Position numbers and translations under genes: made by a program. Of a stretch of DNA of 64,000 bases, positions 1 through 64,000 are shown one piece after another; position 1 is the first letter of the stretch; every line of letters starts with the position of its first letter. This DNA is from a virus, in IMG/VR virus record IMGVR_UViG_3300032267_001142, positions 32,001 through 96,000 of that record; one strand, given 5' to 3'. The notes under the pieces were generated by a model. The model was not told the origin of the DNA, ran no database searches, and saw only the letters and a list, made by a program, of their open reading frames with translations.

Positions 1-133
1 TAATGGTCATCTCTGGAGCTTTCTCTTCTGGACTGTCACATAACCCATCGCATCCTCTCGGTTTAGCCCACCTAAGTTTATACTTCTTCTTGTTGAAGGT
101 GTGGGTTTTAACTTTAGGAATCAATCTCTTCAT
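1..133 (-). CDS. Hypothetical protein, partial (runs off left edge); not in supplied ORF track
   Basis: Manual translation from ATG at 133: MKRLIPKVKTHTFNKKKYKLRWAKPRGCDGLCDSPEEKAPEMTI, open to the window edge; divergent from the + strand operon. Confidence 0.6.
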   Translation of the reverse strand, partial: MKRLIPKVKTHTFNKKKYKLRWAKPRGCDGLCDSPEEKAPEMTI

Positions 134-136
134 GGG

Positions 137-164
137 TTGAAGTTCTGAGGTTTTTCTTTATAAT
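137..164 (+). promoter_or_regulatory. Host sigma70-type promoter
   Basis: TTGAAG (137-142), 16-bp spacer, TATAAT (159-164), 9 nt before ATG at 174. Confidence 0.65.
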
Positions 165-173
165 TAAGTGAAT

Positions 174-566
174 ATGAATACTGAAAAATTTAGTGCGGCG
201 GTAGCCTTCTTGATGCTCGCGTGGTTTTACACTACTGTCTTAATAGACTACGCCAAACTTTTCAAAATTGAAAATGTTTTCAAAAATAAGGAATGGGAAG
301 CCTTCGTAATGCGGCAAAAGTTACCGCAAGACATCAAATACCCGCTCTTTTTGCGAGAAGTCTTTCCGTGCTGGTTAACTAAGCTTCTCGGATGCCCGAT
401 ATGCCTGTCTGGGTTCTCGCATGGCTTGTCAGCGCTCCTTTCTATAATTTGCGGCGCTAATGCTTACTGTAGTTTGGTGGATGCTTTTTATGGCGCGTGG
501 CTAACGATAATTTTGTTTTTTATTTCGGAACTCCTATTGAAAAAAGTGTATTACGAAGGAAAATAG
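174..566 (+). CDS. Membrane protein, DUF1360-like
   Basis: N- and C-terminal hydrophobic helices, LLGCPICLS motif; ATG 174 preferred over GTG 168. Confidence 0.5.
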   Translation: MNTEKFSAAVAFLMLAWFYTTVLIDYAKLFKIENVFKNKEWEAFVMRQKLPQDIKYPLFLREVFPCWLTKLLGCPICLSGFSHGLSALLSIICGANAYCSLVDAFYGAWLTIILFFISELLLKKVYYEGK

Positions 567-572
567 TGTAAA
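566..572 (+). promoter_or_regulatory. Putative phage late promoter GTGTAAA
   Basis: Recurrent intergenic motif; 25 nt from motif start to ATG 591. Confidence 0.6.
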
Positions 573-590
573 CACAAACTGAACATAAAA

Positions 591-1013
591 ATGCCTGTAA
601 TATACTGCTCATCTTGCGGTTCGCCTAATAAATACGATTTCTCGAAACCGGAGAAATGTTCTGAATGTCACGGAGACGTGTCATCTTTCGTTACGACCTC
701 GCCAAAGAAATACACTGAAGCTAGCGCCGTCGCTCCCGTAAGAAAAGTTCAGCCCAAACTGCCGCGTTATCATAATGACGATGAACCATTGGACGACGAA
801 TTAGATTTCGTAGATTTCTCTTCCATAAAGAAACTTGAAGTAAAAATCAACATTCCAGAGCGGGAAATCGTTAAGGCTAGCGACGTCGTTGGGACAGGCC
901 CTTCTGGCTTCCAGTCAGAAAAGAAGAGGAAGAGAAGCAGTAATAAAGTCCTAGAAGATTTTCGCGAAAAGATATCCGGCAGAACGGTGATTGACATTGG
1001 CGAAGATGAGTAA
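591..1013 (+). CDS. Double zinc-ribbon protein
   Basis: CSSC and CSEC pairs in the first 30 aa, acidic/basic low-complexity remainder. Confidence 0.6.
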   Translation: MPVIYCSSCGSPNKYDFSKPEKCSECHGDVSSFVTTSPKKYTEASAVAPVRKVQPKLPRYHNDDEPLDDELDFVDFSSIKKLEVKINIPEREIVKASDVVGTGPSGFQSEKKRKRSSNKVLEDFREKISGRTVIDIGEDE

Positions 1014-1719
1014 TTCAACCGAAGAAGTTGCTATTTTGACTAATACACGAACATTCGAGGAGTGCTATCCAGAGATAGAGGCGATTATCGAAAAGAAGAG
1101 GGGAAGTTGGACGTATAAAGCCGACTTAATGATGGACTTTGATGATGTAAAGATGCAAATTATCGCCCACATCAACGCTCAGTGGCCAAAATATGACCAA
1201 GCGAGACATTTGGGTGGGTGGGTGAGCACTATCTTCAAGAGAAAGTTCATTAACTTATTGCGCGACCTTTATATGTCGACAAGCTCTCCGTGCAATCGTT
1301 GCGCGTGTAATCTTGGCAATTCCATTTGCTCTATGTATGGCGAGCAAGGGGTCGAGTGCCCGTTATACGCGAAATGGAGCAAGAGTAAAAGACACTCTCA
1401 CGAAGTGAGGATGCCACTTCCTTTAGAAAACCATATTCAGGAAGTCTGCGCCATTCCTCAAGAATCCCTCGATTTAGATAGGGCGGCAGAAGGCTTACAC
1501 GCGAAGATTAAAGAGAAGCTCACCCAAAGCGAGTGGGAGGTTTATAGGCGTTTGTATATCGAAGGTCAGGATGAAGCCAAAATAGCTGAAGAATTAGGAT
1601 TCAAGACTACAGAATCAGGGCGCAAAAGGGGATACAAGAGGATACTTCAAGTCAAGGCGCTGGCGTATAAACACGGTTCCGAAATACTTAAGAACGACGG
1701 AATAGAAGGTCTTTATTAG
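1006..1719 (+). CDS. Phage RNA polymerase sigma factor (ECF-like) with Cys-rich insertion
   Basis: Region-2-like LGGWVSTIFKRKFINLLRD; region-4 HTH KLTQSEWEVYRRLYIEGQDEAKIAEELGF; ATG 1006 overlaps the upstream stop region. Confidence 0.75.
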   Translation: MSNSTEEVAILTNTRTFEECYPEIEAIIEKKRGSWTYKADLMMDFDDVKMQIIAHINAQWPKYDQARHLGGWVSTIFKRKFINLLRDLYMSTSSPCNRCACNLGNSICSMYGEQGVECPLYAKWSKSKRHSHEVRMPLPLENHIQEVCAIPQESLDLDRAAEGLHAKIKEKLTQSEWEVYRRLYIEGQDEAKIAEELGFKTTESGRKRGYKRILQVKALAYKHGSEILKNDGIEGLY

Positions 1720-1724
1720 AATTC

Positions 1725-2867
1725 ATGGCTGGAGAACCTTTCGATTTTGAAGTAGACCCTTTCGCGGACGACTCTCTTCCTGCTGTATCTATATCAACCG
1801 GCCCATACGAGTTGACCGATGACGAAAAGAAGAAAGCTTTAGACGCCTGGAACTCCGGAAAGAGCAAGCTCAAAGATATCATAGTTGCATCAGTCGGCCC
1901 GAACTACGACGGACGTAGTCGTCAAGGATTAGCCGTAAAATCTTATCTCGCCTCCCTCAAAATCTCTCCTACGCCAGCTCAGGAATACCAGAGGAAGACT
2001 GATGATATGGAGCTTACGGAGGCTCACAAAGAGTATATCCGCAATCATGCCGCTACCAACACGGCGTTGGCCCTAGCTAGAGAAATTTACAACGACCCTT
2101 CACTACAGCACCTTTCTGCTAAAGCCCGCGTAGTGAACACTTTCTACAACTCTCTGGACCCATCATTGAGGATGAAGAGTAATGTAGTCGAAAACCCTGA
2201 CTACAACCCTCCTAGGAGCGTCGAACAGACCGTCTACCGCATAAACAAATATGTGCTAGACGCTATTGACCCGAAGAACCTTTCCGAAAAAAATAAAGCG
2301 TGCATTACCGCACTGACTAGGTATATGCACGTTCACCAATACCTTTTCAGCATTAGGGAATACACGGACAAAACTGAAAGAGAGCTTTTTGAATCCGCAT
2401 ACGTCCGCTTCTGTTACGACAAGCCCGATTTAAGCGAGGAAGAGATAACCCTTTATCTAAACCTTTGTTCCGATATCGTCAATCTGAAAAGGCTTCAGAA
2501 AGACCTCACGGGACTCATCGCGGTTCGAGACGAAGTGCTAGATGAGACGAAAAAGATGCCGATGCCAATAGTGGAGGCTATTGGAAAGACGTATAAAGAA
2601 ATCGACGACAACCAGAAACGGCAAAAGGTCATCTCTGATACCTTGAGCGGTAAGCGCTCTGAGAGAATGGCAAAGAGAAAGCAAGAGACCGCTAGCGTTT
2701 TGCAGTTAGTAGAGATGTGGAAAAACGAAGAGCACCGCTTACAGCTAATAAAGCTTGCGGAGGCTAGAAAAAACAAAATCAAAGATGAGGTCCAGCGTCT
2801 AGAGACGATGGAAGACTTGAGATTCCAGCTTTGGGGAATCGGAAAAGAAGAGCTACTGAACTACTAA
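1725..2867 (+). CDS. Hypothetical protein, candidate terminase small subunit
   Basis: Immediately upstream of terL (1-nt gap); helical N-terminus and long C-terminal coiled coil; assignment is positional only. Confidence 0.4.
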   Translation: MAGEPFDFEVDPFADDSLPAVSISTGPYELTDDEKKKALDAWNSGKSKLKDIIVASVGPNYDGRSRQGLAVKSYLASLKISPTPAQEYQRKTDDMELTEAHKEYIRNHAATNTALALAREIYNDPSLQHLSAKARVVNTFYNSLDPSLRMKSNVVENPDYNPPRSVEQTVYRINKYVLDAIDPKNLSEKNKACITALTRYMHVHQYLFSIREYTDKTERELFESAYVRFCYDKPDLSEEEITLYLNLCSDIVNLKRLQKDLTGLIAVRDEVLDETKKMPMPIVEAIGKTYKEIDDNQKRQKVISDTLSGKRSERMAKRKQETASVLQLVEMWKNEEHRLQLIKLAEARKNKIKDEVQRLETMEDLRFQLWGIGKEELLNY

Positions 2868-2868
2868 T

Positions 2869-4746
2869 ATGGCTTGGGAAGAGGGAGCACAACAAAAACT
2901 AATCGCACCGATTTCTGACTATAATCAGGTCGCTAAGCTTCTTAAAGGTAACTTGGACGATAAAAAGGCCAAGATAACTCTAGCTACCTTTCTGAGGAGA
3001 AATCTAGGCTTCACATTCGAGTTGATGTCAGGGATGAGACTTCTTCCTCAACAGGAGATTGTTCTCAAGTCCCTGTTTATGAGGGACAACGGATTAGTCG
3101 TCGCGGGTCGAGGTTACGGTAAATCTACGTTGATTGCGATGTTTTGCACTCTTTTCCCGATATTCTGTCAACGAGCAAAAATCTGCTTAATTTCGGCGAA
3201 CTTTCGAGGCGCTCGACGAATCTTCGACGAAGCCGAAAAGATGGTAAAAGGAGAAAAGGCACACTTACTAAGGGAGTGTTTCTCGTCGGAGCCTAGCAAA
3301 AAGAACGACATCATGTCTTGGAAACTAGACAACGGCTCCGATATTTTCGCTCTACCGCTTTCTTCTGGGGATGGTCTCCGAGGAACTAGAGCGTCTGTCG
3401 TGTTCGTTGACGAAGGATTGTTGATTAGCGAGGAGATTCAGAAGAAGATTATCAGACCCTTCTTGACCGCTCGCCAGAACTATCTCGAAGAGGTGGAAAC
3501 GAAAGAAGCGGAGGATGAGCTAATTAAAGCTGGGCTCCTTACTGAATCTGATAGAGTTTCATTTCCGAAGAACAAATATCTGATATGCAGCTCCGCAAGC
3601 TACGACTTTGACTATCTGTATAGCATCTACAGGGACTATATCAACAACATAATGCAGCCACCCGAGATAACAGAGCGAGGCGAAAGCCCTCCTACTTATT
3701 TCGTAGTTAGGTCATCTTATGAATCTCTACCTGATGACTCTTTCATCGACCACGCCGCCATTGAATCGGCAAAAGCCAATGGTGGAGAGGACAGCGACTA
3801 TTTCAAACGAGAATACAGAGCGATGTTCTCTAATGGCGGAGACAGCTTCTTCAACCCGAAGAACATGAAAGAATGCACGGTTCTTGACGGTAGTGAGCCG
3901 ACGGTTTTGTTAAGAGGGAAATCTAACGAGTCCTACGGTCTGGCAATCGACCCCTCCTATTCTGAATCTAAATCTTCCGACTTTTTCGCTATTGGCGTAT
4001 ACGCAATACACGCAGAAAATAAGTCGATGACGCTAGTGCATTCTTACGGCGTTGCGGGACGCAATCTGAGCGAGCACTACAAGTATCTCTTGTATCTGCT
4101 CACTCACTTTAACATAGAATGGATTACTATTGACGCGTCCGGTTCCGAATTTATAGACTCGTTCAATCAATCTTCGATAGCGCAAGAGGCGGGAATAAAG
4201 CTGTCGTTCCTGACTGCGGAACTCCACAAGGAAGACCCTAAAGACTACCAAGAGCAGCTAAGAAAGTTCAAAAGCGAATACAATGTCCAAGCTCGCCGAT
4301 ACGTTTATCGACAGCCGTTCTCCAGCCCGACGATTCGTATGATGAACGAACGCCTACAAGCCGGAATTGGAGAAAAGAAGGTTTGGTGGGCGTCGAGACT
4401 TAATATGGACGAGTCCGCATTCCAGCGGGCAATATCTCATCCGCCTTCGTATTTTCCTCCTGACGCCTCCGGTAAAGACATTTCGATATCGGAATTCATT
4501 GACATGCAGGATGACTGGCAAAATGAGACCAAGAAGCAGCTTTCTTTGATTGAGGTTAGCTCGACTGCTAATGGCCATATGCAGTTTGACCTGCCCAACC
4601 ATATTCGCAAAAGTAAGTCAACTACTAAACCGAGACGAGATAATTATACTTGTATGCTTATGGCTTACATGATGATTAAACACTATACGGACATGCTAAA
4701 CCTAAAAGAAGTTAATTCGTCGGGCTTCGTGCCGTTCGCTATCTAA
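2869..4746 (+). CDS. terL: Terminase large subunit
   Basis: Walker A AGRGYGKS, Walker B VFVDEG, RNase H-like LAIDPS, C-terminal RRDNY; upstream of portal. Confidence 0.92.
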   Translation: MAWEEGAQQKLIAPISDYNQVAKLLKGNLDDKKAKITLATFLRRNLGFTFELMSGMRLLPQQEIVLKSLFMRDNGLVVAGRGYGKSTLIAMFCTLFPIFCQRAKICLISANFRGARRIFDEAEKMVKGEKAHLLRECFSSEPSKKNDIMSWKLDNGSDIFALPLSSGDGLRGTRASVVFVDEGLLISEEIQKKIIRPFLTARQNYLEEVETKEAEDELIKAGLLTESDRVSFPKNKYLICSSASYDFDYLYSIYRDYINNIMQPPEITERGESPPTYFVVRSSYESLPDDSFIDHAAIESAKANGGEDSDYFKREYRAMFSNGGDSFFNPKNMKECTVLDGSEPTVLLRGKSNESYGLAIDPSYSESKSSDFFAIGVYAIHAENKSMTLVHSYGVAGRNLSEHYKYLLYLLTHFNIEWITIDASGSEFIDSFNQSSIAQEAGIKLSFLTAELHKEDPKDYQEQLRKFKSEYNVQARRYVYRQPFSSPTIRMMNERLQAGIGEKKVWWASRLNMDESAFQRAISHPPSYFPPDASGKDISISEFIDMQDDWQNETKKQLSLIEVSSTANGHMQFDLPNHIRKSKSTTKPRRDNYTCMLMAYMMIKHYTDMLNLKEVNSSGFVPFAI

Positions 4747-4753
4747 AGTCATC

Positions 4754-5671
4754 ATGAAATGTAAAATCTGCGGCGAAGAATTCGTCGAACCTTCTAAATT
4801 CCATCGGCATTTACCGTCCAAGCACAAAACGACGATGGAGAAGTATTACCATCAGTATCATCCGCGCCATGACCTACTGACTGGTGACCCGATTCTTTTC
4901 AAGAGTTACGATTGGTACTTCTCTTCGTTATTCAATAGTCGCTCGAACATGATTACTTTTTTCAAAAGTCATCCGAACCGTAAGGAAGAAATTTGCGCTA
5001 GGTTGATTAAGTTAGCCAAGAAAAGAAAGCAGCTCACGACCGCTCCTGATACGGTATACTCTAGGACTTCGATGCTCTTGACTCCAGCCCAGATAGCCAA
5101 AATCGGTTTGGATTACTCCTCCTTATGCGCCGCCGAAGATTTGAAGCTGACTCGTGATTACTCTATCCGCAGTATCGCAGGAAAGATTCCGGAAGATTTT
5201 GAGATAACGGTAGATACCAGAGAGCAGAAGCCTTTGGCATTCAGTGGTTTCCGATTAGTCGCTGATAAGCTCGACTTTGGAGATTACGCCTCAATTTCTC
5301 ATTTCAAGAGAGTCTTTGTAGAGAGGAAGAGCCTATCAGATTTATGCGGGACTCTTTCTGGAGGGTTTGAGCGTTTCCAAAACGAAATAAAAAGAGCGGC
5401 GGAGATGTCTTGCAATTTGGTCGTCGTGTGCGAATCTCCTATAGAGGATTTAGTCAATCTTTCTAGTTCTGTGAAGTTTACAAAAGCCTCTTCGGAGTTC
5501 ATATGTCACCGTGTTAGAGAGCTATTAAGCGCGTTTAATAACCTACAGTTCTTATTTTTGAAAAGCCGTCAAGACATGGAGATTATAGTGCCTAAGCTGC
5601 TTTATGCCGATTTCGATTTCTTCAAAGCCGACCTTCAGTATATTTATGATTGTGGCGGACTGCAAGCCTAA
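4754..5671 (+). CDS. C2H2 zinc finger + ERCC4/XPF-family nuclease
   Basis: CKIC-x12-H-x4-H at the N-terminus; VDTREQ, GDY, VERKSLSDLCGTL, RF motifs of the ERCC4 domain. Confidence 0.8.
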   Translation: MKCKICGEEFVEPSKFHRHLPSKHKTTMEKYYHQYHPRHDLLTGDPILFKSYDWYFSSLFNSRSNMITFFKSHPNRKEEICARLIKLAKKRKQLTTAPDTVYSRTSMLLTPAQIAKIGLDYSSLCAAEDLKLTRDYSIRSIAGKIPEDFEITVDTREQKPLAFSGFRLVADKLDFGDYASISHFKRVFVERKSLSDLCGTLSGGFERFQNEIKRAAEMSCNLVVVCESPIEDLVNLSSSVKFTKASSEFICHRVRELLSAFNNLQFLFLKSRQDMEIIVPKLLYADFDFFKADLQYIYDCGGLQA

Positions 5672-5676
5672 GTTCA

Positions 5677-5683
5677 GTGTAAA
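5677..5683 (+). promoter_or_regulatory. Putative late promoter GTGTAAA (portal)
   Basis: Intergenic, 21 nt from motif start to ATG 5698. Confidence 0.65.
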
Positions 5684-5697
5684 TAGCTAACGGTATC

Positions 5698-7635
5698 ATG
5701 TCAAAAGTCAAGAAATCCATCAAAAAACAAACAGCCGCATCTATCGGAAGCAATATCACGCTGAAAGATTTGGCGGATGATGGCGGAAGAGGTATGATTT
5801 TCGCAGACACCGAAAAGCCGATGAGGGTTTCCGCTTCTCGTTCTGTAGCTAAGTCGCGGGTCAACAAGTGGTTACAATCCGAAAACGACTCTCTTTATCC
5901 GAATATCCGCACATTAGTTGACCCTATTTCTTCCAACGGAGGAGACTCCGTAGATGCTAGGGACGCTATCATGCTATGCCAGAAAGCGTATCGAGGCTTT
6001 CCGTTACTCAGGAACATTATCGACGTGATGACGGAGCTTTGCAACAGCCGACTTTTCTTAAAAGGGGGCAATAAAAGCACCAGAGATTACATCATGGGAT
6101 GGTGGGATACTATCAATATTTGGCAGTTGCGAGAGCAATTTTTCCGCGAATTTTTCCGTTCGGGCAATGTTTTCATTTACAGGCTAGAGGGGCAGTTTAA
6201 GCGTAGCGACCAACTAAAGCTAGCTCAGTCTTTCGGCTCGGTTCGAGATGACGCCAAAGTCCCTGTAAAATACATGATATTAGACCCTAAAGAAATCAAA
6301 ATTGACTCAAACGTCTCGCTTCAGGAGCCGATATACCAAAAGATTCTAAACTCTTTTGAACTGTCCAGAATCATCAAGCCCCAGACTCCCGACGACAAAG
6401 CGATAAGAGACTCCTTGAGTCCCGAATCTCTAAGGGCACTAAGAGATAACGTCTCTTCTTCGATGCCGCTGGACCCCAAGTCTATCGTCGCTGTCTTCTA
6501 TAAAAAACAGCCATACGAAGCTTTTGCTGTTCCTTTTGCGTTTCCTGTCTTAAGGGATATCGACGCTAAGCTTGAGTTGAAGTCGATTGATATGCGCGTA
6601 GCTAGGCAGCTAGAGCGAGCGTTCCTTCTCATTACTGCTGGAGCCAAGATAGAAGATGGAGGCGTCAGCGCCGCAACGATGCAGGCGCTACAAAATCTTT
6701 TCGCAAACGAGTCTCTAGTAAGGACTTTGGTGGCCGATTACACCGTAAAAGCTGAATGGCTGATTCCTGATGTTAACAAAGTCCTTGGCACCGCAAAATA
6801 TGAGCAGCTAGATAAGGATATCGCCGCTGGATTGAACGCCATACTGTTCTCCCAATCCGAAGCTTTCGCGAACACTAGCATCAAAGTGCAGGTCTTTATT
6901 GAGCGGCTAAAGGAAGCTAGGCAGGCTTTCTTGACCAGCTTTTTGATTCCTGAAATAAAGAGGCTCTGCATTGCTATTAACGCAAAATCATGTCCCGAGC
7001 CCCTATTCGAGGAATTGAATCTAAAGGACGAACTGCAATACTGCAAGATGTTCACTACTCTGGCTCAGTTTGGCCTTCTCACTCCAAAGGAGCTTTTTGA
7101 GGCTATCGACGGTGGAAAGCTTCCTAATCCAGAAGAAAGCCTTGCTAACCAAGAGGAGTTCCTCGGTCAGAAGGAGCGCGGATTCTACGCGCCGTTAGTG
7201 ATGTCTGGCAATTCCGATAATACAGATAAAGGAGGTAGACCTCAAGGCTCCAAAGCTCCTCAATCTACAAAAGAGATTACTCCTATCGGCCAATCTAACG
7301 CTTCTATCGGTTTTGGCGTCAAGGCTTTTGCGGAAAACTTGGAGAAACTAAATGACCTTCATCAAACCGTGGCGACAGAACTAAGAAAGACCTTCAAAGT
7401 CAGAAAGTTCAACGATATTCAAAATAGAGCCTGTAAGAGTCTTACGGAGGTCATCGTAGCCAACGAACCTGTTGAAAATTGGCATACCTCTATAGCTAAC
7501 TATATAGGCTCCGACAAAGTTGCTCCCGACGAGTTCGAGAAAGAAGTTGATTCAATAATCGGAGAATACGGAGTGGATAAACTAACGGCTATCGCCCTCA
7601 AACTCTCGAAAACGACTATTCCAGATGGACAATAG
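5698..7635 (+). CDS. Portal protein
   Basis: Position after terL; 645 aa; FFRSGNVFIYR and PFAFPVLRDI segments typical of portals. Confidence 0.8.
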   Translation: MSKVKKSIKKQTAASIGSNITLKDLADDGGRGMIFADTEKPMRVSASRSVAKSRVNKWLQSENDSLYPNIRTLVDPISSNGGDSVDARDAIMLCQKAYRGFPLLRNIIDVMTELCNSRLFLKGGNKSTRDYIMGWWDTINIWQLREQFFREFFRSGNVFIYRLEGQFKRSDQLKLAQSFGSVRDDAKVPVKYMILDPKEIKIDSNVSLQEPIYQKILNSFELSRIIKPQTPDDKAIRDSLSPESLRALRDNVSSSMPLDPKSIVAVFYKKQPYEAFAVPFAFPVLRDIDAKLELKSIDMRVARQLERAFLLITAGAKIEDGGVSAATMQALQNLFANESLVRTLVADYTVKAEWLIPDVNKVLGTAKYEQLDKDIAAGLNAILFSQSEAFANTSIKVQVFIERLKEARQAFLTSFLIPEIKRLCIAINAKSCPEPLFEELNLKDELQYCKMFTTLAQFGLLTPKELFEAIDGGKLPNPEESLANQEEFLGQKERGFYAPLVMSGNSDNTDKGGRPQGSKAPQSTKEITPIGQSNASIGFGVKAFAENLEKLNDLHQTVATELRKTFKVRKFNDIQNRACKSLTEVIVANEPVENWHTSIANYIGSDKVAPDEFEKEVDSIIGEYGVDKLTAIALKLSKTTIPDGQ

Positions 7636-7963
7636 AATTCGACTATCTCAAATATATCTTCCCGAGCTTTATGATTATCTGCAAAAACAGTTTGCGGTGT
7701 TCAGTAACGCGAGCGGCAGCAGTGGGTATATCCAAAGCTTCAATAGAACTCTCAATTCGGGAGTATCATCTCAGCGTATAACGCTTCCAACGCCGTATTC
7801 TGGCAGTTTACCGGTAGTTACGACTACCCTCGTTCATCCTTCCGGTTCGCCGATTATAGCTCACGGCATTGATGTAAAGACTGGATATTTTGATATTTTC
7901 TTAACTGCGGCTATTCCTTCGAGCGGTTACAGCGTAAATGTTTTAGTCGGGACTCGTATGTAG
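7625..7963 (+). CDS. Hypothetical small protein, probably structural
   Basis: 112 aa, beta-rich C-terminus, overlaps portal stop. Confidence 0.5.
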   Translation: MDNRIRLSQIYLPELYDYLQKQFAVFSNASGSSGYIQSFNRTLNSGVSSQRITLPTPYSGSLPVVTTTLVHPSGSPIIAHGIDVKTGYFDIFLTAAIPSSGYSVNVLVGTRM

Positions 7964-7969
7964 TGTAAA
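7963..7969 (+). promoter_or_regulatory. Putative late promoter GTGTAAA (lysis cassette)
   Basis: Intergenic, 14 nt from motif start to GTG 7977. Confidence 0.6.
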
Positions 7970-7976
7970 TAAAATA

Positions 7977-8213
7977 GTGAGAGTCGCGTTTTTTACATTT
8001 TTAGTTTGTCTGAGTTTCTCCGGCTGTGCTACGCGTGACACCGGAGCTGGTCAGAAATTAGTCAATGAGCAGGTGAGCTATAACGCTTATGCCGTTGATG
8101 ATAGCATTCGGTTGGGCAGATTTGACTTGGCTAAAAAATACAGCGGTCAAACAGTTAGACTTATAGCTCCTCCAGAAAAACGGGCTGTCATTAGGGCTAT
8201 TTATGAAGATTAG
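7977..8213 (+). CDS. Lipoprotein, o-spanin candidate
   Basis: Signal peptide with lipobox FSG-C; sits in the holin/endolysin cluster. Confidence 0.55.
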   Translation: MRVAFFTFLVCLSFSGCATRDTGAGQKLVNEQVSYNAYAVDDSIRLGRFDLAKKYSGQTVRLIAPPEKRAVIRAIYED

Positions 8214-8703
8214 TGTGTTCATTTTAGCTTTTCTTTTACTTCTCGCTCCTCATGTTGAAGCGAGAAAGCCAGTCGTCGTGCTTCCTCAAGAATTCGCCGG
8301 AAGAACGGTCTATATCGAAGGCTCTACAGAGTTTTATAAACTGGTTCAAGGCCATACCGAGTTGGAGAAGCAACTGGAAGAAGAGAAGCGCGAGTTTGAG
8401 GCTTCCGTCAAGCTAAATGATGAAGCCCTACGCCAGAGAGAGAAAGACATAGAGTCTCTTCGTGAGAGTCTAGCTAAAGCTCGCTCAGAAAAGAGCTTTC
8501 TTTCTAGTTTATTTAAGTGGAGCTGGGGCTTGTTCGGGTTGTCTATTCTCGCTTTGGGCGTTTTGTGCGTTTTCAACCCTGCTATTTTAGTAAGCATCAT
8601 CAACGTCACTGTCAATATTGTAAAATTCGTGGCGAGGTTTTTCGGAAAGGCTGTCGACGGATTAGACAAAATTACTTCCGCCGCAAGTAAAACTCAACAC
8701 TAA
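8203..8703 (+). CDS. Coiled-coil membrane protein, i-spanin candidate
   Basis: N-terminal signal/TM, central coiled coil, C-terminal hydrophobic helices; overlaps the lipoprotein gene. Confidence 0.45.
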   Translation: MKISVFILAFLLLLAPHVEARKPVVVLPQEFAGRTVYIEGSTEFYKLVQGHTELEKQLEEEKREFEASVKLNDEALRQREKDIESLRESLAKARSEKSFLSSLFKWSWGLFGLSILALGVLCVFNPAILVSIINVTVNIVKFVARFFGKAVDGLDKITSAASKTQH

Positions 8704-8713
8704 CTAATACCAT

Positions 8714-9121
8714 ATGGAAATCCAAGACTTCAAAGAGCCGGTAAGGCGACTAAAAAAATCAGCAACATGGCAGCGCATCACGGTAGCTCTGTTGGGTATC
8801 GCTGTAGAAGTTGGTATTTGGCAGTGGGCGGTTTGGCATCTATATTCACTTCCTCCGGAATCCGTGTCATCGTTTACGACTATCACAGTAAACTGTTTTT
8901 ATGTCATCGCTGCTCTGGTCCTGTTCTTCGTTACAGGCAAGTTGATTTACGACCTCAAAGTCGACACAGTCGCCCAAGTAGTGACTGAAGGCAAAGCTCT
9001 CATCGAGAAGAAGTATGAGAAAATCGAAAAACTTGAACACGTCATAATAGAAGGAGACGTCGGCGCTCCTGAAAGGCGACCTTTTAACCCTGACTCTAAA
9101 CACGACGAAGAGGAGGCTTAA
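8714..9121 (+). CDS. Holin candidate
   Basis: Two TM segments, charged C-terminal tail, directly upstream of endolysin. Confidence 0.55.
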   Translation: MEIQDFKEPVRRLKKSATWQRITVALLGIAVEVGIWQWAVWHLYSLPPESVSSFTTITVNCFYVIAALVLFFVTGKLIYDLKVDTVAQVVTEGKALIEKKYEKIEKLEHVIIEGDVGAPERRPFNPDSKHDEEEA

Positions 9122-9123
9122 TT

Positions 9124-9810
9124 ATGAATCCAGCTACGACGCCAGCATATATTCGCACCTACACCACGTTTCTGAATTTAGCAGAGAACGATAGCGGTTC
9201 ACCTAATACCGACTACCGCTCTGTGTATATTTACGCAGACGGTAATAATAGTCGTAAGCAAGTTACTCTAGCAAGAGGATTTACGCAGGACGGTGGCAAT
9301 TTATGGAAAGTTTTGCAGCGCTATATCCAGAAGGGCGGAGATAGGTCTCAGTTTTTCGCAGCGTATAAGTCAAAGATGGGTAGCGCCGTTCTGTATAAGG
9401 ACTCTGCCTTTATTAAGGCGTTGCGCGATTCTTCTATTGAGCAGAAAATGAAAGACGCTCAAGATGAGGTTTTCAATGAGGTTTACCTTTCTCCGGCGCT
9501 TAGTTGGGCAGAGAATAACGGGTTTAAGCTTCCTCTTTCTTATGCTGTTGCCGTGGACTCATATCTGCACAGCGGAAAAATGAGTGACAGAGTCACAAAA
9601 AGAATGTCACAGAAAACCCCAAGCAAGGGTGGCGACGAAAAGGCTTGGATAACTGAGTATTTGAAGATTCGATTAAGCTGGTTCGCTGGAGCCTCTGGCG
9701 CGCTCAAAACTTGCACGTTTCGTCCTAAGTTTTTCTTGGGTGAGATAGATAAGGGCAATTGGAATATGTCCTGTCCGCTATCCGTTACTGGAAAAGGCAA
9801 GATTTGCTAA
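9124..9810 (+). CDS. Endolysin, chitosanase (GH46)/lysozyme-like fold
   Basis: LAENDS...YADG...VTLARGFTQDGGNL parallels the GH46 catalytic Glu/Asp region; AVDSYLHSG helix motif. Confidence 0.65.
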   Translation: MNPATTPAYIRTYTTFLNLAENDSGSPNTDYRSVYIYADGNNSRKQVTLARGFTQDGGNLWKVLQRYIQKGGDRSQFFAAYKSKMGSAVLYKDSAFIKALRDSSIEQKMKDAQDEVFNEVYLSPALSWAENNGFKLPLSYAVAVDSYLHSGKMSDRVTKRMSQKTPSKGGDEKAWITEYLKIRLSWFAGASGALKTCTFRPKFFLGEIDKGNWNMSCPLSVTGKGKIC

Positions 9811-9831
9811 TTTCCCTCTGAAGCCTATTAA

Positions 9832-9838
9832 GTGTAAC
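9832..9838 (+). promoter_or_regulatory. Putative late promoter GTGTAAC (head operon)
   Basis: Intergenic, 16 nt from motif start to ATG 9848. Confidence 0.55.
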
Positions 9839-9847
9839 TCCTGCTAT

Positions 9848-10237
9848 ATGAACATTCCTGAAGTAATTAAAGATTCCATCTCCCAGCTAGCTAAACTCCA
9901 AGCTGTCGTTTCCAAGATTCCTGGATATCAGACTCAAGCCGACTGCTGCATCGCGGAGTGCGATTCGGAAGAACGCCCCGAGGTGTCTTATGAAGACCTC
10001 AATCGCGTTTATCGTTACATCGACGAAATGACGAAGTATTTGTCTGACCGACTGTCTTCTTTGCAGGAATCATTCTGGACCCACAAGGAACAAGGTCATC
10101 TTCCCGCTATTCTTAGTCCTTCTTTGATGAAAGACGCACTCAAGGCCATTGGACTAGACGGCGATTACGAAGTTCAAAAGAAGGTCGTGTATGCTAGCAC
10201 TGGAGAACCTGTCGAGACTATTCTCTCAATCAAGTAA
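9848..10237 (+). CDS. Hypothetical protein
   Basis: 129-aa ORF abutting the protease start. Confidence 0.6.
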   Translation: MNIPEVIKDSISQLAKLQAVVSKIPGYQTQADCCIAECDSEERPEVSYEDLNRVYRYIDEMTKYLSDRLSSLQESFWTHKEQGHLPAILSPSLMKDALKAIGLDGDYEVQKKVVYASTGEPVETILSIK

Positions 10238-11743
10238 GTGAAAGACCCAGAAAGCTACAAATACAAAGCTCGGTTCTCCGCCTCACTTAGATGTGATGCG
10301 GATTTCGGTGGTCTCGCGGATAAAAAGCTTTCGATAGCCTCTTTAGATGGGCTCTCTAAAATCCTTCCTACTTACGAAAAGGTCGACGACTTTCAAGACC
10401 TTCTTCCTGTAGTAGGAAACGCTTGCGTTATTAACTACGCGAATCTTCGAGACGAGATGGTCGATACCGCAACCGGTCTCAACCTGAAAAGATGCTTCGC
10501 TAATAAGTTCATGAACGTCGAGCACGACCGCAAAACGGTCGTCGGCCACTGGAAAGACGCTTTTTATACAAAGTTTCATCCTGAATATAGATTAGGCAAA
10601 GGCTCTGAGATTATTCCAGACGAAGAAATTGAGGGAATGACCGAGCCTTTCAATATCGCCCTATCGGGATTCGTTTATGGAGTGGCTTATCCCGCGCTAG
10701 CTAAACAAATAGTAATAGCGAACGACCCTGACAGCGAAGATTACTTGAGTATATGTATTTCTTGGGAATTAGCTTTTGATTCCTATAGCATCGCTTTGGG
10801 TTCGTCTAGGAAGTTGTCTGATTGTGAAATTCTAACTTCGGAAGCTGATATAGAAAAATACACCCCATATCTTATCACCGAAGGCGGAAGAGGTGTCGCG
10901 CCTGATGGACGCAGAGTATTCAAGCTCATCAATAACGGCGTGTTGCCTCTCGGGGCGGCTTTGACTTATCAACCAGCCGCACAAGTAGCCGGTCTCGTAG
11001 CTGATGCTCCCAATAAAAAACTTACTACAGACGCAAATATAATTGAGGATTCTTCAAAAAACATTTCCCAAGAACATCCTGAGCTTGTAATGACTAATAG
11101 CACAATGAACACTCTCAATTCTCTAGCCGACATTAAGGCACTTACCGAAGAAGACGCAAAGCAGTATACTCTCGCTAGCGTTAAGGGCCTAATCGAAACA
11201 GAAATTCAGCAACTAGTCGAAGCTCACGACAAGAAGGCTCAAGAAGAAGCCCAACGCGCCGCTACTGCCGAAAAGAAAGCAAATGAAGCGCTCGCAAGTT
11301 TGGGTTCACTTAAGTCCGAACTCGAAGCACTCAAGCTCGCCGAAGCGCAGCGAGCCGCCGCAGAAGCTTTTAATAACCGCATGTCGGCTCTTGATGAGTC
11401 CTTCGTATTGACAGTTCCTCAGAGGACTGCCATCGCAAGCCAAATCAAAGACCTCGACGAAACTCAGTTCTCGAACTGGAAGACTTCCGTTTTTGAACCT
11501 TTCGCAGTAAAGCGCGAAGCGGTCGTAACGAAGAGCCAGACTGTCGCTTCCGTTACCGCTCCGATTCCTCCAGTAGCCGACGTCAGAAGTGTCGCCGCAG
11601 AAGCGGTCGCCGCAGTCCAACAGCCAGCGACTCCAGTTGTCGCAATCGCTGCCGCTCAGGCTCCAGAACCAATTTCCGAAACTCTTCGCAAGGCTTTTTC
11701 AACCGAAGCTGGCGGAGGTCTCACAATCGTAACCAGAAACTAA
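10238..11743 (+). CDS. Prohead protease-scaffold fusion
   Basis: N-terminal protease-like region (MNVEHDRKTVVGH, ICISWEL), C-terminal Ala/Glu/Lys coiled coil; precedes the capsid genes. Confidence 0.7.
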   Translation: MKDPESYKYKARFSASLRCDADFGGLADKKLSIASLDGLSKILPTYEKVDDFQDLLPVVGNACVINYANLRDEMVDTATGLNLKRCFANKFMNVEHDRKTVVGHWKDAFYTKFHPEYRLGKGSEIIPDEEIEGMTEPFNIALSGFVYGVAYPALAKQIVIANDPDSEDYLSICISWELAFDSYSIALGSSRKLSDCEILTSEADIEKYTPYLITEGGRGVAPDGRRVFKLINNGVLPLGAALTYQPAAQVAGLVADAPNKKLTTDANIIEDSSKNISQEHPELVMTNSTMNTLNSLADIKALTEEDAKQYTLASVKGLIETEIQQLVEAHDKKAQEEAQRAATAEKKANEALASLGSLKSELEALKLAEAQRAAAEAFNNRMSALDESFVLTVPQRTAIASQIKDLDETQFSNWKTSVFEPFAVKREAVVTKSQTVASVTAPIPPVADVRSVAAEAVAAVQQPATPVVAIAAAQAPEPISETLRKAFSTEAGGGLTIVTRN

Positions 11744-11768
11744 TAACACACTTTAGCAATATCCCATT

Positions 11769-12320
11769 ATGAAAATCCGTCCTCTAAACGACTACTCCGA
11801 ACACGACGTTATCAACTTTTTCGCGCTTGACACCGCGACTGGTGCCGCAGGCACTCTGGTCAAGGTCAAGGGCTCGGGCTTCTTGAACGACGCTAACCTC
11901 ACGATTAGCCAAGATATGTCCACCATCAAGAACGCCTATATCCCTCGTTGGGAAGTGCCTCACAAGGTAACTCGCGTTTCTAGCGGCGAACTTCCTCTCG
12001 GATTCCTGCGCTTTGAAGTCAAGGAAGTCAACTTCGAGGGCGTCTCCTTTAAGCACGACCCTACCCGCAAGGCCGAAGCTCAGGTCGTCTGCTCTGGCGA
12101 AGCAGTTCCGGTAGTAAGAAAGGGTCTGTTCCTCGTTGGCGACTGGCCATCCGGCCAAGTTCCTCTTCCGGGCAAGGCCGTCGTCGCTCTCGACAATGGT
12201 GATTGGGGTGTTCGCTCCGCGAGCGCTTCCGGTGACGCAAATGTCTTCGGTCAGTGCCTTGGCGCACTCGATTCAAAGGGCGACGCGCTGGTCGTTGTCG
12301 ACTTCAACCGCGCTCGTTAA
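11769..12320 (+). CDS. Capsid decoration/cement protein
   Basis: Between scaffold and MCP; small beta-rich protein (GEAVPVVRKG, FGQCLG). Confidence 0.6.
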   Translation: MKIRPLNDYSEHDVINFFALDTATGAAGTLVKVKGSGFLNDANLTISQDMSTIKNAYIPRWEVPHKVTRVSSGELPLGFLRFEVKEVNFEGVSFKHDPTRKAEAQVVCSGEAVPVVRKGLFLVGDWPSGQVPLPGKAVVALDNGDWGVRSASASGDANVFGQCLGALDSKGDALVVVDFNRAR

Positions 12321-12354
12321 TCTTAACAACTTACGCTCTTAGAAAAACAAAAAT

Positions 12355-13491
12355 ATGAAAATCCAATTCAATAAGTCTCCCGAACAGTTGCAGCTCATCG
12401 CCGCGATGGGCCACAAGGACAAGGCTATCTCCGTTCCCGCACAGGAAACGTTTGCTAACCTGCTCGCTCCCACCCTTGGCAAAGTGTTCTCTCAGGCCGA
12501 TACGTCTACCGCGTTTTATCGCGATATGCCATTCGCCGCTGACAGTGACCCGACCTTCCCTCTGGAACTCTTCACTGACACCCCTGAAGGATACTTCTCT
12601 ATCTGGTCTCAGGCGATGCCGGGCGGTCTTCCTACTAACACCGTTCACCAGCCAATCGAGGAAGTTCGTTTCCACACCTACAATCTCGATACTGCGGTGT
12701 CCTATCTAGCGAAGTATGCTCGTCAGACCCGTCTGCCGGTCATCGCTCGCGCTCTTGAGCGTCTGGTGAATACCGTGCTCGTCAAGACGCAGGGTAACGC
12801 TTGGATGGTTCTCTTCGCTGCTCTCGCAAAGGCGGAAACAAACGCAAAGAAGCACGTCTGGGCTTCTGAAAACGCTGGAGCTTTCAGCTTGACTGACTAC
12901 AACAAGTTGCTGACCTTCTTCCGCAGGCTGAACCGCTCTTGGGCAGGCGGAACTCCTGTTGGAGTTTCCTCTCGTCCAACTGACTTGGTGATTTCACCAG
13001 AAGTCATGGAAAGTTTCCGTGCGCTGGCTTACAACCCAGTCAACAGCAAGGGCGCTAACAACGTCGCTGGAACTCAATATTCGGGCGTCGTCGCCCTGCC
13101 TGACGAAGAGCGTAAGAAAATCTTCGCTACCGCACAGGCTCCTGAGTTCTTCGGTGTGAACCTGATTGAGCTTGTCGAACTCGGCAAGGGGATGCCTTAC
13201 AACATCCTGTTCAAGAACCAGATTGGTTCAACGGCCATCGCTAAGCTTGACCCAGCCGTCGCCGGAACGGTTACCTTCGATAAGGACGCTAATGAAGTCC
13301 TTCTAGCAATCGACGGAAGCCAAGATTTCGCCTACCGCGCAATCCAAGAAGACGCAGAAACGGGAAGCACCTTCTCGCTTCAGCCTGACGACCAGTTCAC
13401 GTCACGCAGCGGCAAAATCGGTCAGGTCGGCGGAATCACTGAGGGTCGTATGGTCCTCAACGCCCGTCCTCTGGTCGGTCTGGTTCTCTAA
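12355..13491 (+). CDS. Major capsid protein (HK97 fold expected)
   Basis: 378 aa, position, DLVISPE motif, followed by a strong terminator. Confidence 0.8.
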   Translation: MKIQFNKSPEQLQLIAAMGHKDKAISVPAQETFANLLAPTLGKVFSQADTSTAFYRDMPFAADSDPTFPLELFTDTPEGYFSIWSQAMPGGLPTNTVHQPIEEVRFHTYNLDTAVSYLAKYARQTRLPVIARALERLVNTVLVKTQGNAWMVLFAALAKAETNAKKHVWASENAGAFSLTDYNKLLTFFRRLNRSWAGGTPVGVSSRPTDLVISPEVMESFRALAYNPVNSKGANNVAGTQYSGVVALPDEERKKIFATAQAPEFFGVNLIELVELGKGMPYNILFKNQIGSTAIAKLDPAVAGTVTFDKDANEVLLAIDGSQDFAYRAIQEDAETGSTFSLQPDDQFTSRSGKIGQVGGITEGRMVLNARPLVGLVL

Positions 13492-13520
13492 GTTAAGAAC
13501 GGTTTCTCAAAAACATCACA

Positions 13521-13550
13521 AAAGCCGCCCTTCGGGCGGCTTTTTGTTTT
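13521..13550 (+). terminator. Rho-independent terminator after MCP
   Basis: AAAGCCGCCC-TTC-GGGCGGCTTT hairpin followed by a T-tract. Confidence 0.9.
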
Positions 13551-13568
13551 CCCTATTATAGTCTTTTC

Positions 13569-13575
13569 GTGTAAA
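13569..13575 (+). promoter_or_regulatory. Putative late promoter GTGTAAA
   Basis: Directly after the terminator, 32 nt from motif start to ATG 13601. Confidence 0.65.
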
Positions 13576-13600
13576 GCCCTCGAACACAAGGAATCAAATT

Positions 13601-13978
13601 ATGAAAAGGTCATCAATCAAAGAAAAGAAGCAAACCAACGGTAAAAAGGAAGTAGGCCCAACAGCAAGAACACTAGAAGAGCTTATCAAGGGGCCTTCGA
13701 CAGGAAGGTTCTCCGCTAAAACTGAAGAGGAGTTTAAGGGCGAGCTGAATTTGATGAACATAATCGACATCCAGAGGGAGGCTATTAGAGTGGGTCTACA
13801 GCCTCATACGAATCGCGTTAAGATGATTGAACTTCTGTTGCGCGAATTCCGCAGAGATGCGGCGCTAGTAGCTACGGCAGGAGAGTTCGAGAGGGTGAAC
13901 TCTATCGCTACGAGCAATAAGGTTCCTGACGAGCTGCGAAGATTTCTTGAAACAATTGGCGGCAACGCTTTGGCATAA
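13601..13978 (+). CDS. Hypothetical protein (head-neck region)
   Basis: 125-aa ORF. Confidence 0.55.
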   Translation: MKRSSIKEKKQTNGKKEVGPTARTLEELIKGPSTGRFSAKTEEEFKGELNLMNIIDIQREAIRVGLQPHTNRVKMIELLLREFRRDAALVATAGEFERVNSIATSNKVPDELRRFLETIGGNALA

Positions 13979-13980
13979 AG

Positions 13981-14295
13981 ATGCGTCTCGACCTGTCTTG
14001 CTATTTTTTGCTTCCGTTTTCGGCTAGAGTTCTCGTCACTGGGGACTCTGGACTTCCGATAAATCTGAGCGGATATAGTGGATGTATCGGGGACATCTTC
14101 CCTCAGTATGGAGAATCGGCTATAGCAGCACTTAACTGTTCCATTCCTTCGGGAGTATCTGGAGCTTTAGACTTGAGCTTTGCTACCGGAATTTATACAG
14201 GAGTGCCGCCTTCTGAACATCGTTATTTCGTAGATGCCACTAGCGGAAACTTGACTGAGCGTCTTTTAGAGGGATATTTTCGAGTCCTTCCTTAA
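13981..14295 (+). CDS. Small Ig-like virion protein (BppU N-terminal-like)
   Basis: GLPINLSGY...RYFVD...RLLEGYFRVLP pattern. Confidence 0.45.
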   Translation: MRLDLSCYFLLPFSARVLVTGDSGLPINLSGYSGCIGDIFPQYGESAIAALNCSIPSGVSGALDLSFATGIYTGVPPSEHRYFVDATSGNLTERLLEGYFRVLP

Positions 14296-14309
14296 TTTTG
14301 GCCGTCTAG

Positions 14310-14316
14310 GTGTAAA
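14310..14316 (+). promoter_or_regulatory. Putative late promoter GTGTAAA (neck operon)
   Basis: Intergenic, 15 nt from motif start to ATG 14325. Confidence 0.65.
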
Positions 14317-14324
14317 GAGAAGAT

Positions 14325-14819
14325 ATGAACGTTGCATCTTTAGCCGACCAAATACACAGAGAACTCGACTCCCCCGATGATGTTTCCATTGCGAGTTTGA
14401 TTTTTTGGCTGCGAACCAATCTAGGCAGATTGAATAGCAGGCTAGAGATATCATTAGCGATAGACGATGGCGGCGAATTCAGCGGGGATTATTCGATTGA
14501 AGCTTGCGACGTTTACAAGGAGATGTATAAGTTGAATTATTATACAAGAAAGACGGCTGCGCACGCAGGCGCAGCAGGTTACGACTCGTCAATATTGGAA
14601 ATGAAAGAGGGCGATGTAACAGTGAAAAAGGTTAACAGAAATGAAATCGCTAAAGTCTTTCTTAGTCTGAAAAGAGATACTGAGGCTGGGTTAGACAGGC
14701 TAGTCGGGACGTTTAAGCTCAATGCCGCTAAACCGATTCAGGTGGCCGGTGAGTTGCCTTATACTGAGGTTTTTAACTACATTGGAGAGGATAGGCGCAG
14801 TCGTCGCGATTTTTACTAA
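14325..14819 (+). CDS. Head-tail adaptor candidate
   Basis: Helical 164-aa protein with SILEMKEGDVTVKKV; synteny. Confidence 0.5.
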   Translation: MNVASLADQIHRELDSPDDVSIASLIFWLRTNLGRLNSRLEISLAIDDGGEFSGDYSIEACDVYKEMYKLNYYTRKTAAHAGAAGYDSSILEMKEGDVTVKKVNRNEIAKVFLSLKRDTEAGLDRLVGTFKLNAAKPIQVAGELPYTEVFNYIGEDRRSRRDFY

Positions 14820-14820
14820 A

Positions 14821-15267
14821 ATGACGTTTTCCACTTCTGAAAAAGCTGAAGTCGAAGCCATGCGACATGCGGCGTTTGAGTTCAAAAGAGAGCAGATTCT
14901 AGTTTGGTCCGAACCGGAGACTTCTAGTATTTCCGACGGCCCGTCTCTTAATTTCGCATATAGCGAGGAGAATATCTCAGAAGGCGTAACGAAAACGTAC
15001 TCTCCGGTCTCGACCGCTATTTGGGCAACAGTCCAACCCGCTAATCTTATGAAGGAATCGGAGGTTATCGGGCAAATCGGAGAGGCGAGATTCATAAAGT
15101 CAAAAAACTTAACAAAGATAAACATCGAAAGCTCGAATTTAGACTTAGTAAGCAAAAGCGAATCAATCTCATTGAATGGAAAGCATTACGTTATTGTGGC
15201 TGGACCTACGCGACGCAAGATTTTGGGTGCGGAATATTATGATTTTTGGATAGACATCGAAGCTTAA
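14821..15267 (+). CDS. Head-closure/stopper candidate
   Basis: ATG 14821 follows the upstream stop; beta-rich, ISLNGKHYVIV; synteny. Confidence 0.5.
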   Translation: MTFSTSEKAEVEAMRHAAFEFKREQILVWSEPETSSISDGPSLNFAYSEENISEGVTKTYSPVSTAIWATVQPANLMKESEVIGQIGEARFIKSKNLTKINIESSNLDLVSKSESISLNGKHYVIVAGPTRRKILGAEYYDFWIDIEA

Positions 15268-15268
15268 A

Positions 15269-15853
15269 ATGGCCAAAATTGATTACCAGTCATTAATGAA
15301 CTCGCTGAACGCGAACGGTCTGCCGGAGTCTTTACTAGCCCAGACCTATCGCGGTAAGTTTGATTTGGCCAAAAAGAATTTGATTAGAGACTTCTTGGCG
15401 CACCCAGTCACGCAAGAAATCCTAGCTGGTCCTACCGCGTCGAACATATCGGGAACACTAAACGGTCGAGGAAACCTGTTCTCTTTTATTGGATTTCCTG
15501 AAGGAAGTAAGCCTATTAATGATGTTTTGTCCGCCATAGAGCAAGGACTCACGCTACGACCCTTCACGAAAAAGGTAGGAATCCGTAATATCGCCATATC
15601 TTATAGCATCAAAATACCTCTTGAAGAGATTGAAGACGCGTCTCCTCTACCGTTCGAGCCGGGACTATCGTGGGTTACAGGAATAGAAGAAGGTATTTCC
15701 GGATTCGGCAGCTACGTTTCACTGATAAAGAAAGCAGGAAGCTCGCGTTCTGGATACGGAATTCAAAGCGACTCGGCAAAATTGCCGGGCGAGTTTCACA
15801 CGCGTCCATACATGAGCGTTCTTTTTAATAGTTTGCTGGAGGCTTTAGAATAA
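15269..15853 (+). CDS. Neck/tail completion protein candidate
   Basis: Synteny; SWVTGIEEG and C-terminal TRPYM motif. Confidence 0.45.
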   Translation: MAKIDYQSLMNSLNANGLPESLLAQTYRGKFDLAKKNLIRDFLAHPVTQEILAGPTASNISGTLNGRGNLFSFIGFPEGSKPINDVLSAIEQGLTLRPFTKKVGIRNIAISYSIKIPLEEIEDASPLPFEPGLSWVTGIEEGISGFGSYVSLIKKAGSSRSGYGIQSDSAKLPGEFHTRPYMSVLFNSLLEALE

Positions 15854-15855
15854 AT

Positions 15856-16731
15856 ATGAAAGAGAATTTTGATGTACTACTTAAAGCCTCGATTGGTTTG
15901 TGGGTCGACTATGTACTCTGCGATTTAGGTAAAGCCTTTAAGACCGAAACGTCTAATTTCCAAAAAGTGTCAACTAAAATTGGCGGCTACGACGCGTTCA
16001 AATGTCGCAGAAATCAGTTAGTTTATGATGAGTCGATAGATGGCGTTACCGTGCCGAAGGCGGCAACCATAAACGGAGTATCGACAAACCTTCATGTTGG
16101 ACAAATCTCAGGAAGTTCTGATAATATCTTGGATTACAATAACGGTAGGGTATTGGTAAAAAAGTCTAACGCTGTTGCCTCCGTGTCTGCGACTTACAGC
16201 TATAAAGAGGTCGAAGTTCGTTTTTCGTCTTTGACCGAGGCCCAACTAGTATTCCAAGACAAATACGCGTCTACATTCCGAGACGAAGAGAAGCTTCCCG
16301 ACACTGAAAAGCAAACCGCTGGACCTATCATTTACATAAAATACTCCGCTGGCGAAAATGCCCCTTGGTGCCTCGGCGGAGTTGATAAAACAGAAACAAA
16401 GGCTCGCCTAGTGTTTCTGTCTCAAGACTCTTATCTATTTGATGGCGTCTGTGGTCTTTTCAGAGACCAAGAGAAAAAGATGATGTCCGTTTTCCCTTCA
16501 AATCTGCTACCATTTAACGCGCTAGGAGGTCTGAAATACGTCAATGCCGGATTGACTTTTGACTATTCTGCCGCCCTGCAAGCTAACTTGCAAGCCAATA
16601 CCAATCTCTGCGAGGTTAGCAAGGTCAGGATTTCCGAATTCGGAGAGGATGTCAACCATCTAATCGGCCCAGAAGTCCGTGGGGGCTTTATTGATGTGAA
16701 TATATCAGCACTAAGGACTCCTAGACTATAA
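15856..16731 (+). CDS. Tail terminator candidate
   Basis: Immediately upstream of the tail tube; GPIIYIKY and GGFIDVNI strands. Confidence 0.45.
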   Translation: MKENFDVLLKASIGLWVDYVLCDLGKAFKTETSNFQKVSTKIGGYDAFKCRRNQLVYDESIDGVTVPKAATINGVSTNLHVGQISGSSDNILDYNNGRVLVKKSNAVASVSATYSYKEVEVRFSSLTEAQLVFQDKYASTFRDEEKLPDTEKQTAGPIIYIKYSAGENAPWCLGGVDKTETKARLVFLSQDSYLFDGVCGLFRDQEKKMMSVFPSNLLPFNALGGLKYVNAGLTFDYSAALQANLQANTNLCEVSKVRISEFGEDVNHLIGPEVRGGFIDVNISALRTPRL

Positions 16732-16756
16732 AAATCTTTCACATTGCCTCTTCTTC

Positions 16757-16763
16757 GTGTAAA
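16757..16763 (+). promoter_or_regulatory. Putative late promoter GTGTAAA (tail tube)
   Basis: Intergenic, 46 nt from motif start to ATG 16803. Confidence 0.6.
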
Positions 16764-16802
16764 TGTTTCGTAACTTACAATTTCGTACAAGTTTAACCTC
16801 TT

Positions 16803-17846
16803 ATGTCACAGCGCCAAATTTATAACCAGCAAGCCGTTTTCGTCACCAATTCCCCTGCAACTGGGGCGGTCACAAGTATTTCCCAGCTACACCGTATTAC
16901 GGCCTGTAACTGGTCCGACTCGATTGCTCGTGAAGACATTAACCAAGCCGGTCAGCTAGCCGCTCTTGACCGTATCATTCTGAACGCTCCGTCAGTGTCT
17001 CTCGACCTGAATTACCATGTCGCCGGTATTTGGAACGAAACCGCAGTTGGTTTCCGCACGGATGCGGTAGCTAACGCTATCTCTTATTTGATTGACGGAA
17101 CGCAATCCGACAAGAACTACTTGGTGAGATTGGTTCCCGAGGGTAACGACGCTGTCGGTTACACCGGAACGGACGGAGGGGTTATCGGTTTCGGCAACGC
17201 TTTCATTTCTTCTTACAGCACCCAAGGAGCCGTCGGAGCTATTCCTTCGGCCTCGCTAAGACTCGAAGCTTCGCACGTCAAATACGACGTTAGCTCTAGC
17301 GGTATCATCACTCCCGCCGTAAACGTTACGAACGGACAGCTACTAGCTCACACTCTTACTGTTCCTACTGCAAAGACCGGAGAGGCAGGACAGTTGTCGG
17401 CGCTTCAACCGGGTCAAATCGTAGTGAACGTTTCTGGCGCGTTCGGTATTCAGAATCACTGTATCCAGAGCTATAATCTTGGCCTTGATATGAGACGCGA
17501 GCCCCTTCAGTGCCTCGGTTCCCGTTTCCCATTCGCTCGTGTTGTAACTTTCCCTGTTACGGCGAGCTTGGATATCGAAACTAACGTTCAGGATTTCGGA
17601 ACTGGCTCGCTGGCCGATATCATCTGCAACGACCGTTCTTACGACCTCTCAGTGACGCTTTATGCTCCTTCCTGCACCGGATACGGCGTAATGAAGGCGC
17701 GCTATACCCTCAAGGGCGCTAAGCTGGACTCGCAGAACATCTCGACCTCTATCGGACCTAACACGAGAGCCTCTCTCAAGTATTCCGCTCAGGTCGGTGG
17801 CCCTCAAGACACGACTCGCGGTCTATTCATCGACGGCTCTAACTAA
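16803..17846 (+). CDS. Major tail (tube) protein
   Basis: 347 aa, beta-rich, REPLQCLG...FPVTASLD motif; own promoter and terminator like the MCP. Confidence 0.75.
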   Translation: MSQRQIYNQQAVFVTNSPATGAVTSISQLHRITACNWSDSIAREDINQAGQLAALDRIILNAPSVSLDLNYHVAGIWNETAVGFRTDAVANAISYLIDGTQSDKNYLVRLVPEGNDAVGYTGTDGGVIGFGNAFISSYSTQGAVGAIPSASLRLEASHVKYDVSSSGIITPAVNVTNGQLLAHTLTVPTAKTGEAGQLSALQPGQIVVNVSGAFGIQNHCIQSYNLGLDMRREPLQCLGSRFPFARVVTFPVTASLDIETNVQDFGTGSLADIICNDRSYDLSVTLYAPSCTGYGVMKARYTLKGAKLDSQNISTSIGPNTRASLKYSAQVGGPQDTTRGLFIDGSN

Positions 17847-17873
17847 GAGTCAAAAGGTTAAATTCAAAAAAGC

Positions 17874-17899
17874 AAGCGGCTTATGGCCGCTTTCTTTTT
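17874..17899 (+). terminator. Rho-independent terminator after tail tube
   Basis: AAGCGGC-TTATG-GCCGCTT hairpin then TCTTTTT. Confidence 0.8.
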
Positions 17900-17926
17900 G
17901 TACTTATTTCCCGCCAGAGATTTTTT

Positions 17927-17933
17927 GTGTAAT
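17927..17933 (+). promoter_or_regulatory. Putative late promoter GTGTAAT
   Basis: After the terminator, 29 nt from motif start to ATG 17956. Confidence 0.6.
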
Positions 17934-17955
17934 ACCGTACGGTAAAAGGAACATT

Positions 17956-18249
17956 ATGAGCGATAATCTCAAAGCAAAGGAACTTTGCCTATTTCAAATT
18001 AGGCAGCAGGTGTCTTCGATTTATAAATACTATCTTTCTTGTCTGGAGGATTTGTATATCGAACACCAAGAAATCTTGTCGAAAATCAACGCGTCGCTTC
18101 CTGACGGCTCAGGTGTGAACGTCGAGGCAGTTGATAGCTTCACGGAGAATAAGTTCAAGCATCTAAGAAAGAGGGTTTTGGATTATGGCAATGATGCGAT
18201 TCGTGGTCTTAGCGACCAAATTCTAAGATTCAAGATAGACTTTCAATAA
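17956..18249 (+). CDS. Hypothetical helical protein
   Basis: True start probably ATG 17956 (AAGGA upstream); the 17797 extension spans the terminator. Confidence 0.6.
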   Translation: MSDNLKAKELCLFQIRQQVSSIYKYYLSCLEDLYIEHQEILSKINASLPDGSGVNVEAVDSFTENKFKHLRKRVLDYGNDAIRGLSDQILRFKIDFQ

Positions 18250-18263
18250 CAAGGTATAAGAAC

Positions 18264-19052
18264 ATGAGCAATAAAGAGACAAAGGAAATGTATAAGTTCG
18301 TCTTCCCTCAGAAGACGATTATTGATGACAGAGAAGTCAAAGTCGACGAGTCTGGCAACGAAACGACAGTAATAACCAAAAAGCCGTCTTTTGTAGACCG
18401 CTCAATTAGACTGACCGTAGCTACTCGCCGCCAAATGGACGATGCTGAACTTTATTACAACGTGCTGGTAAGCAAGGGCATTCAGGCCGGTCTGATGAGC
18501 CGTCAGCTTTTGCAAAAGCGCTTTCTCGATGATGGTGGTCTTTTGGCAGAGGGGCAGAAATCCAAAGAGAAGTCCCTTTATGAATCCTTGAGCGAAAAAG
18601 AGTCGCAGTATTACTCTTTGCTCACGAAGCAGGACAAAACCCAAGAGGATACTGAGTCTCTCGCCAAGATTCAAAAAGAGCTGGCGCTGTTGAAGCATGA
18701 ACTTCAGTCTTGGGAGATGAGCAAGATGTCTATCTACGACATCACGGCGGAAAACCGAGCGCGCAACAAGACTATCCTCTGGTGGCTTTTTGAACTTAGC
18801 CAGATTAAGAATGATAAAGGCGAATGGGTGGCTCTATTTCCAGGAAAAACGACAGAAGAAAAATCAGACAAGTATCATTCACTCTTAGAGGGCGAGGGTT
18901 TAACTAAGGAAGACACGGAATTCTATCAAAACGTTATTTCTAAGTGTCTCATTTCTGTTTCCTATTGGTATTATGGCCGAGCCGAGTCGCAAGAGGATTT
19001 CGAGAAAGCTCAGCAAGAAATAGACAGGGACTCTAAGCTTCTTGCGGAGTAA
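18264..19052 (+). CDS. Tail assembly chaperone candidate 1
   Basis: Between tube and TMP; coiled coil, TAENRARN motif. Confidence 0.55.
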   Translation: MSNKETKEMYKFVFPQKTIIDDREVKVDESGNETTVITKKPSFVDRSIRLTVATRRQMDDAELYYNVLVSKGIQAGLMSRQLLQKRFLDDGGLLAEGQKSKEKSLYESLSEKESQYYSLLTKQDKTQEDTESLAKIQKELALLKHELQSWEMSKMSIYDITAENRARNKTILWWLFELSQIKNDKGEWVALFPGKTTEEKSDKYHSLLEGEGLTKEDTEFYQNVISKCLISVSYWYYGRAESQEDFEKAQQEIDRDSKLLAE

Positions 19053-19058
19053 AACAGG

Positions 19059-20066
19059 ATGAGCGAGACTTCAGCGAAGTCTATCGCTTTTTTGCGAAGG
19101 GTTTACTCTGAGATATTCTCTGGGTATACGCCTTTTATTGACCCGATAAGTGGAAATAGGGCGTTCATCCGTCACGTCTCTTCTTCGGAGCAGTCGGAGC
19201 TGGATGCCCGATACGAAGAGATTCTTGAAGACATCGTCTCTAAAGGCGTCCCGAATGAGGCGTCAGCACTTGCTATCGCTAAAGAGCGCGGTTTCTGGAA
19301 AGACTCTACTGACAAAGAGTTAGAAATAAAAAGAGAAGAGCTTCGTCAATTGAGGGATACGAAGAAGTGTCTGATTTTACCTTCTCAGATATGCAGCATC
19401 GACAAATCTATCGCTGATGCCGAAAGTTACATTCGGGGCGTCGAAATTGAGCGCGAGGAAGCTTTAGGTGTGACAGCGGAATCTCTTGCGATGGCTAGAT
19501 TGAATAACGTCTATATCCAACTAATGATGTTCTGCGACAAAAAGTTGGAAGTCCCGCTTTTTCCACCGGAAAGGTTCGATACGCTACAATATCGAGAGGT
19601 AACTAACGTGACGGCGGCATATAACGCCGCGATGTCTAAATTCGCGAACGTGAACATTAAGAATCTTTCGGTCGCCGCGTTTGTGCAAAATATGTTCAAT
19701 CTAGCTGGCAAGAAGCCATATTCTTTTTTCGGCAAAGCTATAGGCGGTCTGACCTTTTATCAAATAGAGTTGATGAATTATGTCGCTTATTTTTCTGCGC
19801 TTTTGTCTTCAGAAAACAGACCTCCTGACAGTATAATGGACGACCCAGAAAAAATCGTCAACTGGTATACTGCGGAAAAGAACAGTCGTGAAGCGCTTAA
19901 GTCTGGCAATGGGTCAGTGTCTATCGCCGGAGCGACTCAAGAAGATTTACAGCAATTGGGTGTCGCGAATAAAGTCGTAGATTTGGCAGCGATAGCCAAG
20001 AAAAAAGGCTCAACGGGCCTGACTATGGATGAGTTAATGTCTATTTCCCGTGGTGCGTCGTCATAA
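19059..20066 (+). CDS. Tail assembly chaperone candidate 2
   Basis: Directly upstream of TMP; helical; FFGKAIGGLTFYQ motif. Confidence 0.55.
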   Translation: MSETSAKSIAFLRRVYSEIFSGYTPFIDPISGNRAFIRHVSSSEQSELDARYEEILEDIVSKGVPNEASALAIAKERGFWKDSTDKELEIKREELRQLRDTKKCLILPSQICSIDKSIADAESYIRGVEIEREEALGVTAESLAMARLNNVYIQLMMFCDKKLEVPLFPPERFDTLQYREVTNVTAAYNAAMSKFANVNIKNLSVAAFVQNMFNLAGKKPYSFFGKAIGGLTFYQIELMNYVAYFSALLSSENRPPDSIMDDPEKIVNWYTAEKNSREALKSGNGSVSIAGATQEDLQQLGVANKVVDLAAIAKKKGSTGLTMDELMSISRGASS

Positions 20067-20070
20067 TAAG

Positions 20071-20077
20071 GTGTAAA
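20071..20077 (+). promoter_or_regulatory. Putative late promoter GTGTAAA (TMP)
   Basis: Intergenic, 32 nt from motif start to ATG 20103. Confidence 0.65.
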
Positions 20078-20102
20078 TAAGCTATAGGTATAAGGATTCG
20101 TC

Positions 20103-23100
20103 ATGCCAACTAGCGTTACTAACATACAGGCTAATTTAGACATGGTGCCAGTGAGCACCAAGGTCGACAACTATCTGTCCGGACTGGAGAGAAAGACTTA
20201 CAAAATCAAATTCGACGCTCAGCCGCTTGGTCACTTAAGCGGAAAAGCCTCCGAGTTTGAAAAGTCTCTCGAAGCTGCTAATGCGCGTGTCGTCGCGTTC
20301 GGTGCGTCGGCAAGCCTGATTGCTGGCGTAGGAACCGCCATGAAAGCGATGGTCAGGGAAGCCGTTCTCGTCGACAGAGAACTTACTGACATCAATGCTA
20401 TATTGCAGGCGTCTACCGGAAACCTCCAAAAGTTTGGTGATAGTCTGTTCGATATCGCAAAAAATACAGGCTCGTCCTTCTCTCAGGTTGCCGACGCCGC
20501 TAAGGAATTTGCTCGTCAAGGTCTTTCAATGGAGGAAACGTTGTCGAGAACGAACGGAGCGCTCGTCTTGACGCGTTTGTCGGGTTTGGAAGTCCAAGAC
20601 TCTGTAAAGGCTTTGACTGGAACTCTCAATACTTTCACGAAAGAGGCTCTAGGAGTTTGGGAAGTCGTGAACCGTCTCGCGAATGTTGACGCCGCTTTCG
20701 CCGTAAGCTCGGCTGACTTGGCCACAGCTATATCCCGCGTAGGTAACGTCGCTGAAGACTCGAAAATCAGTCTTAATGAACTTCTTGCTGCGGTTACCGC
20801 AGTTCAACAGAGAACTGCACGAGGCGGCGCGACTATCGGTGAAGCTTTCAAGACCATCTTTACTCGTCTTGAGCGTTCTGACACCATCGAGAAGCTTGGT
20901 CAGCTAGGTATCGCCACAAAGAACGTAGAAGGTCAGTTGCTTCCAGCAATGCAGGTGATGGAGACCCTTGCTGACAGGTTCTATACCCTTAGCGATTCTC
21001 AGCAGTCTTACATTGCCGAAGCGGTCGGTGGAGTTCGTCAGTTAAACATTCTGAAAGCTCTTCTCAAGGACTTGGGCTCGGAATATTCGATTTATAAAAG
21101 CTCCTTAGACGTAGCCAACAATACGACTAACGAGGCTACGACCAGAAATAACCTTCTCAATCAATCATTAGCCGCTCTTAAAAATAGGGCGTCGGTAGAT
21201 TTTTCTAAGTTTTCTGCGGCGACTCAGACAGCTTTCGCTCCCGCTTTGGAAAAGATATTTGGAGGATTTTCAGAAGTCGTCGCGGGCACGAATCTAGAAT
21301 CTAGTGGTAAGAGCATGGGAGACGCCATATTGAAAGGTCTGGGCTCAGTTATCTCGGGGCCGGTCTTGCAAGCCGTCACCGTTTTGGGTGTTAAATTCCT
21401 AGCTCAGTTTTCCGGTTTCGCGGCGAAGTCGTTGCAGCAGGTTCTTAATATCGGTAGCGTTTCTCGTAACGAGCTAGCCTTGCAGAAGGACATAAACGCC
21501 GTATTAGCTCAGACGCCTCACCTATATGACCAGATTCTTACAAAAGCTAAAAGTACTGTAGATGTTGTTCGTATTCTTTCCGAACACACAAAAGAACTAC
21601 AACTTGCAGGAGCGAGACAAACAAATATAGTAGGAGGCTCAGCCGCGCTACTCAACTCGTTAGGAGCTAAAGGCTCGTCTGAAGGAAATGGAAATTTTAA
21701 GCTAAAAGCTTCTGGATTCGTGCCTAATTTTGTAGACCCTATCGCGGCAATGGGGGAAGTCGCTAGTGCAAAACGCGCAGGGTATAACATATCACCTTCT
21801 GAGGTGCGCTCTATGCGGGCGCGTATTGACGGACGTAGCACTGAGGTTGTTTACAACACCCGCGAGACTGTAATCCCTAATTTTGCAGGGACCGGAGAAC
21901 CGGCGATAGTTCCTCCTAACGCGTCTATCTCTGACCTTATTAGCAGAAAATATGCCGCGAAAGGCGTCATGCCGGGCGGGCAAGAGCTAATTGGAAAAGG
22001 CTCATATCGCCGAGTATATACTCACGAAAAGGGAATAGAAAGCATTCCTCGTTCTGCTGAAGAGGTTTATCCTTCTGTTTCTAAGTTCATGACGCTGGAC
22101 GACGTTAGGGAGCTTATGGCCAGAGAAAGGCGTACGCGGCCAGCGTTGCAGAAGTCTATTGGAGACTTGGGCCTCGGACCAAAAGTATTCGATATTAGGG
22201 AAGACGGTTCTTATGTGGCCGAAAGAGTTTTGATGCCAAAGCTATCGGAGGCTTTAGCCGCAGGAACGATGACCAGTAAGGAAGCTTCTTCCATTCTGGA
22301 GAAAGCAAAGAAATCGCTAAAGGCCAAGGGTCTCGGAAATCTAAACGACGTAACATTTAATAATGTTGCCGGTAACGTAAACACGGGCAAGTTTTCTGTT
22401 TTAGATTTTGGTGGCGGGTTCGTCCCTAATTTTGCGAATTATTTTTCCGCGCCTACGAAGCGCTCAGAGCAACTGCCAGCCGATTTCCTTGAAAAGCTTC
22501 GTTTTCAAGGCCACATGCCTCGCGTTAGAATTCCCGCTAAAGATTTGGCGGTTTTTACGCCTGAGACTTTTAATTTCGGCATAGGTGATGGTTATGCTAG
22601 CCCTTTGGAGGCTGGGACTCAGCTTTACGGATACGGCAAAGAGGACATCGCTGAAAAACTAAGAGTTCCAACCGTGAACGGCGTGGCTTATGACGCCGGT
22701 ATTTCTGCTAGATACGGTAATCTAATGAAGGGTTTAGCTGGGCGAGGCGAGGCTGGAGCGGTGCTTCAGTCCATATTTGAAGACCAAGCTAAGAAAGGTA
22801 ACGACCGCATTATGCACGGTTTAGCTGTCGACGCTGGCGCGGTTTTCAGTTTGAAGACCGATGCCGGAAAGTCTCGTAGCTATCGCGATAACGGCCCCGA
22901 CAGTAGTGGCAAAACTTTTGAATCTGATTTCTTTAGGCAATATTTGAGTGGTTCACCTCTGCCGTCCTCAAACCAGCCGGTAGACGTCTCGGCAGCGAAT
23001 ATTGAAAAACTTAGGTCTGGAGATTTCAAAGCCTCATTGCCCTCTTGGATAACCCGTGGAGAATTAAAGATTTCGGCCTTTGAGTATTCTCAGCGCCGTG

Positions 23101-26100
23101 GCAAATCAACAGGAGCTTCTCCTAGCATCAGCCGTATCGTCGCTAATGAGCTTGTGTCGCGCCTCGACGAAGCCCTGCCAGCGATAATCTCTGACCCATC
23201 GGAGCTGAGAAGGGCTCTCAACGAAAAAACCAGAAAAGGAGAGACTTTCGGCTCAGTCCTGTCCAGAACTGCAAAATTGAACCCCGCCATATACAAGGGG
23301 CGCGGATTCGTTCCTAATTTTAGCTCCTCTCAAATTTCAGCGAGAGAGGCTATCGCGAGCGGTCTTACCTCTCAGATTCCTGGTCTCGGCGAAGCGATTT
23401 CTAGAGAAGTTTCTGGAACAGGCGTCTCTTTGGATGATACGAGAGTAAACCTCGGCGGACATTTGCCAGTTTCAGTAACAAACGTCAGAGACGAGGGACC
23501 ATTAGCTCTGCCTGAAATAGGCGCTGCCAGAGTTTCTAGAAGAGGCGGAAATCCTCGCTTAGCAGGAAGCGGAAAAGAGTATCTATCAAGAGGTTACGTT
23601 CCTAACTTTGCGACCGAAGACGACGAAGGTTTATTGATGCCTAGCAGCTCAAATCTGCCGGATAGAATTGTCGTTGTTGAGGTTAAAAATGCAAACGAGC
23701 TTGGACAAAAAATAGGCAATGCCGTAGCCGATGCAGACAAAAAGGCCAGCACTTCCGCTGGGACCGACACTAAAAATACGCCAACCGCTCCGAAGGTCGT
23801 CACTCCTCCTGTTTCAAGCTCCGAGAGCTTTCTTGACGGGGGAGACATAGCCCCGTCTAAGGACAAAGAGGAGGCTATAAGAAAAGACAAAGAAGATACT
23901 CGCAGAAATCAACTCGCCTTGGAGAGGGAGGGCGAAGCTTATCAAAAACGCAGGGAGTCCAAGGCTAAATGGGAGCAAAGGGCGATATACGGAAGCCTTG
24001 GCGTTTCGTTCTTAGGTGGCGCTATATCTAGTCAGTTTGGTGGAGATACTATCTCTGATAGAAAGACGGGCAGAAGAGTCGACGCCGCTGGAGAAGCCAT
24101 CTCTACTGGCTTAGGTGCATTTTCTGCAACAGGCAACGTTTACGTTGGAGCTGCTGCTGCGGTTGGTAGTTTGTTATTCAATTTAGGCAAACTAGGGACG
24201 ACTTTTGAGGACTTAGCAAAAGAGAGCGAAAAGCTTACCGCGAAGCATGCTGAAGTGACTCAGTCGCTTTCTGGGTTCTCGGTCGCGGTATCGCAGACTG
24301 ATGACTTAATCAAAGGCGGAGCCTCTAAGTCTGCTATTTTCCGAGCGCAGCAAGCTGAACAGGAGGCGTTCAATAGAACTCCGAAGGAATTACAGTCCAA
24401 GCTTCTCGCGGCGAATCGCGACCAAGAGACTCTCGCTAAAATACAAATAGACATAGCCAAAGAGCAAGAAAAAGAAGCTGCATTCGCAAATCTTTCTACC
24501 GTATCTAAAGGATATCAAGAAAAGGCTTACAAAAACCGAGGCTTTTTCGAGAGAGTGGGTTCAGGATTGGGACTTCCTTCGCTTGCTAACTTCGTCGCTG
24601 GAGCCACCGGCTTGAAGAAAACGGACGAGCTTAGTTCAAGTAACTACGATAAAGATGCTTATAAAGAAATCTCCGCCCTAATCCAAAAAACCGGCATTCT
24701 AGATAATCTCGACAACTCTCAACTGTCAGAATTGCGTGATAAACTAAAAGCCGCTCAATATACAAGTGCTAACGATTCTGCTTCGCTGACTCCTAATCAA
24801 AATACCCAAGCTAGAATTGCCGCTGTCGTAAAGCAACAAACTGGAGCGTCGTTGCCCGAAGAGTTTTCAGAGACCAATGGGACTATCGCCATCAAGGCGT
24901 TCTTGAGCGCCATCACTGGACAAGAAAATCTAAAGAGGTTTACTGACGCGCAGAAATCAGCTCAAGCTTTTTATATTTCGATTCGTTCGCTTTCTACCGC
25001 GTTTCAAGAATCGCAGAGGGCTACGTCAGCTTACGATAGCTTCGTGACTCAGAAAAGCTCTTCCGCCGCAGGTCTGGCTTTTGGCGGACTCCGTGGTATT
25101 GCGTCGTTAAACGAGCCATTTACATCTAGCGATTCAAAAATTCAAGAATCTTACAGAATTTCTAAAGCAGAAATCGAAACTTCAAGAAGTCTTGAACTCG
25201 AAAAAGCTCGTAACGAAGCAAGGGTTAACTTGAGTCAGGCAGTCTCTCCTCAAGTTATCGAGGAGGCGGTCTCAGGTAAGGGAGGAATAGCGTTTAAGGC
25301 CAACTTGAGGGAAGTTCTCGCGCAGGCGCAAACCGGAGACCCTTCTGTTATCGTCGCGAGACTATTATCATCTTTGGAGAATGCGAAAAATGGGAAAGCT
25401 GAAGGCGTTAGCGTAAGTGACTCCGCAGGAGCAGAACTCATAAGTACGCTCAAGACTTTACTATTCAATCAAAACTCGACAAAAGCCTCAATCAACGCGT
25501 CATTTAACGACAAATCTAACGATGCGTTTCAACAGGCCGGACTCGCTAGGACGGGAGCTGCGCTGGATTTCATAGGCAATCAGTTCAGGGGCTCTAAAGC
25601 CTTTTCGAGTGATGGTCAAGACATTTCGACTTCTTCTAAGGGATTTGCGGCGATACTAGAGGGAATAACGTTAACCAACGATAAGAGCGCGCAGAGACGT
25701 TTCAGACAGAGCTACAATAATCCCGTCGGCCCATTCGGTCCTGCGAGAGCTAATTTGGTATATGACGCCGAGCAAAAGAAGCTGCCGATATACGAAAACA
25801 TTGCGGCAGGAATCAAGGACGACGCCGCAAGCGGTCTTGGACCTACTCAGGAATTGGTTGATTTTCTAAACCGACAGGGTCGCTCGGCTGAAGCGGAAAA
25901 AGCCGCGAAAGGTCTTGCTCGAAATAGAGCCAGACTAGAAGGAGCTTACAGCGCGCAAGGCAAGAGCTTTCTGCAAAAAAACGGACTCGCTGATTTCGCT
26001 CAATTCAAAGACGCCATAAAAGGTGATGTCTTCGAGGGCTCATCTGGAGGTCGAGTTGATATATCTAGGACTTTGAATGATGTAGAAGCTGCCGTTAAGT

Positions 26101-27071
26101 CTACTGACTTCGGAAAAGCGCAAAGTCTTCTTTCGGGTTTGAGAACTTCTGCCAGCCCAATAGCCGCTAAGAAAATCGACGAATTTTCACAAAGAATCGG
26201 CGGTCTTAAGAGTCAGTCAGAATTACTGGGCGTCTCTGCGAATCTGCAAGCCGCTAAGGACTTGAAAGGCGGCGCTGGCCCACTTACAAATGATAAATAT
26301 TGGGAGGGCGTAATAAAGCTTTATGGCGCGTTGGTATCAAGGTTGACTTATTCGGAAAACCGCGAAGCGGTCGATACCGTAATGGGTTCTTCATTAGGCG
26401 CACTCAAAAATATTACATCTCTTGGGGCGAATCCCGCTGCAATTTTTACTTCTGGGGCTTTCAGCACCACGGGCGCAAAACTCAATAGCGAGGTTGAGGC
26501 TACTAGACTCTCATTGAGTGCCGCGATGGATAAGGCCACTCCTAAATTTGTAGACCCAAGACTGCCTCAGTATTCCGAAATTTATGCAGGACCGCAAAGA
26601 AGAGTGCAGGACGCTATAACTGCTTTACCTGCTGGCACTGGTGTCGATAAGAGCATGGTGGCCATCATGAGTGATGGTTACGGCGCTGACAGGGAGTCTA
26701 CCGATAGAAGGGTTTATGAGGACTTCGCTAGAATTCTGCGTGAAAATAACAAAGTCGGCTCGTTGCTAGGTTCGACTCCTACTAATGACATAGTGGGTAG
26801 CGTTATGAACGCGGTTAATGATGCGCTGCGTCGCGACGTAGGCAATCGTTACGAATCTGGGAATCTCGGCAAGGATATCAAGGTAAACACTGATGGGACA
26901 ATTACTCTCAACGCTTCTGTAAATATCAAAGCCGACGAGTCGGATGTAGCTCAGAGAGTTAAATCGGAATTCGATAAGGTGTTTGAAAATCTTCAGTATC
27001 AGATTCAACAAATCATCAATCAAACTGGGGCGGTAATTCCTCCTAGGTCGTTCAGTCAGCCTGTTCAATAA
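20103..27071 (+). CDS. Tail tape measure protein with internal enzyme-like cargo block
   Basis: 2322 aa; N-terminal TP901-type TMP core (DIAKNTGSSFSQVADAAKEFARQG...IGEAFKTIFTRL), Ala/Ser-rich helical C-terminal half, hydrophobic segments. Confidence 0.9.
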   Translation: MPTSVTNIQANLDMVPVSTKVDNYLSGLERKTYKIKFDAQPLGHLSGKASEFEKSLEAANARVVAFGASASLIAGVGTAMKAMVREAVLVDRELTDINAILQASTGNLQKFGDSLFDIAKNTGSSFSQVADAAKEFARQGLSMEETLSRTNGALVLTRLSGLEVQDSVKALTGTLNTFTKEALGVWEVVNRLANVDAAFAVSSADLATAISRVGNVAEDSKISLNELLAAVTAVQQRTARGGATIGEAFKTIFTRLERSDTIEKLGQLGIATKNVEGQLLPAMQVMETLADRFYTLSDSQQSYIAEAVGGVRQLNILKALLKDLGSEYSIYKSSLDVANNTTNEATTRNNLLNQSLAALKNRASVDFSKFSAATQTAFAPALEKIFGGFSEVVAGTNLESSGKSMGDAILKGLGSVISGPVLQAVTVLGVKFLAQFSGFAAKSLQQVLNIGSVSRNELALQKDINAVLAQTPHLYDQILTKAKSTVDVVRILSEHTKELQLAGARQTNIVGGSAALLNSLGAKGSSEGNGNFKLKASGFVPNFVDPIAAMGEVASAKRAGYNISPSEVRSMRARIDGRSTEVVYNTRETVIPNFAGTGEPAIVPPNASISDLISRKYAAKGVMPGGQELIGKGSYRRVYTHEKGIESIPRSAEEVYPSVSKFMTLDDVRELMARERRTRPALQKSIGDLGLGPKVFDIREDGSYVAERVLMPKLSEALAAGTMTSKEASSILEKAKKSLKAKGLGNLNDVTFNNVAGNVNTGKFSVLDFGGGFVPNFANYFSAPTKRSEQLPADFLEKLRFQGHMPRVRIPAKDLAVFTPETFNFGIGDGYASPLEAGTQLYGYGKEDIAEKLRVPTVNGVAYDAGISARYGNLMKGLAGRGEAGAVLQSIFEDQAKKGNDRIMHGLAVDAGAVFSLKTDAGKSRSYRDNGPDSSGKTFESDFFRQYLSGSPLPSSNQPVDVSAANIEKLRSGDFKASLPSWITRGELKISAFEYSQRRGKSTGASPSISRIVANELVSRLDEALPAIISDPSELRRALNEKTRKGETFGSVLSRTAKLNPAIYKGRGFVPNFSSSQISAREAIASGLTSQIPGLGEAISREVSGTGVSLDDTRVNLGGHLPVSVTNVRDEGPLALPEIGAARVSRRGGNPRLAGSGKEYLSRGYVPNFATEDDEGLLMPSSSNLPDRIVVVEVKNANELGQKIGNAVADADKKASTSAGTDTKNTPTAPKVVTPPVSSSESFLDGGDIAPSKDKEEAIRKDKEDTRRNQLALEREGEAYQKRRESKAKWEQRAIYGSLGVSFLGGAISSQFGGDTISDRKTGRRVDAAGEAISTGLGAFSATGNVYVGAAAAVGSLLFNLGKLGTTFEDLAKESEKLTAKHAEVTQSLSGFSVAVSQTDDLIKGGASKSAIFRAQQAEQEAFNRTPKELQSKLLAANRDQETLAKIQIDIAKEQEKEAAFANLSTVSKGYQEKAYKNRGFFERVGSGLGLPSLANFVAGATGLKKTDELSSSNYDKDAYKEISALIQKTGILDNLDNSQLSELRDKLKAAQYTSANDSASLTPNQNTQARIAAVVKQQTGASLPEEFSETNGTIAIKAFLSAITGQENLKRFTDAQKSAQAFYISIRSLSTAFQESQRATSAYDSFVTQKSSSAAGLAFGGLRGIASLNEPFTSSDSKIQESYRISKAEIETSRSLELEKARNEARVNLSQAVSPQVIEEAVSGKGGIAFKANLREVLAQAQTGDPSVIVARLLSSLENAKNGKAEGVSVSDSAGAELISTLKTLLFNQNSTKASINASFNDKSNDAFQQAGLARTGAALDFIGNQFRGSKAFSSDGQDISTSSKGFAAILEGITLTNDKSAQRRFRQSYNNPVGPFGPARANLVYDAEQKKLPIYENIAAGIKDDAASGLGPTQELVDFLNRQGRSAEAEKAAKGLARNRARLEGAYSAQGKSFLQKNGLADFAQFKDAIKGDVFEGSSGGRVDISRTLNDVEAAVKSTDFGKAQSLLSGLRTSASPIAAKKIDEFSQRIGGLKSQSELLGVSANLQAAKDLKGGAGPLTNDKYWEGVIKLYGALVSRLTYSENREAVDTVMGSSLGALKNITSLGANPAAIFTSGAFSTTGAKLNSEVEATRLSLSAAMDKATPKFVDPRLPQYSEIYAGPQRRVQDAITALPAGTGVDKSMVAIMSDGYGADRESTDRRVYEDFARILRENNKVGSLLGSTPTNDIVGSVMNAVNDALRRDVGNRYESGNLGKDIKVNTDGTITLNASVNIKADESDVAQRVKSEFDKVFENLQYQIQQIINQTGAVIPPRSFSQPVQ
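21714..23609 (+). repeat. Four G[FY]VPNF peptide repeats in TMP plus one degenerate VIPNF
   Basis: GFVPNF at 21714-21731, 22416-22433, 23304-23321; GYVPNF at 23592-23609; VIPNF at 21870-21884; codons differ between copies. Confidence 0.9.
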
Positions 27072-28690
27072 TGATAGCGTTTGACAATGTAACATTGCTG
27101 TCTTACTCGCATTCTCCGTCCTTCTTCGGTTTCGGATTACGCTACAAAGTTCAAAAGACCTTTTCTATAGAGGGCGTCCTTGTCGATTTATCTAATACGG
27201 ACGGTCTTACAGGGACGTGGACTAAAGCTGAGCTTCTAAATCTGAGCGCCAAAGATTACGAAGATATCATAATCAACGGAAAGAGCTTTGGTAAAGGTAA
27301 AGTTAGGTCTATTTCTTTCGCGGCGGGAAACCATGTTCAACAGCAGAAATACTCATTAAATATAGAGGCTTATTCTACTGGTGACCTGTCTTTGTCGCTC
27401 CCTCCAGAATATGACGGTTTGGACTTTTCAACAATCGCCTGCGTAGACTCGTTTAACGATTCTCTTTCGTTTACGCGTGATGAATCCAAGGACCAAGCAT
27501 ATCAGCACTCTTTGAATATTAGATTCAATCGTAACATCGCTTCACTTACGCAGAATCCGACAGATTTGGCGAAAGCTTTAGCCATTAATTTCTTTTCCAA
27601 TACAAATCTGTCTTCTTTTATCGGCGATTTCGATGGATTAGTAGTCAACAAGTATCATACCGAAACTTATAACGCGGTCGATTTCTCTTGTTCTATTTCT
27701 GAAACTTGGAAGATACCTAACGCTTCTGCCGGTGACTATTCCATTTCCTTCTTTCATACACTGACTCTTTCAGAAAAGGGCATTGTTTCCGCTTCCGAGA
27801 AGGGCTCTATTACAGCTCTGGCAACTCCGCGTCAGGCTTCGGCAGCTTTAGGTTTTGCTACTGAAGCGACGGACGCGCTGGTTTACGGACGCGTAAATAG
27901 TATCTATGCCAATTACAATTGGTCTATACTGCCCCTTCATGAAATCGTAATAAGCTCAGAGGTCTCCGATAACAAGTTCGAGGGAAAAATCGAGTATACC
28001 AAAACATTTACAAATGACCCAAAAGTCTTTGAATACGCTATTTGGGATAAAACTTTGTCATTCTCTAGGTCGGAACAGAACTATATCACCGTTTCTGAAC
28101 GCGGAAGTGTCAGAGGCATAGGAAGGCCGCTTGTGAATAAATTTGAAAGAGCTAAGGACTTTTACAATTCTAGTGTTTTATCCGGAATTGCCGCAAGAGC
28201 TTTGGCCTTTTACAACTACTGTGGCGGCACCAACGCCGCGTCGCTAGTTGTGGACAAGGTGGGTTATTCTGAGGCTAAATACGCAGGGGCGATAGACTAC
28301 GAGCGCTCTTGGACCGATAATCGTCAGTATATCATGGCAGCGGACATAAAAAAACAGGAAGTTTCGGTGTCTACTGAATATCCCGTTCATCTTACCTCCG
28401 TTTTCAATATTTTCAATGAAAAGCAGCTCATTCAACCCCAAAATACTTCTACCGTAGGAAATAGGAGTATCGAAATCAAGCTTCAGGGCGCTCGCTCAAC
28501 CACACTCGCGCAATATGTAGCCGCCGCAAAAGCAATCATAGTCGCTAATTCTTATCATCTAATCGGCACGGACCCAATAATATCATCAGCCAACTACTCT
28601 TTACAAAAGAACCGAAACCGTTTCTCTATGTCTGTAAGGCTCAGTTTTTTTGGTTTCTATCGAGCCTTCGAGAGGCTCTCTCTGTCTTAA
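27071..28690 (+). CDS. Tail tip protein (distal-tail-like)
   Basis: TAATG-coupled to TMP; beta-rich 539 aa. Confidence 0.5.
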   Translation: MIAFDNVTLLSYSHSPSFFGFGLRYKVQKTFSIEGVLVDLSNTDGLTGTWTKAELLNLSAKDYEDIIINGKSFGKGKVRSISFAAGNHVQQQKYSLNIEAYSTGDLSLSLPPEYDGLDFSTIACVDSFNDSLSFTRDESKDQAYQHSLNIRFNRNIASLTQNPTDLAKALAINFFSNTNLSSFIGDFDGLVVNKYHTETYNAVDFSCSISETWKIPNASAGDYSISFFHTLTLSEKGIVSASEKGSITALATPRQASAALGFATEATDALVYGRVNSIYANYNWSILPLHEIVISSEVSDNKFEGKIEYTKTFTNDPKVFEYAIWDKTLSFSRSEQNYITVSERGSVRGIGRPLVNKFERAKDFYNSSVLSGIAARALAFYNYCGGTNAASLVVDKVGYSEAKYAGAIDYERSWTDNRQYIMAADIKKQEVSVSTEYPVHLTSVFNIFNEKQLIQPQNTSTVGNRSIEIKLQGARSTTLAQYVAAAKAIIVANSYHLIGTDPIISSANYSLQKNRNRFSMSVRLSFFGFYRAFERLSLS

Positions 28691-28691
28691 C

Positions 28692-30293
28692 ATGATTACA
28701 GTTTTATACAACAACGTTGACTTATTTTCCGGTATCTGCCCTGTGCCGTTTATCGGCAGGGACGTGACGATACTAGAGTTCGGGGACCGTTGGGGAGAAA
28801 GGGAGACGTTCAAAATGAACGGCGTCATAACCGGTGGGTGTTCCGGTTTTTCCGGTATACTGGCGCGGCAAGAGACTCTCATCTCTAGGCTGTCTTCTGA
28901 TTATAAAGGCTTTGAGATTTCTCAGGGGGGCTTTTCCGTCTTTTCTCGCCCAGTCGTCGAGGTAGGAAATCTCAATTTTCAAGACTCTAATTTGGCTTAC
29001 TCGCTGCCATTTTCTTTAGAAATGCACGCCTATCCATCTGGGTATTTTTCTGGTGCTTATGGAGTCCTTGACCCTAAAAACGAGTTCTCATACTCGGAAT
29101 CCGAGGGTGGAATAATGTCTCTAGTGCATACGGTCAGCGCGAAGGGATTTAATACTAGCGCCTCGCAGAATAACGCCTTAGCTAACGCGAAGGCTTGGGT
29201 TTCTTCAAAGACGGGTTTAGGTTCGTTAGTCCTACCGGCTTTCATTGATTACAACTATCAGGCTTTTTGTCCGACAACAATTTCAGAGCAAATAAGTCGA
29301 ATCTCCGCGACTTACGAGGTAAGAGAGTCTTATACCACCGACCTTATGCAGGCGGGATTCGGTATACTGAGATACACAGTGCAGTCTTCCGAGAACTCTG
29401 AAGACGGGAAGATTACGATAACCGTTCAGGGCGATATTGCTGGGTGCAGCAACGGAACTATGGAGCAAGTGCGACAGCGTTTCGCTTCTTTTGACGCGTA
29501 TAGCGCTGCGAAAACATTTTATTTCATTGTCAGCGGCAATACCGACCTGAATTCTCAGTTCGTTTCTCGTGGCGTGTCTGAAGACCCACAAAAATTGAGG
29601 CTGTCTTTTTCTTTCGTTTTTGATAATAGTTTAGAGCTTCTAACTAAATTCGAGTATACAACCAAATTCAACTACGATATTACCGAAGACCTTATTTCGG
29701 CAGAAATAGAGGGCACAGTATCGTCTAGGTCGGAGCTTGGCGGCAGATGGGAAATCGTGAAAGCTTATGCTAATTCTTTAGACCTATTTTCTATTCTTAA
29801 TGCGTCCTACGCGTTATACGCAAGTAGTGTTGGAGTATCGTATCCGCTCAATCCTTACAAGCGCTCCGAATCGCGCTCAGAAAATGAATTTACGTGCGAA
29901 ATTAAGCTGTCTCAGACCTACACTAACGCGCCAATACCTCCGAACGGCTTCCTTGAGCAAGACGTTAGTATCGAAATCTCCCCGTCTCTTCGTCAGTATT
30001 CTTTCAATCCGTGCTTAGACGGCTCAGGAAATTACGTCGTTACTGACTTAGGTTACTCGACGAGACAAAGAGCCTCATTTTCCATCGCCTCCGTCGCCGC
30101 GACTGGCTCTTCTACAGAGGCGGCTTTAGCCTCGATGAAGGGGCAAATGGTGGAATTGTTCAATATCTTTTTGGGAGGCGTCCGGCCAAATTTAGAGTCC
30201 CAATCACAGACTGTATCAGATGAGGCGTTTGGTCTCGCACCGTCGCTTTCTTGCTCTTATACATCCGAAGGGCCTATTTTCACTATCCCATAA
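28692..30293 (+). CDS. Tail tip protein, possible paralogue of the upstream gene
   Basis: ATG 28692 after the upstream stop; similar size and repeating beta modules. Confidence 0.5.
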   Translation: MITVLYNNVDLFSGICPVPFIGRDVTILEFGDRWGERETFKMNGVITGGCSGFSGILARQETLISRLSSDYKGFEISQGGFSVFSRPVVEVGNLNFQDSNLAYSLPFSLEMHAYPSGYFSGAYGVLDPKNEFSYSESEGGIMSLVHTVSAKGFNTSASQNNALANAKAWVSSKTGLGSLVLPAFIDYNYQAFCPTTISEQISRISATYEVRESYTTDLMQAGFGILRYTVQSSENSEDGKITITVQGDIAGCSNGTMEQVRQRFASFDAYSAAKTFYFIVSGNTDLNSQFVSRGVSEDPQKLRLSFSFVFDNSLELLTKFEYTTKFNYDITEDLISAEIEGTVSSRSELGGRWEIVKAYANSLDLFSILNASYALYASSVGVSYPLNPYKRSESRSENEFTCEIKLSQTYTNAPIPPNGFLEQDVSIEISPSLRQYSFNPCLDGSGNYVVTDLGYSTRQRASFSIASVAATGSSTEAALASMKGQMVELFNIFLGGVRPNLESQSQTVSDEAFGLAPSLSCSYTSEGPIFTIP

Positions 30294-30304
30294 GGGTCAT
30301 TTGC

Positions 30305-30311
30305 GTGTAAA
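30305..30311 (+). promoter_or_regulatory. Putative late promoter GTGTAAA
   Basis: Intergenic, 30 nt from motif start to ATG 30335. Confidence 0.65.
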
Positions 30312-30334
30312 CCTTTATTGGTAAAAGGTATTAC

Positions 30335-31996
30335 ATGGCTCTATCAGGTCTTAGCTATTTCTTCAGGGAGGCTGGGTTATCCAGCGCGTCTATCCCGGCT
30401 TACTACGATTTTCGTGTTTCTGGAGCTTTTGCCCGCTCGGTAGCTCCCTCTGATGGTCTCAATTCAGGAATCTTGTCTGGGCTTTCTCCCTCTTTTTGGG
30501 CGAGGGCTCATTCTGGGCTGTTTATTGGCGGTTTTGTGCAGCCTTCTCAACGGAATCGGATGGTTTCCGATTACTGGACGCATCTTTTCATCTATCAGAG
30601 AAACAACGCTGGACACGCTGTATTATTTGATAGTTACTCTGGTGGTTCTGGCTATACAATAGGAATGACGGCGACGAATAACGTATATTTTTCGTCCGAT
30701 AGCGAGCGTGGGCCGCAAACTTTGGTGAGTAAGATATCTTCTCCAGATAAGTCTGCTTTCGCCGTAGTTAAGGCGGATGGAGCTATCGCTTTCTATCATT
30801 TGCGTCCTGATGTGATGAGCGTATATAGCGATGCCGCAAGATGTTATCCATTCTTGGAGAACGCGTCGTATTGCAGGCTAGGTTCTAATTATGGACTTAC
30901 TCCCGACATTGCTCGCGGATATTTGGATGAATACGCCTATCTGAATCTTGCTGCTGACGCGAATCTTGTGAAATCGCTGTTTTCGGGAATGTTTTCTCAG
31001 TATACTGTGTCGGCAGCGCCAGTAAGCTATACGGGCTACATTGGCATAACCGGATATCGTCAAGCCCTCACCGGAATTACCGGCGTGACTGGATATCAAT
31101 ATTCAACCACACCGACCGGATACGATACTTTCGGCGACCCAATGTTTAGTCCTTCAGGAATCGCTATGACCGGATATATTATGTCTGGATTGGCTCAGAT
31201 ACCCATGACTGGATGGATTAACGTGCCGATGACGGGTGCGGCATCAGGTTCGTTTGTTGTTGATACTGGTTTTATCCTTAAAACCTTCGGATACAACAAG
31301 ATATCTTTTATCCACCAAATCAGTCCGGACGACGCTATTAGCGCTGTAGGCTACCAAAAAACAATTGGTGACACATATAACAAGACTGCTGAATTTGATT
31401 CCATAAAGGGCAAGTTTGAAATGGATGCGCCATATCGCTCAGGCGACATCATGATGTTTAGAAATGGTGTTTTGCAAAAAATTGATGCCATCTCTGGGGT
31501 TGTCGGCCTTTATTCCACGACCCCTGTGACGGTAGGAGATTGTGGCGTCACAGGGCATGATATTCTATTCGCTACTCCAGCGACCTATAATGAAACCGTC
31601 GTGTATGACTTGGCTTATGCCGACATCAGAGCTTTCGGAACCGGCCACTACAATAGCGGCGAGCTAATGCCGGTAACACCCACTGCAATTGATAGGGTTT
31701 TCGTGAACGGCTTACTCCAGTATAGCGGCCTAGACTATTCTATTTCTGGCGCTAGCGGGTATTGGAATAGGGACGTCGATGGTGAGATTCTATTTTCGAC
31801 GCTTTACGGGCAAACCGTAGACTTAACCGGCAATCCACCATTGCGTAATTTCGTGATTGGAAGCTCACAGGTTTTCAGAAATGGGGCTAGACAGACTTTG
31901 GGTTCTAACTATGTCGAATCTAGCACATTTTCTCTTCTCGGCTTTAGTGGGATATTTGAGACTGTGACAGACGAAGTATATAATACAGAAGTTTAA
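30335..31996 (+). CDS. Virion protein with LamG/concanavalin-like N-terminal domain and TG-rich repeats
   Basis: LamG-like strands ending GYLDEYAYLN; TGY/ITG repeats; three VFxNGxxQ-type modules. Confidence 0.55.
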   Translation: MALSGLSYFFREAGLSSASIPAYYDFRVSGAFARSVAPSDGLNSGILSGLSPSFWARAHSGLFIGGFVQPSQRNRMVSDYWTHLFIYQRNNAGHAVLFDSYSGGSGYTIGMTATNNVYFSSDSERGPQTLVSKISSPDKSAFAVVKADGAIAFYHLRPDVMSVYSDAARCYPFLENASYCRLGSNYGLTPDIARGYLDEYAYLNLAADANLVKSLFSGMFSQYTVSAAPVSYTGYIGITGYRQALTGITGVTGYQYSTTPTGYDTFGDPMFSPSGIAMTGYIMSGLAQIPMTGWINVPMTGAASGSFVVDTGFILKTFGYNKISFIHQISPDDAISAVGYQKTIGDTYNKTAEFDSIKGKFEMDAPYRSGDIMMFRNGVLQKIDAISGVVGLYSTTPVTVGDCGVTGHDILFATPATYNETVVYDLAYADIRAFGTGHYNSGELMPVTPTAIDRVFVNGLLQYSGLDYSISGASGYWNRDVDGEILFSTLYGQTVDLTGNPPLRNFVIGSSQVFRNGARQTLGSNYVESSTFSLLGFSGIFETVTDEVYNTEV

Positions 31997-31997
31997 T

Positions 31998-34739
31998 ATG
32001 GCAATCTCAAGTATACCACAGGTTAAAATCAACGGCTCTTCCAAGGCTTATGGAGGTTACATCTTTAATGTCAATTACGTTGTTGGCCTTAACAAAGTTC
32101 CTTCAGAAATAACAATATCTTTTATTAGCGAATCCGGCTCATATCAACGCCCTACCCTTTCGAGCACGGTTCCCGTAAAAATCTCTATAGGCAATCTCGT
32201 CGACGATACGTTTTACCCAATCTCTCTATCTGACAAGCGCAGCGGCGGCTCCAAAACCCTAGACGTTACATTCCGCGATTCTAGTCTAATTCTTGACAAA
32301 TTGTTTATCGGATTGCACAAGCAACACGGTATCAATAAGAGGGCTGTCAGCAGAAAGAGCGCGACTAGCCTAGATAACTATGTGTCGAGCATATACCCAG
32401 ACCCGATTCTTCATGTTTCGGAAAAAGGCTCGAATCTTATCATCGTTGGCGAAGAGGTTCACCCGTGCGACATGAACGACGATTTAGTTTTCGATGCTGC
32501 GGATTTGGAGCTGCTCGCTTACGACGCTAGTGACCCCTGCCAGCTCAAATGCAATCATCATTACGCGGATTACAACTCTATACACGCAGAATGCGTCACA
32601 AAAACCCGCACCTCAATTCTAGAAGTCAATTATAATCTAGAAGAGCTTCTCGCGGCAATCTCTCAGTATGTCTCGGTCGCTCAGGAGCCTTCGGATGTTC
32701 ACACAAAATATCGAGCAAAATATACGGGGACGTTAAGGTCTGTATTGACTAGCTGGTGTTCCGACTTGGGATTATCTTTCTTCTGGGAAAAGGGACAGCT
32801 ACATTTTGTAGATGTAAGTAAGAGAGTTAAAATAACGATTCCTGAGCTTCCTTGCTTTAAGGAATTCGAGTTCAATTCTACACTCGAAGGCACAATCTGC
32901 CGAGGCACCATAACTAATTATTCAAAACAAGGCGAAATCATTTCCACCAATTGTAATTCGCCACAACCCGTTGCTCTTTCTTGTCTTACGCTACGTGACT
33001 TGTATCGTGATGTCTGGGTTCCTTCTGACCCGTTTGGCGACACTGGGACACCTCACCAGAAAAACAAAAGCTCTAGCGCGGCGGTAGGCACTTCTTCGTA
33101 TAAGTATAAAGACACTAAATATCCGCTAGGGGTTCCTGTCGAAAAACTGGAAGAGGCAGTTATTTGTTCTTTCTATGACCAGCGATTGAGATGGTTGTAT
33201 ATCCTAAGAAATTACTATGGACTGAACCAAGTCTCCGATTGGAGAGCCTCGATTAACGGGACGGCTGATAGGTTCGGGCAGATGAAAATTCTTGGCGTGT
33301 GCGACTCTTCTGACACTACGGCTTACTCCGCGCTGACTGCCGACGGAACTGCTTTTGATGTTAAACGTGGCGAACTAAAATCTTTCCAAGATAACCAAGG
33401 ATTCTTCGTCATCGCGGAGCTGAACCAAGACCTGTTAGAAGAGCAGTACGCGTTTGAGGCTGGCCTTGGCGCGTCTTTTATAGGTCAACACTGGGTTCGC
33501 AGCTATATCGGCCCAAATTCAGGCACCGCTCCAGAAATTAAACCCAACGGTCAATATTTGGGCGGAGCGACGGCGGAGCTTAAACAAGCAGGCTTCACTT
33601 CATTTCGGCACTCAAACAACTCTAAAGTAGCTAATCTCGCGAGACAACTTCAGGAACAACCCGAGTTGCTAGACAACAAAAGCCCGCTGAAGAATCGAAA
33701 TTTTATTCACAAAAACACGCGTTCTGTAATTTACTACGACAGAGGCTCCAACGCGAGATGGATGCCAAGAAGGGACGACAAACAAAACGAATTTCAAAAA
33801 GTCCTAGATAATATGGCCTCTCAGATGCCTGCGGTCATCAACGTTCAGGAGGCGGCAATTACTAATGTTCTGGCGTCTTTGCAAATATCGAACGCAAAAA
33901 ACGCTAAAGATTTGCAACAAAAAATCAAGGACAAAAAGGTTGTCATTTTGGCAATGTATCCAGGATACTTCACCATGACTGCATCGAAAGTCACAAATCC
34001 AGAAGAGGAGAGCCCGATGCACGTTCCTATCGGAGAGTCTTCGGTTTCTCAGCTCGGGCTGATGTCGAAGACTTCGTATAAGTATCTAGTCTGGGGAATG
34101 CCCGTTATTATGCCCGCCGCGTCTTCATGTAGGTTTAATAAGGACTACGATGACCCGTTGCTGACGACCTCAACAAACTTCCAGTTAAAAGTCAGGACTC
34201 AGGTCGATATGTCGAAGCCTTCTCTGATTACGGCTCCTCATTATCTGGTAGCTGTAAATCAAACCTATACGCCTTATTTTGAACTACCGAAGATACAGGC
34301 GGTGTTTTCCTCTTCTCCTGCGGTTGGGGACGCGCTTGCTGTCGAATACGCCGTTTATCCTCAAGGCTCCAAAAAAGAAATGGCTTTGCTTGCAAATATG
34401 AAAGACGAGTGCGTGCCTGATACGTCCTCTTTGCAGGCTTATCATGACGATTTCAACGCCAAACTCGTTGAAAGTGTCACGGAACCCTTTGACAGTTATA
34501 CGTTTTCGATTGACGGAGTTACCCTAGACAGCGCAGTGACGCCATCTATTTCCAATGGTTTAGAAAGAGTCAACATATCTGTATCCGAAAGAGGTGTTTC
34601 GTCTTCGTTCACTTTTGGAAATTCTTTGTTTACACCGATTCGTTTGGATACGAAACGCCAAGAAGTAGAATACGCGCTGGCGGCTTCTAGGAGGTCCGAA
34701 TTGTTCGGAAAATACGCAATGCCATCTCAGTCAGTATAA
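31998..34739 (+). CDS. Baseplate hub / tail tip protein
   Basis: 913 aa; TLDVTFRDSS and GTLRSVLTSWCSDLGLSFFW pattern typical of hub proteins; synteny. Confidence 0.55.
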   Translation: MAISSIPQVKINGSSKAYGGYIFNVNYVVGLNKVPSEITISFISESGSYQRPTLSSTVPVKISIGNLVDDTFYPISLSDKRSGGSKTLDVTFRDSSLILDKLFIGLHKQHGINKRAVSRKSATSLDNYVSSIYPDPILHVSEKGSNLIIVGEEVHPCDMNDDLVFDAADLELLAYDASDPCQLKCNHHYADYNSIHAECVTKTRTSILEVNYNLEELLAAISQYVSVAQEPSDVHTKYRAKYTGTLRSVLTSWCSDLGLSFFWEKGQLHFVDVSKRVKITIPELPCFKEFEFNSTLEGTICRGTITNYSKQGEIISTNCNSPQPVALSCLTLRDLYRDVWVPSDPFGDTGTPHQKNKSSSAAVGTSSYKYKDTKYPLGVPVEKLEEAVICSFYDQRLRWLYILRNYYGLNQVSDWRASINGTADRFGQMKILGVCDSSDTTAYSALTADGTAFDVKRGELKSFQDNQGFFVIAELNQDLLEEQYAFEAGLGASFIGQHWVRSYIGPNSGTAPEIKPNGQYLGGATAELKQAGFTSFRHSNNSKVANLARQLQEQPELLDNKSPLKNRNFIHKNTRSVIYYDRGSNARWMPRRDDKQNEFQKVLDNMASQMPAVINVQEAAITNVLASLQISNAKNAKDLQQKIKDKKVVILAMYPGYFTMTASKVTNPEEESPMHVPIGESSVSQLGLMSKTSYKYLVWGMPVIMPAASSCRFNKDYDDPLLTTSTNFQLKVRTQVDMSKPSLITAPHYLVAVNQTYTPYFELPKIQAVFSSSPAVGDALAVEYAVYPQGSKKEMALLANMKDECVPDTSSLQAYHDDFNAKLVESVTEPFDSYTFSIDGVTLDSAVTPSISNGLERVNISVSERGVSSSFTFGNSLFTPIRLDTKRQEVEYALAASRRSELFGKYAMPSQSV

Positions 34740-37700
34740 TGAATACATCGTCAAAAATCAGCTCCAATTTCTATACTCAAACGGGAGTAGTAAGTTATCT
34801 ATTCGATATAGCACTCGATTCTACCCGCTCGGGCGCTTCTGTAGGCTTACGCTCCAGCTCTACTTCTTTCTATTTTACCTTTCGTAGTGGAAAGATTTTT
34901 GACTGGAGTAGACGAGTTATTGGTGGCTATTCTGCCGACGTTCCTGTAGAGATTTCTGGACAGGTGGGGCGCGGTCTCGCGGACTGCTTTATTAACGGTG
35001 TTCCAGCGGTTTTGGGCGGAGCTGCACCGACTGGAAATTGGACGGGTTGGTTTTTGGACCCTACCGGCGTTTCGGTAGATATCTTGAGTTCGGTACGCGG
35101 AAATCGTCCCGCTTACTCGGTGACTACTTCTGGAGAGTTTTTGGGACCGAACACCCCTGTATACGGGGCTATCACTAATAATTCCTCATTGCCGTTTTTG
35201 TTAGTGGGAACGGAGTTGATGTCTAATAGCTCTGACTTTAGGCTTACGTCTGGCGATAGCGGCAAAACGATTCAACCTTCAGAGAGCGGCGTTTTCGCGT
35301 TGAAGTCTGATGTTTCCGGAGCGTTCGGAGTTCTGCCTTTAAGGATTTCTACTGATTTCGGTCTAATTGATTTGAACTTTTCGGTTTACGGAAATTATCA
35401 AAACCTAGGGAACTCAAGCGTAACTATCTCGCCAGAATCGAATCTGAACGCCTTATTAGGCATCTACACTCCAGTCTCCTCTTTCGTAGATAACTATCCA
35501 AATAGTGCGGACTTTTCTGTAGAACTCGCGTATGTAAGCGGCACAACGGGAAACATTTTTGGAAGTCAGAGAAGAACACAAATAAAAACCGCCGCTCTTT
35601 CTGGTAAAATTTCTGGCTCTGGATTTTTGGAATCCGGAGCAGTTTCTACAATCGTCTATTTTGATACGGGTCTCTCGGGCAACGTTTCAGGTAACGGAAC
35701 TGGTGTTTATAGAAGTGCTTGGGTAACTTCAGTTTCAAGCGTTGGTCAAACCTTTAGTGTCCGTTCTACGGGACTCGGCGACGGGTCTCTATACGGCGAT
35801 TTCTCTGCTAGCGGAAAAGTCTTTTCTGCCGCGTCTGGAAATGTCGGACTGTTTGGCGATTACTCTTCTCCTAGAACGTTCTTTAATGTTTCTGGGTCTG
35901 GAACTTATCCGTTTTATTACCAAGGGGTAATACCGGTTTCTTCTGGACAATCGTTTTTAACTTACTCTGGTATTTTCCCTCTGTCGTCTATTATTCCTCA
36001 AGCTTACATAAGCTCAGGTCTACTGACAAAAGGTAAACTATTCTCCGGTTTACTGTATCAGCAGTATCGGGTCACTGGTTTGGGCTTCGCGACAGGAGCT
36101 TTTCAAACCGGTAAGGTAGACTCAAAATTCAACTACAATTTTGAACCAGGCTTATATATCTTTTCAAAGTCCTTTAGTGGATTGGTGTCCTCGTCACCTT
36201 ATACTCCGCCCGAACTTTTTGACCCGAGCGTTTGTGGTACCCAGAAAGAGATAGTCGCTAGTGGAGAAATTTTTGGAAACTTTTCTTGGCCGTCTTCAAA
36301 GATTTCCCTTCTCGGCCCAAGCGGATACAATAGTAGCGTAAGCGGAGACTTCTTGGACTGCGTTTCTATTAATTCGCTTCCTAACATTGTCGCTTCAGGT
36401 ATCCCATCCTCAATATTCGCTCCTGACGGTTCGGTCGTCTCTCATGATAGAGTTGTTTACTTTTCGCCGTCGGGAGGCTTTTCTGTCAATGAAAATAGCA
36501 GTTTCGTAGGCACCAAAAGAACTTCTATCTCAAGAATGGGTTCGACTCCCAGCGGCTACGGATTCTTTTCCGGAATAGTCGAGGACTGCGGACATGAGGG
36601 TGTGTGGAGGGAGTCCGTCTCTTATGAGTCTCAATTGCTATCGGGAAAACTAAGGCACGCCAAATATGGCGAAATGAGCTGCGTGGGGTTCCTCACCGAG
36701 AGCGGTGTCACTAAAAATAGTTTCGCGAAAGTTGTTATTGACTCGGAAAAGCCGATGTTGTTTTTGGCAGAGAACTATCCGAGCCTGCTGTCTCGATATG
36801 AGAATCTTGGGCAAACTGGGCAGACCTCTTTGTCAATGTATCCGGTGATAGAGCTTTATAAAAACTATTCTGGGGCTATCGCCGCGACAGGTTCAGTCGG
36901 GTGGACTGGCCGATTAATCTCAGGAGCGCGACTGTTTATAAACGGCTACGTTGCGAAATACGAACCCGTTCTGGGCTCTACAGGAAGTGGCGTTTTCTAT
37001 GATATTTATTCGCTAAAGTCGCTGCTTAACGACGACTTGAGGTATAAAGTTAAGGCGGAGGTAGATTATCCAGATTATAAATCGCTCTTTTTGTCTGCGA
37101 GAGTTTGGGGCGTCTCGGGAAATTCGGTAACTCTTTCTGGCAACTCTGGGTTCATATTCTCAGACAGCCATCTAACGGGCGGTATCGCCGAAGGCGCACA
37201 AGTCCGTTATTTGCCAATTTCTGAAAATTCATGCTGGAATCAGGGATTAGGAATGACGCAGTCCCTTTTAGAAAAGGCCAAAAAACCTCTGTCGTCATGC
37301 TATGCAGCAATCGGAACTGTATTGACAAAGGGAGAGTATATTCTCAAAACGTCTTATACCTCACCATTTGCAAGTGGCAATGCCAATTCTCGCGGCTTCG
37401 TTAGTTTTGCTACGGGCGAGTTTAGAACCTGCGAGTCTTGGAAATATCTTCCTGTTGAAATTAAAAGAGCTGGCGGCTCTTTGGGGCGCATTTACTGTGA
37501 AATCTCTACTTACGAAAGACCACAGGATATTGCAGAGGGCGCAGGAAAAGACTACACGGGAGACAAGTTTTATACACAACTGTCGGAAGGTCAGTCTGGG
37601 GCTTTTGTTTATGTCCCTGTTGTGGATGAGGGCGACAAGGAAGTGACAGAATCTCTCGGTCTCTCTTTGCTCGCTTATTATGAGAACGCTCCAGAAGTTT

Positions 37701-39454
37701 CGGCTATAAGCGGTCAGTCTAACGCGATAGGATACATCTTCGACGATGATTTTTCGCTAAGTGGAGTGTGCACCGGTTCCCCGTCTTTTCCGCAACCTAG
37801 TGGAGTATATAATCCTGAAGTTACAGGACATCCTACAAGAGCCAAGCTTTGCGGCGACAGTCAATTCTTTATCTGGAATGATATCATGTCGGGATATCAC
37901 GAGAGCCCCTTCAACTTCTCGGACAATTGCACTACGGGCAAACTATTATGGTTTGCCGCGCAGAACGCTAACGATGAGTGGTTTAAGATAGAATACACCC
38001 AGAAAAGATTCCCTTATATCTCTAATGGGTTCTCAATAGACAAAATTATCATCACGAAAGGTTCACAAGAACCGGAAGTAATTGAGCCTCTATCTGGCGG
38101 CGAGAGACTAAGATATACGTCTAGCTTAGGCGGATTTCTCAACACGGAAATAAAAAGCTCTAACTTCAAGGACTGCTCGTATTGCGTATTAAACCCTTCG
38201 TTTGATTATCTCTATATGTTCAATGAGATAACCGATGAGTGGTATAACGCTAAGCGTATTGGTGGAGCTTTCTATTTCTTGATGAAGGCCGCGTCTAATC
38301 AGGCGTCTACATACAATAATAACTCATCTGCGAACTATGATGGTATTTCCGAAATCCTTTACGGAGCGGGTCTCGGTAGTCGATACCGTTTTATGTCCTA
38401 TCCAGACTTGGAATCTGTCACGGAAGCGCCAGCGCAAAATGATATCAACAGCATCATTTATAAATGGCGTCAGTTCTCTACTGCTAAGGGCTCTACAGAC
38501 GTTTCTTGGGATTACATTCTGACCAGATGTGGTAATTCAGTCGTCGGTCTTGGCGATGGAAATGGAGGAGTCGCGGATTCCGGAGATAATGAAGCTTCGT
38601 TGGGAGACACGGAAGACAACGGAACTTTACTTTTCGGACCCTACTCTCCGTCTCCAAGCCCGCTACCTGACTTTCCTGTGGCCTACATGGGTTCTTCAAA
38701 TAATGGAGGCACAGGTGGGGAAAGCAAACCGCCCGGTAAAAAGCCGAAAGAGGTTACTCCGTCCGAAAGCACGAACGTCGAAATAGAGATTTCTGATATT
38801 CAGTTCGCTGAAAGCTGTTTCCCTGATGATTCGATACAGACCGCAACGGTTTACGTTAATGTCAAAGTCTTAAGTGCTCCTGAAAACGCAACCATACAAA
38901 TCTCCGTAAAGGGGTCGTATGGCCGCTCGCAGAGTTTGTCGCTAACCTCCGGTAATGACGGCGCTGTAAGTTTCGACCCTTCCGTGACGCCAGGAAAAGG
39001 AACGCTGACTTATTATGCGACTGCAAAGCTCAATGGAGAAATAGTCCATGAGGTCAGTAAGACTTCCGACCAAGTTCCGGGCGTTTGCGATAAGTGTTTT
39101 GGCGGCGTTACCGAAGAAAGCTCCCCTGTCACTATCGGCACAGCGAAGCTTTGCAGCCCAGACAACGGAGTCGTGCCGGTAGGAGAGGGCTCTTCTTACG
39201 GATATGATTATGACGGCGGAGGAGGATGCGAGTCGTGCGGTAAACTCAAGGCGTCTCTAGATTTGCGACCAATCCAAAAGCACGATTTTGGAAAGGGCAA
39301 GAATCGAACTCTCTCAGTTTATGATAACAAAGCTGGCCTCGTCCTAGGACCATTCACGATATCGAGCACAGGAAAAGTCCAAGGTATGCCAGATAGTTAC
39401 GAAGTAACCGATTGCAAAGTCCATTTGATAACAGTCAAAGTGGCTTGCGTGTAA
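34739..39454 (+). CDS. Large Ser/Gly-rich tail fibre/adhesin with Calx-beta and Ig-like domains
   Basis: 1571 aa; SG/TG-rich; VEIKRAGGSLG...AGKDY...DEGDKEVTESLGLSL Calx-beta pattern; Pro-rich linker and Cys-rich C-terminus. Confidence 0.65.
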   Translation: MNTSSKISSNFYTQTGVVSYLFDIALDSTRSGASVGLRSSSTSFYFTFRSGKIFDWSRRVIGGYSADVPVEISGQVGRGLADCFINGVPAVLGGAAPTGNWTGWFLDPTGVSVDILSSVRGNRPAYSVTTSGEFLGPNTPVYGAITNNSSLPFLLVGTELMSNSSDFRLTSGDSGKTIQPSESGVFALKSDVSGAFGVLPLRISTDFGLIDLNFSVYGNYQNLGNSSVTISPESNLNALLGIYTPVSSFVDNYPNSADFSVELAYVSGTTGNIFGSQRRTQIKTAALSGKISGSGFLESGAVSTIVYFDTGLSGNVSGNGTGVYRSAWVTSVSSVGQTFSVRSTGLGDGSLYGDFSASGKVFSAASGNVGLFGDYSSPRTFFNVSGSGTYPFYYQGVIPVSSGQSFLTYSGIFPLSSIIPQAYISSGLLTKGKLFSGLLYQQYRVTGLGFATGAFQTGKVDSKFNYNFEPGLYIFSKSFSGLVSSSPYTPPELFDPSVCGTQKEIVASGEIFGNFSWPSSKISLLGPSGYNSSVSGDFLDCVSINSLPNIVASGIPSSIFAPDGSVVSHDRVVYFSPSGGFSVNENSSFVGTKRTSISRMGSTPSGYGFFSGIVEDCGHEGVWRESVSYESQLLSGKLRHAKYGEMSCVGFLTESGVTKNSFAKVVIDSEKPMLFLAENYPSLLSRYENLGQTGQTSLSMYPVIELYKNYSGAIAATGSVGWTGRLISGARLFINGYVAKYEPVLGSTGSGVFYDIYSLKSLLNDDLRYKVKAEVDYPDYKSLFLSARVWGVSGNSVTLSGNSGFIFSDSHLTGGIAEGAQVRYLPISENSCWNQGLGMTQSLLEKAKKPLSSCYAAIGTVLTKGEYILKTSYTSPFASGNANSRGFVSFATGEFRTCESWKYLPVEIKRAGGSLGRIYCEISTYERPQDIAEGAGKDYTGDKFYTQLSEGQSGAFVYVPVVDEGDKEVTESLGLSLLAYYENAPEVSAISGQSNAIGYIFDDDFSLSGVCTGSPSFPQPSGVYNPEVTGHPTRAKLCGDSQFFIWNDIMSGYHESPFNFSDNCTTGKLLWFAAQNANDEWFKIEYTQKRFPYISNGFSIDKIIITKGSQEPEVIEPLSGGERLRYTSSLGGFLNTEIKSSNFKDCSYCVLNPSFDYLYMFNEITDEWYNAKRIGGAFYFLMKAASNQASTYNNNSSANYDGISEILYGAGLGSRYRFMSYPDLESVTEAPAQNDINSIIYKWRQFSTAKGSTDVSWDYILTRCGNSVVGLGDGNGGVADSGDNEASLGDTEDNGTLLFGPYSPSPSPLPDFPVAYMGSSNNGGTGGESKPPGKKPKEVTPSESTNVEIEISDIQFAESCFPDDSIQTATVYVNVKVLSAPENATIQISVKGSYGRSQSLSLTSGNDGAVSFDPSVTPGKGTLTYYATAKLNGEIVHEVSKTSDQVPGVCDKCFGGVTEESSPVTIGTAKLCSPDNGVVPVGEGSSYGYDYDGGGGCESCGKLKASLDLRPIQKHDFGKGKNRTLSVYDNKAGLVLGPFTISSTGKVQGMPDSYEVTDCKVHLITVKVACV

Positions 39455-39455
39455 A
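39449..39455 (+). promoter_or_regulatory. Putative late promoter GTGTAAA overlapping the upstream stop codon
   Basis: GTG-TAA is Val-stop of the 1571-aa gene; 13 nt from motif start to ATG 39462. Confidence 0.45.
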
Positions 39456-39461
39456 TAGAAT

Positions 39462-42400
39462 ATGTCACTTCCAACCAGAGGCAGAGCTAAAATCTCAATA
39501 TTCGACTTCTCTGAAGCCGCTGCTTCTCTCGCGCCCATACCAGAGGTTTTGTTCAGCGGAATCATGGATGAAGTGTCGGTATCTTGCGTAGGCAAGACCG
39601 CTTACGAGGCTTCCCCATCTGCTGTTTCGTCTTGGTATGTGAACAGCGCTGGCACCGGCTTCGTGCCTAGCTTGACTTTGTCTAGCGAAACTATCCTCGA
39701 TGAGAACAGGATAACCAAACTCAGCCCAGACTATAGTGGATTACTGAGCGGTCGGCATAATGCACCACCAAGCGATGATACGAGTAGCTCTGTATACGAA
39801 TCATTACTCGCTGGTAAAAACTACAAAGTAGAGGTCGGTCTTCCTGCCAATACCGATATTAACGCCCCTCGTTACGTTTCGGTGTCTCATCTATTCGGAC
39901 CAAAATATGAAGAGGTACAAGGTCTCGCGGCCACCTCTCAGTCTTGGTTGCGTTACAACGCTCAGACCGGCAATTTATCAAATATTTTCGCTTTTTCTCT
40001 CGAAATGGTCAGAGATATCAGCGGATATGGAGCTTCTATGGGGGTTTCAGGCAAGGGGTTGGAACTTGTTGATTGGTCTCCGGAGATTCTGAACGGTTAC
40101 TGCTCGAAGATTAAAACCGCACTTTCTGGATGCCAAATAAATGATGCGGAGTTTTCGGACTTGTCAAGATGCTTAACGGGTGAAGTTTCACAAGAGCTTT
40201 TGGAATCGACTATTTCAGGAATACTTAGGCAGTCTCTTTCTCGGAGGGGTGTGGTTCCGAGTTCGTCTTTACCTAATTCTGTGGGTGGCGACGGACAGGT
40301 AGATTTGGCGTCCCAGCTTTACCGTTATGCCGGTCATGTCAGTTACAATCAACCAATCGCGGGCGATTCGATTTGCATTCGCACGTTCACGGACTCAAGA
40401 ACCAATGAGTATAAATCCATTTACAACTCGGAGCCTCCTTATACCGGATACTATAAATGCTTTACTTATGGAGTCGACTTCTCCTCGATAAACAGCTTAG
40501 TAACTGCAATAAACAACGCTTTATACTACACCCCTCATCAGACTTGGCAGCAGTCCCAGTGTGAAACGTTAGCTAGTGGTCGGTTTGAATCTGGTCCGGT
40601 TCTTAGGGCGACCAAGACCGATAATAACACGATACGTTTTGAGTCTCAGGTTTTTGGAGATGCTGGAGCCTTTGGTTTGTCAATAACTTCTGGAGATAGG
40701 ACAGCCAACGTCAATGTCAAATCGTTTTTCCTTCCTGATAGGGTGGCGCTCGAAGGTCTTGACGCGTCCGGTAACTGGGTGTCCTTACTCGCTAGGTCAG
40801 GTATTGATTGGTTGGCCTTGGAGCCTACTTTAAGTGTCTCTGAAACTTCGATTTCTCCTATTTCTTCTGGACTTTCCGGAGCAATGAAGCCAGCCCCAGA
40901 AAAGTCACCGCAAGTTCAGGTAAGCGGCTCTGGTAATCTCCAATTGCTATACACTGTAAATATCAGCGGAAAAGACGCTTGCGGCAAAGATTTCCAAGAA
41001 GACGTTCCTATTTATAAGGCGATAGCTCCTAAATACTGCAAACAGGATACGGACCCCCTCAACGAAGAGTCTGATAAAAAAGACGCGATGCTATCCGGCA
41101 TCCTAGGCGGAGAAGTTTCGGGCGAGTATTTCGTGATGTCCAAGTTGAGAACGGGGTGGTTGGTCGATGTCACAGGAGCTTATAAAGAATATCGCTTAGC
41201 TTTATCTGAGATGTCATCTTACGTTGGTCAAGCGACCTGTCATCACGCAGGCGAAATTTACGCTACTAATCTTTCATTTTATGGAAGAGAATCCTCGGCC
41301 AGAGTATTTTCTGGCGAGTCTTGCATTTTCGGAGCGACATATCAGAATCATATAAGAGGATATGCTTCTGGTGTTATAACTGGAACGGCTTCAGGATTGG
41401 CGGAATCCGGTTTTCACGATTTCTCAAGGGATTCCGTCTATGGAACTCCTCTTAACAACACCGTAAGGTTTAATAACGCCGTCGGTAAGCCTATAGGATT
41501 GTTCACGGGTGCATGCACGGGCTCAATAACTGGAACCGGTTTTTATACAGATTATGTCAACTGTGTTCGTTTGATATCTTTGGGCTCGGGTTCGGGTATC
41601 GGCTTAAGTGGACAAGTTTCCGGAGTCATTACGGGAAGCGGACTGCTTGTTGGCGGTCCTTATTATTTCGTCAATGAGTCCTACGCTAGGACGGGAATAA
41701 AGGACACCGTTTACGCTTTCAATCCTTCAGGTTTGTTTCTAGTGAATGGACCTATCAAGGATGTTCCGTTTCCTTTTTCTCGCGGGCAGGCTTTTGGATA
41801 TCTCGATGTTACTATTGCCGCTTCCCAAATTACGGGATACAAGGATTTCTCGGGCGTAATTACAGGCTACCCATCTCAAGCCTTCTACGCGGCTCCTACG
41901 GGTTATTCTAATGCTACGGGCTCCGTCGCCGTCGTCTCGCCTGTGGCGGGCGATATCGTGCTGTTAAATGGCCTTCCTGTTGTTTATGGCACCGGCTCGG
42001 GCCAGAGCGCCCCTTCATATTTCAACTCCGCCGCGACTTTGGCCTCGATTATTAATTCGGGGGTATCTAGATTCTCTGCGTCGGCTTCTTTGTCAGGAAG
42101 CATTGTTAAACTACTCTCTGCGATATCTGGCTCTAGCGGTAATCTTATCGAGCTTTCCGTTATCGGTTCGACGGGATTAAAAACCTCATCCTCCTCACTT
42201 ATTGGAGGGGCTGAAGTTTATCCTTTCGTGACCGTCTCTTCTCCTTTTACTGGTATCTGGTCTAAGAGACTATATGCCGTTCAGTCTCATTCATTAAGTG
42301 GAAGCGGCGTATTTACGGGAGACCTGCCAGTGTTCCTTTACAAGCGCACGTTCACTGGTATTTGGAACCTCCGCTCTGGAGACATTGATTTTTCGGAAGC

Positions 42401-42587
42401 TAATAAAGTCACAAGTGGTAAATATTTCGGTGTTGTTTCTTCCGAAATGTCGCCTGTATCGCTCCCGTTAGATATACAATATGTAGGCCCATATCTACAA
42501 AACAATACCGATGTCGCTAGGCTGTTCGTCAGGGGCATCAACTTCCCATCATCATCTTCGGTGCTAATAACAGGAAAGCCTAACTAA
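39462..42587 (+). CDS. Ser/Gly-rich tail fibre protein
   Basis: 1041 aa; SGVITG-type repeats; modules shared with the upstream fibre. Confidence 0.6.
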   Translation: MSLPTRGRAKISIFDFSEAAASLAPIPEVLFSGIMDEVSVSCVGKTAYEASPSAVSSWYVNSAGTGFVPSLTLSSETILDENRITKLSPDYSGLLSGRHNAPPSDDTSSSVYESLLAGKNYKVEVGLPANTDINAPRYVSVSHLFGPKYEEVQGLAATSQSWLRYNAQTGNLSNIFAFSLEMVRDISGYGASMGVSGKGLELVDWSPEILNGYCSKIKTALSGCQINDAEFSDLSRCLTGEVSQELLESTISGILRQSLSRRGVVPSSSLPNSVGGDGQVDLASQLYRYAGHVSYNQPIAGDSICIRTFTDSRTNEYKSIYNSEPPYTGYYKCFTYGVDFSSINSLVTAINNALYYTPHQTWQQSQCETLASGRFESGPVLRATKTDNNTIRFESQVFGDAGAFGLSITSGDRTANVNVKSFFLPDRVALEGLDASGNWVSLLARSGIDWLALEPTLSVSETSISPISSGLSGAMKPAPEKSPQVQVSGSGNLQLLYTVNISGKDACGKDFQEDVPIYKAIAPKYCKQDTDPLNEESDKKDAMLSGILGGEVSGEYFVMSKLRTGWLVDVTGAYKEYRLALSEMSSYVGQATCHHAGEIYATNLSFYGRESSARVFSGESCIFGATYQNHIRGYASGVITGTASGLAESGFHDFSRDSVYGTPLNNTVRFNNAVGKPIGLFTGACTGSITGTGFYTDYVNCVRLISLGSGSGIGLSGQVSGVITGSGLLVGGPYYFVNESYARTGIKDTVYAFNPSGLFLVNGPIKDVPFPFSRGQAFGYLDVTIAASQITGYKDFSGVITGYPSQAFYAAPTGYSNATGSVAVVSPVAGDIVLLNGLPVVYGTGSGQSAPSYFNSAATLASIINSGVSRFSASASLSGSIVKLLSAISGSSGNLIELSVIGSTGLKTSSSSLIGGAEVYPFVTVSSPFTGIWSKRLYAVQSHSLSGSGVFTGDLPVFLYKRTFTGIWNLRSGDIDFSEANKVTSGKYFGVVSSEMSPVSLPLDIQYVGPYLQNNTDVARLFVRGINFPSSSSVLITGKPN

Positions 42588-43429
42588 TGAACACTTCAAT
42601 AAAACATCAACGTCTACCTTCTTACGGAGGCGGTCAGGGCTCTTCGGCCTCACCGTTCCAACTTTTAGTTTCTGGGCAGAATTGCAGAATCAGTAGCAAC
42701 TCTCCTTTACTGTCTTCGTTTTCTGCACGCGACACTTTAGATATTTTCGGGTTAGACTGTTCTTTCGATATGTCCTACGGAAAGAGAATGTATCTTGAGG
42801 TTACTCTTAATGCGGTCTTACAGCCTGTGGCGGCTAGAATCAGGAATGATGGGTTATGGATGAAATCTAAAACTAAGATTACCACTTCTTCTGGAACGGT
42901 TTTATCTAACGTCTATCCGAATGAAATTGAACTAATTGCCAAGGCAGACTCTTCCGAAAAGCTTCTGGAGCTTAACTCTGATATTACGACGGCGGAAACT
43001 ATAGCTACACAAGAATTAGCCGTCATTAGTGGGGAGTTGTCGCGTGGAAATATCACCTCCCAACAAGCCTCCGCCAGAACGTCGGCCACAAATGAGTCTC
43101 TAAACTCATATAGAGACGCGCTGCAAAACCTAAGAAACAACTTCGCTTCATTCTTCGACGGTAACTCCGTCACCAAAAAGCAGTTCAAGGCTTACAAGAT
43201 GATAGCTTACACGACAAAGAATACGTCTTCAAGTCTAGGCGGAACTTTGGTCTTTCCTACCAATGGAACTGATTTTTACCAAATCGCGCCTTGCGTATCA
43301 AGCGCCCTGATGCTAGCCTCGTCTTCTTACGTAAACGTTCCAACTAAAGTTGCGATTCCTTGGTCAAGTCCAGTTTTTGAGTGGAAGGTCGATGGCGAGG
43401 TAGAAGACGTTACTATCTCGGGTGTGTAA
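42587..43429 (+). CDS. Hypothetical virion protein with central coiled coil
   Basis: TAATG-coupled; 280 aa. Confidence 0.55.
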   Translation: MNTSIKHQRLPSYGGGQGSSASPFQLLVSGQNCRISSNSPLLSSFSARDTLDIFGLDCSFDMSYGKRMYLEVTLNAVLQPVAARIRNDGLWMKSKTKITTSSGTVLSNVYPNEIELIAKADSSEKLLELNSDITTAETIATQELAVISGELSRGNITSQQASARTSATNESLNSYRDALQNLRNNFASFFDGNSVTKKQFKAYKMIAYTTKNTSSSLGGTLVFPTNGTDFYQIAPCVSSALMLASSSYVNVPTKVAIPWSSPVFEWKVDGEVEDVTISGV

Positions 43430-43430
43430 T

Positions 43431-44267
43431 ATGTTTTCCGCGCTTCCTAACATAAGGGTTTCAGATACTCTTCCTAACCTGTATTTTTATCCGATAGGAC
43501 TGAGCTATTCTGATTTTTTGCAGATGTTTTTTGATGTCGACAGATATCAGATTTCCGCATCATCTTTATCGTCTTCCGACCCTTATCTGGCTTTCATTTC
43601 GGCGGGCGGTGCCGCAGGAAATATAATTGGAACGATTGATGGACTGAACGCTGCAACATCCGCCATCTCTGGTGCTAGAGGCTTTTTCACCGGAGAAACA
43701 AAAAGGACTTGGTTAGCTCCCCAATTTGAGACTCAGCACGATTTAGAAATTTACCAGTCTCGTCGTATCAACTCGGATATTGGCGGGCCAATTCACAGCT
43801 TCTCTGGCGGTTTCAATTTAGAGATAGACATGACCCTTTCATTGCAATTCGGCGGACGGTATTATCCTCGTATTACCGCGTTTCTTTCTGGAATAACTTC
43901 GTCCAGTTCCTCTTTCTCTGTTGGTTATCTGTCTTTGGACGGCCTTGGCCTAGTTCCGGTATATTCCGATAACCCAACATTAACTTTTTCCGGCTCTATG
44001 AGCAGGGCGTTTTCTTACTCTCGCATTAGCGCTCGCTTTAGAGACGGGCGCATCACCATCTCTGATGCAGAATTCGGGAGATTACCTCAAATCAAATCGG
44101 CTTTTTGTAGGGGGTTTTCTTTGAAGTCCGAATTGCTATCACCAAATTCTATTACAATACAAGCTCCATTTTCGGGATTATCAGAATTAGAGCTTCTCCT
44201 ACAAGAAGGTCAGGGTACCTCTTTTAATCAGTATTCTGTTCTAGCTTCTTCTGTTCCGCAGCCCTAA
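43431..44267 (+). CDS. Hypothetical protein, last gene of the + strand block
   Basis: ATG 43431 just after the upstream stop; 3' end overlaps the convergent gene by 44 nt. Confidence 0.55.
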   Translation: MFSALPNIRVSDTLPNLYFYPIGLSYSDFLQMFFDVDRYQISASSLSSSDPYLAFISAGGAAGNIIGTIDGLNAATSAISGARGFFTGETKRTWLAPQFETQHDLEIYQSRRINSDIGGPIHSFSGGFNLEIDMTLSLQFGGRYYPRITAFLSGITSSSSSFSVGYLSLDGLGLVPVYSDNPTLTFSGSMSRAFSYSRISARFRDGRITISDAEFGRLPQIKSAFCRGFSLKSELLSPNSITIQAPFSGLSELELLLQEGQGTSFNQYSVLASSVPQP

Positions 44268-44970
44268 TCTTAGCTTGGAGAACGGCTTTGACCCTTTCGA
44301 TAAGAGGGATAACTTGGTCCTGCGGAATATCTTCCATCTTTGTCCAAGAGTCCGCGCCTTCAACGCCATCTTTAATCATGCGGTTGAGAAACGCGTTGAA
44401 CTTGATTTTGTTCGCGGCCAAAAAGTCTTCTAGGACTTTGTGAGCCTCGTTTCCTGATGAATCCGCCATGCTTCTAGTATTACAGCTAGGAAGCTCGTCC
44501 TTTCCTAATACTGGGATGTTTAGGAAGCCTCTGACGGCGCGCACGAAGCCTCTGTTCTCGGCAATACTAGTCAAAAAGTTTTGTCCTAGCGACTTAGTGT
44601 TATTTAGATGGGCGTCAGCGCAAGCAGAAAACGATACGGCGAGGCCATCCGTTTCGTAATTAGGTATCCACGTAATACAGGTCTCGACGGCCACGAATTC
44701 GGCGTGAGAAGAAGGCAGCAAGGAATGCTTGACGCTAGAAAAACCTCTTAAAGTTGCCAAATTTCGATAACCTTGCAAAAGCACTAGGAGAGCTTCTTCT
44801 GGAACTTTAGTGATGTCCTGCTCAAGTGTCCTTTCGGTGTTTATCACGATGTACTGCGGTTCTATCATTTTTCTCCAGTCGACTCTTCCGTCAGACTTAA
44901 ATGGATATTCGACACCTTCGATAAGACCGAAGGTGTTCCGCTTGCGGGTGATAATATTCGTTTCGCTCAT
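44224..44970 (-). CDS. Single-strand annealing protein candidate (Rad52/Sak-like)
   Basis: VAVETCITW...SFSACADA...IAENRGFVRAVRGFLNI resembles the AETRA-x2-RA-x-R helix of SSAPs. Confidence 0.45.
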   Translation of the reverse strand: MSETNIITRKRNTFGLIEGVEYPFKSDGRVDWRKMIEPQYIVINTERTLEQDITKVPEEALLVLLQGYRNLATLRGFSSVKHSLLPSSHAEFVAVETCITWIPNYETDGLAVSFSACADAHLNNTKSLGQNFLTSIAENRGFVRAVRGFLNIPVLGKDELPSCNTRSMADSSGNEAHKVLEDFLAANKIKFNAFLNRMIKDGVEGADSWTKMEDIPQDQVIPLIERVKAVLQAKIRAAEQKKLEQNTD

Positions 44971-44979
44971 GTATGTGTT

Positions 44980-46197
44980 TTAATTGCTTTTGTTAGCCGC
45001 GTCAAGGACATTGCCATTTCTGTAAATGTAGAAGAATTCGGAATCTTCCCAGAAATCAGCGCAGTCCAAAACCTCTCCCTCGTTGTCTCTAAGGTCGCCG
45101 CTTGGGACATTTTTACCGTCCTTCCAGTGGGCTCTACTGAGATAAAGCTTTCCAGACGATAGCAGAAATCTTCCAGTACGGAATCTCATACCCGCAACAT
45201 CTTTGTCAATAGTGGCTGGACGCTCAGAGCTTAAAGATTTGTGTATCGGCTCGAAGTCGAAATACTCTAATTTAATCGGCCCTAGCGTTTCTTCTGGCAG
45301 CTTAGAGAGGAGAATGTATTTAATTCCTAAGTCGGAGATAGCCTTAACGAAGAGAGGGTTATGATTTTCCTTAATTTCATAAACTATCGTGTCTACGTTG
45401 CCCATCACATTCCGAAGTTCGTCGACATTGACGGGCTTATCTGTGACGATATTGCATTTGCGATGTTTGAGAATCTTAAACATCACTTCTTCGCTTCCGC
45501 CTAGGTCAAATCTAAAGGTAGGAATTTGATTGCCACATACCCCTAAATCAATTAGTAAGTCGGGAATTACTTCAAAAGTGACTATTTGAAATTTCTCTCC
45601 TACGCGTATGGTTTTTGGTAAGCCTTCCAAGAATTTACGTTCGGCCTTGAGCACTCTCATTACCGCTCTCGCTACTTCTTCTGGACGTATCTCATCAATG
45701 TGTTTTTTGTGTTCCTCCGATTGAAATGACGGCCTGTGAGTATCGGGTGTGATGTAGTGTTGCTTCGTCTTGTCGCCAAACCAAGCTCCAGAAATATTAG
45801 GGTGGGTCGGCCCAAAGCACGAAACTAATGGGACGTTATGATGTCCTGCCAAATGGATGATACTCGTATCGTTCGCTAGCACTAATGACGAGTGCTTAAC
45901 AAGCCAAGAATACTGGTAAAGGGAAGTCTGTCCGCAAAAATTTAGGTGGACGTTAAGAGGGGTATCATTCGCAGAGCCAACTTGAATCAGCTTATAGCCG
46001 CAAGATTCAAGAAATGGAATTACGCAGCGCAAGACTTCATTGAGCAGTGAGTAATTTTTACTTTGCATGCCCGAGCTTGAGCATACCAAAACGTATTTAT
46101 CGAATCCGTCAGGCAAAGGGATGCTATGCTCATAGGTCTGCATCGAGCCTATCCTAAGCCCCGTCGAGCGACTATAAGTATCTAAAAGGTGAGCCAT
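44980..46197 (-). CDS. GT9 (heptosyltransferase-like) C-terminal domain fused to an unknown domain
   Basis: CGQTSLYQ...VLANDTSIIHLAGHHNVPLVSCFGPTHP signature. Confidence 0.75.
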   Translation of the reverse strand: MAHLLDTYSRSTGLRIGSMQTYEHSIPLPDGFDKYVLVCSSSGMQSKNYSLLNEVLRCVIPFLESCGYKLIQVGSANDTPLNVHLNFCGQTSLYQYSWLVKHSSLVLANDTSIIHLAGHHNVPLVSCFGPTHPNISGAWFGDKTKQHYITPDTHRPSFQSEEHKKHIDEIRPEEVARAVMRVLKAERKFLEGLPKTIRVGEKFQIVTFEVIPDLLIDLGVCGNQIPTFRFDLGGSEEVMFKILKHRKCNIVTDKPVNVDELRNVMGNVDTIVYEIKENHNPLFVKAISDLGIKYILLSKLPEETLGPIKLEYFDFEPIHKSLSSERPATIDKDVAGMRFRTGRFLLSSGKLYLSRAHWKDGKNVPSGDLRDNEGEVLDCADFWEDSEFFYIYRNGNVLDAANKSN

Positions 46198-46200
46198 AGG

Positions 46201-48126
46201 TTACGGAAGTGTCAGTTGCAAATGATTAGTAGTTTCGCCGTTGTGCAGATAGTTTATCATTCTTTGAGTAAAGAAGTGCGGCTGCAATACGACCTGAAAA
46301 GTTTTATTGCCGTTGTAGCCCTCTAACTGCATACTGTTATCATACGCGGGTTGCCATTCCAGCACTCTTTTTATTAGAGTCCCCACGAGCGGCTCAAAAA
46401 CTTCCCTAAATTTGGGCTTTGTCGCGATGTAGATATCCTTGCCCACATAGACGTTATTTTTGGCGTCTTCTAGCAAAGCGGTAATGTAAAGAGCGTCTCC
46501 TAAAGACTCTGGTATATTGATGAGCACCCTGTTTTCTGGTAGACCCTCTAGCGAATCTAACTCAGAAGAGTTTTTCTTCAATTTATCGTTCTCTTGCTCG
46601 GCGATGTGACGAAAATAATTTTCGACATTCTGGCGCGGCACGTTTTTAGCAAGTTCCGACATCCAATATTTTACGCCCTCATCGTCGTCCGCGACTTCCA
46701 TATTGAGGATTTTTGAATACAGGCTTTTAACCCAAATTCTATCGTCAGTCGAGTCCTCTATTACGGCGGAGGGGTTTTTTGGTTTTACGGAAAAGTCGAA
46801 ATCGTAATCACTTAGAGGGAAGCTGTCCAATAATTGCTCAAACTGCTGTCCGATTTTTTCTATCGAGAAGTTCTCCAAGACCCACTGTCTTGCTTTTTTG
46901 CCCATCGCCTCTCTTTTTTCTAAGGCCATGTCTGAGACCTTCTTTAGGGAACTGGATATAGAATAGACACTCGTATTCGCTTTAATAAACGAACTGACGC
47001 CCTCACGATAAGAGCTGAACTCAAGAGGTATGGACGCAGCCCCCTCCTCGCAGTTATCTTCACCGCAGGAATAGTTCGTGACTAGAGTAACTAATTCCGC
47101 CAGCTTCGCTTCTTGAATGGTTCGCTCTTGTCCGCCGCTAGTGAAAGCATGCGCGTAAACGTCCAGCAGGTTATACCATTCATTTAGTTGAGACTCAGTA
47201 ACGCCGTCTTTTATATTGACCGTGACTAAGGAGTTTTTGTGTCCTGTCTCGGGATTATCTAAGTCTTGTCCAGCGTAAGGAAGAATATACATTCGTCCTG
47301 TAGAGCGGCACTTATAAGTAGCCAATACGTCGGACTCATTGAGTCCGTTTTGTTTGATTAATGGCGGCAAATCCCACCCCTCACCCCAATGAGTGTGAAG
47401 GAGGAGTTTGGCGTTTTTCTTTGGGTTTTTTTTCTTGAAATCGGCGAATCCTTCTATGAGTTGCGGAAAGCTTTTCCTTAGCTGATTTCTGCTGCACATG
47501 CCCACGCAGAAATCGCTTGGAGATATTCCGTAACGATGGCGCAATTCTTCACGAACACTCCGATTCAGCTTGAAAAATGCTCCGCTATTAACGCTTCCTC
47601 TCAAAGTCTTTACGTGGGTTTGGCCCCTAGCGTTCATATCCTTTGTCGCGAAATCTGCCCAAGAAAAGAAATACGGAGTAGCTTTAGCTAGCTCGAAGGC
47701 CATCTCTAAAATAGGTCTTGAATCGAGAGTTGTATGCACGACGCAAGGTATTTTGTTCCACCACGGCTTGTCCTTGAAGAATGCCAGTCCCCAAATATCT
47801 TCTACACCGATAAAAACGTCAGGCTTGACGGCTTTAACCACGTCATTAGCCCTATAATCTCCATAGTTGGCGAGCTTGAATGTGCGCTCGTCAGCCTGGA
47901 GAGATTGCAGCTCTTGTGGTGTGTTGGGGAGTGCTCCGTGACACTTCCACGGCCACTTGCTGAATTCAGGATAACCTTCGGTTACTGCCCCAGCTAATAG
48001 ATGAAGCTCGTATTTTCCGGTTTTATATAGGTAGGTCAGAAGCTCCCTCATGAAGCCACCGAAGCCGGTTTTCAGACCGCAATAATTCCCCGAAATTAAG
48101 ACCCTCTTTTTTCTAAGCTCGCTCAT
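46201..48126 (-). CDS. GT4-type glycosyltransferase with DUF4214-like and GT9 N-terminal-like extensions
   Basis: KTGFGG, RNQLRKSFP, GQERTIQEAKL (E-x7-E); then LYSKILN...EGVKYW; then INIPESLGDALY. Confidence 0.75.
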   Translation of the reverse strand: MSELRKKRVLISGNYCGLKTGFGGFMRELLTYLYKTGKYELHLLAGAVTEGYPEFSKWPWKCHGALPNTPQELQSLQADERTFKLANYGDYRANDVVKAVKPDVFIGVEDIWGLAFFKDKPWWNKIPCVVHTTLDSRPILEMAFELAKATPYFFSWADFATKDMNARGQTHVKTLRGSVNSGAFFKLNRSVREELRHRYGISPSDFCVGMCSRNQLRKSFPQLIEGFADFKKKNPKKNAKLLLHTHWGEGWDLPPLIKQNGLNESDVLATYKCRSTGRMYILPYAGQDLDNPETGHKNSLVTVNIKDGVTESQLNEWYNLLDVYAHAFTSGGQERTIQEAKLAELVTLVTNYSCGEDNCEEGAASIPLEFSSYREGVSSFIKANTSVYSISSSLKKVSDMALEKREAMGKKARQWVLENFSIEKIGQQFEQLLDSFPLSDYDFDFSVKPKNPSAVIEDSTDDRIWVKSLYSKILNMEVADDDEGVKYWMSELAKNVPRQNVENYFRHIAEQENDKLKKNSSELDSLEGLPENRVLINIPESLGDALYITALLEDAKNNVYVGKDIYIATKPKFREVFEPLVGTLIKRVLEWQPAYDNSMQLEGYNGNKTFQVVLQPHFFTQRMINYLHNGETTNHLQLTLP

Positions 48127-48137
48127 TAAACTCCTAG

Positions 48138-48770
48138 TTATTCAGAAGCGAAAGGGTCGTCTTCAATTTCGATTTGCTCTTCCTGCTCCGGCGCTGGCGG
48201 AGCAGATTTCTTGCTGCCGCCCGATGCTTTTTTGGCCGGAGCTGCCGCTTGCTCGTCTTCTTCCTTCTGCTTTCTATCGAAGAACTCTTGGCGTCTCTTT
48301 TTATCTTCGGCGTAAAGAGCGCTAAAGATATGGTCGAGCGAGAACTTCAGGAACTCTCGCAACACGGTGAATTCGCTCGGGGCGAGACCAATGGAAAAGG
48401 TTTGCTTGTCCGATGAGTCCTCCAAGTTGGTTCTCGTTATACGCAGCCCGAGCCCGCGTAATTTACCACGCTGGTCACCTTCGGTTTTTTCGTAGAATGG
48501 AGCGAAATGGATTTGGGAATTGTTCTTGGCGCTCTTGTGAAAGGTGCTGAACTCAATTAACTTTTCGCAAGTGAGCAGAAGCCCACCAATCTCAGTAAGA
48601 CTGAACTTCGCATTAGCTTTTTCGCCACCCTTGAAAGAGCCAGTTCGTTCGGACTCATTCCATCCAGTCTGCTTGACGAATTCGACAAAAAGACACTGCT
48701 CTTTGCTGTTGAAGGAAAAGGAGCACGCTGCCCCAGTATTACCGCGATTAGGCTTATAGAATTGTAGCAT
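48138..48770 (-). CDS. Single-stranded DNA-binding protein, Whirly/PC4-like fold candidate
   Basis: LFVEFVKQTGW...FSLTEIGGLL; acidic C-terminal tail IEIEDDPFASE. Confidence 0.55.
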   Translation of the reverse strand: MLQFYKPNRGNTGAACSFSFNSKEQCLFVEFVKQTGWNESERTGSFKGGEKANAKFSLTEIGGLLLTCEKLIEFSTFHKSAKNNSQIHFAPFYEKTEGDQRGKLRGLGLRITRTNLEDSSDKQTFSIGLAPSEFTVLREFLKFSLDHIFSALYAEDKKRRQEFFDRKQKEEDEQAAAPAKKASGGSKKSAPPAPEQEEQIEIEDDPFASE

Positions 48771-48782
48771 ATTTATGTATTA

Positions 48783-51700
48783 TTACGGAATTGGGTCTGA
48801 AGTCAAGGCTCTATTATTAGATTCCATGTCTTTTTGCACGTCCTTGAATTTGCAGTAGATTTTCAAAGACTGGTCGCTTATTCTGTCTAGAAAGATTGAA
48901 TCGCCGTGCTTTTTTCCAGAACAGAAGACTATCGAGTCTTTCGCTGGGAGCGACCCGTCGTGTAGAGCTTTCGTTCCTGATATCTTGTCCCCATCTTTTG
49001 TAGCGAAGATTAACGCTGTAATTGTTCCGGTCTCATCGCTGAGCTGCCAGCGAGCGTATCTAGTCTTCTTCTCGTTTTGTGCGACACCTTCGTAAGGCTT
49101 GTCGGAAACGACGGCTACAAAGCTACAGCGCTCACCTTCACTGGCACCGTTAAGTTCCTCTACGCTATACAAGACGCTGCCATCTGGAGAGTCAAATATT
49201 TCTGACAGCTTGTGGCTGTAGCTGTATCCGAGCAGCATTCTTTCGTAAAAGAAGTTTGCCATTTCTAAGTTTTTACGGTTCATTTCCCAAATAGCTCGGA
49301 ATGGCTCGCTTTTCTTTTTTATCGTTGCCATTCGTGACGGCTTGATTACGGGTTTACCGTCCGCGCCGATACCCGAAGCTAGTGAGTTGATTACCGCCGA
49401 TAAGCTGTGTTTGAACTGCTCGCCTCTATCAATACAGGCTTTCTTTTCTCTATCCGTCAAAAGGTTCCATACTTGAGCCTCCCAGACTAACCTTGGGCGG
49501 TCATAAGAACCTCCCACGCCATCAAAGCATCCGCTTTGTATTAGCGCCGCCAAGACGTTTACGGTGAGTCCGGCGTTATTAGCGGCCTCGAAAATCTCGA
49601 ACTTGGACGAAAACTCATCTCGAAAACAATTTAGCTTTGCGATGGACTTGTCGGAAATGCCTTTAATCATTGAGAGTCCAAATCTGATATCAGGCCCCTC
49701 GATAGTGAAATCCATCTCCGACTTCAAAATATTAGGAGGCAAAAGCTTGATGCCAAAGTTGCGAAGCTCCATTTGGATTTTGGTTATTTCCTCGACTGGC
49801 TTCGGTTCATTTTTTGCTTCTTGTAAAAGAGCGCAAAAGAACTCTTTCGGATACTTGAATTTCAAGTAAGTGGTTAGCGCCGATAGGCTGGCATAGGCTA
49901 CGCTGTGGCTATTTGAAACGACTAAACCGTCCGCATAAAAATTATGGTCTTTGTGAGCTACCTCTAAATCTAGCGTCGTTTTGAAGCCTATTGATTCATA
50001 AGATTTAACTTTTGTAACTCGCCTGTCTCTACACACGATATTTAAGTTTTGAGAAATAATATCCCTTAGTGGTCTCATTATCATGTCGTCGCAAAGGAGT
50101 TTATGTTCCATTGAGCATTTTATCACCTTCCCATCTTCCATCTCTACTTCAAATAGCTCCCGTTTCGCTTCCGTTTTATCTAAGACTTTGACGTAGCGAT
50201 TCACACGCTCATCTGTATCGAAACCGAGGACTTCGTCTCCTATTTGAATATCGAACAGCATCTTGTCTCCGTTTGGAGTCTCGACAACGGTGTCAGGCGA
50301 AAGGCATTTATTAAATGAATAGCTCGCGCTTTCTTCGAGAATCTTCCACAACATACTGCCAAGCTCTTCTGGCAGACCTTGTTCTTTTATTTTTTCTGAA
50401 ATCTTCTGCTCCCATTCTTTAACTTCGTTAATCTTCTTTTTCCCAACCACGCGACGCAAAACCTCGGCCTGCTCTAGACTAAACCCGATGGCGTTGGCGA
50501 GCTGCATCATTTGCTCCTGATACAGACATACGTTTCTGGTGGCCGCTAATATCTTGGCGAAAAGATGATGCACTTTATCTGCTTTTACGTTATTTTTCGC
50601 GTATCCCTCCAAATAGCTAAGCGCACCAGGCCTAGCAATAGCAACCACGTCGGCCAATTCCGTTAAATTCTTTGGTTTAACCTCTCTACACACTTTGAGG
50701 TTAGTAGGGGCTTCTAGCTGGAAAATACCATGCGCCGTATTCAGGTTTTGTAAATTATCGTAAATTACGGGGTCGTCATGGATATTTACGTCGTCGAACT
50801 TAATCCCGACGCTCTTCATAACGCGAGAAACGACGGAGCAGCAACGCACGCCAAGCAAATCCAGCTTGAGCGTCAAATAAGCGACTTCGTCCATCGTCAA
50901 AGAGGTGGCTATATTGATGTCGGCCTCTTCCTCGGAGGACTTCGCTTTTTCTAGAGGCAGAAATTCTGCTACTTCATCGAAAGAAACTACATAACCAGAT
51001 GGGTGCGTGCCTCTGTTTCTGATGATGTCTCTTAGACGTAGAGATATATCATAAGCTTCTGGGTTTTTAACAGCCCAGTTATTAAAGTCCTTGCTGCCAG
51101 CTTTTGCCTTTTCCAAATCCTCAACGACGCCGAACTTCTTTGGAATCATGTCCGACACGGTTTTCATTTCTTCGTCGCTATAGCCGCAGACGATTTTTCC
51201 GATATCTTTGATTAAGACCTTTCCGCTTAGAGTGCTTAAGGTACTGATTTTGCATACCTTTTTCGGATACAACGAATGCAAATAAGCGACGACCTCTTTT
51301 CTGCGCTCTTGCTCGATGTCGATATCAACGTCTGGGGCCAAGCTTCCGTCAATATACGTCACTCCATCGACTATTTTCTTCTTCGCTCGTGTCTCAGAAA
51401 CGAATCTTTCAAAAAATAGACCATAGCGAATGGGGTCGTTTGCCGTAATCCCAAGAAGGTAGAAAACCAGACTACCGCCAGCCGAGCCGCGTCCATAGTC
51501 TCTGGCGATGCCGGTCCTATCACAAAAAGACGTGACCTTCCACACTAACAAGACATAATCGACAAATCCGAGCTTGTCGAAGAGCGCTAACTCTTTCTTA
51601 ACGCGCTCGGCGTATTCCGCCCACTTGCTTTTTTGTATCTTCTTTGTAAATCCGGCACGAGCTAAGCACGTCAAGAACTCCAAATTAGAACTTCCCAAAG

Positions 51701-51818
51701 GGGCGCTGGCAGCAGCGCGCTCTTCATCAGAAATAGAAATCGAAGGCAACCTTACATACCCGTAATTCTCAAACTTGTAATCAGTGAACTGTTCTATGAA
51801 GTTTTCTTCTGCTGGCAT
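48783..51818 (-). CDS. dnaE: DNA polymerase III alpha subunit (PHP-less) with intein
   Basis: GRGSAGGSLV, PDVDID, KLDLLG, GIFQLE, LYQEQ, FNK|SHSVAY, IRFGLSMIKG; C-terminal OB fold. Confidence 0.95.
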   Translation of the reverse strand: MPAEENFIEQFTDYKFENYGYVRLPSISISDEERAAASAPLGSSNLEFLTCLARAGFTKKIQKSKWAEYAERVKKELALFDKLGFVDYVLLVWKVTSFCDRTGIARDYGRGSAGGSLVFYLLGITANDPIRYGLFFERFVSETRAKKKIVDGVTYIDGSLAPDVDIDIEQERRKEVVAYLHSLYPKKVCKISTLSTLSGKVLIKDIGKIVCGYSDEEMKTVSDMIPKKFGVVEDLEKAKAGSKDFNNWAVKNPEAYDISLRLRDIIRNRGTHPSGYVVSFDEVAEFLPLEKAKSSEEEADINIATSLTMDEVAYLTLKLDLLGVRCCSVVSRVMKSVGIKFDDVNIHDDPVIYDNLQNLNTAHGIFQLEAPTNLKVCREVKPKNLTELADVVAIARPGALSYLEGYAKNNVKADKVHHLFAKILAATRNVCLYQEQMMQLANAIGFSLEQAEVLRRVVGKKKINEVKEWEQKISEKIKEQGLPEELGSMLWKILEESASYSFNKCLSPDTVVETPNGDKMLFDIQIGDEVLGFDTDERVNRYVKVLDKTEAKRELFEVEMEDGKVIKCSMEHKLLCDDMIMRPLRDIISQNLNIVCRDRRVTKVKSYESIGFKTTLDLEVAHKDHNFYADGLVVSNSHSVAYASLSALTTYLKFKYPKEFFCALLQEAKNEPKPVEEITKIQMELRNFGIKLLPPNILKSEMDFTIEGPDIRFGLSMIKGISDKSIAKLNCFRDEFSSKFEIFEAANNAGLTVNVLAALIQSGCFDGVGGSYDRPRLVWEAQVWNLLTDREKKACIDRGEQFKHSLSAVINSLASGIGADGKPVIKPSRMATIKKKSEPFRAIWEMNRKNLEMANFFYERMLLGYSYSHKLSEIFDSPDGSVLYSVEELNGASEGERCSFVAVVSDKPYEGVAQNEKKTRYARWQLSDETGTITALIFATKDGDKISGTKALHDGSLPAKDSIVFCSGKKHGDSIFLDRISDQSLKIYCKFKDVQKDMESNNRALTSDPIP
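49911..50306 (-). mobile_element. Mini-intein (132 aa, no homing endonuclease) in DnaE
   Basis: Starts CLSPDT, block B CSMEH, block F DLEV...HNFYADG, ends VSN followed by Ser; removal restores FNKSHS. Confidence 0.93.
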
Positions 51819-53338
51819 AGGAATCTCCTTAGTTTATCAATTTGTGGATTTATTTCCAGCACTTTCTTCGCTCTGGTAGCGGCGACATAGATGAGGTTCA
51901 TTTCTTGCGGGTCTACATCTTTATCGTCCGCGAGTCTTTCTTTTCCTGTATCTGGGTCAGATATGACCATGTCTGAAAAGTCATCAGTGAGTTTCACTTG
52001 GTCGAATTCCAAGCCCTTACTTCGGTGAGCAGTTACGAATTTTATGTCCGCTTCGCTCGGGTCTATAGATTTCGTTATTATTTTTCTGATGATGTCGGGG
52101 ACTTCATGAGTATATTCTAGGACCACAGAGGTTCTCGCTTGCAATTCCAAATCAGGTGCATCCTTATCCCTGATTACCCTAAGAAAGGATTCAAAATTGT
52201 CAAACCTCTTTATGTAGGAGTCCTTTATTCCAGCTTTGTTTCTGGCAAAAAGGTGATAAACGTCCTCTATTCGGTCGAAGAAGTAGTGCTTATATGGACT
52301 CCAGTTATCCTGTTCCCTAGTTCCTACCCATCCGAAAGTCGCGAAGTTGCCTCGTTCTTTTAATGTCTGCGCGGCTAAACGAAATAGAGAACCATTCGTT
52401 CTAGCGATTACCGTATAAGGCTTGCTCTCCTCTACTTTTTGTAGCTTGTCTCCTTTATTCAGACCGACGACGGCGCAAGTCTCTTTTTTCATGTTCTTAA
52501 GGATAGTATTAGCAACCTCTGAGACGCTGTCTCCGAAGCGGAAGCTGCCAGTAAGCCTCATCTCTATATTCCCTTTCAGTTTGTCCAGAGCGTTTTCCGC
52601 CCATCTAAATGCATAAATTGCTTGATGAGAGTCTCCGACGGCAATCCTCGCACAGTCTTGCGACTGGAAGATGTCGATGACGACGTCGCTAGTGTCGTGC
52701 GCCTCGTCCAGTAGAATTACGTCGTAATCGAGTTTCGGCTGCGAGAGTTGAAAAAGCTTAAGATACCCGTCGTGCGTCATAGGCATTTTGAGGTTTTTTG
52801 TGTCGCACATCTTTTCCCACACCTCTTTGGCTTTCTTGATTAGGAAAGCTATAGTCTCTGGGCTCTTCTTCCATGAAAGCTCCTCCACTGAGGATTCGGA
52901 ATCGAGCACTAGGTGTTTTTCACAGATGTCTCTGTCGGAGCTTGCGGCGAACTTTCCGATTACATCTGCGATGTATTTCGCTACTGGATACGTCAATCCC
53001 GCGACTTGGTCTTTGACATCGTGCGGTCTTAGATATCCAAGCTTGTGCTTGTAGATGAAACCTTTCTTATTAAACGCGACAGAGTGAGTCGTCGCACACT
53101 TGACGTTAGAAGGGAAAGCCTTTCTGGCTTCGGCGGCGACCGAAGTGTTAAAGGCCAAATAAAGAAAAGACTTGTCAGGATATGCTTTAGTGTATTCCCT
53201 TAGCGTTGTCGTCTTGGTGCATCCGGCAAATGCGTAGATTTTCATGAAATCTCCGCGCTTAAGATTGACCGCCACTATATCTTTCTGCTCTTGAGTTAAA
53301 TTCAGTGTATTTTCCATGATTATAATTCGACTTTCCAA
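51794..53338 (-). CDS. SF1 UvrD/FBH1-like DNA helicase
   Basis: AFAGCTKT, YLAFN, LLDEAHD, VGDSHQAIY, SFRFG, TAHRSKGLEF, IYVAATRAK. Confidence 0.88.
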   Translation of the reverse strand: MESRIIIMENTLNLTQEQKDIVAVNLKRGDFMKIYAFAGCTKTTTLREYTKAYPDKSFLYLAFNTSVAAEARKAFPSNVKCATTHSVAFNKKGFIYKHKLGYLRPHDVKDQVAGLTYPVAKYIADVIGKFAASSDRDICEKHLVLDSESSVEELSWKKSPETIAFLIKKAKEVWEKMCDTKNLKMPMTHDGYLKLFQLSQPKLDYDVILLDEAHDTSDVVIDIFQSQDCARIAVGDSHQAIYAFRWAENALDKLKGNIEMRLTGSFRFGDSVSEVANTILKNMKKETCAVVGLNKGDKLQKVEESKPYTVIARTNGSLFRLAAQTLKERGNFATFGWVGTREQDNWSPYKHYFFDRIEDVYHLFARNKAGIKDSYIKRFDNFESFLRVIRDKDAPDLELQARTSVVLEYTHEVPDIIRKIITKSIDPSEADIKFVTAHRSKGLEFDQVKLTDDFSDMVISDPDTGKERLADDKDVDPQEMNLIYVAATRAKKVLEINPQIDKLRRFLCQQKKTS

Positions 53339-53994
53339 ATCAGTTTTTTCCAGATTTTTTCCAATAATTGCACATCGTAAAGGGCGTCGTGCGCCAGGCT
53401 CGGGTCATAAGGCACCTCTAGTTCGGAGCAAAGACTGAGTATAGAAGTTTTCAAACCTTTCTCAAAATAACCAGCCATTTTGTATTGAAACGCGAGAAAC
53501 TCGATTGAGTCTTTAGGAATTTTTACGCCTAGCTTCCACGCTTTAGCTATAGCATTAGAATCTATAAGACGACCCAAATAAGAGTAGTCTTCGGATAAAC
53601 CGAGTGCCCTTCTATGGATTTGGTGCAAATAGATATCGAAGTTCAAAGCGTTATGCGCGACGAGAGTGACTTTAGGGTCTGAAAGAAGAGACTCTATACG
53701 TTCGAGACCTTCTTCTGGAGTGATGCCGTATTGGTCTACTTTGGGTTGATAGAATCCTGTAATTCTTGCCGCCCCTTTGCTAACTCTAAGGTTCGGCCAC
53801 TTAACCAAAAATGAACCTTCGCTGATAGTTCGTTCCAAAGTGCAGTGCTTCCATCCCCACTGCCACGGAAGGTTCTCCGGAGCTGCTAAATTCAAATTAC
53901 AAGACTCGCAGTCGAAAAAAACATACTCGCGGGTTTTGTCGTATCTTATCAGTTCTTCGCCTATCATATTAGGAGTTCTCCAAAAAGTTGTCAA
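53320..53994 (-). CDS. DEDDh 3'-5' exonuclease (Pol III epsilon-like)
   Basis: FFDCES, VAHNALNFD, AHDALYD. Confidence 0.85.
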   Translation of the reverse strand: MTTFWRTPNMIGEELIRYDKTREYVFFDCESCNLNLAAPENLPWQWGWKHCTLERTISEGSFLVKWPNLRVSKGAARITGFYQPKVDQYGITPEEGLERIESLLSDPKVTLVAHNALNFDIYLHQIHRRALGLSEDYSYLGRLIDSNAIAKAWKLGVKIPKDSIEFLAFQYKMAGYFEKGLKTSILSLCSELEVPYDPSLAHDALYDVQLLEKIWKKLIWKVEL

Positions 53995-54727
53995 AACCGA
54001 ATCGCGAAGAAGAGTAGTGTTCTAGATTCGGGCATTCGAGAGTTGAGCGTTTACCGATGCATTTAAGGGCTTGATGTGCTCTGGCGTGAGCCTTAGAGTA
54101 GTAATAAACAGTATGGGCTTTTACTTGTTTAGATTGGTCTACATAACCGTTCAAATAGTGCTGAATCAAACCTTCAAATGGCAGTCCATGCCTCTCGCTA
54201 AAGAAGGTAGGAACCACAGGGAACTCTGGTGTGGCCATATGCGCGTATTCGAGAGTGTTTCTCGCGATAAACGACGAGTAGAATGGTATTCCTAGTGTTA
54301 AATTATCCGTCCACAGTCGCTTAAGTGCTGTGTTGCCTATCCTTGGGCGATAATAAAACCCATGAAGACTCGCGTGAGAGGAGATAGCGATTAAGTCCTT
54401 ATATCCTTGCGAGTTTTTAGCGAATACGATTATACCGCTTTCAGTGCGCAAAGAGTCGGGCGTTTTATCTTCTTCGTTCTGACAGAGGCAAAGTTTCAGT
54501 CCGAAAGTGAACGGAACACCGCACTCTTTCGAGGTTTTGAAGGCCGACCAGAAGCCGGAGATAGATGAGTCTGTGATGACCACTCTCGGCAATTTATGTT
54601 TGGCCGCGATAGAAAAGATACCTACCGGAGCGGGCGTGTTTAGGTCGGGTCTATCTTTCTCGCTCTGAAATCCGATAGTCAAAACCGAGTCGGTTAGGGA
54701 GTGGTCTGAGACAAAAAGAGGTATCAT
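53969..54727 (-). CDS. Stand-alone PHP domain of Pol III alpha
   Basis: SDHSL, VVITDSSISGF, FGLKL, VFAKNSQGYKDL, AHTVYY. Confidence 0.8.
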   Translation of the reverse strand: MIPLFVSDHSLTDSVLTIGFQSEKDRPDLNTPAPVGIFSIAAKHKLPRVVITDSSISGFWSAFKTSKECGVPFTFGLKLCLCQNEEDKTPDSLRTESGIIVFAKNSQGYKDLIAISSHASLHGFYYRPRIGNTALKRLWTDNLTLGIPFYSSFIARNTLEYAHMATPEFPVVPTFFSERHGLPFEGLIQHYLNGYVDQSKQVKAHTVYYYSKAHARAHQALKCIGKRSTLECPNLEHYSSSRFGFDNFLENS

Positions 54728-54766
54728 CTACCCGCAGAATACCTAAATTTGAACACTCGGGCAAGA

Positions 54767-55756
54767 CTATTTATTGAAATGCGGGCATCCCGCATACCTT
54801 CTCTTGACTACATACTGCCCCTTGCTTTCGTCTGCCGTCATTTTTTCAAGAGAGGTCGAAACAGTCTCGTCCTTATCGTTGCAAAGGCTGTAGTATTCAA
54901 AAGGAAACTTGAAAGAACATCCCCATTTGGGGCTTCCATCCGCTTTGGTCTCGTTGGGCTTCTTGCATCTTCCACAGAGCAGCGGGCCAGAAAATCCCTC
55001 AGATGGCATCGGTTTTTTCGCAGCAAGATTAGTAGTGGCGTCTCTAGGAGAGAATCTGCCTATCTTATCGCTAGTTTGCTTAAGGTATTCCTCGAATTCT
55101 TCGAGTTCGGCTTCGGAAAATCTAAGGCGTTGAATCGGCGCGTCGGGGAACTTCAAAAATAGAAACTCTACTACGGGCTGTAACGCTGGGTTAATCTTCT
55201 TCGAGGCGAGGGAATACATTTTCGCTTGGACATTGTCAGTTAAGTCTTCGCCGTCGAACTTCTTCTTGGAGGACTTGTAGTCGACAATCCTAGCTAATCC
55301 CTTTTCTGGATATAACGCGTATTTATCAATAAAACCCGCAATCCTATAGTGACCTAGAGGGTCAACAATATCGAACTTCTTTTCGCACTCTAAGCTTGCG
55401 GCGCGGCCCTTCTCACAGAAGAAGTCATTAGACAGCGCGGTGATTACCATATCGTCAATTTTGTCGATATCACTTGCGCACATACCGCTTGCAGCGTGCG
55501 TGCTCAGATAAGTCTTGACGTATCTATGAATTGCCGCGTCCTTTTTAATGCTTCGCGGATGAGCCATTATTAACTCAAACTTCTGTCTGTTTTTGGGTTT
55601 CAACAGATGCTCAAGAATCATATGGCAACAACTACCAGACAAAGCTCCCGTATTGGTTTTGTCAGGAAGCTTGAGCACATACTTCGCGTGATAAATCCAA
55701 GAGCAGCTTTCAAATGTCTTTATTCGGCTGGCCGAAAGAGGAACTAAGTCTTTCAT
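54767..55756 (-). CDS. PD-(D/E)xK nuclease, AddB/Cas4-like with Cys cluster
   Basis: LSASRIKTFESC, GFID, IVDYKS, Q-x3-Y, CGRC...C; likely start ATG 55756. Confidence 0.8.
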   Translation of the reverse strand: MKDLVPLSASRIKTFESCSWIYHAKYVLKLPDKTNTGALSGSCCHMILEHLLKPKNRQKFELIMAHPRSIKKDAAIHRYVKTYLSTHAASGMCASDIDKIDDMVITALSNDFFCEKGRAASLECEKKFDIVDPLGHYRIAGFIDKYALYPEKGLARIVDYKSSKKKFDGEDLTDNVQAKMYSLASKKINPALQPVVEFLFLKFPDAPIQRLRFSEAELEEFEEYLKQTSDKIGRFSPRDATTNLAAKKPMPSEGFSGPLLCGRCKKPNETKADGSPKWGCSFKFPFEYYSLCNDKDETVSTSLEKMTADESKGQYVVKRRYAGCPHFNK

Positions 55757-55757
55757 A

Positions 55758-57089
55758 CTAATCGAAATAGACATGACCTGTCTCTTTAAGTCCGTCGTTA
55801 TCAATGACTAGATAAGACTGGCGCGGTCTATTCTTGAGGTTATTAACGCTCGCGTGCATATCGCCTCCGATGACGGTCGAAAACATTACGAATTGAAAAT
55901 CGTTATACTCGACGTGCTCCCAGTGATGCCTGTCTCCGACGATAAACAGCCTCTCTTTGACGCCTATAAGATTTTCTGGGTTTTGCAACAGGAGGCTCTG
56001 AACGTGCGTTTGCAGCTTCGCGTCGCTTGCTGTAGGAACGTAAGCCCTTTCAATAGAGTCCGCACCGTGGTCGAGAAGGAATAGCGTAGTGCCTTCCTTG
56101 AAGGCGGCGGGACGTGATGAGTGATGAAAGAAGTTGAGGTTCTCTTGCTGAGTGAAGGCTTTTTCAAGAGCCCTGAAGAGTGCCATATCACCTTCATAGT
56201 TGTGATTTCCTCCGACCGAATGCACGTCGACGACGGGAATCTGAGAGTATATCATCGAGATGAACTGATATAGACTTTGCAACGCATAATCGAATTGCTC
56301 TTCTCTCACACAATCATAAAGAAGCTCGGTGCCCCTTCCCGTTTTGCCGTTGACGCTGTGAATCAGGTCTCCCAGCCCTAAGATAACTACCTTTTTGTAT
56401 CTATAGGTTCTTGCCGCCGCTCTTTGGAGTATCTTCTCCGCGAACTTCTTAACGCAGGCAACGGTTTTTTCAGTAGTCCAGCTTGGGCGGTTGAACATAT
56501 ACCTTTCATTGCTAGCGCTGCCGAAATGCAAATCACTAAGGCCAATAACTAACACCTCGTCACTTACCTCTTTTGTGGAGGTTTCTATGTGTAGTCTAGG
56601 CACTCTTGCTGGCTTCCAGTTTTCGACAGCCAAGCCGAAAGGGTCAAGCGTTCCATTCTGGAAGGCTTCCCAGTTTTCGGCGCTTTTTTGAGTGGCTTTC
56701 CATAATTCCTTTTCGTAGCTCTGCGCGACTGCCAGCTTCTTGCTCTCTAGGAGATTCGCTGCGCAAGCCTCTACGGGAAGTTCTGTTAACTCTTCGTTAG
56801 AGAGCGGCAGACTGTCACGCGTCAGTCCGTGAACCTTTTTATACTCCTCAAGTATCTTCACAGGTATACCGAATTTAGCTGCGACTTCCTCGGTGGTTTT
56901 TGACGGCGAAAACAGGTTGGAAATATGAGCTACGATATTACGATGAACGGAACCCTTTAGCACTAAAGGCTTAGAGAGACTCTTAAGCGTAGTGATATAA
57001 ACGTCAGTCTCTCCATTATAGACGACGTTTGGCCTTGGTTCTTGTATCGGTTCTTGCACCGGCACTGAGATTTTAGTTTTTCTTGGCAT
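55758..57089 (-). CDS. Calcineurin-like metallophosphoesterase with N-terminal HTH-like region
   Basis: SDLHFG, GDLIH, GNHN, DHGAD, GDRHH. Confidence 0.8.
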   Translation of the reverse strand: MPRKTKISVPVQEPIQEPRPNVVYNGETDVYITTLKSLSKPLVLKGSVHRNIVAHISNLFSPSKTTEEVAAKFGIPVKILEEYKKVHGLTRDSLPLSNEELTELPVEACAANLLESKKLAVAQSYEKELWKATQKSAENWEAFQNGTLDPFGLAVENWKPARVPRLHIETSTKEVSDEVLVIGLSDLHFGSASNERYMFNRPSWTTEKTVACVKKFAEKILQRAAARTYRYKKVVILGLGDLIHSVNGKTGRGTELLYDCVREEQFDYALQSLYQFISMIYSQIPVVDVHSVGGNHNYEGDMALFRALEKAFTQQENLNFFHHSSRPAAFKEGTTLFLLDHGADSIERAYVPTASDAKLQTHVQSLLLQNPENLIGVKERLFIVGDRHHWEHVEYNDFQFVMFSTVIGGDMHASVNNLKNRPRQSYLVIDNDGLKETGHVYFD

Positions 57090-57549
57090 AATGAATAATG
57101 TCGATATTTTCGTCAGTGTAAAGTTGAGAATACGGTTTGAAAAAGTCAGAGAACTCGGGCAACTCTACATCCCCTTCGTAATCTTTTTTTACAATAGTGA
57201 GTAAAAGGTCGCTGCAATACGGAAAGCATAGCTCGTAGGTTTTCGCGCCGCCAATACAAACGCATCTCTCGCTTGCGAGAGATGGTATATCGCTTGGTCG
57301 AATTACGCGACTATATTCTAGTCCGTTTTTGTTAGGTGAAGTGGGAAGCTGGCCACGATTGCTAACGAGCGTGATTTTTCTTTTCGGAAGCTTGGGTAAG
57401 TCAATATAAGTACGCGCTCCCACAACGCAATCAACGTTGTACTGAGTGACGATTCTAAAAAACTTGAAATCTTGCGGGATTTTCGGCCAAGGAAGGGCGC
57501 TGCCCTTACCGATGTAACCGTTTGAAGATACTGCTGCAATCGCTATCAT
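57073..57549 (-). CDS. folA: Dihydrofolate reductase
   Basis: IAAVSSNGYIG, LPWP, DFKFF, VGART, LPKRK, CIGGAKTY, YEGD. Confidence 0.9.
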   Translation of the reverse strand: MIAIAAVSSNGYIGKGSALPWPKIPQDFKFFRIVTQYNVDCVVGARTYIDLPKLPKRKITLVSNRGQLPTSPNKNGLEYSRVIRPSDIPSLASERCVCIGGAKTYELCFPYCSDLLLTIVKKDYEGDVELPEFSDFFKPYSQLYTDENIDIIHYAKKN

Positions 57550-57827
57550 TTTAAGTATAAGAAATTAGAAGACTTGAGAGGCTCTGGCTTTTTGTTATTG
57601 ATAGCCGTTTTTTGTTCTCTACGCAAGCACCAAAGCTCGTTCGACTTATCTAGGCGCATCACTACTATCGAACCATCGAGATGCGCGGTAGTAGTCGCGG
57701 GCAAAAATCCTAAACCTTGAAGTTCTTTTAACGTAGATACGAAAACATTATCGGGCCTGCCGGAGCTGGCCGATTCGTATTCGCGGCATGCTTTATTTAT
57801 CATTTCTGAGATTTTAGAACGTTTCAT
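57546..57827 (-). CDS. Hypothetical protein
   Basis: 93-aa ORF overlapping both neighbours in the operon. Confidence 0.5.
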   Translation of the reverse strand: MKRSKISEMINKACREYESASSGRPDNVFVSTLKELQGLGFLPATTTAHLDGSIVVMRLDKSNELWCLRREQKTAINNKKPEPLKSSNFLYLK

Positions 57828-58725
57828 GTTTTGACCGGACTGCGTTATACCACGTTTTGACTTCTTCGACCGTCATTTCAAAGAAGTCTTTTTTAGGAGG
57901 AAGCTCTATGAATACTTTGCTTTCGTCATAGTATTTTAGAAGTTTGTCTTTCGCATCTTGCGCGGCGATATTGCCAATAGAATCGTTATCGACTTCATTA
58001 TTGGTCGAAATGATTATCCTCTTTGGGTTCTCTGAAAGAATCTTTTTCAATAAAGCTCCACTCAGTTCTATGCCGAAAAGACAAAACGCGTTGGTTATGC
58101 CCGCTTCATAGAGCCTTAGCACGCACCCAATACTCTCTACCAGTATGATTCCCTCGTCTGGATGAACGGAGTTGAGATGGGACGGGAAAATGAATGCTTT
58201 TTTACGACCGATGATTTTCCACTTGGGGGTGTTTTCGGGAGGAACCTTTTGGTGCCATCGACCAGCAAACCCTATTATTTTATCCTTATCAAAGATAGGA
58301 AAACAAACCCTTCGGTTTAGTTTACCGCTCGAAGCGGTGCCAGCTCTAAATAGCCGCATAGTATCCTCGGATATTCCTCTAGAAGTAAAAAAGTCCCACA
58401 TCGGCATCAAGCGCTTTAGGCAAGATTCGTCGTATACGATATCCTTTTTCAAGTCTTGAGTCGGTGTCGCTTCTTTGATTTCTACAGAATCTATACCCCC
58501 TTCATGATTCAGCAACTTCAATAGCAAGTCCAAGTCACCCCTTAATGGGTATTTTCCTGAAGCGCCGAAGTCTCTGAAGTTGCCATCTGACTTTCTGACG
58601 CACAAAGCTATGACGTTCTTGCCTCCACGGTAAAGCGCTGCCATTCTATAGTATGCTCCGTAGTCTTTAGGAGCATAGCCTTTACTGATTAGGAGTTCTA
58701 ATATATTAGTCTTCGAGGCGGTCAT
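57814..58725 (-). CDS. DnaG-like primase (TOPRIM)
   Basis: RVCFPIFD...IGFAGR, PKWK, ILVESIG; adjacent to DnaB. Confidence 0.8.
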   Translation of the reverse strand: MTASKTNILELLISKGYAPKDYGAYYRMAALYRGGKNVIALCVRKSDGNFRDFGASGKYPLRGDLDLLLKLLNHEGGIDSVEIKEATPTQDLKKDIVYDESCLKRLMPMWDFFTSRGISEDTMRLFRAGTASSGKLNRRVCFPIFDKDKIIGFAGRWHQKVPPENTPKWKIIGRKKAFIFPSHLNSVHPDEGIILVESIGCVLRLYEAGITNAFCLFGIELSGALLKKILSENPKRIIISTNNEVDNDSIGNIAAQDAKDKLLKYYDESKVFIELPPKKDFFEMTVEEVKTWYNAVRSKHETF

Positions 58726-60280
58726 CGAGTGAATCGTCAGTTAGTGTATCGTTGTCGTGGTCTTGGGCTGGCTTTGCGGACTTGAAAGGTGCCGTAGCGC
58801 TCTGTCTTACTGTTGTAGCGAAGTCTCCCATTTCTTCGATATGAAAGCTGGTGACTTTGAAATGAAGAAAATTCTTTACTAGCGTGTTATTCGGTGTCTT
58901 TACTGGCGTTAGGGCCGCTTGCGCGTTCCTGCCAAGATGACGATGTTTAACGAACACGCCTTTTACAGTGCCGTATCTTCCATTTTCGGCAGCGATTTCT
59001 TCGTTCATCTTTGGTCGAAGCAATAGGGCGTGCGTCGCTTGCTGAGTGATTCGGTCAGATACACCAAATACGTTTTCAGTGTCATCGACGGTGGCCGCGT
59101 TTTTGTTTCCAACGATGCCTCCACGGTTCAACTGAACCGACGTCCAAAACGGATTGTTCAGTTCGTTCTTATAGAGGTTCTTCACGTCTTTGAGAAACTT
59201 GCCCATAACTTGCCATTCCTCGCCTCTGGCGTCCTCCAAATCGAACGCTTTGAGATAGTCGTAGTGAGTCAGAAATTTATTGCCTCGTCCGATTTTCGCA
59301 AGATAGAACCTCTTGATAAACCAAAGGATTTCAGTAGGAGACATCCTAGAGACGTCTTGATAATACATCTTTAGCTTTTTCACCCTTGGCCAAACAGACC
59401 TAACTAAAGCTGTGGTCTCCTTATTTTTCCTCCAATAGCCATGTTCAAGAGCGTCGTAAGAAACTTGCCCATTTGTCATCATGCTTACAGCGCGATACTG
59501 AAGTTCCTCTATAGACATTTCTCCTTGGTCTAAGTGAAGGACAGGAACGTCGTATTTGTCGGCCACATGAGTCATGTAGAACATGCCTGCGGCAGTTTTA
59601 CCGACTCCCGTTCGCGCCCCAAGAACGGTAATAGCTCCGTCGCGCAGCAACGAGCCGTATAACTCGTTTGTTTTCGGGAACGGCCCCATGAACCCGATTT
59701 CTTCTACCGGATTCTCTCCGCGTTCCTCTATCTTCTGCTCGATACTAGAGAAAATATCTACGAACTCTTCTGTCGACGACTCGAATCCTGCTATCTTTTC
59801 TGAAAAGATGGCGTCCGCTTCTTTCAGAATATCTGAGATGCCTGCGTCTTTGAGAGCTAGCATCCTTGTCTGCATCCGACCGGCCATCTCGGACAGTTCA
59901 CGTCTAACTGTCGTCTTTTTCAACTGCTTGAACCCTTCTATCGCCGCAAGTTCAGTCAGGCTTATTAAACGTAGCGACTCCAAATACTCCATCGGAGACA
60001 AATCGCTTTCGGAAAAGGTGATGTTGAGATTTTTTATCTTCTCGGCGAGAAGTATATCATTGAGTTCCGCTCCCACGGACAGAAACGATTTTATCGCGGC
60101 GTAGACTATCCGGTTCAGCTTGCTAACGAAGTCGGAATCGGTGACGACGGCCTCGACCTTGACGTAAAGGTCTGGGTATTTTAACAGTCCTGAAAGGCAG
60201 AGCCTCTCTAACTCAAAGTTGTGAATAACGGGCATATAGTTGGCACTATATCCCGATTTCTTGACCTTGTCAACGCTCAA
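58706..60280 (-). CDS. dnaB: Replicative helicase DnaB-like
   Basis: N-terminal ERLCLSGLL, GARTGVGKT, GEMS, YDYLK, SVQLNR; TTG start overlaps the upstream TGA. Confidence 0.88.
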   Translation of the reverse strand: MSVDKVKKSGYSANYMPVIHNFELERLCLSGLLKYPDLYVKVEAVVTDSDFVSKLNRIVYAAIKSFLSVGAELNDILLAEKIKNLNITFSESDLSPMEYLESLRLISLTELAAIEGFKQLKKTTVRRELSEMAGRMQTRMLALKDAGISDILKEADAIFSEKIAGFESSTEEFVDIFSSIEQKIEERGENPVEEIGFMGPFPKTNELYGSLLRDGAITVLGARTGVGKTAAGMFYMTHVADKYDVPVLHLDQGEMSIEELQYRAVSMMTNGQVSYDALEHGYWRKNKETTALVRSVWPRVKKLKMYYQDVSRMSPTEILWFIKRFYLAKIGRGNKFLTHYDYLKAFDLEDARGEEWQVMGKFLKDVKNLYKNELNNPFWTSVQLNRGGIVGNKNAATVDDTENVFGVSDRITQQATHALLLRPKMNEEIAAENGRYGTVKGVFVKHRHLGRNAQAALTPVKTPNNTLVKNFLHFKVTSFHIEEMGDFATTVRQSATAPFKSAKPAQDHDNDTLTDDSLDDRLED

Positions 60281-60588
60281 TCCTCTTCCGCCCCAGCTTC
60301 TTCGTCCCCACCTTCGGCTATGAAATTTGACATCGCGACTCCGTCTTTGATGCTTTCGCTGAAATCTTCCTCACGCGCTTTGAAATACTCTAACGCGTGG
60401 CGCTCCAAGCCCGATTGAATAATGACGTTGTCCGAGCAGTCCTCGATAACGACTTGCCCGTCTCCGTTTGCGTAAATCAAAATAAATCCACCTCCAGTGA
60501 ATTCATTAAGCCGCGTTAGAAAGTTTGCTGGAACTCCGGTATCTTTGGCCTTCATGGTGGTTTTTTGATGTGACTTATGGGGAATCAT
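60277..60588 (-). CDS. Hypothetical acidic-tailed protein
   Basis: 103-aa ORF in the operon. Confidence 0.55.
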   Translation of the reverse strand: MIPHKSHQKTTMKAKDTGVPANFLTRLNEFTGGGFILIYANGDGQVVIEDCSDNVIIQSGLERHALEYFKAREEDFSESIKDGVAMSNFIAEGGDEEAGAEED

Positions 60589-60594
60589 AATAGA

Positions 60595-61023
60595 TTACAC
60601 CGGAGTCAGTTGGATTCCGTAGTTTTTGAAAAAGAACTCTCGCGTCAAAGGTAGGTCTGTTGGCTCGATTTCTACCAACGTAAATCCGTTTGCTACTGAC
60701 CACTCCCTTTTAGCCTCGTCTCTCACTATTTGCTCATGGAAGTTGAAGCGATTCTTGCCGTGAAAGAACGAATTATACTGACTGTGCTGTATTCCGTTGG
60801 TTTCGACAATAATCATTTTCGATAGATTCACCAAGTCGAAGCTGTATCTGGTTCCAGGAACGGGCATCTCCTCCAAGCATATGTCCATCTTCCAATACGG
60901 ATGAAGCCACACCTTCACCTGCTTTTGAAACTTGCTGCGGCAGTCCCCGCCCCAATCCACGGCGTAATTGGCCGTGTTGATGTTAACGAGCTTCTCGCTG
61001 CGATATTTCTTGAACTTAGGCAT
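60595..61023 (-). CDS. Vsr/DUF559-like endonuclease
   Basis: FDLVN...IIVETNGIQH...RDEAK...NGFTLVEI. Confidence 0.7.
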   Translation of the reverse strand: MPKFKKYRSEKLVNINTANYAVDWGGDCRSKFQKQVKVWLHPYWKMDICLEEMPVPGTRYSFDLVNLSKMIIVETNGIQHSQYNSFFHGKNRFNFHEQIVRDEAKREWSVANGFTLVEIEPTDLPLTREFFFKNYGIQLTPV

Positions 61024-61588
61024 TTACTAGGCCCCGCTTTTGCATCTCGAAGAAGCACTCGGCGCAGGCCGAGCAATCCGCCAAGGCGTCGTGGGCGTTC
61101 TCGAACTCTTTTCCAAATAAGAAACGGTACAACTCTATGAGCTTGGGCCATTTATATCCGCCCCTCGTGCTGGGGATTTTGACTAGGTCGGTGGAGGACT
61201 TCATTGTGCAAAAATGACGACGACCATCCACGATGCTGTTCTTACCGAGTCTCGCGGTCTCAATATTCATCATGAATCTATCATAATCGCCATTGTGAGC
61301 TAACAAAAGCGGCTCAGCTTTCGTGAGCTGGTTAAACATACTTAGCGCGGAAAGAATAGGAACTCCGTATTTTTCACAGTCTAAGGTCGAGATGCCGTGG
61401 ATATCTTCAACCTTCTTCGGTATTGTCCAGCCGTCGGGCTTAATCAGCACATTCAATTGAGCTTTGATTTTCTTCTGCTCGTCATATAGTACCGCCGCTA
61501 ATTGCACAATTGACGGCTGCGACTGATGATTAAGCGGAAGGCTCGCGTTAAAGAATCCTGTCGTTTCTGTATCCCAAGATATAAACAT
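61016..61588 (-). CDS. Second DEDDh 3'-5' exonuclease
   Basis: WDTETTG, LAHNGDYD, AHDALAD. Confidence 0.88.
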   Translation of the reverse strand: MFISWDTETTGFFNASLPLNHQSQPSIVQLAAVLYDEQKKIKAQLNVLIKPDGWTIPKKVEDIHGISTLDCEKYGVPILSALSMFNQLTKAEPLLLAHNGDYDRFMMNIETARLGKNSIVDGRRHFCTMKSSTDLVKIPSTRGGYKWPKLIELYRFLFGKEFENAHDALADCSACAECFFEMQKRGLVNA

Positions 61589-61591
61589 AAA

Positions 61592-62812
61592 TTAAAGCTC
61601 TGTTACTGCCACTACTTCCAGAGGGTCTTCCGAGTCTGTAACTACGGCCTCCTGTTTGAGGGCGTTCCTGAATTTCTCGAATAGAAAATCGGTAATCTTC
61701 TGGTTCTCTTCAAGGAATTCATATAGTTTGTCAGTGCCTTGGATTTTGGCTGGCATGACTAATCCAGCGGCGGCAAGCTCCTCAATCAGTTGAGTAGAGA
61801 ACTCTATCCATGACCCCTTTTTCTTCGCGTAGAAGGCAATTACCGCATCTCCTACCTCCCTTTGGACCCAAACAGACTTTCCTCCGGTCATTCCGTAACG
61901 AATTGGATATTTGACGCGAACGCTGTTTTTCTCATTGTTACTCTTGCGAACAGTAATAGGAACTAGGTGTCCTATGATTGGGTTTTTTGACTCGTTGTAT
62001 TTCGCATTCGGGTCTTTAAGAATGATATCGTCTTGGAATCGAGCATTGAACTCCCAAATATTCTCTGGATAGTGCAGAGCCCAGTTGCCTCCGCTAGAGG
62101 CAAAGTCCCTATGCTCAAGCTTAGCATAGGGGTCTATTTTCGGCTGAGCGGTTACTTGACTTGTGAACGCAAAGATATGGCCAAATTTAACCAAAGCTAG
62201 AGCTAGTTTTTGCATCATCTTCTTGCCTAAGACTTGCGGGCCAGCGACTTTATGTGAGTCTTCGTAAGCCTTACTCAAATCATCGCGCAGAATCAAGCCG
62301 TCCAAAGAATCGACGATGAACATATATTCCTGTTCGGTAGGATTGTTACGGATAAGATTCTCGACAAAATTACATACAGACTCGAAGATATTCGACTCGT
62401 ATATCAAGCAAGTGCCCTCCTGCCAGTCTTTAGGATGCGTCACGAATTTTACTCCAGAGCGAACTTGCAGTTCCTTTGAGAACTTGCCTTCGGCCTGAAC
62501 ATACAAACCCCTTCGTCCCTTTTCTAGAAGGAAGTTTCGCAGAATTTCCAAACATTCTGATGTTTTTCCTCCAGAGTTTCTTCCGACTAAGCGCAGAATT
62601 CCAGGAGTAATGCCTCCGCCAGTAAGAATGTCCAGCTTTAGAGAACCCGTGGATACACGATAATAACGACCGACTTGGAAATTATAGTGGTCTTTAGCGT
62701 TGTCCTTGTCCGACATGAACGCAAAAGCCTGTTCATCGGGGGTAACGACTTTTGAGCTTTCTGCATCTTCGCTAAATTCGTCTTTGACTGTTTTTTTATC
62801 TTTTGGAGGCAT
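61592..62812 (-). CDS. recA: RecA/UvsX-like recombinase
   Basis: STGSLKLDILTGGG, GRNSGGKT, IVDSL, SQV, SGGNWALHY. Confidence 0.88.
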   Translation of the reverse strand: MPPKDKKTVKDEFSEDAESSKVVTPDEQAFAFMSDKDNAKDHYNFQVGRYYRVSTGSLKLDILTGGGITPGILRLVGRNSGGKTSECLEILRNFLLEKGRRGLYVQAEGKFSKELQVRSGVKFVTHPKDWQEGTCLIYESNIFESVCNFVENLIRNNPTEQEYMFIVDSLDGLILRDDLSKAYEDSHKVAGPQVLGKKMMQKLALALVKFGHIFAFTSQVTAQPKIDPYAKLEHRDFASSGGNWALHYPENIWEFNARFQDDIILKDPNAKYNESKNPIIGHLVPITVRKSNNEKNSVRVKYPIRYGMTGGKSVWVQREVGDAVIAFYAKKKGSWIEFSTQLIEELAAAGLVMPAKIQGTDKLYEFLEENQKITDFLFEKFRNALKQEAVVTDSEDPLEVVAVTEL

Positions 62813-62813
62813 A

Positions 62814-63176
62814 TTATTTACAAAAATCGACTATAGATTTGGGTTTGTTTATTGGTTGGGACGGAGCATAAGCCACGCCAACTTTGCTAGTTTCAAGAGC
62901 GTAAGGCTTATTTTCAGGAATGTCCAGCTTAAAGACGTCCCATCTTTTTTTGAAGAACTTTTTAGCAAATTCTGTGGTGAACATCACCATACTCTCGCCC
63001 TGAAAGGAGACCTCTAGCGAATCCCAAAACTCGGCGGATGGATACTTAGTCGCTAAGTCCATCGCGAATTTCATGTCTCTTGGCCAGATTATCTTCTTTT
63101 CTAGCACGTATTTCTTCACGATAGCTCTCGCGATTTTGCCTTCTGGCGGTGCGGATTTCTTTTTCTTTGCTGGCAT
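62814..63176 (-). CDS. Hypothetical protein
   Basis: Likely start ATG 63176 overlapping the upstream TAA. Confidence 0.55.
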   Translation of the reverse strand: MPAKKKKSAPPEGKIARAIVKKYVLEKKIIWPRDMKFAMDLATKYPSAEFWDSLEVSFQGESMVMFTTEFAKKFFKKRWDVFKLDIPENKPYALETSKVGVAYAPSQPINKPKSIVDFCK

Positions 63177-63427
63177 TATCTCTTTTTGTATACTGGACAA
63201 TCTCTACAAACCGTCGGGCCTAAGAAGTTAATGTCCCTCTTTTCGCAGCGAAAACCCCTTTGTGTGTAGCTGCTACAGCATGTTTTTATTACTATGTCGA
63301 CCTCTTCTATAGTTCGGTGAACGCATGTCTCGAACATTTCCATGTAAGACGCCGCTTCGCTCTGCTTCGGGGCACTCGCGCTTGTGATTACTTTATCACC
63401 AACCCAAACTGTGTAGCTCTCTTCCAT
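63176..63427 (-). CDS. Small Cys-rich protein
   Basis: CC...C...CxxC in 83 aa. Confidence 0.5.
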   Translation of the reverse strand: MEESYTVWVGDKVITSASAPKQSEAASYMEMFETCVHRTIEEVDIVIKTCCSSYTQRGFRCEKRDINFLGPTVCRDCPVYKKR

Positions 63428-63428
63428 T

Positions 63429-64000
63429 TTATGAAACTAAATCTGTAATGAGTTCATTATAGCTGTATTGTCTTTTGAACGCAAGCTCTTCGTAACACCG
63501 GCTAGGGGCTGAAACGAACGCTCGTTCAGGCTCTACGATTCCAGAAGAAGAATCAAATACTACCCTACCCATAACGTCGTTTTCGTCAATATCTAAAGCT
63601 TGAGCAAGAGACATAAGCAGTCGTCTTGGCGTTCGAGTCTCTCCACTTGAAAAAACATAGTTTCTCGCTAGCTTTTGTCTACAAACAGACCAAATCAATC
63701 CAATGAAGTCTTTAGCGTGAGACCAATCCTTCCGACTGTCTAAATTGCCAAGCTGTATCGTGTTGTTGTTCTTTTTGAAATCTTTCAGCCAGTCCGAAAC
63801 TTTACGAGAAAAGAAGTCCCTTCCCCTGACTTTGGATTCATGATTGAACATGACGCAGTGAGACGCCCAAACGCCAGACTGTCTAAAAAAATCACACGTT
63901 ACACGGCACGCGGCCTTAGAAAGTCCGTATAGCCCATGAGGCGCAATCGGTGTGTCGATTGTATGCTCCTCGTCTTTTGCCAAATACATCTCGTAACAGG
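63429..64000 (-). CDS. gmd: GDP-mannose 4,6-dehydratase-like SDR, partial (5' end beyond window)
   Basis: YGLSK (YxxxK), MFNHES, RGRDFFSRKV, LGNLDSRKDWSHAKD; frame open to the edge. Confidence 0.85.
   Translation of the reverse strand, partial: CYEMYLAKDEEHTIDTPIAPHGLYGLSKAACRVTCDFFRQSGVWASHCVMFNHESKVRGRDFFSRKVSDWLKDFKKNNNTIQLGNLDSRKDWSHAKDFIGLIWSVCRQKLARNYVFSSGETRTPRRLLMSLAQALDIDENDVMGRVVFDSSSGIVEPERAFVSAPSRCYEELAFKRQYSYNELITDLVS

Follow-up and report, generated by a model that had tools for sequence, protein, structure and literature searches.

The tape measure gene and its layout

Why should one tape measure protein (TMP) carry the same hexapeptide, G[FY]VPNF, four times in its middle? 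The question is raised by a single open reading frame (P0001; 20103–27071, 2322 amino acids) in a 64,000-nucleotide window of the 186,105 bp record of an uncultured phage, of which no relative is cultured. All of the features described here are on the plus strand. The product is identified from its sequence as the TMP of a long-tailed phage: it matches Pfam PF10145 (PhageMin_Tail) with a score of 100.5 bits (cut-off 33.2), as well as 13 PHROG TMP families. The start codon is backed by the alignment with P0003, which runs from residue 8. The stop codon overlaps the ATG of the downstream gene as TAATG, and the coupling to the next gene that had been read from the DNA is thus present.

The conserved N-terminal TMP domain, defined by the PF10145 match, spans residues 119–309 (20457–21029), and the N-terminal part as a whole is 43% identical to P0003 (residues ~8–690) and P0004 (residues ~11–775). 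Two hydrophobic segments had been proposed to flank the middle of the protein. The first, which is Gly-rich (residues 408–439; 21324–21419), has a Kyte–Doolittle mean of 1.3–1.7 in 19-residue windows and stands as proposed. The second (residues 1293–1365; 23979–24197) follows a linker that the translation and composition profile mark as acidic, charged and of low complexity (residues 1170–1290; 23610–23972). It is Gly-rich and conserved, aligning with the equivalent parts of P0003 and P0004, and only its peak at residues 1346–1364 passes the cut-off. From the N- to the C-terminus we would read the chain as the TMP domain, the first hydrophobic segment, PNF module 1, a kinase-like cassette, segment B, PNF module C, the charged linker, the second hydrophobic Gly-rich segment and a long C-terminal TMP part, presumed to be largely helical; the middle third would then be a cassette region.

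The joint peptide

GFVPNF occurs at residues 538, 772 and 1068 and GYVPNF at residue 1164 (nucleotides 21714, 22416, 23304 and 23592), as given by the sequence-only reading, together with the degenerate forms VIPNF at residue 590 and KGVMPG at residue 620. From the composition of P0001, 5e-5 exact hexapeptides would be expected per protein. When the whole 186,105 bp record is searched with a degenerate nucleotide pattern encoding the hexapeptide, four matches appear, all in the TMP gene. Joint 1 (21714–21731) opens module 1, VIPNF (21870–21884) lies inside it and KGVMPG (21960–21977) ends it, while joints 3 (23304–23321) and 4 (23592–23609) open and close module C, so that five of the six joint-like peptides lie in the two modules. 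Joint 2 (residues 772–777; 22416–22433), which begins four residues past the DFG aspartate of the kinase-like cassette, is alone in lying between two non-module segments. A further degenerate, joint-like peptide in the C-terminal part, TPKFVDP (26541–26557), was found through DNA repeat family D2, in which it is identical at 16 of 17 nucleotides to the 3' half of joint 1.

It had been argued that the use of different codons places the conservation at the protein level. The codons do differ, but the argument is a weak one, as the four copies are identical at 14–17 of 18 nucleotides; they differ at wobble positions alone, and their 30-nucleotide flanks are at the random level of identity (5–10 of 30). 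The real evidence for selection on the peptide comes from relatives. About 30 distant TMPs share it, with the consensus A-x-G-[FY]-[VI]-P-N-[FY]-A, and in their 55,568 residues [VI]PN[FY] is observed 50 times against 0.75 expected. The logo was built from 57 joints collected by the PN pattern, which selects for Asn. In the alignment of the relatives (A2) only the Gly and Pro of the joint are invariant. Many relatives carry A-G-G-h-[IM]-P-x-x in place of the PNF form, and in about 11 of 28 PNF is absent and only A-G-G-h-[IM]-P is kept; variants without Asn include GGYIPAS, GGHIPTS, GHMPLP, GYIPSL and GFVPSL. The earlier view of the motif as a conserved joint is upheld by this distribution and by the breaks in homology described below, and G[FY]VPNF is, as judged from these alignments, the local form of a protein-level joint common to a clade of long TMPs.

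Two paralogous modules

Module 1 (residues 535–625; 21705–21977) recurs at 40–64% identity in about 26 relatives, always just past the N-terminal TMP part, with near-invariant E, A, G-Y, R, G, V-x-x-N-x-x-E-x-V and G-E-P-A-I-I-P. Module C (residues 1068–1169; 23304–23609) is 53–65% identical to modules in P0003, P0005 and P0006, is partial in P0022 and takes shorter forms in P0024, P0025, P0026 and P0031; module-C-like copies also lie ~110–140 residues from the C-termini of P0003 and P0026. Its invariant residues are R-E, V-x-N-x-x-D-E, G, R, G, G and P-N, and residues ~1075–1152 are modelled by AF2 with a pLDDT of 73–94. Comparison of the two modules with hhalign gives a probability of 74% (E = 2.9e-5) and MAFFT places the module C rows onto module 1; by these alignments the modules are paralogous. 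Residues 544–625 and 1074–1163, previously taken for swappable cargo, are therefore family-wide conserved modules of which the motif forms the borders.

The joint peptide would accordingly appear in two roles, as the borders of two paralogous modules of ~90 residues and, standing alone, in low-confidence linkers that separate passenger segments. In the AF2 models the joint residues that flank the kinase-like domain and module C on either side have a pLDDT below 50, which suggests that the linkers are probably flexible.

The passenger segments

Residues 626–771 (21978–22415) are, on the evidence of alignment, AF2, Foldseek and VIA, a truncated protein-kinase fold. The AF2 model has a pLDDT of 78.8, its top Foldseek matches in the PDB and BFVD are kinases throughout, and VIA gives Z scores of 9.4 for PRPK, 9.4 for Rio2, 9.2 for OspG and 8.3 for NleH1. 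A PDB profile search with the cassette ranks kinases first (E ~0.05) and Pfam ABC1 reaches 19.3 bits in P0026, below the threshold of 22.9; no family assignment of the P0001 cassette was obtained at the sequence level. The cassette has a G-loop (IGKGSYRRV), Glu653, a catalytic loop with Asp749 and Asn754, and the DFG aspartate Asp768, and is 46% identical to that of P0004 and 30% to that of P0026. The G-loop, Glu, Asp, Asn and DFG Asp are kept in all three proteins at 30–46% identity, which argues that the cassette is under selection. The beta3 Lys is kept in P0004 and P0026, whereas in P0001 the position is occupied by Arg650; the His of the H-x-D loop is also missing. Since this lysine anchors ATP, the kinase-like domain of P0001 may be weakened or repurposed, and to judge by its residues may be inactive.

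Segment B (residues 778–1067, 290 amino acids; 22434–23303) is an orphan in both sequence and fold searches. It finds only itself among 1.84 billion cluster representatives and has no match in Pfam, among PDB sequences or in the ESM Atlas; the AF2 pLDDT is mostly 30–50 and the best VIA Z score 4.9. A PD-(D/E)xK assignment finds no support in a sequence match (Pfam, PDB) or a confident fold. The segment may be a spacer and not cargo. At least two enzyme-like segments had been claimed for the block, but only residues 626–771 give an enzyme fold.

Exchange of segments at the joints

The breakpoints were compared among distant relatives only and, as the closest is 43% identical, they say nothing on recent swapping. 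Homology between the relatives breaks within a few residues of a joint. Similarity between P0001 and P0004 stops at residue 775, in joint 2, and that between P0001 and P0003 resumes at residue 1077. When P0004 is set against P0003, a kinase cassette of ~160 residues is found inserted between an A-G-G joint and a GFNPM joint, beyond which the two proteins are alike again (36% identity, E = 1.5e-11). In P0026 the kinase cassette occupies a different place in the TMP, again between two joints (residues 1196–1369). What follows module 1 varies: P0001, P0004 and P0034 have a kinase-like domain in this slot, and at least 14 other relatives have a zincin-like module with an HExxH motif there. P0031 carries a hint of a DUF6782 metallopeptidase. 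In P0003, P0026 and P0031, too, cassettes are bounded by joints that stand alone. Comparison of the sequences indicates that related phages have swapped or inserted segments at joints. From one relative to another the kinase cassette is present, absent or moved; modules 1 and C are conserved.

Probable delivery, possible processing and alternative explanations

We consider it somewhat probable that P0001 is a cassette-bearing TMP, fenced by joints, probably delivered to the cell and possibly processed at the joints. The earlier idea of an effector polyprotein survives in this form as far as the joint, the breakpoints and one kinase fold are concerned; two of its segments have turned out to be modules and segment B is without a fold. 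TMPs are the first to leave the tail and pass into the cell envelope, and a kinase depends on ATP; from this we infer that the cassette block is probably delivered with the TMP and, lying between the two hydrophobic segments, probably comes to face the cytoplasm. If this is true, the tail carries ready-made proteins into the host.

More tentatively, and with somewhat less than even confidence, we suggest by analogy that the joints are processing sites that free the cassettes, like the cut in the T5 TMP. Cleavage is plausible because that cut falls inside SFVPR↓AEGG. Alternatively, the joints would be uncut, flexible and tolerant of cassette exchange. P0001 contains no HExxH protease module, and a search of the rest of the phage genome turned up no copy of the zincin-like module of P0026, so a cis protease is missing.

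A structural explanation, which we regard as unlikely although deserving of attention, is that the joints are never cut and that the peptide is simply the border strand of the PNF modules. The modules would be copies of a duplicated TMP element, with a docking role at the hub, the tube or the chaperones of assembly or with an action on the cell wall comparable to that of the C-terminal fragment of T5 pb2, and the kinase-like domain and segment B would be passengers that mainly add length and are here partly decayed. The location of five of the six peptides inside conserved modules is in keeping with this, as are the module-C-like copies near the C-termini of P0003 and P0026, the region in which the T5 and lambda TMPs contact the hub (PMC10038345, PMC12617516). 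The modules retain invariant charged residues (R-E, N-x-x-D-E and R), as would be expected of a site for binding or catalysis, while Arg650 and the orphan, poorly modelled segment B would fit decay. It does not account well for joint 2 and the other stand-alone joints that fence cassettes, for the selection implied by the kinase residues kept in three proteins, or for recognisable enzyme motifs in the same slot of relatives.

Much less probable is a joint that acts only as DNA, an 18-nucleotide motif kept as microhomology for cassette exchange and encoding a peptide without a role. The likeness of the copies and the position of the breakpoints would suit such a motif, but the differences are restricted to wobble positions between random flanks, the peptide persists at 30–45% protein identity, where DNA identity cannot, and modules 1 and C contain it as a conserved element of their own. 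The least credible proposal is autocleavage, in which no protease is needed and the TMP is split by the Asn of VPNF, acting on its own peptide bond by way of a succinimide: Asn is present in the four exact copies, in VIPNF and in all 57 joints of the PN pattern that selects it, but it is not conserved at homologous joints, where Gly and Pro alone are invariant, and the joints lie in low-confidence linkers, whereas known Asn-lyase sites depend on a folded catalytic context.

Comparison with known systems

The closest published concepts to a cassette-bearing TMP are the polyvalent proteins (Iyer, 2017) and the TMP-borne enzymes of T5, TM4 and P23-45. Polyvalent proteins contain C-terminally truncated kinases, and zincins that have been put forward as processing enzymes of the chain (Iyer, Burroughs, Anand, de Souza & Aravind, 2017; PMC5512222). 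Like P0001, they are very large virion- or transfer-associated chains of unrelated domains with cassette-like variability (PMC5512222), and their kinases lack the C-terminal subdomain, much as the P0001 cassette ends four residues past the DFG Asp. They differ in that their description never mentions TMPs ('tape' occurs 0 times) or a repeated joint peptide (PMC5512222), and in P0001, for its part, a single passenger domain can be recognised and a zincin module is lacking.

In T5 the TMP, pb2, is cleaved directly behind R1127, with a hydrophobic stretch on one side of the cut and an enzyme motif on the other (Linares et al., 2023; PMC10038345). The cut site, NSFVPR↓AEGGMMYPG, contains F-V-P-x and A-x-G-G-h-h-x-P strings like those of the joints, and the first joint of P0001 likewise follows a hydrophobic segment. 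Unlike P0001, pb2 has a single site near the C-terminus and no repeated joints, and no homology was detected between module 1 and pb2 residues 1100–1219 (hhalign probability 0.1%); the parallel is an analogy drawn from position and a handful of residues. Lambda gpH is cut to gpH* and gpHC in a Gly-rich region just upstream of FATGGF, with removal of a ~14-kDa piece (PMC12617516). Its C-terminal module resembles those of P0001 in being bordered by two [FY]-A-T-G-G-[FY] peptides (residues 733 and 779) and in following a hydrophobic segment rich in Gly, but gpH has no passenger domains, and module 1 shows no profile homology to its C-terminal region (probability 0.1%).

The TMP of mycobacteriophage TM4 reportedly carries a peptidoglycan-hydrolase motif. 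In Thermus phage P23-45 the TMP is fused to a virion RNA polymerase, gp96, which transcribes the pre-early genes (PMC10770324). Such cases show that an active enzyme can be brought into the host by a TMP; that of P23-45 acts on substrates in the cytoplasm, ahead of all phage gene expression (PMC10770324). Both phages differ from ours in having a single fused or embedded domain, with no repeated joints, cassette exchange or kinase reported.

The nearest solved folds to the cassette are the type III secreted effector kinases OspG (Z = 9.2 over 128 of 168 residues) and NleH, together with Bud32/PRPK and RIO, all of them small kinases without the usual substrate-binding helices of the C-lobe. They share only 10–16% identity with the P0001 cassette, in which the beta3 Lys is replaced by Arg. 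Finally, the Sle1-type effectors of actinobacterial contractile injection systems differ in the contractile apparatus, in the C-terminal position of the functional domain and in lacking a repeated joint peptide; the likeness, one of description, lies in a TMP-derived scaffold that bears exchangeable domains in a tail-like particle (PMC13277306).

The tape measure gene and its relatives

The single ORF at window positions 20103–27071 on the plus strand (P0001, 2322 amino acids) encodes a tape measure protein (TMP). Residues 119–309 match Pfam family PF10145 (PhageMin_Tail) with 100.5 bits, against a gathering cutoff of 33.2, and the protein matches thirteen PHROG TMP families with a best E value of 1.9e-52. 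In the ORF map the gene is the longest of the tail module; two mid-sized genes precede it and the distal tail genes follow. Relatives keep this order, with two genes encoding about 260–340 residues, the TMP and then genes encoding about 530–570 residues. The stop codon overlaps the start of the following gene as TAATG, in agreement with the coupling described in the sequence-only reading. The source virus record is 186 105 bp long with direct terminal repeats. The window ORF map has no sheath-sized gene from the capsid region up to the TMP gene, so that the tail is likely to be long and non-contractile.

The two genes directly upstream (18264–19052, 262 residues; 19059–20066, 335 residues) are candidate tail assembly chaperones. 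Neither has a Pfam or PHROG match, and the pair displays no obvious G/GT-type frameshift arrangement. Gene pairs of similar size stand upstream of the TMPs of the distant relatives P0003, P0004, P0026 and P0034. Of ten structural-region proteins tested across window 10238–34739, nine lack a Pfam or PHROG match. The exceptions among the neighbouring structural genes are a weak portal match at 5698–7635 (E = 2e-6) and a sub-threshold RNase_Y_N match in ORF 10238–11743. Since Pfam and PHROGs give only the latter for this ORF, its earlier designation as a protease finds no support in these libraries. The phage is very far from those described.

A tblastn search with residues 520–1180 of P0001 against 50 697 phage records gave no match, and of the 23 pattern matches from an IMG/VR scan with a profile of module 1, the first unit of the protein's middle region, none was confirmed. 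HMMER, run in full against 1.84 billion cluster representatives, returned 31 hits, nearly all of them TMPs of 1500–4900 residues or fragments thereof. The closest relatives, P0003 and P0004, share about 43% identity with P0001 over the N-terminal 600–775 residues. P0028, a cytochrome-c-like repeat protein, was a spurious match of the representative search and was rejected.

The joint peptide and the modules that carry it

The middle region lies between two hydrophobic, Gly-rich segments, one at residues 408–439 and the other within residues 1293–1365, placed as the sequence-only reading had placed them. The four exact hexapeptides it reported are likewise present, GFVPNF at residues 538, 772 and 1068 (joints 1–3) and GYVPNF at residue 1164 (joint 4), where composition would lead one to expect 5e-5. 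Further joint-like peptides are VIPNF at residue 590 and KGVMPG at residue 620. A degenerate DNA pattern for the hexapeptide matches only the four sites across the whole 186 105-bp record; the four copies are identical at 14–17 of 18 nucleotides, all their differences fall at wobble positions and their flanks are random. In the TMP family [VI]PN[FY] is observed 50 times against 0.75 expected, and the logo of 57 joints reads A-x-G-[FY]-[VI]-P-N-[FY]-A. Approximately 11 of the 28 family members have no PNF and carry A-G-G-h-[IM]-P-x-x at the homologous places. When the relatives are aligned, only the Gly and Pro never vary.

Outside the N-domain, module 1 (residues 535–625) is the part of the family that is best conserved, with a joint at its start, an internal VIPNF followed by G-x-G-E-P-A-I-I-P-P and a third joint at its end. 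Module C (residues 1068–1169) is common to P0003, P0005, P0006 and P0022, with shorter forms in P0024, P0025, P0026 and P0031 and also towards the C-terminal ends of P0003 and P0026. R-E, V-x-N-x-x-D-E, G, R, G, G and P-N are its invariant residues. An AF2 model presents module C as a small α/β unit with pLDDT 73–94, falling below 50 in the joints at both ends. MAFFT stacked the module C rows on module 1 spontaneously and hhalign of the two profiles gave 74% with E = 2.9e-5. Since joints border these paralogous modules, the joint is a piece of a repeated module and also a stand-alone linker. A PDB profile search with module C found nothing, an ESM Atlas feature search with module 1 gave no usable match, and searching the phage genome for further copies of module C returned only the known one. 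Prediction of a three-copy complex of module C scored 0.08, a value that weighs neither way on whether a trimer forms.

Towards the C-terminus a degenerate joint, TPKFVDP, occurs at window positions 26541–26557 (residue about 2147), its DNA identical at 16 of 17 positions to the 3′ half of joint 1. The string V-G-N-R-Y-E at about residues 2245–2255 matches the core of the C-terminal module C copy of P0003. The pair may be the decayed remnant of a PNF module at the C-terminus.

The kinase-like cassette

The cassette at residues 626–771 aligns with P0004 (46%) and P0026 (30%); the P0026 copy, residues 1196–1369, also lies between two joints but elsewhere in the protein. The IGKGSY glycine-rich loop, Glu653, Asp749, Asn754 and Asp768 are invariant in the three-sequence alignment. 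The cassette thus has the Gly-rich loop of a kinase, the αC Glu, the catalytic Asp and Asn in a D-x-x-x-x-N loop and the DFG Asp. The β3 Lys that anchors ATP, present in P0004 and P0026, is Arg650 in P0001, and the His of the H-x-D loop is missing (N-L-N-D in P0001 versus H-A-S-D or H-A-D in P0004 and P0026). These two substitutions make kinase activity doubtful. The chain of the cassette ends four residues past the DFG Asp, where the C-lobe is cut off.

No sequence-profile match of the cassette is significant. Pfam at E values up to 10 gives none, P0026 reaches 19.3 bits against the Pfam ABC1 family with a cutoff of 22.9, and the kinase segment by itself drew nothing useful from a search of PDB sequences. 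A PDB profile search placed Ser/Thr kinases on top at E of about 0.05, with the G-loop and the stretch from catalytic loop to DFG aligned in their proper order. The AF2 model (pLDDT 78.8) has a bilobal kinase fold, and in Foldseek all 50 of the 50 PDB matches listed are kinases, with probability up to 1.0, as are nearly all of the 50 matches listed against viral models. In the VIA comparison PRPK/Bud32 and Rio2 scored Z = 9.4, the Shigella effector kinase OspG 9.2 and NleH1 and Ark1 8.3; all of these top matches are minimal kinases, and PRPK superposes with an r.m.s.d. of 3.5 Å over 134 residues. As judged by its model, then, the cassette is kinase-like by fold.

Segment B

At least two enzyme-like segments had been proposed from the sequence, and a separate note suggested a PD-(D/E)xK nuclease at residues 930–1067. 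The kinase-like cassette is the single enzyme-like fold that we recognize. Segment B (residues 778–1067) has no homologue among the 1.84 billion cluster representatives searched with HMMER, no Pfam match at E values up to 10, nothing useful in a PDB sequence search and no usable ESM Atlas match; the Pfam search returned nothing for any of the four inter-motif segments. In an AF2 model of residues 778–1175 the segment B part is too uncertain for fold comparison. A wide structural search with this model, which did not effectively cover module C, reached Z = 4.9 at most, and only for a helical stretch of low confidence. For the putative nuclease no Pfam or PDB sequence match was obtained, and the pLDDT of 30–50 there means that fold comparison is not valid.

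Exchange at the joints

P0001 and P0004 are alike through residue 775, inside joint 2, and unlike beyond it. With P0003 the likeness returns at residue 1077, just past joint 3. Residues 1–610 of P0003 match 1–605 of P0004, and residues 624–706 match 767–853; the matched blocks indicate that the kinase cassette is inserted in P0004 between an A-G-G joint and a GFNPM joint; P0003 has just one joint at that point. At least 14 relatives have an HExxH module in the slot that follows module 1, and P0031 has a weak match to the DUF6782 metallopeptidases. P0001 lacks HExxH, and a search of the rest of the phage genome did not turn up the zincin-like module of P0026. Relatives combine kinase-like and HExxH modules; P0001 has one recognizable passenger domain.

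HExxH modules occur between joints at varying places, at residues 1065 and 1425 of P0026 (two in one TMP) and at residue 173 of P0006. Such modules may act in wall degradation, like the T5 pb2 motif, and not as processing peptidases. In the cassette region of P0031 (4929 residues) we noted by eye the string GAAGSGKTS, of P-loop type, and GAFSPATKGHLG, an H-x-G-H string like that of nucleotidyltransferases; the region also holds an HExxH module and its cassette set looks far richer than that in the window.

One relative's TMP (L010:1551–11250; contig JAAURC010000035.1, GCA_012033295.1) is present as three ORFs in three frames, of 1058, 361 and 1749 residues. The first break interrupts the kinase-like domain; the second precedes the ATG of the third ORF by about 200 nt. 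We rejected this as a natural split at joints, the breaks being frameshifts with none at a joint. They could arise from assembly error, decay or programmed frameshifting.

Possible working of the cassettes

The reading we prefer, and think rather probable, is that of a TMP whose cassettes are fenced by joints and which delivers its passengers. A kinase needs ATP, which probably puts the cassette block on the cytoplasmic side. Cleavage at the joints is possible, though somewhat less likely than not.

The sequence-only reading had proposed that the motif lets the phage swap cargo enzymes held in the segments between its copies. Similarity does break at the joints and the kinase-like cassette stands as a passenger, but modules 1 and C are conserved across the family and do not qualify. 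The main rival explanation, which we regard as less likely than the preferred reading, is that joints and modules are purely structural. A more elaborate proposal, less probable again, is that the joints are multiplied sites of the activity that cuts T5 pb2 and λ gpH. The TMP would then be cut into pieces, among them a minimal OspG/NleH-like kinase freed into the cytoplasm before the DNA, and would constitute a programmable protein-delivery polyprotein. Autocleavage at the joint Asn is argued against by the replacement or loss of this residue at homologous joints in many relatives.

If, as in the preferred reading, passengers are fenced by and exchanged at one conserved joint, the tail lumen would be a general route for ready-made proteins. 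A minimal OspG/NleH/Bud32-type kinase carried in a TMP would, if active, be a new sort of phage early effector. P0001 is a modest instance, with four joints, one recognizable domain and a doubtful active site.

Comparison with known systems

TMPs are usually regarded as rulers and channel formers, and few are known to carry an enzyme, one each in T5, TM4 and P23-45. Our literature search found no paper that pairs the joint peptide with TMPs. In P23-45 an enzyme fused to the TMP can work on substrates in the cytoplasm as infection begins (PMC10770324).

T5 pb2, the one case in which the cut has been mapped by experiment, is cleaved after Arg1127, between a hydrophobic stretch and the enzyme motif (PMC10038345). 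The sequence around the cut, NSFVPR|AEGGMMYPG, resembles the joints of P0001 in position and in a few residues, a string too short for statistics. In λ gpH, FATGGF and YATGGY follow a Gly-rich hydrophobic segment, and the protein loses about 14 kDa from about this place (PMC12617516). No homology was detected by hhalign between module 1 and residues 1100–1219 of T5 pb2 or residues 700–853 of λ gpH (probability 0.1%). We treat the parallel, drawn by analogy, as a lead and not as membership. The joint also provides a concrete handle on an old question, the site and mode of cutting of the λ TMP and the T5 enzyme, since a defined peptide lends itself to mutation and to a search in virion proteomes.

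Among published concepts the polyvalent protein comes closest (Iyer et al., 2017; PMC5512222), in a paper that makes no mention of TMPs. C-terminally truncated kinases have been described in these proteins, and the kinase-like cassette of P0001 likewise is without the C-terminal subdomain. Polyvalent proteins carry a zincin-like metallopeptidase proposed to process the chain, which P0001 does not, and enter the recipient cell together with the DNA. They join several unrelated catalytic or effector domains in a giant chain; P0001 has one recognizable passenger, and relatives of it combine kinase-like and HExxH modules. TMPs with cassettes fenced by joints would extend the polyvalent-protein idea to tape measure proteins.

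Follow-up and report, generated by a model that had tools for sequence, protein, structure and literature searches.

Tape measure gene and position of the kinase-like segment

The 64,000-nucleotide window analyzed here (positions 32,001 to 96,000 of IMG/VR record IMGVR_UViG_3300032267_001142) belongs to a 186-kb uncultured phage and contains a tape measure protein (TMP) gene on the plus strand (positions 20103 to 27071). The gene is a single open reading frame encoding 2,322 amino acids (P0002), and the public gene call for the same protein (P0003) starts 13 codons downstream. It was identified as a TMP gene by its PhageMin_Tail core (PF10145; positions 20457 to 21029, residues 119 to 309; E value, 1.5e-28) and by matches to 13 PHROG tape measure families. 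No Pfam or PHROG matches to neighboring tail genes were found. The G+C content is even across the TMP gene (45 to 52%), which therefore shows no sign of recent foreign origin.

The segment resembling a protein kinase (positions 21981 to 22412, plus strand; residues 627 to 770) is in frame with this reading frame. It lies in a cassette at positions 21963 to 22415 (plus strand; residues 621 to 771) that is supported by homologues, an AlphaFold2 model and structural matches to kinases only. Upstream is a conserved flank, termed module 1 (positions 21714 to 21962, plus strand; residues 538 to 620), which extends from the first GFVPNF motif (21714 to 21731) through VIPNF (21870 to 21884) to GTGEPAIVPPN. 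Module 1 is 64% identical to residues 541 to 629 of P0004, and the P0007 and P0004 versions share 52% identity. Downstream, a second GFVPNF (positions 22416 to 22433, plus strand) begins two codons past the DFG motif, as initially annotated, and is disordered in both AlphaFold2 models. Further copies are located at 23304 to 23321 and 23592 to 23609, the last reading GYVPNF. An embedded zincin protease that processes the GFVPNF sites was considered and rejected, as HExxH modules occur in four relatives and none is present in this TMP.

Homologues and cassette-like distribution

An exhaustive phmmer search of 1.84 billion protein representatives detected the module in four further giant TMPs of 2,081 to 3,703 amino acids (E values, 8e-32, 1.3e-10, 7.4e-8, and 6.1e-5) and in one free-standing 177-amino-acid protein (P0012), the sixth member of the family. 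Among the TMP homologues, the module comprises ∼150 to 170 amino acids and differs in position from one TMP to another. The insert between the shared flanks is 161 amino acids long in P0007 versus 13 in P0004. Sequence comparison indicates that the module is a discrete, swappable cassette common to a few related giant TMPs. It very probably represents a small, undescribed sequence family found almost exclusively as a cassette in giant TMPs of uncultured phages.

Other searches added no members. A tblastn search of 50,697 phage records gave no match, and a word-index protein search with the family alignment found nothing among proteins of 74 to 307 amino acids. A second word-index search covered proteins of 302 to 2,000 amino acids only, a range that excludes TMPs of >2,000 amino acids. 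Scanning IMG/VR and JGI metagenome contigs with back-translated patterns yielded no confirmed relative, and a literature search found no description of a TMP with a kinase domain or of GFVPNF-type motifs.

Conservation of kinase motifs

Translation of positions 21981 to 22412 confirmed every motif string of the initial annotation, in the order proposed. At 30 to 50% overall identity, the most conserved columns of the module are its nucleotide-binding and catalytic kinase motifs. The Gly-rich loop LIGKGSYRRV (positions 21987 to 22016, plus strand) conforms to the pattern GxGx[FY]RxV, and both glycines (G631 and G633), together with R636 and V638, are invariant in all five TMP-borne members. When the family profile was compared with PDB sequences, this loop aligned with the G-loop of Pim-1. 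The putative αC Glu, Glu675 of ARE (positions 22125 to 22127, plus strand), lies in a long αC helix, and its position is acidic in all six members (E/E/E/D/D/D). The segment from GLGPKV to the hinge YVAERV (positions 22170 to 22229, plus strand; hinge at 22212 to 22229) extends from the entry to β4 to β5 and includes the family-invariant residues G690, G692, and P693 of GLGP and A706 of the hinge.

The candidate catalytic loop DVTFNN (positions 22347 to 22364, plus strand) contributes D749 and N754, separated by four residues and both invariant in the six members. The DFG motif (positions 22404 to 22412, plus strand) contributes D768, a column occupied by Asp in five members and Glu in one. 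In the profile comparison with PDB sequences, D749, N754, and DFG aligned in register with the HRDxxxxN...DFG of Pim-1, DAPK1, and NleH. The His of HxD is missing before D749 in this phage's copy and is not conserved in the family; the P0008 module, which also has the canonical β3 Lys, reads HADLHGGN at this loop.

The β3 lysine is the one motif for which the initial assignment did not hold. Lys661 of VSKF, originally proposed for this role, corresponds to K/K/E/S/E among the relatives and follows a post-β3 helix in the model. The ATP-anchoring Lys is expected instead at the end of β3 (positions 22047 to 22052, plus strand), where an invariant Pro649 is followed by Arg650 in this phage. Four TMP relatives have Lys at this post-Pro position (PK[ST]), and the free-standing P0012 has Arg. 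On this alignment, the β3 Lys appears to be a feature of the family that is absent from this phage's copy.

Predicted structure and domain boundary

The AlphaFold2 model of the module (pLDDT, 84.4; pTM, 0.77) has the element order β1, β2, β3, short helix, long helix (αC), β4, β5, αD, αE, β7, and β8, and the modeled cassette (residues 621 to 771) includes the catalytic loop and DFG. All top Foldseek matches in the PDB were kinases (E value, 3e-4), and kinases were again returned from the ESM Atlas and viral (BFVD) structure libraries. The top structural matches were PRPK/Bud32, Rio2, OspG, ABC1-like, PknB, and NleH proteins, with Z scores of 8.6 to 11.1 over 120 to 150 of 157 residues, the VIA-align matches spanning model residues 1 to 152. 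The bilobal kinase fold anticipated in the initial annotation is thus supported by the AlphaFold2 model and by both Foldseek and VIA-align (Z scores: PRPK, 11.1; Rio2, 10.7; OspG, 10.1; ABC1-like MSMEG_1954, 10.1; NleH2, 8.8).

According to the model, the N-lobe is complete and the C-lobe is retained in its front half (αD, αE, D749-x4-N754, and D768), with no activation segment and no helices αF to αI. DFG is the last structured element, and the next is the generic linker GFVPNF (G[FY][VI]PNF). A completion of the C-lobe was sought in an extended model (residues 615 to 840), in which pLDDT was <50 past DFG, and no conservation among homologues was found in the sequence beyond this point. The earlier description as a ∼145-amino-acid stripped kinase stands with respect to the stripped fold; the RIO, APH, or Kdo size attributed to it does not, because everything past DFG is missing and the domain is smaller than those kinases. 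Taken as a whole, residues 621 to 771 of the TMP very probably belong to the protein-kinase-like (PKL) fold superfamily, in a form trimmed after DFG.

Relationship to known kinase families

This phage's own module matched no Pfam family and gave no meaningful PHROG match, and a phmmer search of PDB sequences with the segment returned nothing relevant. Sequence links were instead obtained through its relatives. The P0008 module exceeds the gathering cutoff of the Pfam ABC1 family (PF03109; 25.0 versus 22.9 bits; E value, 1.2e-5), with a match confined to the C-terminal half of the model (profile positions 101 to 210), a range spanning the hinge, the HADxHxGN catalytic loop, and DFG. The P0007 module has a weak match to the Pfam family YrbL-PhoP_reg. 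Nearly all matches of the family profile to PDB sequences were protein kinases, with alignments centered on two regions, the G-loop and the catalytic loop with DFG. An OspG-kinase cluster was among the nearest in language-model features. Alignment of the family with Escherichia coli UbiB (hhalign) placed the hinge and catalytic loop in register, although the single comparison was not significant (probability, 2.35%; E value, 0.02). No match was found to PF01163, PF06293, or PF22303 (four members at E values up to 10 and five members at E values up to 1) or between the PF03109 model and the phage's own genome. The resemblance to RIO, Bud32, Kdo, and OspG kinases is thus structural only, the curated sequence models being unmatched.

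ABC1/UbiB proteins (PF03109; Rv3197, MSMEG_1954, and E. coli UbiB) are the one curated family to which sequence provides a link, via P0008 alone, and they also match the module in structure (Z score, 10.1). ABC1 proteins carry a KxGQ extension at the N terminus and an Ala-rich loop in place of GxG and are 400 to 550 amino acids long, whereas the TMP family has a canonical GxGxF loop and ∼150 amino acids. The best structural match is Bud32/PRPK (TP53RK, KEOPS; chain residues 31 to 186), with a Z score of 11.1, a root mean square deviation of 3.2 Å over 140 of 157 residues, and a Foldseek E value of 3.3e-4. Like the module, Bud32/PRPK is small and bilobal in its core and lacks an activation loop; unlike the module, with which it shares 14% identity, PRPK continues for tens of residues past DFG, and it works in an unrelated cellular process, tRNA t6A synthesis.

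The type III effectors OspG of Shigella and NleH1/2 of E. coli offer a parallel in delivery, having stripped kinase cores of ∼165 to 195 amino acids that are injected through a narrow conduit. OspG aligns over 128 to 130 residues (Z score, 10.1) and NleH2 has a Z score of 8.8, while NleH1/2 are among the PDB sequence matches of the family profile. Nevertheless, identity with the module is 14 to 15%, PF22303 is not matched, and OspG, whose match ends at chain residue 160 or 161, has further residues after DFG, where the module has none. OspG also requires an E2∼ubiquitin partner, which is absent from bacteria.

The closest conceptual precedent is provided by the polyvalent proteins of phages and prophages, in which C-terminally truncated Ser/Thr/Tyr-type kinase domains, presumably injected, were predicted in 2017, with stand-alone versions and with T7 gp0.7 as functional precedent (Iyer, Burroughs, Anand, de Souza, and Aravind, J Bacteriol; PMC5512222). 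In both cases the kinase is one of many modules of a giant phage protein that presumably enters the cell together with the DNA, and it has shed its C-terminal subdomain but kept the residues for ATP binding and phosphotransfer; both also have stand-alone versions. The polyvalent kinases are characterized by a Glu N-terminal to strand 2, a Gln in the last N-lobe strand, and an insert separating the conserved His from the Asp (PMC5512222). The TMP family has none of the three: the pre-β2 Glu is not conserved (K/E/S/Q/S), β5 reads [YF]xA[ED]R without Gln, and an insert between His and Asp, of at most one residue, occurs in a single member. A truncated kinase in an injected phage protein has precedent, but TMPs are nowhere mentioned in that work (PMC5512222).

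Proposed function and alternative explanations

We consider the best overall explanation to be that the cassette is a PKL-fold kinase or ATP-binding module that is delivered to, and acts in, the new host, although we hold this reading no more firmly than its alternatives combined. That the delivered module is a catalytically working kinase or ATPase is slightly less probable still. The TMP would reside in the tail until infection and then be ejected into the host envelope or cytoplasm, and only at that point would the cassette meet ATP. Against this reading, the lumen of a siphophage tail tube is roughly 4 nm wide and would not accommodate a folded 150-amino-acid domain in three or more copies; the cassette must be stored unfolded or elsewhere. 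After ejection it would refold, bind ATP and Mg, and phosphorylate a host protein or hydrolyze ATP ahead of all phage gene expression. It might thus be a premade counterpart of the injected effectors OspG and NleH and of the early kinase of T7. The functional model for this hypothesis is T7 gp0.7, a phage enzyme that phosphorylates host proteins as soon as infection begins (PMC5512222). The gp0.7 protein is synthesized from an early gene once the DNA has entered and is not a component of the virion or tail.

A more speculative extension, which we regard as rather unlikely in its entirety, is that the family is a new PKL lineage stored in the tail and released ahead of the DNA, with host proteins phosphorylated before phage transcription. 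Trimming after DFG would then be an adaptation to unfolded storage and passage, and the G[FY][VI]PNF motifs would mark the places where interchangeable effectors in an array are joined or processed.

The main competitor to a working enzyme, possible but clearly less probable, is a kinase fold that has lost phosphotransfer, i.e., a pseudokinase or nucleotide sensor that binds ATP, another ligand, or a host protein and has a switching or scaffolding role, such as sensing arrival in the cytoplasm, or that is an ATPase in the style of Bud32 and RIO instead of a protein kinase. Replacement of the β3 Lys by Arg is a classic inactivating change in kinases, and Arg650 together with the missing His before D749 suggests that this phage's module may have little or no activity, even if the family as a whole is active. 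The nearest structures point in the same direction, as Bud32/PRPK and Rio2 in cells are mainly ATPases and less protein kinases, as does the lack of the activation segment and substrate-binding lobe. In canonical kinases αF anchors the catalytic core, and αF is absent from the module. However, every member keeps D749, N754, and the acidic residue of DFG, and the TMP-borne members share an invariant G-loop, which argues that γ-phosphate chemistry is still under selection. Arg at the β3 site also occurs in P0012 and may therefore be tolerated in the family.

Action in the producing cell, where the cassette would phosphorylate or bind assembly factors, or a role as a dispensable passenger or length spacer appears improbable. 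ATP is available in the producing cell, and related TMPs either carry or lack the cassette while retaining the flanks, which implies that the TMP backbone can do without it. Conservation of catalytic motifs at the observed overall divergence would nevertheless be unexpected of a spacer, and the enzymatic modules studied in TMPs, such as the cell wall hydrolase motifs of mycobacteriophage TM4 and T5 pb2, act at entry. A chance resemblance of motifs in a nonkinase insert would fit the lack of any Pfam, PHROG, or PDB sequence match for this phage's own segment but is highly implausible, since homologues were found and the motif residues coincide with the conserved columns. In addition, one family member lies above the ABC1 cutoff, the confident model matches kinases alone, and the strict ordered motif string was found in only 6 of 20,000 shuffles of the TMP.

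Implications

TMPs are usually viewed as rulers, sometimes with a cell wall hydrolase. A conserved kinase-fold cassette supports the view of giant TMPs as carriers of premade enzymes that act on the host before phage gene expression. It also widens the polyvalent-protein idea (PMC5512222), which concerned proteins packaged in the head or transferred by conjugation, to include the tail lumen. At ∼150 amino acids and ending at DFG, the module is among the shortest kinase cores known, making it a useful test of the minimum fold needed for ATP binding and phosphotransfer. The Arg650 copy and its Lys-bearing relatives form a natural pair, possibly inactive and active, respectively. A ready-made kinase or ATP-binding module may thus enter the host along with the phage DNA.

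Conservation of the kinase-like module

The phage genome (186,105 bp) carries direct terminal repeats and is judged complete in the IMG/VR record; the window spans its bases 32001 to 96000. Its tape measure protein (TMP; 2322 aa) is encoded by a single long open reading frame on the plus strand (20103 to 27071) and was identified by PF10145 in a Pfam search (residues 119 to 309; E 1.5e-28) and by matches to 13 PHROG tape-measure families. The phage is distant from cultured phages, judging from 24% identity between its large terminase and the Bacillus phage Slash counterpart and from the absence of Pfam and PHROG matches for ten structural or tail-region proteins flanking the TMP (12355 to 34739). 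ARAGORN found no tRNA genes in the window (1 to 64000). The gene order, with the TMP between genes for proteins of ~325 aa and ~535 aa, is kept in all related contigs.

The initial annotation proposed a minimal kinase at 21981 to 22412 (TMP residues 627 to 770), and every motif string that it quoted is found in its place on the plus strand. GC content is even along the TMP gene, and the module is present as a single copy in the phage genome. An exhaustive phmmer search with TMP residues 595 to 790 against 1.84 billion representative proteins recovered the module from four further giant TMPs, namely P0007 (51% identity over the match, E 8e-32; 2081 aa), P0008 (3283 aa; E 1.3e-10), P0010 (3703 aa; E 7.4e-8), and P0011 (3248 aa; E 6.1e-5), and from a free-standing 177-aa protein, P0012 (E 1.9e-4).

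Module sub-ranges from the relatives' DNA, aligned as A1 and A2, share 30 to 50% overall identity. Invariant or near-invariant columns comprise G631, G633, R636, and V638 of the Gly loop; P649, followed by K or R; E653 and R679; G690, G692, and P693 of GLGP; A706 with the AER hinge, P712, and L714; and D749 and N754 of D-x4-N. The acidic residue of DFG is D in five members and E in one. These columns are the kinase motifs for nucleotide binding and catalysis.

P0012 (locus L004:223-756) runs from β3 to a DFG-like IIDAG, followed by a ~30-aa linker and a C-terminal Gly loop, KIGEGESRIVF. When its last 34 residues are placed ahead of the rest, the family HMM matches the full length at once and scores 54.7 bits instead of 46.0, and the protein looks circularly permuted.

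Predicted kinase fold

The window's own copy of the module matches no Pfam family. The P0008 module, which carries HADLHGGN and then LDLA, matches the Pfam ABC1 atypical-kinase model (25.0 bits, cut-off 22.9; E 1.2e-5), and that of P0007 matches YrbL-PhoP_reg weakly (E 0.068). Nearly all matches of the A1 and A2 profiles to PDB sequences are protein kinases (E 0.02 to 0.2), including Pim-1, DAPK1, NleH1/2, LegK4, Cdc7, and PKR; every alignment covers the catalytic loop and DFG, that to Pim-1 taking in the G-loop as well.

An AlphaFold2 model from a six-row alignment (pLDDT 84.4, pTM 0.77) has the element order β1, β2, β3, short helix, long αC, β4, β5, αD, αE, β7, and β8. Foldseek against the PDB returned kinases exclusively (PRPK at E 3.3e-4, with CK2, Rio2, and PknB among others), and VIA-align scored PRPK highest (Z 11.1; 140 residues aligned, rmsd 3.2 Å), followed by Rio2 (Z 10.7), OspG and the ABC1-like MSMEG_1954 (both Z 10.1), and NleH2 (Z 8.8). 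The ESM Atlas and a viral structure library also yielded kinases, including small free-standing phage proteins of 160 to 210 aa, and the module's nearest neighbors by language-model features include an OspG-kinase cluster. The modeled fold is bilobal and kinase-like, so the outcome that the initial annotation named as refuting, a predicted structure without the bilobal kinase fold, did not occur; the module is very probably a true homologue of the protein-kinase-like superfamily.

Two details of the initial annotation require correction. K661 of VSKF, read there as the β3 lysine, is ruled out by its lack of conservation and its position past the helix that follows β3. The family's β3 position, directly after the invariant Pro649, is Lys in P0007, P0008, P0010, and P0011 and Arg in P0012 and in this phage (Arg650); β3 K-to-R replacement normally cripples kinase activity, and the window's copy may therefore be weak or inactive as an enzyme. 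No His precedes D749 in this copy (NLND, versus HAD in P0008). The module is also smaller than the proposed RIO/APH/Kdo-like size, since the domain stops at DFG; sequence downstream of DFG is not conserved among module carriers, and in an extended model (residues 615 to 840) everything after DFG has pLDDT <50, with the core still confident. At the glutamate of ARE (E675), located within αC, every member has an acidic residue, making it a plausible αC Glu. With the β3 lysine and size corrected, the kinase observation is confirmed and the kinase reading supported.

Cassette architecture

TMP residues 538 to ~1170 (21714 to 23609) are divided into at least four modules by short motifs, of which four read G[FY]VPNF and a fifth VIPNF. 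The G[FY]VPNF motif is disordered in both structure models, and in a full-text literature search no paper on TMPs or phages mentioned a motif of this type. The number of strict copies (G-x-[IV]-P-N-[FYL]) varies among relatives between ten in P0010 and zero in P0007, which has degenerate versions such as GGFNP.

P0007 and another related giant TMP, P0004, share 52% identity in the pre-kinase module and 36% in the post-kinase module; between these flanks lie 161 kinase residues in P0007 versus 13 residues in P0004. Given this insertion between shared flanks and the differing placement among TMPs (residues 595 to 773, 1214 to 1370, 1517 to 1688, and 1053 to 1227), the kinase is a discrete, movable module. 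One module (23322 to 23591; TMP residues ~1074 to 1163; IPGLGEAI...VSVTNVRDEG), flanked by the third and fourth motifs, is by eye apparently common to P0004 (~residues 1090 to 1125) and, unlike the kinase, seems to be a fixed component of the array.

Other modules occur in the related TMPs. Zincin-like HExxH motifs are present in P0008 (residues 1065 and 1425; L002), P0011 (1282; L003), P0010 (1137), and P0004 (2315), and there is none in the window's TMP; in P0008 and P0011 the motif sits in the module immediately after the kinase cassette. By analogy with proposals for polyvalent proteins, these modules might be self-processing peptidases. Between two GYIPNF motifs of P0006, a 3246-aa TMP relative, ~residues 650 to 815 contain an IDIGGG... 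motif and read by eye like a SAM-dependent methyltransferase. PF23802 (DUF7178) is found in P0006 and P0010, and PF26092 weakly in P0010.

Relationship to known kinases and possible function

A monophyletic group of kinase domains that has lost the entire C-terminal subdomain was predicted in phage polyvalent proteins (Iyer et al. 2017, PMC5512222), where TMPs are unmentioned. The TMP module shares the concept of a truncated kinase in an injected phage protein, but, compared by description, its family lacks the signature Glu before strand 2, the Gln in the last N-lobe strand, and the insert that separates the conserved His from the conserved Asp. The module is a new sequence family, and the TMP is a new carrier for already predicted truncated kinases of injected phage proteins; no published account of a TMP-borne kinase domain turned up in a full-text literature search. 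As an analogy only, its extreme trimming parallels that of OspG and NleH, minimal type III effector kinases that travel unfolded through a narrow conduit.

With fold, family, motif conservation, and cassette architecture established, several readings of the module's role can be weighed. Chance occurrence of the motifs is extremely improbable: 6 of 20,000 shuffled TMP sequences contain the ordered strict string, and a homologous module with conserved kinase motifs recurs in four other giant TMPs, homology being the stronger argument. A role in assembly, or as a spacer, is considered quite unlikely. A pseudokinase or ATPase switch is somewhat unlikely.

A kinase cassette that is delivered and catalytically working is the favored but tentative reading, at slightly below even probability. 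TMPs are housed in the tail lumen until infection, when they are ejected into the envelope, as established for model siphophages, and ATP is confined to the cytoplasm; because of this, such a cassette would gain function only after ejection and refolding. It could phosphorylate proteins, as T7 gp0.7 does, or hydrolyze or sense ATP in a Bud32/RIO-like manner, and would act ahead of any phage gene expression.
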